Positions 1 to 21,069 of a stretch of DNA of 21,069 bases are shown piece by piece. A program made the translations under genes and the position numbers. The notes below the pieces were generated by a model, which was not told where the DNA came from, did no database searches, and saw only the letters and a program-made list of their open reading frames with translations. The stretch lies in the sequence record SRR22947725_485; one strand, given 5' to 3'. The stretch's first letter is position 1. Each line of letters starts with the position of its first letter.

Positions 1-1334
1 CAATTAGGAGAGCTCTTGATGAGGGTGCTGACATCATTATTACCGGAAGATGTGTTGATAGTGCTGTAACTTTAGGTCCATTAATGTATGAGTTTGGATG
101 GAAATCAACAGACTATGACCTGCTTGCTGCCGGTAGTTTAGCTGGTCACATTATTGAATGTGGAGCTCAATGCAACGGAGGTAATTTTACAGATTGGCAT
201 TTAGTTAAAGATTTTGATAACATTGGCTTTCCAATAATTGAAGTAGTTTCAAATGGAGATTTTACAGTTTCTAAACCTGAAAATACTGGGGGCCTTATAT
301 CATTTGGAACCGTAGCAGAACAGTTTTTATATGAAATAGGAGACCCAGGATCATACATTTTACCTGATGTTGTTTGTGACTTCAGAGATGTAACAATTAA
401 AGAAATTGAGAAAGATAAAGTCTTTGTTAGTGGAGCTATAGGTAAGCCACCAACAGAAACATATAAAGTTTCAGCAACATATCTTAATGGATATAGAACC
501 CAAGCATCTGTTGTAATAGGTGGAATCAATGCAGCTCAAAAAGCAAAAATAACCGCTGATGCAATTCTTAAGAAGGTATCAAGGATGTTAAAAGATAGCG
601 GTATGCAAGATTTTTCAGATAAAAAAGTATCAATTATTGGTACCGAAGCAATGTATGGAAATAATTCTCAACAACTAAATACTAGAGAAGTTTTATTGAG
701 AATAATAGCTACTCATTCACAAAAAGAGGCATTAGTTTTGCTATCTAGAGAAATTGCTCAAGGTTCAACTGGAATGACTCCAGGGTTTATAAATATGCTT
801 GGAGCCAGACCTTCAGTATCTCCGTCAATAAAACTATTTTCATTTCTTTTATTGAAAAAAGAAGTAAACATATCAGTTGAAATTGATAATAATAATATGG
901 AAATACTTATTGATAATAATTATGACGATCATGTTGAATTAACAAAGGAAATTGTTCATAGTTCATTAGATAATAAATCACTTACAAATGAGGTGCCTTT
1001 ATATAAACTCGCTTTTGCAAGAAGTGGAGATAAGGGAGATCATTGTAATATTGGAGTTATTTCAAGAAAGCCTGAATATTTTTCATTTATAAAAAATTAT
1101 TTAACAAATCAGGTTGTTAAAAATTATTTTTCTCATGTTGCAAAAGGTGATGTGCATTGCTGGGAAGTTCCAGGAATCTGTGGACTTAATTTTTTATTGA
1201 AGCACTCATTGGGAGGAGGAGGTATGGCTAGCCTTAACATTGATTCACAAGGAAAGGCATATGCCCAACAGCTTCTAGATATAAAGGTTCCAGTATCAAA
1301 AGAAATATATAATGAGTTATTAAAGAGGAAATAA
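1..1334 (+). CDS. atuA: Acyclic terpene utilisation AtuA-family protein (DUF1446), 5'-truncated by the window edge
   Basis: The frame is open from base 3 (IRRALDEGADIIITGRCVDSAVTLGPL) into the 84..1334 ORF. AtuA-like motifs: GADIIITGRCVDSA, LAAGSLAGHIIECGAQCNGGNF, EQFLYEIGDP, C-terminal ARSGDKGD and LGGGG. Directly upstream of atuC/E/D-like genes. Confidence 0.9.
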   Translation, partial: IRRALDEGADIIITGRCVDSAVTLGPLMYEFGWKSTDYDLLAAGSLAGHIIECGAQCNGGNFTDWHLVKDFDNIGFPIIEVVSNGDFTVSKPENTGGLISFGTVAEQFLYEIGDPGSYILPDVVCDFRDVTIKEIEKDKVFVSGAIGKPPTETYKVSATYLNGYRTQASVVIGGINAAQKAKITADAILKKVSRMLKDSGMQDFSDKKVSIIGTEAMYGNNSQQLNTREVLLRIIATHSQKEALVLLSREIAQGSTGMTPGFINMLGARPSVSPSIKLFSFLLLKKEVNISVEIDNNNMEILIDNNYDDHVELTKEIVHSSLDNKSLTNEVPLYKLAFARSGDKGDHCNIGVISRKPEYFSFIKNYLTNQVVKNYFSHVAKGDVHCWEVPGICGLNFLLKHSLGGGGMASLNIDSQGKAYAQQLLDIKVPVSKEIYNELLKRK

Positions 1335-1335
1335 T

Positions 1336-2961
1336 ATGTCAAAAGAATTCAAATCTAAAATTGATGTTCAATCAGAAAGTTTTTTAAAAAATCGTGCAGA
1401 GATGCTTAAAAAAATTAAAGAAATGCGAAATTTAGAAAAAAGAAGCTTTAATGCATCTGAAAGTAAAAGAAAAAAATTTGAAGATAGAAATCAACTTACT
1501 CCCAGAGAAAGATTGAATGCTCTAATTGACCCCGATTCAGAATTTATAGAACTATATAATATGGCTGGATTTTTAGTTGAAGATAATAATCCTGAAACCA
1601 GCATTCCTGGTGCAAGCGTAATAGCAGGAATAGGATTTATTAAAGGTGTTAGATGTATGATTATGGTTGACGACAGTGGAATAAATGCAGGTGCAGCGAC
1701 TAGCACAACTGTAGATAAATGTGTCGGGTGTTTAGAAATTTCTCTTGAAAAGAAATTACCATTTGTTCACTTAGTTGAAAGTGCTGGTATTAATCTTATG
1801 AATTATAAAGTTGAAATTTGGGCAAGAGCAGGAGGAATGTTTGCAGGTTTAGCTAAGTTAAGCGCAGCCGGAGTACCTACGATTACTATTTTACATGGTC
1901 TTTCGACTGCAGGTGGAGCTTATAATGTCGGTATGAGTGACTATGTAATTGGAGTTAAGAAAAATGGAATGGCTGCTTTAGCTGGCCCAGCTTTATTAAA
2001 GGCTGCAACAAATGAAGTTGCATCAAATAAAGAGTTGGGTGGTTCTGAAATGCACGCTACAGTATCAGGATTGGTTGAATATCTTGCTGAAGATGATTCA
2101 GATGCTATTGACATCGCAAGAAATGTTGTTAACGCTTTAGATTGGAATTCTGGGTTTTCAACTATAAAGGATAATGATTATATAGAACCGAAGTATGATA
2201 TCGATGAAATAGCCGGTATAGTGAATTTAGATTATAAAAAACCATATGATGCGAGAGAGATAATTTTAAGATTAGTTGATGATTCAAGCTTTATAGAATT
2301 TAAACCCAGATATGGTATTACAACTCTTTGCTTTCAGGCTGATATAAATGGAAATTCTTGTGGAATTATTGCTAATAATGGACCTATTGATACAGATGGT
2401 GCAACTAAATCAGCGCAATTTTTTCAGTTATGTGACAAATCTGATATACCTATAATTTTTTTGAATAATGTTACAGGATTTATGGTAGGAAAGAAATATG
2501 AGCAGGCAGGTATGATCAAACACGGTTCAAAAATGATACAAGCTGTTACAAATATTACCGTACCTAAGATTTCGCTTTATGTTGGTGCAAGTTTTGGTGC
2601 AGGTAATTATGGAATGTGTGGCTATGCTTATGATCCAGATTTTTTATTATCATGGCCAAATGCGGTCACGGGAGTAATGGGAGGCCAGCAGGCTGCATCA
2701 ACAATGGCACAAGTTATTGTCGCAGCTGCTAAGAAGCGTGGGGATAGCTTTGACCAAGAACAAATTGATCAAAAACAAAAAGAAATTTCAAAGCATTTTG
2801 ATAATCAATCTAGCGCATTCTACACTTCAGGGAGATTACTAGATATGGGAATAATTGATCCAAGAGAGACTAGAAAGGTTTTAGCCTTTTTACTTCAAAC
2901 TTGTAAGGAGTCAAAAGCTAGAAAATTAAAGTCCAACACTTTTGGCATTGCGAGAATGTAA
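1336..2961 (+). CDS. atuC: Acyl-CoA carboxylase carboxyltransferase (beta) subunit, geranyl-CoA carboxylase AtuC-like
   Basis: 541 aa. QLTPRERLNALIDP, HGLSTAGGAY, LAGPALLKAAT, GFMVGKKYEQAGMIKHGSKMIQAV, SFGAGNYGMCG and C-terminal FGIARM fit the AtuC/MccB family. Context next to atuA favours AtuC. SD-like GAGG upstream. Confidence 0.88.
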   Translation: MSKEFKSKIDVQSESFLKNRAEMLKKIKEMRNLEKRSFNASESKRKKFEDRNQLTPRERLNALIDPDSEFIELYNMAGFLVEDNNPETSIPGASVIAGIGFIKGVRCMIMVDDSGINAGAATSTTVDKCVGCLEISLEKKLPFVHLVESAGINLMNYKVEIWARAGGMFAGLAKLSAAGVPTITILHGLSTAGGAYNVGMSDYVIGVKKNGMAALAGPALLKAATNEVASNKELGGSEMHATVSGLVEYLAEDDSDAIDIARNVVNALDWNSGFSTIKDNDYIEPKYDIDEIAGIVNLDYKKPYDAREIILRLVDDSSFIEFKPRYGITTLCFQADINGNSCGIIANNGPIDTDGATKSAQFFQLCDKSDIPIIFLNNVTGFMVGKKYEQAGMIKHGSKMIQAVTNITVPKISLYVGASFGAGNYGMCGYAYDPDFLLSWPNAVTGVMGGQQAASTMAQVIVAAAKKRGDSFDQEQIDQKQKEISKHFDNQSSAFYTSGRLLDMGIIDPRETRKVLAFLLQTCKESKARKLKSNTFGIARM

Positions 2962-2962
2962 A

Positions 2963-3769
2963 ATGGCAGTAGATAGAAAATTTAATAATATCAGCATTTT
3001 TAATTTTAATGAATCTTGGGTGAATGTCGAATTTAATGATCCTTCATCGAAAAATGCATTGTCAGAAAATATGATAAATGAATTAAATAATTTTCTTGAC
3101 CAAATAGAAAGTAGTGATAAAATAAGAGGTATCTCCTTCAAAGGATCAAATGGAATGTTTTGTTCGGGAGCGAACTTGAAAGAGATTAATGAAATCTTTG
3201 AATCAAGCGACCCCAAAGTTAAAGCCCATGATATTTCAACAAGTATTGGAAAACTTTTAAAAAGAATTCAGTTACTACCGCAGGTAACAATAATGGTTGT
3301 TGAAGGTGCAGCTATGGCTGGTGGTTTCGGAATTATGTGTGCAGGAGATATTTCAATAGTTCATTCTAAAGCCAAATTTTCTTTAACAGAAACTATGATA
3401 GGATTAACGCCAGCACAAATATCTCCTTATGTTATTAAAAAAGCAGGTTTTGCTAACGCAAAAAAATTAATGATAACAGCTGAAAGATTTACTGGAGCTG
3501 AGGCAAAAGAGTACAAACTTGCTGATTATTTATTTAATTCAACGGATGAATTAAATGAAATTGAAAAAAAATTGAAAAAAAAAATTCTTCATTGTGCGCC
3601 AAAAGCGATTATCGAAACAAAAAAAATTCTTGATATAGCATTTGAAAGAATTAATCAAGATTTTATCGATTATGCTAGTAAAAACTTTGTCGATCAGATT
3701 GTTGATGGCGAAGGAAGAGAAGGAATATTATCTTTTGTTGAAAAAAGAGAACCTAATTGGAAAAAGTAA
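2963..3769 (+). CDS. atuE: Enoyl-CoA hydratase/isomerase (crotonase), isohexenylglutaconyl-CoA hydratase AtuE-like
   Basis: Crotonase motifs KNALS, FCSGANL, VEGAAMAGGFG, FSLTETMIGLTPAQISPYV and EGREGILSFVEKREPNW. The ATG at 2963, one base after the atuC stop, is preferred over the track's TTG at 2942. Confidence 0.8.
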   Translation: MAVDRKFNNISIFNFNESWVNVEFNDPSSKNALSENMINELNNFLDQIESSDKIRGISFKGSNGMFCSGANLKEINEIFESSDPKVKAHDISTSIGKLLKRIQLLPQVTIMVVEGAAMAGGFGIMCAGDISIVHSKAKFSLTETMIGLTPAQISPYVIKKAGFANAKKLMITAERFTGAEAKEYKLADYLFNSTDELNEIEKKLKKKILHCAPKAIIETKKILDIAFERINQDFIDYASKNFVDQIVDGEGREGILSFVEKREPNWKK

Positions 3770-3788
3770 AATTAATTAAGGAGATAAA

Positions 3789-4943
3789 ATGAAATTTACT
3801 GATGAGCACCATGCGCTTTATAAAACAGTTAAAGAATTTGGTGAAAAAGAAATTAAACCATTCAATGAAGAATGGGAAAAAGCTGGTATTTATCCTGCTA
3901 AGGAACTTTTTAAAAAAATGGCAGATTTAAACTTACTTGGTATAACAAAAAATCCTAATTACGGTGGAATGGGATTAGATTATTCTTATTCAATAGTATT
4001 TGCTGAAGCATTAGGGCATTCATGTAATGCATCCGTTGTTATGGGTATTGGTGTTCAAACAGATATGGCAACTCCAGCAATAGATAGATATGGTTCAGAT
4101 TTAATTAAAAAAGAATTTTTAGCACCATCAATTTCAGGTGATTATGTTGCATCGGTTGCTGTTAGCGAACCAAATAGTGGTTCGGATGTGGCGTCAATTA
4201 AAACTTCTGCAAAAAAAGATGGAGATGACTACATAATCAATGGACAAAAGATGTGGATTACAAATTCTACACAAGCTAACTATTTTTGTACATTGGTAAA
4301 TACGAGCAATGATCAACCTCATAAAAATAAATCATTAATTGTTATACCTGCTGATACTCCAGGTGTAAGTGTTGGAGAAAAAATAGATAAGATTGGAATG
4401 AGATCTTCAGATACAGCTCCTGTATATTTTGACAATGTAAGAGTGCCTCAATCATTTAGAATTGGTGATGAAGGATTAGGATTTACCATGCAAATGCAAC
4501 AGTTTCAGGAAGAAAGGTTATTCATTGCTGCTTCAACATTAATTGCAACGGAAAATTGTATTACAGATACTATTGAGTACTGTAAAGAAAGAAAAGCTTT
4601 CGGTAAACCTCTATTGGATAACCAGGTAATACACTTTAAGCTAGCAGAACATCAAACAGAGCTAGAATCTTTAAGGGCATTAGTCTACAAAGCTTGTGAT
4701 AGGTTTGTTGATGGTAAAGATGTCACAATGCTTGCATCTATGGCAAAATTAAAAAGCGGGAGATTGATTAGAGAAGTATCGGATTCCTGTCTACAATTTT
4801 GGGGCGGTATGGGATATACAATGGAAAATCCAGTATCTCAGCAATTTAGAGATGGTAGATTACATTCTATTGGCGGTGGATCTGATGAAGTGATGTTACA
4901 AATTATTTCAAAATACATGAACACTCTTCCTAAAAAAAGCTGA
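3789..4943 (+). CDS. atuD: Acyl-CoA dehydrogenase, citronellyl-CoA dehydrogenase AtuD-like
   Basis: 384 aa. GGMGLDYSYSIV, IGVQTDMATPA, AVSEPNSGSDVA, NGQKMWITN, CLQFWGGMGY and SIGGGSDEVML. SD AAGGAG upstream. Lies in an atu cluster. Confidence 0.88.
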   Translation: MKFTDEHHALYKTVKEFGEKEIKPFNEEWEKAGIYPAKELFKKMADLNLLGITKNPNYGGMGLDYSYSIVFAEALGHSCNASVVMGIGVQTDMATPAIDRYGSDLIKKEFLAPSISGDYVASVAVSEPNSGSDVASIKTSAKKDGDDYIINGQKMWITNSTQANYFCTLVNTSNDQPHKNKSLIVIPADTPGVSVGEKIDKIGMRSSDTAPVYFDNVRVPQSFRIGDEGLGFTMQMQQFQEERLFIAASTLIATENCITDTIEYCKERKAFGKPLLDNQVIHFKLAEHQTELESLRALVYKACDRFVDGKDVTMLASMAKLKSGRLIREVSDSCLQFWGGMGYTMENPVSQQFRDGRLHSIGGGSDEVMLQIISKYMNTLPKKS

Positions 4944-4945
4944 TC

Positions 4946-5038
4946 AGCAAACTAAAAAACTACTTCAGGGTAAAGCTCTTCGTCAGATGGGATTATAGAA
5001 ATGGCAGAGGAGCAAACTAAAACCTAACCAAGGGTAAA
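4946..5038. repeat. Two-copy imperfect direct repeat (29/28 bp, 65-bp period)
   Basis: AGCAAACTAAAA-AACTACTTC-AGGGTAAA at 4946-4974 and AGCAAACTAAAA-CCTAACCA-AGGGTAAA at 5011-5038. The 12-bp and 8-bp blocks are identical and the copies are separated by 36 bp. Confidence 0.75.
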
Positions 5039-5103
5039 TGAAAGGAAATAAGAGGTAATTTTTAAATTTTAATCTGCTCCTCATTATAGTTAATGTTTTC
5101 TTT

Positions 5104-5132
5104 AAAAAAAGGTTCCCCCTTTTTCTTTTTTT
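5104..5132 (+). terminator. Possible weak intrinsic terminator of the atu transcript
   Basis: AAAAAGG (5106-5112), TTCCC loop, CCTTTTT (5118-5124), then C and a T7 run. The stem has only two G-C pairs. Confidence 0.35.
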
Positions 5133-5152
5133 ACTTATTATACAAACATGAT

Positions 5153-5226
<74 letters not shown>

Positions 5227-5260
5227 CTAACCTCCGATTTAAACAAAAGGACAGGCAAGT

Positions 5261-6466
5261 ATGAAATTATCAAAAATCATTCTTATTCTTATTTCAACAC
5301 TAATCTTAACTAATTGTAATGACAAAGAGGATTTATTGATGGAGAGAGCAAATGAATTAGCACAAAAATTTATTATTACTGATGGCCATATTGATCTCCC
5401 TTGGCGATTACATAAGGGTGGATATGAAGATATATCTGTAAGGACTCCAGGTGGAGATTTTGATTATATTCGTGCAAAAGAAGGTGGATTGGACGCTCCA
5501 TTCATGTCTATTTATGTACCAGCTACTTATCAAGTTACTGGTGGTGCAAAAGCAATGGCAGAGCAACTAATTCAATCTGTTGAAAGAATTACAATGGACC
5601 ATCCCGATAAATTTGAGATAGCTCATAATGTTGCAGATGCTGAAAGAATTATTAGTGGAGGAAAAATAGCACTTCCAATGGGTATGGAAAATGGAGCTCC
5701 GTTAGAAGGAGACTTATCAAATCTTAAATATTTTAGTGAAAGAGGGATTAGTTATATAACACTCACACATTCTGAAGATAATGATATTTGTGATTCTTCT
5801 TATAATCTCGGAGAAAGAACGCATCAAGGATTAAGTGATTTTGGTGCTCAGGTTGTAAAAGAAATGAATCGTGTTGGAATTATGGTTGATATTTCTCATG
5901 TATCAGACGATGCATTTTATCAAATAATGGATGCTACCGAAGTTCCTGCGATAGCCTCACATTCATCAGCTAGACATTTTACTCCAGGTTTTGAGCGTAA
6001 TATGAGCGATGATATGATCAAACGTCTTGCAGAGAATGGAGGAGTAATACAAATTAATTTTGGTTCATCCTTTGTTACAAAAGAATCACAGGATAAGCGC
6101 AGTAGAAATTCTGATGTAGTAAATCAATTTATGCAAGACAATAATCTTACATCTGACAATATGAAAGTTAAAGATTTTGCCAAGAAAGTCAATCAAGAGA
6201 ATCCTGTGTTCTGTGATGTAACCGATGTAGCAGACCATTTTGATCATGTAGTGAGCCTGGTTGGTATCGATCATGTTGCTTTTGGGTCAGACTATGATGG
6301 AGTAGGTGATACTCTTCCATATGGCTTGAAAGATCCTTCTGATTTTCCTAATCTAATATACCATTTATTGAAAAGAGGATATTCAGAAGAAGATATTGAA
6401 AAAATATGTTATAAAAATATTTGGAGAGTTTGGAAAGCTACAGAAGAGTTTGCTAAATCAAGTTGA
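5261..6466 (+). CDS. Membrane (renal-type) dipeptidase, peptidase M19, probable lipoprotein
   Basis: DGHIDLP, MGMENG, YITLTH, EMNRVGIMVDISH, IASHSS, HVAFGSDYDG and LLKRGYSEEDIEKI motifs. N-terminal hydrophobic signal ending LTNC (lipobox-like). Confidence 0.9.
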   Translation: MKLSKIILILISTLILTNCNDKEDLLMERANELAQKFIITDGHIDLPWRLHKGGYEDISVRTPGGDFDYIRAKEGGLDAPFMSIYVPATYQVTGGAKAMAEQLIQSVERITMDHPDKFEIAHNVADAERIISGGKIALPMGMENGAPLEGDLSNLKYFSERGISYITLTHSEDNDICDSSYNLGERTHQGLSDFGAQVVKEMNRVGIMVDISHVSDDAFYQIMDATEVPAIASHSSARHFTPGFERNMSDDMIKRLAENGGVIQINFGSSFVTKESQDKRSRNSDVVNQFMQDNNLTSDNMKVKDFAKKVNQENPVFCDVTDVADHFDHVVSLVGIDHVAFGSDYDGVGDTLPYGLKDPSDFPNLIYHLLKRGYSEEDIEKICYKNIWRVWKATEEFAKSS

Positions 6467-7201
6467 AACTTGTCTTAATCTTTCAAAAACTATAGCACTT
6501 ACAGCAGAAGAAACATTAAGAGAGTTCATTTGATTCGACATAGGGATTGTAGCGGTAAAATCAGAATTTTTTAATACTTGCTTGCTAACACCATTTCCTT
6601 CTCCGCCAAAGATTAATATTGAACGACCTTTTAAGTCTATTTTATACCAATCCTTAGCATCTATATTATTTTCAAAACTTGTAATCCAGAAATCATCTTT
6701 TTTGAAATGTGCAATAGCTTGATTGATATTTGTTACAGAATAAAGAGGAATTTTTGCAAAACCTCCTTGGCTTACCTGAGCTACAGCGCTAGTCATAGAT
6801 ACACTATTCCTTTCAGTGATAATAACTCCGTCTATACTCGCTCCAGCACAAATACGTAATATTTGACCTAAATTATGAGGATCTTGTACTTGATCTAGAA
6901 TGACATAACAAGAATTAGTTTTTTCTGTTTTTGGAAGAGATGAAAAGGTAGATACTTGAGCTTTTATTAATATTCCTTGAGATCTATTAGTATCAATTTT
7001 ATCTCTAAATCTATTTCCGTCTAATATATTTACCCTATCCTGAGACATCTTTCCACATAACGTTTTCACGTTATTATGATTGTATGCCGGAGAATCTTTT
7101 TCAACATAAACTTGTGTAACTTCAACAAGATTAGATTCCATAGCGTCGTGACAACCATTAATGCCATATATTGAAATACGATGTTTTGTAATTTTGTCCA
7201 T
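6458..7201 (-). CDS. rlmB: SpoU/TrmH-family rRNA 2'-O-methyltransferase (RlmB-like)
   Basis: SPOUT motifs ILDQVQDPHNLGQILR, IFGGEGNGV and IPMSNQMNSLNVSSA, plus an N-terminal IYGIN substrate-binding domain. 247 aa. Confidence 0.85.
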   Translation of the reverse strand: MDKITKHRISIYGINGCHDAMESNLVEVTQVYVEKDSPAYNHNNVKTLCGKMSQDRVNILDGNRFRDKIDTNRSQGILIKAQVSTFSSLPKTEKTNSCYVILDQVQDPHNLGQILRICAGASIDGVIITERNSVSMTSAVAQVSQGGFAKIPLYSVTNINQAIAHFKKDDFWITSFENNIDAKDWYKIDLKGRSILIFGGEGNGVSKQVLKNSDFTATIPMSNQMNSLNVSSAVSAIVFERLRQVST

Positions 7202-7231
7202 AAATTTTGCTTAAATTTAGGAAAAAAATTG

Positions 7232-7630
7232 ATGATAAAAATTAAAGAATCAGAATTACGCCTTTCTTTTATAAGATCTCGAGGTCCTGGAGGTCAAAAT
7301 GTAAATAAAGTTTCTACCGCTGTTCAATTAAAATATAATATTGTTAATGCTGAGATTCCCGATAAGATTAAAAAAAGATTTTTTGAACAATACAAAAATA
7401 AAATTTCAAAAAATGGCGACATAATTATTGTTGCACAATCTTATAGAACGCAAAATAAAAATAAAATAGATGCTATCAATAGGCTAGAAAGTTTATTTTC
7501 AGATATAAAAATTCCTATAAAGCGAATTCCTACGAAACCTTCTTGGAGTTCTCAAGTTAAAAGAGTGGAAAGTAAAAAAAAGAGATCAGTGTTGAAAAAA
7601 AATAGAAAAAAGGTTATGCTCAATGAGTAA
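7232..7630 (+). CDS. arfB: Alternative ribosome rescue peptidyl-tRNA hydrolase ArfB (YaeJ)
   Basis: FIRSRGPGGQNVNKVSTAVQL, RTQNKNKIDA and a basic C-terminal tail RIPTKPS...KKKRSVLKKNR. The ATG at 7232 has AGGA upstream and avoids overlapping rlmB. Confidence 0.92.
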   Translation: MIKIKESELRLSFIRSRGPGGQNVNKVSTAVQLKYNIVNAEIPDKIKKRFFEQYKNKISKNGDIIIVAQSYRTQNKNKIDAINRLESLFSDIKIPIKRIPTKPSWSSQVKRVESKKKRSVLKKNRKKVMLNE

Positions 7631-8168
7631 GTATATTATTATTTTATTTATATCATCTTTTTTGATAGCTCAAGGCGAAATTGAAAAAAAAGATTTTTCT
7701 ATTCCACCTCTATTGCAGGACGAAATGACAGATCTTGAATTGATGTTAGTTGCAAATATAAATACAAATGAAATTCTAAGTGAATTTTTAAAACTAAATG
7801 CAATTTCCAACTCAATGAAATTAAATGCACCAACATATGATCGTTTTGCTCGTAAAAATAATATTGGAATGTTGCTGCCGGTCAATACCTCATCTTCCCT
7901 TTATCTTGATGCAGGTATTCAAGGTTGGGTTGAAGCAAATAAGTATATTCAAGAAAATAATGATAGTTATTCCGTTGGATTTTTTGGAAGCACTGGAGAA
8001 AAATTTAGTTACTATAATTCAAGAAAAGGGTATGTAGATACTGATAATTATTTTAAAGATTCTTGGGACAAAAGATCCACCGATGATTACATCCGCTATA
8101 TGCACATATCGCCGTATATGCGCCATTCTGAAATAAACACTATATATGACCCAAATAGAACTCAATAA
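7623..8168 (+). CDS. Hypothetical exported protein
   Basis: 181-aa ORF overlapping the arfB stop and the murE start. Signal-peptide-like N-terminus MSKYIIILFISSFLIA-Q. No family recognised. Confidence 0.7.
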   Translation: MSKYIIILFISSFLIAQGEIEKKDFSIPPLLQDEMTDLELMLVANINTNEILSEFLKLNAISNSMKLNAPTYDRFARKNNIGMLLPVNTSSSLYLDAGIQGWVEANKYIQENNDSYSVGFFGSTGEKFSYYNSRKGYVDTDNYFKDSWDKRSTDDYIRYMHISPYMRHSEINTIYDPNRTQ

Positions 8169-9597
8169 AGCCCTAGACGGGGTAACCGATTGCAGTGATT
8201 CACTATCTGGTGAGCAAGTATTGGGAATTAGTACAAATTCTAAGGAAATTATTCCTGGCTTCATATTTGTGGCTATAAGGGGAACCAACTTTGATGGTAA
8301 TGATTTCATAGATGAAGCTTTAGATAGGGGAGCTATCTGTGCTATTACCGATTCAAAAGACATAAAAGATACAAATAAGATAATTAAGGTCAAAAACTGT
8401 AGAAAGGTGGTTGGAAAAATTTCAGCCAATTTATACGATCATCCACAAAAAAAAATTAAAATCATTGGTGTAACAGGTACCAATGGCAAAACGTCAACGA
8501 CACTTATATTAAAAAGTATCCTTGAGTCATGTGGTAAAAAAGTGCTTCAAGTTGGAACTTTAGGAGTTATTCCAAATATAGTAGATAAAAATTTTGGATT
8601 AACAACTCCCGATTCTATAGATATTTTTAAAATACTTAGTGTTGCAGTTCAGCAAAAATACGAATTTGCTATATTTGAAGTTTCATCGCATGCTTTATCA
8701 CAAAATAGAATTGATAATCTTGAATTTGATTTTACAGGATTTACTAATCTTACTTTAGATCACCTAGATTATCACGGCACAATTGATAGTTACTTCAATG
8801 AAAAGAAAAAACTCTTTGGTTTGGTTAAAGATAATGGATCAAGCTTGATATTAAATGATAGTATTTATGGAAAGGCTATATGTAGAAAATATAAAAATAC
8901 TAGCACCATATCTTTTAAAGATCTAGATGCTGATTTTCAGTGCAAACAATCTAATTTTAACCATGACAGTACTACCGCTAGCTTTAATTTCAAAGGAAAG
9001 TCAATAAATATCTATTCAAAGCTAGTAGGACAATATAACCTTGAGAATATTATTTTAGCTGCAGCTATTGCTTTTGAAATAGGAGTTGATATCAAATCCA
9101 TTAAAGAAGGTGTTAGTTTGTGTGAAGTTATTCCTGGAAGATATGAGCTTATTGTTAATGGTGGGCCTGGACTTATCATAAGCGATTATGGACATACCCC
9201 AGATGCATATACCAATGTTTTAAAATCAATAAAAGATATATATAGAAATAAAAATATTAAAGTCCTTTTCGGAGCTGGTGGCAACAGAGATAAATCAAAA
9301 AGAGTAGAAATGGCAAAAGTAATTGAGCTATTTGCAATGCAATGTTATATAGCTCCAGATAACCCTAGATTTGAAAATATAAATGATATTAATGATGATA
9401 TTATAAAAGGTTTTTCAAAGCATATTTATCAAGTCTTTACCAAAAGAGAGAATGGTCTAAAAAAAGCATTGGCAGAATTATGTTCGGACGACATACTAAT
9501 CATTTTTGGAAAAGGAAATGAAGAGTATCAGGAAATTGATGGAAAAAAAATATATTATTCTGATAGAAAAATTATAGAGAGTTTTTATGCGAATTGA
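8146..9597 (+). CDS. murE: UDP-MurNAc-tripeptide synthetase MurE (meso-DAP type)
   Basis: GVTGTNGKTST P-loop, LTTPD, EVSSHAL, FTNLTLDHLDYH, PGRYE, DYGHTPDA, FGAGGNRD, the DAP-specificity motif DNPR and GKGNEEYQ. Confidence 0.95.
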   Translation: MTQIELNKALDGVTDCSDSLSGEQVLGISTNSKEIIPGFIFVAIRGTNFDGNDFIDEALDRGAICAITDSKDIKDTNKIIKVKNCRKVVGKISANLYDHPQKKIKIIGVTGTNGKTSTTLILKSILESCGKKVLQVGTLGVIPNIVDKNFGLTTPDSIDIFKILSVAVQQKYEFAIFEVSSHALSQNRIDNLEFDFTGFTNLTLDHLDYHGTIDSYFNEKKKLFGLVKDNGSSLILNDSIYGKAICRKYKNTSTISFKDLDADFQCKQSNFNHDSTTASFNFKGKSINIYSKLVGQYNLENIILAAAIAFEIGVDIKSIKEGVSLCEVIPGRYELIVNGGPGLIISDYGHTPDAYTNVLKSIKDIYRNKNIKVLFGAGGNRDKSKRVEMAKVIELFAMQCYIAPDNPRFENINDINDDIIKGFSKHIYQVFTKRENGLKKALAELCSDDILIIFGKGNEEYQEIDGKKIYYSDRKIIESFYAN

Positions 9598-10822
9598 TAT
9601 CATTGAAACCGATCTATTTATTAAATATCTTTCTGATGCACTAAAAATGGATAAGCTTTGCTCTGTTGATGGCATTACTACAGATAGTCGCCTAGTCAAA
9701 AAGAATGATTTATTTTTGGCAATAAAAGGAGAACATTTTGACGGATCTGATTTCATTGATCAGGCACTATCTAATGGTGCAAGTTATGTCATTACTCAGT
9801 CAGCACACAAAAATAAAAATGTTTTTACAGTAGAAAATTTAGTGGAGTTTATTGGAAATATTTGTTCAATCTGGATGAATAATTTTCAGGGTAAAACTAT
9901 TGGTATAACTGGAAGCAACGGTAAAACAACTACCAAAGATCTGATTTCACATGTGCTTGCTAAGTGCGGTAATAAGGTTTCTAAAACAAAAGGAAATTTT
10001 AATACTTCTATTGGAGTTCCTTTAACGATTTTTTCTTTCTCAAATGACCCATCTCAAATATATGTTCTAGAGCTTGGAGCGAATCAAGTAGGAGATATTG
10101 ATTACTTGTCATCAATTGTTAAGCCAGACATAGGGATTGTTACAAATATTTCAGATGCTCATTTAGAAGGTTTTGGTTCAATTGGTAATATACGAAAAGA
10201 GAAAAAATCAATTTTTAATCATTCTAAAAAACATTATTATGGTAAAGAAATTGATATTTCAATCAATTTATCAGATCATCCTTTTAAAAATAATAAAGTA
10301 TTTTTAAAAAATGCTTCTCTGGCTTATGAAGTTTGTAAAGATTTTATGAGCAATAATGATAAGGAGGCTTTCTCTGTAATGATAGCAGATTTTACCCTAC
10401 CAAAAGGAAGAGGACGAGTTTATTCTCTATTAGCTGACACTATTATAATTGATGATACATACAATGCAAACCCTGAGTCTGTTAAAGCAGCAATTGATAA
10501 TCTTGCACAATATAACAGTAAAAGAAAAATATTTATATTTGCGGATATGAAAGAGCTTGGCAGTGATGAGATAAGATTTCATCGAGAGGTTGGAGATTAT
10601 TGTTCAGAAAAGATTGATATTATAATGTGTTATGGAGATTTAGCAAAAAATGTTATTAATGATAGTAACAAAATCCCAATACAACTACATTTTGATACGA
10701 AAGCAAGCTTATCTGAGGCACTTTCTAATATAATGCAGGAAAATGATGCAATTTTATTGAAAGGTTCTCGAAGCATGGAATTGGATTTAGTAATAAAAGA
10801 TATAATAAATTATGTTAAATGA
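9587..10822 (+). CDS. murF: UDP-MurNAc-pentapeptide synthetase MurF
   Basis: TDSR, GITGSNGKTTTK, GNFNTSIGVP, TNISDAHLEGFGS, IDDTYNANPES, DMKELG and LLKGSR. Follows murE. Confidence 0.93.
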   Translation: MRIDIIETDLFIKYLSDALKMDKLCSVDGITTDSRLVKKNDLFLAIKGEHFDGSDFIDQALSNGASYVITQSAHKNKNVFTVENLVEFIGNICSIWMNNFQGKTIGITGSNGKTTTKDLISHVLAKCGNKVSKTKGNFNTSIGVPLTIFSFSNDPSQIYVLELGANQVGDIDYLSSIVKPDIGIVTNISDAHLEGFGSIGNIRKEKKSIFNHSKKHYYGKEIDISINLSDHPFKNNKVFLKNASLAYEVCKDFMSNNDKEAFSVMIADFTLPKGRGRVYSLLADTIIIDDTYNANPESVKAAIDNLAQYNSKRKIFIFADMKELGSDEIRFHREVGDYCSEKIDIIMCYGDLAKNVINDSNKIPIQLHFDTKASLSEALSNIMQENDAILLKGSRSMELDLVIKDIINYVK

Positions 10823-11921
10823 AATATTAGAGCCATTTAAAGATTACTTTAGTTTTTTAAATCTATTTGATTATATCACTTTTAGAGCAGGGGCAAGTGC
10901 AATACTTTCACTGTTAATAAGTTTTATTTTTGGTCCAGTTATTGTTAGGAAGCTTACAGAGCTACAAATTGGGGAGTCAATTGGAGATCATGGTCCGGAG
11001 AGTCATCATAAGAAGCAAGGTACGCCAACTATGGGGGGAGTGCTTATCATTCTTGCAACAATTATACCTACTTTACTTTTTGCTGATACAAGCAATTTAT
11101 TTATAAGAATTATTTGTTTTTCAATGGTCTGGATGGGGTGTATTGGTTTCTATGACGACTATCTAAAGTCTGTTAAAAAGAAAAAAGGTGGACTGAAGGG
11201 AAGATATAAGTTAATTGCGCAATCAATGCTAGGTATCTTCATCTCTTTTCTTATTATTCAATCCAATGTATATGGAGAATATACTTTATCTACTTTTGTA
11301 CCATTCTTAAAAAATGTATCAATTAATTTTTACTATCCTTTGATTTATGCATCTTTTGTAATTCTTGTTGTTTCAGCAACATCAAATGCAGTTAATCTTA
11401 CTGATGGTCTTGACGGACTAGCCGCAGGATTACTAGCAATTTCTATGACAGTATTTGGAGTTATTTCATATATATCAGGTAGAGTTGATTTTTCTGATTA
11501 TTTAAACATCGCCTATATCCCATTAGCAAGTGAGCTTACTATTTTTGCTGCTGCATTTTTTGGTGGATGCTTAGGGTTCTTATGGTTTAATGCAAAGCCA
11601 GCATTAATTTTTATGGGAGATGTAGGATCTCTTTCTAGTGGAGCGGCTTTAGGAACATTAGCAATTTTGTTGAAAAAAGAAGTCCTCCTAATTATTGTTG
11701 GAGGAGTATTCGTTATCGAAACATTATCAGTAATTCTTCAAGTCATTTATCATCGATGGACTAAGAAAAAATATGGTACTCCTAAAAAATTATTTCTTAT
11801 GGCACCTATTCACCATCACTTTGAACTTAAGGGGTGGCCTGAATCAAGAGTGGTAGTGAGATTTTGGCTTATTGGAATTTTGTTTGCACTGTTATCTCTT
11901 ACAACGTTTAAGATAAGATAA
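10812..11921 (+). CDS. mraY: Phospho-MurNAc-pentapeptide translocase MraY
   Basis: YITFR, KQGTPTMGG, GFYDDY, SNAVNLTDGLDGL, FMGDVGS and MAPIHHHFE. Multiple TM helices. Confidence 0.96.
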   Translation: MLNEILEPFKDYFSFLNLFDYITFRAGASAILSLLISFIFGPVIVRKLTELQIGESIGDHGPESHHKKQGTPTMGGVLIILATIIPTLLFADTSNLFIRIICFSMVWMGCIGFYDDYLKSVKKKKGGLKGRYKLIAQSMLGIFISFLIIQSNVYGEYTLSTFVPFLKNVSINFYYPLIYASFVILVVSATSNAVNLTDGLDGLAAGLLAISMTVFGVISYISGRVDFSDYLNIAYIPLASELTIFAAAFFGGCLGFLWFNAKPALIFMGDVGSLSSGAALGTLAILLKKEVLLIIVGGVFVIETLSVILQVIYHRWTKKKYGTPKKLFLMAPIHHHFELKGWPESRVVVRFWLIGILFALLSLTTFKIR

Positions 11922-11923
11922 AT

Positions 11924-13717
11924 ATGAGAAGAAAAACTGTAAGTGTAAATGTTGGTATTGTTGATATCGGAAGTAATCATTCTATTAAAACCCAATCTAT
12001 GACTACAGCATCAACCCTTGATACAAATGCTAGTGTTGAAGAAGCTATTAGAATTATTGACGCAGGAGGAAAGCTCGTACGATTTACTGCTCCAAATACA
12101 AAAGAGGCTGAAAATTTAGAAAATATTAAGTCAGCTATAAGAAAAAAAGGATATGAAACTCCTTTTGTTGCCGATATACATTTTGTACCTAAAGCCGCAT
12201 TAGTTGCTGCAAAAATTGTTGAAAAAGTTCGAATCAATCCTGGAAATTACGTTGACACAAAAAGATTTAAAATTGTAGAGTATGATGATGCAACTTATAA
12301 TAAAGAAGTAAAAAAAATTGAAGAAAAGTTTGTTCCTCTTATTGATGTTTGTAAAGAAAATAATACAGCAATGAGAATTGGTACTAATCATGGATCTCTT
12401 TCTGATAGAATTATGAATCGATTTGGAGATACTCCATTAGGCATGGTAGAGTCAGCACTCGAATTCTTAAGGATCTGCAATAAGAATGATTTTGATCAGG
12501 TAGTTTTGTCTATGAAGTCTAGTAATCCACTGATAATGATTCACGCATATCGATTATTAGTACATAAAATGAAATTAGAAGATATGCATTTCCCTCTTCA
12601 CCTTGGAGTAACAGAAGCAGGAGATGGTATTGATGGTAGAATTAAATCTGCATTAGGAATCGGTACATTATTGTCTGAAGGTATAGGAGATACCATTAGA
12701 GTTTCTCTTACAGAGGATCCTGAATTTGAAATTCCTGTTGCAGACAAGATTTTAAAAAAAATTGATGGTCTAGATTCCAAAAATCCAATTGATTATGATG
12801 ACTCTCGTTCAGTCTCATATATGAAAAGATCTACTAACGGTTGTGTTAATATAGGAGCAAATAATGTTCCAGTAGTAATTTCAATTTCTAGTGAGCCTTT
12901 CCAAGACTGTGTACCAGATTATATTTTTAAAAAACAAAATTCTAATATTGAAAAAGGTCAAAAATATATTACTCCTTATGATATATGGATTGAAAGCAAA
13001 AAAACAAATCTGTTTCCCTTTTTTGAATCATTACAGTCTTATAGAAAAGCAGATACTAAATCAGAAGAATTAAATTTTGTACAACTAGATATGAACAGGC
13101 TTACTAACACGATAGTTGGTTCAATGCCATCAAATGTTATTTTTGTATTAAATATCGAAGGATATAGTAGTTATGATATGAAGAAAAGCTTTAATTTTTT
13201 TGAAAAACATAATATTCTTAATCCAGTTATACTTAAAGGCGTTTATGATTCAAAAGATTTTGAAGAAATAGTTGTAGAAAGTTCTATTGATTTTGGATCT
13301 CTTTTATTGGAAGGTTATGGTAATGGTTTATGGGTAGAATCTTTGAATTATTCGGATAAAATTAATGAGCTTAGTTTTTCAATACTTCAAAATACTAGAA
13401 CAAGGATTTTCAAGACTGATTATATTTCATGTCCATCATGTGGAAGAACAAAATTTAATTTACAAGAAACGACGGCACTTGTTAAAAAGTATACTAGTCA
13501 TCTAAAAGGTCTTAAAATATCAGTTATGGGATGTATTGTGAATGGGCCAGGAGAAATGGCAGATGCAGATTATGGTTATGTAGGTTCAGGTATTGGACTA
13601 ATTTCTCTTTACAAAGGTCAGAATGTAGTTAAAAAAAATATTATCAGTGAAAATGCTGTAGATGAGCTAATTGCTTTAATCAAAGACAATAATGATTGGG
13701 TTGAGCCCAAAATTTAA
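11924..13717 (+). CDS. ispG: HMBPP synthase IspG/GcpE, long (three-domain) form
   Basis: QSMT, VADIHF, KVRINPGN, RIGTNHGSLS, PLHLGVTEAG, GIGDTIRVSLTE, plus 4Fe-4S ligand motifs SCPSCGRT and MGCIVNGPGE. 597 aa including a central insert. Confidence 0.96.
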   Translation: MRRKTVSVNVGIVDIGSNHSIKTQSMTTASTLDTNASVEEAIRIIDAGGKLVRFTAPNTKEAENLENIKSAIRKKGYETPFVADIHFVPKAALVAAKIVEKVRINPGNYVDTKRFKIVEYDDATYNKEVKKIEEKFVPLIDVCKENNTAMRIGTNHGSLSDRIMNRFGDTPLGMVESALEFLRICNKNDFDQVVLSMKSSNPLIMIHAYRLLVHKMKLEDMHFPLHLGVTEAGDGIDGRIKSALGIGTLLSEGIGDTIRVSLTEDPEFEIPVADKILKKIDGLDSKNPIDYDDSRSVSYMKRSTNGCVNIGANNVPVVISISSEPFQDCVPDYIFKKQNSNIEKGQKYITPYDIWIESKKTNLFPFFESLQSYRKADTKSEELNFVQLDMNRLTNTIVGSMPSNVIFVLNIEGYSSYDMKKSFNFFEKHNILNPVILKGVYDSKDFEEIVVESSIDFGSLLLEGYGNGLWVESLNYSDKINELSFSILQNTRTRIFKTDYISCPSCGRTKFNLQETTALVKKYTSHLKGLKISVMGCIVNGPGEMADADYGYVGSGIGLISLYKGQNVVKKNIISENAVDELIALIKDNNDWVEPKI

Positions 13718-13729
13718 ATTCGTGATTGC

Positions 13730-13758
13730 TTGACGAAGTAAAGTTTTATTAGTAATGT
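13730..13758 (+). promoter_or_regulatory. Putative sigma70 promoter for the sORF-mscS-dut unit
   Basis: TTGACG (13730-13735), 17-bp spacer, TAATGT (13753-13758), in the intergenic gap after ispG. Confidence 0.5.
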
Positions 13759-13798
13759 ACCCTCAGATACAAAAAACTTAATATATAGGAAGTATAAA

Positions 13799-13939
13799 AT
13801 GAAAAAATTAACAACTGGAGCTATGATTGGAATTGGAGTTGGAGTCGGTGTTGCTGTAGGTGTTGCCTTAGATGACTATGCAGTAGGATTTGGTATAGGA
13901 ATCGCCATTGTTATTGTAATGAAATTGATGAGTAAATAA
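13799..13939 (+). CDS. Small glycine-zipper membrane protein (46 aa), not in the ORF track
   Basis: MKKLTTGAMIGIGVGVGVAVGVALDDYAVGFGIGIAIVIVMKLMSK. SD AGGA at 13787-13790. Fills the ispG-mscS gap and stops just before mscS. Two Gly-rich hydrophobic segments joined by a DDY turn, with basic termini. Confidence 0.8.
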   Translation: MKKLTTGAMIGIGVGVGVAVGVALDDYAVGFGIGIAIVIVMKLMSK

Positions 13940-13944
13940 AGTTG

Positions 13945-15006
13945 ATGCAAGATATAATAAATATAATACAAGGAGATAAAGTGACTTTAACTTGGAATTT
14001 GATGCCACTAATAATTGTGGTAGTAGGAACTTTCTTGGGTATTTTATTTAAAAGATACTTATTTAGTAAGCTAAAGAACTTGTCAGATAGCAGTTCATGG
14101 AAAGGCGACGACGTCGTTATTAATGCTATTGATTCTGTTATTGTGTTTTGGTTTTTTCTTGGCTCTCTTTCAGTAGCTTTTAATGATATAAATTTTGGAG
14201 ACCCATATAATGGGTACATTTCAAAAATAATACTTTCTTTTTTAGTCATGTCAATGACTATTACTGCTTCTAGAGTATCATTAGGACTTCTTGATGTTTG
14301 GTCAAAAAATAATAAATCACTTCCATCGACCGGTATTTTTAAGGGTTTAATCAATGCTACTATTTTTTCACTAGGATTTTTATTTGTTTTACAATCATTT
14401 GGAATATCTATTACTCCACTCATCACTGCTTTAGGTGTTGGTGGTTTAGCTGTTTCTCTTGCTTTGAAAGACACTCTTTCAGATTTATTTGGTGGTATTA
14501 ATATCATTTTAAGTAAAACGATGAAAGAAGGAGACTATGTTGAGCTAAGTAATGGATACCAAGGATATGTTAAAAATATTGGATGGAGATATACTACTAT
14601 TCAAGAAAGAGCCAATAATGTAATATCAATTCCAAACTCCGTCCTTTCGGGATCTGTATCAAAAAATTATACTTCAATGGATGCAGCTTTCAGAGTTCCA
14701 ATTCAAATAGGTGTTTCTTATGACAGTGATTTAGATCACGTAGAAAAAGTAGCGTTAGAAGTGGCAGGAAATATTTACGATGAGCTTGACTGTGTCAGCA
14801 AGGATTATAAGCCAACAATTCGATTTAGAGAGTTTGCTGGGTCAAGTATTAATTTCTTTATTTATTTTCAAGGAAAGAAATTTGGAGATCATAATGTTAT
14901 TTTAAATGCATTTATAAAGAAAATTCATAAACGTTTCCAACAAGAAAGTATTGAGATTCCATACCCTATTCGTACAGTAATACATAAAAATGAAGCTAAG
15001 AATTAA
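13945..15006 (+). CDS. mscS: Small-conductance mechanosensitive channel, MscS family
   Basis: TM3 motif ITALGVGGLAVSLALKDTLSDLFGG, EGDYVEL, IGWRYTTI, IPNS, IGVSYDSDL and IEIPYP, with extra N-terminal TM helices. The start is uncertain: ATG 13945, TTG 13942, or an in-frame GTG at 13981 preceded by AGGAG. Confidence 0.9.
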   Translation: MQDIINIIQGDKVTLTWNLMPLIIVVVGTFLGILFKRYLFSKLKNLSDSSSWKGDDVVINAIDSVIVFWFFLGSLSVAFNDINFGDPYNGYISKIILSFLVMSMTITASRVSLGLLDVWSKNNKSLPSTGIFKGLINATIFSLGFLFVLQSFGISITPLITALGVGGLAVSLALKDTLSDLFGGINIILSKTMKEGDYVELSNGYQGYVKNIGWRYTTIQERANNVISIPNSVLSGSVSKNYTSMDAAFRVPIQIGVSYDSDLDHVEKVALEVAGNIYDELDCVSKDYKPTIRFREFAGSSINFFIYFQGKKFGDHNVILNAFIKKIHKRFQQESIEIPYPIRTVIHKNEAKN

Positions 15007-15427
15007 ACCTTTTAACGATAAAGCAAAAGCTTTATATGAAAATCATTCTCATTTCCACTCTGGTGATGCTGGATTAGATTTATTCGTTGTAGATGACCAA
15101 GTTATTCCTGGTAATTCTACTCAACCTATTCATTTGCAGGTTGCGTGTGAAAATTTAGATAATAAGGCATACTACTTATTTCCTAGATCAAGTATTTCTA
15201 AAACTCCTATTCGATTAGCTAATTCTATTGGACTGATTGATGGTGGCTATAGAGGGGAATTGGTAGGAATGGTTGATAATATTTATAGTGAAGATTATCA
15301 TGTTAAAAGCGGAGAAAGATACTTTCAGCTTGTGGCAGTTGATAGTTCACCAATCGAATTTGAACTGGTAGAAGAATTATCAGAATCTAGTAGAGGTGAA
15401 GGCGGCTTTGGGAGTACAGGAAAATAG
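14990..15427 (+). CDS. dut: Trimeric dUTPase
   Basis: All five motifs present: DAGLDL, PRSS, GLIDGGYRGE, GERYFQLV and RGEGGFGSTG. Confidence 0.95.
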   Translation: MKLRIKPFNDKAKALYENHSHFHSGDAGLDLFVVDDQVIPGNSTQPIHLQVACENLDNKAYYLFPRSSISKTPIRLANSIGLIDGGYRGELVGMVDNIYSEDYHVKSGERYFQLVAVDSSPIEFELVEELSESSRGEGGFGSTGK

Positions 15428-15462
15428 TTTTTAAAGAATATCTTTTTAAAAATAGAATTAGT

Positions 15463-15491
15463 TTGATATTTCTGAGTATTTATACTAAAAT
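15463..15491 (+). promoter_or_regulatory. Putative sigma70 promoter of groES-groEL
   Basis: TTGATA (15463-15468), 17-bp spacer, TAAAAT (15486-15491). SD GGAGG at 15530-15534 precedes groES. Confidence 0.55.
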
Positions 15492-15538
15492 TCAACCGCA
15501 AAATTTTTTAATAAAATAAGTTATATAATGGAGGAAAA

Positions 15539-17474
<1,936 letters not shown>

Positions 17475-17500
17475 TGTTGTTTTTTATAAAATAAATACAT

Positions 17501-17528
17501 AAAAAACCCTCATCTTTGAGGGTTTTTT
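17501..17528. terminator. Rho-independent terminator after groEL (bidirectional architecture)
   Basis: AAAAAACCCTCA-TCTT-TGAGGGTTTTTT, a perfect 12-bp inverted repeat with A and T tails. Confidence 0.88.
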
Positions 17529-17544
17529 GTTTGTAATATTGTCT

Positions 17545-17907
17545 ATGGAAAAAATTACAATAAAAGATATAAAACTCATTGGTTTTCATGGCTTATATGA
17601 CAATGAAAAAAGAGATGGAGTTAATCTAGGTTTTGATATAGAGCTTTTTTTTGAAAATCAAATAAATAATAGTAATGATAACATAGATAAAACGATTAAT
17701 TATGTTGAAGTTATAGATGTTGTAAAAAAGATTAATTCATCAGATAATTTTGATCTTTTAGAAACGCTATGCAATAAAATTCTTAATGAAATAGTAAGGC
17801 TATATAATCCTTTAAAAGCGATTATAAGGGTAAGAAAGTTTGAGCTACCAATTGATACATCTCTTGATTTTGTAGAAGTGGAAATGACCAAGGAAAGTAA
17901 TGTCTGA
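17545..17907 (+). CDS. folB: Dihydroneopterin aldolase
   Basis: GFHGLYDNE, TINY, FDLLETL and VRK motifs, directly upstream of folK. The ATG at 17545 is preferred because the track start at 17527 lies inside the terminator. Confidence 0.88.
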   Translation: MEKITIKDIKLIGFHGLYDNEKRDGVNLGFDIELFFENQINNSNDNIDKTINYVEVIDVVKKINSSDNFDLLETLCNKILNEIVRLYNPLKAIIRVRKFELPIDTSLDFVEVEMTKESNV

Positions 17908-18406
17908 TACTATTTATCTATCCTTAGGTTCAAACTTAGGAGATAAGGAGTCTAATATTGCTTCATGCATTGCTATGCTTGGTTCTTATATAGAAAATAC
18001 AGAAATAAGGACTTCTTCATTTTACCTATCAGAACCCTTGTATAATGTCAATCAACCTTCTTTTCTTAATATTATAGTCGAATTAAAAACAGTATTTACA
18101 CCATTCCAGTTTCTTGATAAAATTCACGATATAGAAAAAATGTTAGGGCGTAAATTAGAAAGAGAAAAAAATACTCCAAGGACAATTGATATCGATATTA
18201 TTATGTTTGGAAATGCCTTTATTGAGACTGATAAACTTACTATTCCACATTCACACGCTTTATTGCGTAAATTTGTCTTAGTTCCATTAGCAGAGCTTAT
18301 TCCAGATAAGGTTTTTCCTGGAACAAAATATAAGATGATTGATTTATTAGAAAAATGTCCTGATACTTCAACAGTAGATAAATACTTAATCGATAAGAAA
18401 GCATGA
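17900..18406 (+). CDS. folK: 6-hydroxymethyl-7,8-dihydropterin pyrophosphokinase
   Basis: YLSLGSNLGD, QPSFLN, IEKMLGR, PRTIDIDI, LTIPH and RKFVLVPLAE. Confidence 0.95.
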   Translation: MSDTIYLSLGSNLGDKESNIASCIAMLGSYIENTEIRTSSFYLSEPLYNVNQPSFLNIIVELKTVFTPFQFLDKIHDIEKMLGRKLEREKNTPRTIDIDIIMFGNAFIETDKLTIPHSHALLRKFVLVPLAELIPDKVFPGTKYKMIDLLEKCPDTSTVDKYLIDKKA

Positions 18407-19044
18407 GCCAATTAGATTCATATATAGCAATAGAAGGCCCTATAGGGGTAGGAAAAACAAGTCTAGCAGAAATGATTGCTGAAAAATTGAATGCTAGAAA
18501 AGTATTTGAAGATTTTAAAGGCAATCCATTTTTAGAAGAATTTTATGAAGATCCAGATAGTAATGCTCTTCAAACTCAAGTATGGTTCTTGTTGCAAAGA
18601 TATCAACAGCAACAGAAAGAAATCAAACAATTAAATGCATTTCAAAAAGGTGTTATTACTGATTATATGTTTGAGAAAGATAGATTATTTGCTGAGTTCA
18701 CATTGCGGTCTCAAGCTGAATTCGAATTGTATTCTAGTGTTGCAGATATTTTAGAAAAAGATATTATTAAGCCAGACATGGTAGTTTATTTACAAGCAGA
18801 TACATCTCGATTAATGAAAAATATCAAGCAACGAGGACGTGATTTTGAAAAAGGCGTTACAACTGAATATATCAATCAGGTAAATGAGAAGTATCAAGAA
18901 TTCTTTGTGAATTATGACGAAAGACCTCTCTTAGTCATCAATGCCAACAATATTGATTTCGTTAATAATTCTGAAGATTTTGAGAATTTATTAGAGGTGA
19001 TTCAGGAGCCTGCTAAGGGAAGAAGATATTTTAATCCCTCATAA
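18403..19044 (+). CDS. Deoxynucleoside kinase (dAK/dGK family)
   Basis: IAIEGPIGVGKTSL P-loop, NPFLEEFY, FLLQRYQQ, PDMVVYLQA and IKQRGRDFE. ATGA overlap with folK. Confidence 0.92.
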   Translation: MSQLDSYIAIEGPIGVGKTSLAEMIAEKLNARKVFEDFKGNPFLEEFYEDPDSNALQTQVWFLLQRYQQQQKEIKQLNAFQKGVITDYMFEKDRLFAEFTLRSQAEFELYSSVADILEKDIIKPDMVVYLQADTSRLMKNIKQRGRDFEKGVTTEYINQVNEKYQEFFVNYDERPLLVINANNIDFVNNSEDFENLLEVIQEPAKGRRYFNPS

Positions 19045-19047
19045 ATT

Positions 19048-19191
19048 ATGATGAAATGGATAATAGCAGCTGGTGTACTATTTATGGTATATAGATTTTT
19101 TAATAAACAAGAAACTATATCTACAATAAAAAAAGATACAAAAATAGATTATAAAAAAGTAAAAGATGCGGAGTTTGAAGATCATGAATAG
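19048..19191 (+). CDS. Small single-pass membrane protein (47 aa) with a C-terminal DAEFE motif, not in the ORF track
   Basis: MMKWIIAAGVLFMVYRFFNKQETISTIKKDTKIDYKKVKDAEFEDHE. Starts 3 nt after the kinase stop, and its stop overlaps the next ATG at 19184, so it fills the gap exactly. Confidence 0.75.
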   Translation: MMKWIIAAGVLFMVYRFFNKQETISTIKKDTKIDYKKVKDAEFEDHE

Positions 19192-19798
19192 ATATATATC
19201 ATCATTTTTTTTAATTAAAACTGCGGTAAAGCTAGTAATAGCATTGGCATTTTCTTCGTCACTATTTAGTCAAGAAAAATCCAATAATCTTAATTTTATG
19301 TTTACGAATAATGGTTATGGATTTGGATATGAATTTGAAAAATTTTCTAAAGAAAATTTATCTATCGGAGCTGATTTAAGATTTTATGATATCAGAAGTG
19401 ATGAGTATCCAGTTTATGACCCTTTCTTCAATCAATATAAGGTTATAGGAGAAAAAAATATTACAATGCTTCCTCTGTACTTTAGATTGAATTATTATCC
19501 ATTTCAAGGAAAGATTGCAAATAATTTTGAGCCATACATACTTTTTGCTATGGGTCCAATGATATCAATTGATGGGGATGAAAGTATAAGAAGTTTTTCA
19601 AAAAGATGGTCTGAAGCAGATACTCAAATTAGTCCAGGAGGATCTATAGGTTTTGGAATAAACTTTAATACCAATACTTCAAATACTCTTTCATTTGGAT
19701 TGGGATATGATTATTTAAAAGTAAAAGAACCTATTCATAGTAAGAAGGATTATGGTGGAGCTTTTCTGTATTTAAAGTATAAGATAAATCGTGAGTAA
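19184..19798 (+). CDS. Putative outer-membrane beta-barrel protein
   Basis: Signal-like N-terminus ending SSSLFS-Q. Alternating aromatic/Gly strands (GYGFGYEFE, LSIGADLRFY, LPLYFRLNYY, FEPYILFAMG, GGSIGFGINF, LSFGLGYDY) and a terminal strand GAFLYLKYKI. The ATG at 19184 is preferred over 19166. Confidence 0.65.
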   Translation: MNRYISSFFLIKTAVKLVIALAFSSSLFSQEKSNNLNFMFTNNGYGFGYEFEKFSKENLSIGADLRFYDIRSDEYPVYDPFFNQYKVIGEKNITMLPLYFRLNYYPFQGKIANNFEPYILFAMGPMISIDGDESIRSFSKRWSEADTQISPGGSIGFGINFNTNTSNTLSFGLGYDYLKVKEPIHSKKDYGGAFLYLKYKINRE

Positions 19799-20519
19799 GT
19801 TTTCTTTTGTAGATAAAGCTAATATTCAAAATAATAATTTTTTTTTGGATAAAGATGAATCTCATCATTTAATCAATGTATTAAGGTTTAAGGTAGATTC
19901 TACTATATGGCTTACTGATGGTGAGGGTGGTACTTATCATTGCCGGATAGATAATTTTACAAATAAAAATATAGTAGAGGGTTCAGTGATAGAGTCTTAT
20001 GTGAATCAGAATGAACTAAGCTACCATATTCATCTAGGTCTACCAATTATCAAGAATTCTAGAATGAAAATTGCAGTAGAAAAATCTGTAGAATCGGGAA
20101 TTAAAGAACTAACTCCGCTTTATTTAGATAGATCTATAAAATCAACAGTTTCTGCACAAAAAATGACTTCTGTTATGCGTTCAGGTGTTAAGCAATCTAT
20201 GAGAAGTATAATCCCAAAAATAAATTCGGTTTCAAAGCTAGAGCAATGGTATGATTCGGAAGCATTGAATGTTGTTGCTTCAATTGAAGCCGAAGATACT
20301 TTAACCTTTTTTAAAGATGAAGTTATTAGCGCTGTGAATGCTAATAAAAAAATTGCTATTCTAATAGGCCCTGAAGGTGGATTTTCTTTGAAAGAAAAAG
20401 AGTTTATTAATGACAATAAATTCCTTAAAGTTAGTGTTGCTAAGGCAGTGTTGAGAGCAGAAACAGCAGTGGTATCGATTTTATCGATTTTAAATGAATT
20501 AATGGTACAATATGAGTAA
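19791..20519 (+). CDS. rsmE: 16S rRNA m3U1498 methyltransferase RsmE
   Basis: HHLINVLR, AVEKSVESG, KQSMRS, LIGPEGGFS and VLRAETA. GTG start overlapping the previous stop. Confidence 0.93.
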   Translation: MSKFSFVDKANIQNNNFFLDKDESHHLINVLRFKVDSTIWLTDGEGGTYHCRIDNFTNKNIVEGSVIESYVNQNELSYHIHLGLPIIKNSRMKIAVEKSVESGIKELTPLYLDRSIKSTVSAQKMTSVMRSGVKQSMRSIIPKINSVSKLEQWYDSEALNVVASIEAEDTLTFFKDEVISAVNANKKIAILIGPEGGFSLKEKEFINDNKFLKVSVAKAVLRAETAVVSILSILNELMVQYE

Positions 20520-20856
20520 AACAATTTTTCAGCAAATTATAAAAAAAGAGATTCCATCTACAATTCTTTATGAGGATAACGATGTAATTGCAATTGAGGA
20601 TATCAATCCTGTTGCTCCAGTACATGCACTCATTATACCTAAAAAGTGTATTGAAACATTAAATGATTTAAGTGAAAAAGATGTCAATATTGTAGCAAAG
20701 ATGATATCGGTAGCAAAGAACCTTGCCAAAGAATTAAAAATCGATCAATCAGGTTATCGAACAATATTTAATTGTAATGATGATGGGGGTCAGACTGTTT
20801 ACCATATTCACCTTCATTTAATTGGTGGAAGAAAATTGAATTGGCCACCAGGATAA
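20512..20856 (+). CDS. hinT: Histidine triad nucleotide-binding protein (HinT/HIT family)
   Basis: TIFQQII, DINPVAPVHALIIPK and GGQTVYHIHLHLIGGR...WPPG. Confidence 0.93.
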   Translation: MSKTIFQQIIKKEIPSTILYEDNDVIAIEDINPVAPVHALIIPKKCIETLNDLSEKDVNIVAKMISVAKNLAKELKIDQSGYRTIFNCNDDGGQTVYHIHLHLIGGRKLNWPPG

Positions 20857-20860
20857 AATT

Positions 20861-21069
20861 ATGCATATTTCAAAATTAGAATTATTTGGATTTAAATCTT
20901 TTGCAAAAAAACAAACTATACTATTAGATAGTGGAGTAACGGGAATAGTTGGGCCTAATGGTTGCGGTAAAACAAATATTGTAGATGCTATTAGGTGGGT
21001 ATTAGGAGAACAAAAGACATCAAGATTGAGAAGTTCTAAAATGGAAGATGTGATATTTAATGGAGCTTC
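20861..21069 (+). CDS. smc: Chromosome segregation protein SMC, N-terminus (3'-truncated by the window edge)
   Basis: My translation gives MHISKLELFGFKSFAKK...GVTGIVGPNGCGKTNIVDAIRWVLGEQKTSRLRSSKMEDVIFNGA, the canonical SMC N-terminal signature with Walker A. Confidence 0.93.
   Translation, partial: MHISKLELFGFKSFAKKQTILLDSGVTGIVGPNGCGKTNIVDAIRWVLGEQKTSRLRSSKMEDVIFNGA

Follow-up and report, generated by a model that had tools for sequence, protein, structure and literature searches.

How does a bacterium come to carry, a short distance upstream of groES, a dUTPase that looks like that of the malaria parasite? The question is raised by a 21,069-nt stretch of DNA from record SRR22947725_485 (hereafter the window), which belongs to Marinimicrobia (SAR406/Fidelibacterota). 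An initial annotation, made from the sequence without database searches, had noticed that the dut gene (Table 1) departs from the usual bacterial type, had likened it to the enzymes of Plasmodium falciparum and of some marine giant viruses, and had proposed an inter-domain transfer in either direction between a marine bacterial lineage and alveolates or Nucleocytoviricota. Our analyses indicate that the gene is very likely a native housekeeping dUTPase which entered or arose in an early ancestor and has since descended vertically, behind which lie ancient inter-domain transfers whose direction leans slightly towards a bacterial or phage source.

Table 1. The dut gene of the window, its motifs and its neighbours (positions in the window; residues numbered along the dUTPase).
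Feature	Position	Strand	Remarks
mscS-family mechanosensitive channel gene	13942..15006	+	3' end overlaps dut by 17 nt; PF00924, PF21082, PF21088
dut	14990..15427	+	intact 145-aa dUTPase of the trimeric type, Plasmodium-like ('non-classical') subfamily; from ORF and translation
motif I	15062..15082	+	G25-D-A-G-L-D-L31; D26, G28, D30 invariant in 73 sequences
motif II	15182..15193	+	P65-R-S-S68 (PRSS); R66, S67, S68 invariant, P65 >=90% conserved
motif III	15230..15259	+	G81-L-I-D-G-G-Y-R-G-E90; G81, D84, Y87 invariant
motif IV	15317..15334	+	R110-Y-F-Q-L-V115; Q113 invariant, R110 >=90% conserved; followed by A-V-D-S
motif V	15392..15421	+	R135-G-E-G-G-F-G-S-T-G144, flexible C-terminal lid; G141, S142 invariant, R135, G136, G139, F140, T143 >=90% conserved (73-sequence alignment)
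groES	15539..15814	+	111 nt downstream of dut; PF00166 at 111 bits
groEL	15828..17474	+	548-aa ORF

The dut ORF begins with MKLRIKPFNDKAKALYENHSHFHSGDAGLDLF, carries motif II within LFPRSSISKTPIRLANSIGLIDGGYRGE and ends in FELVEELSESSRGEGGFGSTGK, all three strings having been quoted correctly in the initial annotation. The PF00692 profile matches the translation at 61.1 bits (gathering score 22) over profile positions 11-129 of 129, and motifs I-V are all intact, including the catalytic Asp of motif III, the Gln in motif IV and a motif V rich in Gly and containing Phe; D26, D30, R66, S67, S68, D84, Y87, Q113, G141 and S142 are invariant in a 73-sequence alignment of the family. As in dUTPases generally, motif I would bind Mg2+ and phosphate; Asp84 is presumably catalytic and Tyr87 sugar-discriminating, roles carried over from established dUTPase enzymology. 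Judged from its sequence, the protein would be the housekeeping dUTP diphosphatase of a streamlined SAR406 bacterium, predicted to act specifically on dUTP and to convert it to dUMP and pyrophosphate, most likely as a homotrimer, a reaction that would keep uracil out of DNA and feed dTMP synthesis. The translation falls below the cut-offs of the NCBIfam dut equivalog models (TIGR00576/NF001862; 84.8 against 102.55 and 81.3 against 103), so it is not classed as a Dut of the canonical bacterial kind. The difference from typical bacterial proteins at motif II, which the initial annotation had pointed out, is found within the phylum itself: canonical Duts of Marinimicrobia family f6 read RSRSGLALK there.

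Among solved structures the closest relatives are those of P. falciparum dUTPase (PfdUTPase; 1vyq, 3t64 and 3t60, 155.2-155.4 bits, E about 8e-45 by HMMER), and the alignments to them bear out the parasite strings given in the initial annotation. After PfdUTPase, the best of 74 matched PDB sequences is 6mai at 63.8 bits, with E. coli Dut at 61.8. Over 145 aligned columns the window protein has a mean identity of 51% to Myzozoan proteins vs 34% to the canonical Duts of its own phylum, a resemblance far beyond chance.

The predicted fold leads to the same relatives. An AF2 model (pLDDT 90.1, pTM 0.84) has 1vyq_A as its best Foldseek match (TM 0.88/0.91, rmsd 1.1 A, E 2.8e-17); P. falciparum dUTPase chains fill ranks 1-18, the ASFV enzyme comes next at an rmsd of about 3.2 A, and classical Duts match at E about 1e-8 and rmsd 6.8-13.5 A. 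The search returned 236 PDB matches at E<=0.001, all of them dUTPases among the matches listed. At residues 131-145 pLDDT is low, in keeping with a mobile C-terminal arm. When three copies were modelled together, ipSAE reached 0.92 (best control 0.00), with >=95% contact agreement between runs and partner pLDDT >=87; of 30 proteins whose solved structures are pairs of one chain, 20 came up to the ipSAE mark, as did 1 of 23 whose structures are single chains. Because similar trimers have already been solved, this pass may reflect memory of those structures, and the homotrimer is put forward here as a prediction. The confident contacts listed reach residue 119, and the unlisted residues are not evidence of absent contact.

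According to PMC7948977, the four residues that follow motif IV in 'non-classical' dUTPases are each Ala, Asp, Gly, Ser or Thr. By our own placing, three of the four residues A116-V117-D118-S119 (A, D and S) fit this set, and V117 belongs to the 'classical' residue set given in the same paper. The window enzyme would combine the five classical motifs with a Plasmodium/ASFV-like 'non-classical' architecture, in which an extra N-terminal helix segment is present and the C-terminal strand is predicted to remain in its own subunit; for the window protein, a non-swapped C-terminus is suggested by the monomer model and by its likeness to PfdUTPase.

Could this likeness be produced by a chimeric or contaminated contig, or by the A+T-rich composition that the window (GC about 0.32) has in common with Plasmodium genomes? 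Several public MAG labels within the family are evidently wrong, a further point in favour of an artefact. Against such an artefact, the mscS-dut-groES order recurs in independent assemblies, single-cell and one-contig genomes among them: mscS is present at 47 of 47 close loci and groES at 46, the sole miss having a flank of 64 nt. GC is 0.32-0.34 at dut, compared with 0.28-0.37 over the whole window, and is uniform across the junctions. The family also spans quite different compositions, yet Marinimicrobia and Myzozoa share 42-62% identity over the full length of the protein, and the predicted fold matches 1vyq at an rmsd of 1.1 A. An artefact is in our view extremely improbable; dut is neither a recent arrival nor on a chimeric contig. 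The gene is, as had been proposed, fully integrated among core genes, with its 17-nt overlap with mscS on one side and groES/groEL on the other. The overlap is confined to the window's own genus/family f1 (47/47 close loci); in the remaining families, MscS is 28-3237 nt upstream of dut or was not found within the flank. At 37 of the 40 loci taken as family representatives, groES and/or groEL follow dut on the same strand, and at 33 of the 40 they do so within 700 nt; the order dut-groES-groEL is kept across Marinimicrobia orders and classes. The window GroEL is 65-100% identical to the GroEL downstream of dut at these other loci.

The Plasmodium-type dut is the only PF00692 match in the nearest genome (G001, 96% complete), and by our own table count it is present in 110 of the 201 genomes sampled from the phylum and in 22 of 30 families, other orders and classes included. 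Eight of the 30 families are without it. Families f6 and f16 have a canonical Dut instead, elsewhere in the genome, and no dUTPase was found with this query in f2, f3, f5, f9 and f20; when five genomes of f9, f2 and f5 were searched with the Pfam model, the sole match over the cut-off was a 27.7-bit partial one (G005, f5). Given these families, entry of the gene may postdate the start of diversification in the phylum. We considered whether it replaced a canonical gene in situ beside groES, and rejected this, the canonical dut of f6 not being next to groES; in G018 the genes around it encode DUF4349, a low-molecular-weight phosphatase and a nitroreductase. Vertical inheritance is mirrored imperfectly by the tree of this short gene, which splits families f10, f15, f18 and f19 and leaves many nodes open. 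Our preferred account is that dut was acquired by, or originated in, an early ancestor of Marinimicrobia, from which it would have been inherited vertically beside groES-groEL.

Outside the phylum, all named eukaryote carriers that we found are Myzozoa (including Apicomplexa, coccidia and colpodellids), namely Plasmodium spp., Besnoitia, Cystoisospora, Cryptosporidium spp., Perkinsus, Alphamonas, Colpodella and Oxyrrhis. A search of IMG/VR gave 550 stretches that code for relatives; 80 of them were kept, and 27 of these are on contigs named GVMAG. There are giant-virus contigs that encode PRSSISKTPL-like strings, in line with the initial annotation's mention of similar strings in some marine giant viruses. 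Deposited phage genomes yielded no close relative (69 records, all <60% identity, best 41%), and IMG/VR scans with the deep-branching sequences P0185 and P0200 gave nothing closer than 40-56% over partial lengths. On a phage-like contig (L227) groES also stands beside dut, but it was rejected as a host-derived marker: that GroES is just 30% identical to the window's, and the adjacency there is therefore treated as coincidence. Some members of the subfamily carry the name 'hypothetical protein'.

Among the best 80 of 319 prokaryote matches, the bacterial carriers belong to two phyla only. A third, 'Poribacteria', was rejected, since the protein groups with giant-virus contigs (support 100/98) and therefore probably comes from a mis-binned viral contig. 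The second phylum, of the PVC group, has the gene in only 14 of its 251 sampled genomes (Kiritimatiellales/Pontiella). These sequences nest inside a Marinimicrobia subgroup (95/91), and forcing Marinimicrobia to be monophyletic without them costs 52 lnL units (AU p 0.036, groups having been defined after inspection of the tree). The window's neighbour genes are present in 0 of 9 PVC loci. A later transfer of dut from Marinimicrobia to a small Kiritimatiellales/Pontiella group probably accounts for this pattern.

What can be said of the deeper history? For phylogenies, representatives of <135 aa were dropped, a redundancy filter took the set from 341 to 246 sequences, and 121 rows were picked by hand; removal of 8 of these (including the long-branch L152) and addition of 9 gave the 122 rows of our careful maximum likelihood tree, which was rooted on canonical Duts and whose bootstrap stopped short of full settling (correlation 0.984). 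The window dUTPase lies inside a core family of 111 rows (99/94) shared with alveolates and giant viruses, and is not of the usual bacterial type. Within this family there are distinct clades of bacteria (98/81), of Myzozoa (98/95) and of most giant-virus sequences (94/90). Bacteria group with Myzozoa with moderate support (91/88); a grouping of Myzozoa with giant viruses is indistinguishable from it by an AU test (p 0.51, groups likewise defined after inspection of the tree), and the basal backbone of the core family is an open polytomy.

The presence of one subfamily in Marinimicrobia, Myzozoa and giant viruses implies ancient inter-domain transfer. Since both Myzozoa and many giant viruses have this subfamily as their dUTPase, two or more ancient transfers between domains or between virus and cell must have taken place. 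Membership in a subfamily of malaria parasites and giant viruses points to a very old exchange, not a recent one. The inter-domain transfer proposed at the outset is thus needed to explain the distribution, but it did not involve this genome or a narrow lineage. The initial annotation had also held that nesting within a broad, vertically inherited bacterial clade, with no supported grouping with alveolate or viral sequences, would speak against transfer; the gene proves old and vertically inherited in most of Marinimicrobia, yet its core family is common to alveolates and giant viruses.

The direction of transfer is harder to establish, and rooting plus one indel character give a slight lean towards a bacterial or phage origin. 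On such an origin, a Marinimicrobia-like bacterium or a phage would have passed the gene to the Myzozoan ancestor, there to take the place of the eukaryotic Dut, and giant viruses would have acquired it from hosts or bacteria. We put this at nearly an even chance. Under the canonical-Dut root, contigs with phage genes (clamp loader, exonuclease) branch basally, and a phage-like contig encoding ThyX and a RuvC-like resolvase has a member inside the bacterial clade; on the other side, the outgroup branch is long (0.76), the base of the core family is the polytomy described above, and deposited phage genomes hold no relative above 41% identity. The indel character is the spacing between motifs I and II, which is 36 residues at 89 of 93 bacterial loci and in all 8 canonical Duts, and >=39 in all 17 Myzozoan and all 26 GVMAG sequences. 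As a clean synapomorphy this loop was rejected as decisive because it is homoplastic among unnamed members: values <=36 occur in 23 of the 133 unnamed representatives with a value, scattered over the tree, and the two phage members within the bacterial clade have spacings of 58 and 63. A tree setting Myzozoa and giant viruses apart from bacteria and outgroups is not worse by the AU test, and two Cryptosporidium records are annotated 'bacterial origin'.

Alternatively, giant viruses and the protists they infect may have been where the subfamily diversified, and an early Marinimicrobia ancestor would have captured it once from a giant virus or a protist in place of its canonical Dut, a type that persists in part of the phylum. 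Most of the sequence diversity is indeed viral or comes from unnamed sequences that are probably eukaryotic or viral, with 87 clusters at E<=1e-30 and the 50% level and a mean identity of 45% among giant-virus sequences, and the bacterial clade is single, comparatively shallow and made up of the two phyla seen among those best 80 prokaryote matches. We nevertheless consider this unlikely: it needs a reversion to the exact loop length of the outgroup, bacteria are not nested in the giant-virus clade in rooted trees, and a core gene passing from a eukaryote to a bacterium and becoming fixed phylum-wide is uncommon.

A bolder version of the bacterial or phage origin is that the dUTPase of all Myzozoa, PfdUTPase included, derives from a gene of a Marinimicrobia-like marine bacterium or one of its phages, replacement of the ancestral eukaryotic enzyme having occurred before apicomplexans, perkinsids and dinoflagellates split and giant viruses of marine protists having then spread the gene widely. 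We hold this to be doubtful. If correct, it would mean that no living cellular source of this validated antimalarial target is closer than SAR406.

As a target of antimalarial research PfdUTPase has been studied, and selective inhibitors exploit the ways in which it differs from the human enzyme. The bacterial orthologues (145 aa, about 50% identical and free of the low-complexity insert) might serve as stand-ins for it in structural and inhibitor work. The seemingly odd parasite enzyme is also revealed as a member of a large marine family comprising SAR406, a Kiritimatiellales group, Myzozoa and giant viruses. For the bacteria, this may be a clean case in which a xenologue displaced a housekeeping gene and was then inherited vertically through most of a phylum, with a secondary transfer between bacteria afterwards and with phages and giant viruses as plausible carriers. 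That the NCBIfam dut equivalog models place the subfamily under their cut-offs constitutes an annotation gap.

How does the window enzyme compare with known systems? Our literature search turned up no publication in which a bacterial origin of the Plasmodium-type or Cryptosporidium dUTPase is stated or tested, and none linking the Plasmodium-type enzyme with Marinimicrobia; the term dUTPase is absent from PMC545779. The dUTPases of C. xiaoi and C. ryanae, named 'deoxyuridinetriphosphatase bacterial origin', fall in the Myzozoan clade of the core family to which the window protein also belongs. Their annotators evidently noticed a bacterial affinity, and the annotations name no bacterial lineage. 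NCLDV dUTPases are described as polyphyletic in PMC3493329.

With E. coli Dut (1dup/1eu5; NF001862) the window protein shares the Pfam family, the five motifs, the expected reaction and the trimeric beta-jelly-roll, but identity is about 30% (62 bits), motif II is RSG in the canonical enzyme vs PRSS here, and 21 residues precede motif I in the former vs 25 in the latter. ASFV E165R (6ky8, 6lis, 6lj3) ranks next to PfdUTPase as a structural class (E about 5e-11, TM about 0.74); at 28-31% identity and 53 bits, it lies outside the PRSSISKTPL core family sampled here. PMC7948977 describes classical dUTPases as having a C-terminal strand swap and the ASFV enzyme as 'non-classical', with two-subunit active sites, and puts ASFV dUTPase and PfdUTPase on a separate branch. 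PfdUTPase itself (1vyq, 2y8c, 3t60, 3t64, 3t6y, 3t70) is of the same subfamily as the window protein, at about 46-52% identity in structural alignments. The two have in common the five motifs, including PRSSISKTP(L/I)RLANSIGLID, an N-terminal Y..NH..H.GD segment and the ending FELVEEL..(S/T)SRGEGGFGST. They differ in that the window protein, at 145 aa vs 173, is without the roughly 25-residue low-complexity insertion that PfdUTPase has between motifs I and II, and in that its gene, unlike that of the parasite, adjoins groES in a bacterial, operon-like setting.

The 145-residue translation of dut contains every protein string quoted for it in the initial annotation, and the Plasmodium strings given there are reproduced in its alignment to the P. 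falciparum dUTPase. The protein scores 61.1 bits against the Pfam dUTPase family PF00692 (cut-off 22) and falls under the curated cut-offs of the NCBIfam dut models (TIGR00576, 84.8 vs 102.55; NF001862, 81.3 vs 103). A sequence search of the PDB matched 74 distinct sequences, the top three being P. falciparum dUTPase at 155.2-155.4 bits (E ~8e-45), with fourth place at 63.8 bits and E. coli Dut at 61.8. All five dUTPase motifs are intact, and D26, G28, D30, R66, S67, S68, G81, D84, Y87, Q113, G141 and S142 are invariant across a 73-sequence family alignment.

As had been described, dut overlaps an mscS-family gene and lies ahead of groES, with core bacterial genes around it; others in the window encode an M19 dipeptidase, SpoU methylase, MurE, MurF, MraY, IspG and HPPK. 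GC content is even (0.32-0.34 at dut, 0.28-0.37 across the window). The gene cluster listed first in the table resembles a module for degrading branched-chain or acyclic-terpene acyl-CoA, the split Pfam match of IspG implies a large internal insertion, and the antisense frame is probably a chance open frame of A+T-rich DNA.

Features of the window, in order of position
Feature	Position	Strand	Remarks
AtuA-like protein, carboxyltransferase, enoyl-CoA hydratase and acyl-CoA dehydrogenase cluster	84-4943	+	
IspG/GcpE, long form	11924-13717	+	597 aa; Pfam match in two separate stretches
Antisense ORF	13911-14507	-	198 aa; entirely within mscS
mscS-family gene	13942-15006	+	PF00924, PF21082, PF21088; 3' end shares 17 nt with dut
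dut	14990-15427	+	ORF, 145 residues
groES	15539-15814	+	3' of dut
groEL	15828-17474	+	3' of groES

The mscS-dut-groES order is repeated across related genomes. Taking the loci with a Dut that shares 82% or more identity with the window's, 47 in all (some genomes being counted twice), mscS overlaps dut in every one, and groES lies 74-176 nt after dut in 46, the remaining locus having only 64 nt of downstream flank. Among 40 loci representing 21 other families of Marinimicrobia, 37 carry groES and/or groEL past dut on the same strand, and in 33 the distance is no more than 700 nt; the three exceptions come from families f8 (two) and f21 (one). GroEL starts 248-317 nt past dut in families of other classes (f4, f11). 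The canonical dut of f6 has an unrelated gene neighbourhood. As assemblies with this synteny include single-cell and one-contig genomes, we conclude that the contig is not chimeric here, a doubt raised in the initial annotation, and that the position of dut has been fixed since before the sampled Marinimicrobia lineages split. Two differently labelled contigs look like Marinimicrobia with wrong bin labels: L037 (Flavobacteriaceae bacterium MED851) has the mscS-dut-groES-groEL order of the window's genus, its Dut and GroEL sharing 87% and 91% identity, respectively, with those of the window, and L065 (uncultured Lentisphaeria) matches f4 in dut-GroEL spacing and sequence type.

The top named relatives of the window protein are from Candidatus Neomarinimicrobiota/Marinimicrobia/Fidelibacterota. 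The nearest genome (G001; 83% of sampled words in common, 1.1 Mb, 96% complete) has exactly one PF00692 match, a protein identical to the window's. In a sample of 201 Marinimicrobia genomes, 142 contain a match. By our own count from the match table, 108 encode a full-length protein of the Plasmodium-like type (at least 150 bits, 53-100% identity); with two further genomes carrying fragments at contig ends, the type is found in 110 genomes and 22 of 30 families, spanning other orders and classes of the phylum. The same count gives a canonical Dut in 29 genomes of families f6 and f16 (42-66 bits, 32-39% identity), a weak match in 3 and, with the window protein as query, no match in 59. Five near-complete (96-99%) genomes from families without a match (G011, G017 and G023 of f9, G002 of f2, G005 of f5) have no convincing PF00692 gene; their top score, 27.7 bits, comes from a 195-aa frame that matches only in part and may encode a dCTP-deaminase-like protein.

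When 1.84 billion cluster representatives were searched, 87 clusters reached E<=1e-30, a number that rose to 3283 at E<=1e-10; motif II is PRSS in most of the 150 representatives listed, and many have tails or insertions. Named carriers are Plasmodium species (on chromosome-sized contigs), Besnoitia, Cystoisospora, several Cryptosporidium species, two of them annotated 'bacterial origin', and Perkinsus marinus; EukProt adds Alphamonas edax, Colpodella angusta and Oxyrrhis marina, and MMETSP transcripts also carry the type. All named eukaryote carriers are myzozoan alveolates. One marine-protist transcript from MMETSP (P0122, 348 aa) encodes a tandem pair of complete, closely related subfamily dUTPase domains with a Pro/Glu/Ala-rich linker between them. 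A sequence labelled Ochotona princeps dUTPase-like (P0326, 31.5-kb contig) falls with two coccidians, Besnoitia and Cystoisospora (100/96), and is likely parasite DNA within the pika assembly.

In IMG/VR, relatives number at least 550, and contigs of metagenome-assembled genomes from giant viruses (GVMAGs) make up 27 of the 80 kept (33-52% identity). P0128, labelled 'Candidatus Poribacteria bacterium' at NCBI (contig up to 73 kb), forms a group (100/98) with sequences from one GVMAG contig and one viral contig of 158 kb; its contig is probably a giant-virus fragment mis-binned in a bacterial MAG. The best 80 of 319 relatives in the prokaryote collection are Marinimicrobia and contigs labelled Kiritimatiellales, Pontiella, Verrucomicrobia or Lentisphaeria (61-65% identity; PVC hereafter). 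Of 251 genomes sampled from the phylum to which the Pontiella genome belongs, only 14 encode the type, with 74-90% identity to the Pontiellaceae protein; 116 others have weaker, canonical-level matches that reach no more than 89 bits, and 121 lack any match. In three of the carrier genomes it is the sole PF00692 gene, and the Marinimicrobia neighbour genes surround dut in none of nine PVC loci. On a phage-like metagenome contig (L227:7270-8528), a Cpn10/GroES-like gene (173 aa) lies directly 5' of a subfamily dut, and ThyX and a RuvC-like resolvase are encoded close by; between this GroES and that of the window, identity is only 30%.

Our most careful phylogeny (122 rows, 145 columns, LG+C20+F+G4 by PMSF; UFBoot/SH-aLRT support, with the bootstrap not fully settled at 0.984) was rooted on five canonical Duts of f6/f16; a FastTree overview (246 rows) and a quick IQ-TREE analysis (121 rows) have the same outline. 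Phage-like sequences form the base, one from a contig with a phage clamp loader and an exonuclease beside dut. The core family (99/94) comprises a bacterial clade of 43 Marinimicrobia, 7 PVC and 3 unnamed rows (98/81), a myzozoan clade of 18 named and 7 unnamed rows (98/95) and a mostly giant-virus clade of 23 rows (94/90). PVC sequences fall in two groups within the Marinimicrobia subgroup f7/f14/f17/f25 (95/91); forcing Marinimicrobia monophyly without them costs 52 lnL (AU p 0.036), a marginal rejection for a group named post hoc. Mean identity to Marinimicrobia on the kept columns is 65% for PVC, 52% for Myzozoa, 44% for giant viruses, 39% for phage-like sequences and 32% for canonical Duts. 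The tree joins bacteria, Myzozoa and one unnamed pair (91/88), but placing Myzozoa with giant viruses, against bacteria plus outgroups, is 0.57 lnL better and not rejected (AU p 0.509), so Myzozoa are a candidate rather than a firm choice for the closest relatives of the Marinimicrobia clade outside bacteria. The initial annotation proposed inter-domain transfer with alveolates or giant viruses, in either direction: a core family holding all three groups agrees with this.

Canonical Duts occur among the relatives of both Myzozoa (human, yeast and plant enzymes among the PDB matches) and Marinimicrobia (f6/f16), so that each most likely acquired the Plasmodium-like type by displacement. That the subfamily arose in bacteria or phages is suggested by the basal phage-like sequences, by a phage-like contig (ThyX, RuvC-like resolvase, nucleotidyltransferase) with a member inside the bacterial clade, and by the motif I-motif II spacing: 89 of 93 bacterial loci and all eight canonical Duts have 36 residues there, and phage-like sequences 34-36, against at least 39 in all 17 myzozoan and all 26 GVMAG sequences. 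Spacing is not a firm guide, however: 23 of the 133 unnamed representatives with a value, scattered over the tree, have 36 or fewer, and the phage pair within the bacterial clade has 58 and 63. Given these exceptions, we regard a bacterial or phage origin as a tentative possibility, and an origin in viruses or eukaryotes as rather unlikely. With a protein of 145 columns, the proposed direction stays tentative.

Both the Plasmodium enzyme and the enzyme class are already known, as is the division into classical and non-classical forms, and database annotators had previously noted a 'bacterial origin' of Cryptosporidium dUTPase. In the literature covered (few subscription journals; PMC545779 included) we found no paper naming Marinimicrobia, describing the bacterial clade or testing the origin. 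The distribution of the Plasmodium-like dUTPase is of evolutionary interest.

An AlphaFold2 model of the window protein, built from the 73-sequence alignment, has a mean pLDDT of 90.1. Prediction with three copies gave an ipSAE of 0.92 (best control 0.00), contact agreement between runs of at least 95% and partner pLDDT of at least 87; of proteins solved as one-chain pairs, 20 of 30 attain the ipSAE mark, as does 1 of 23 solved as single chains, and, because dUTPase trimers have already been solved, this predicted trimer may reflect memory of those structures. In Foldseek, ranks 1-18 are chains of the Plasmodium enzyme (PfdUTPase; best TM 0.88/0.91, rmsd 1.1 Å), which has an insertion of ~25 residues that the window protein lacks. 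Next comes the ASFV dUTPase (rmsd ~3.2 Å), whereas classical Duts lie at 6.8-13.5 Å. A 2020 JBC paper (PMC7948977) classes PfdUTPase and ASFV dUTPase as 'non-classical', with a C-terminal strand that is not swapped, and describes the ASFV active site as formed from two subunits; we infer that the window protein probably has this non-classical architecture too.
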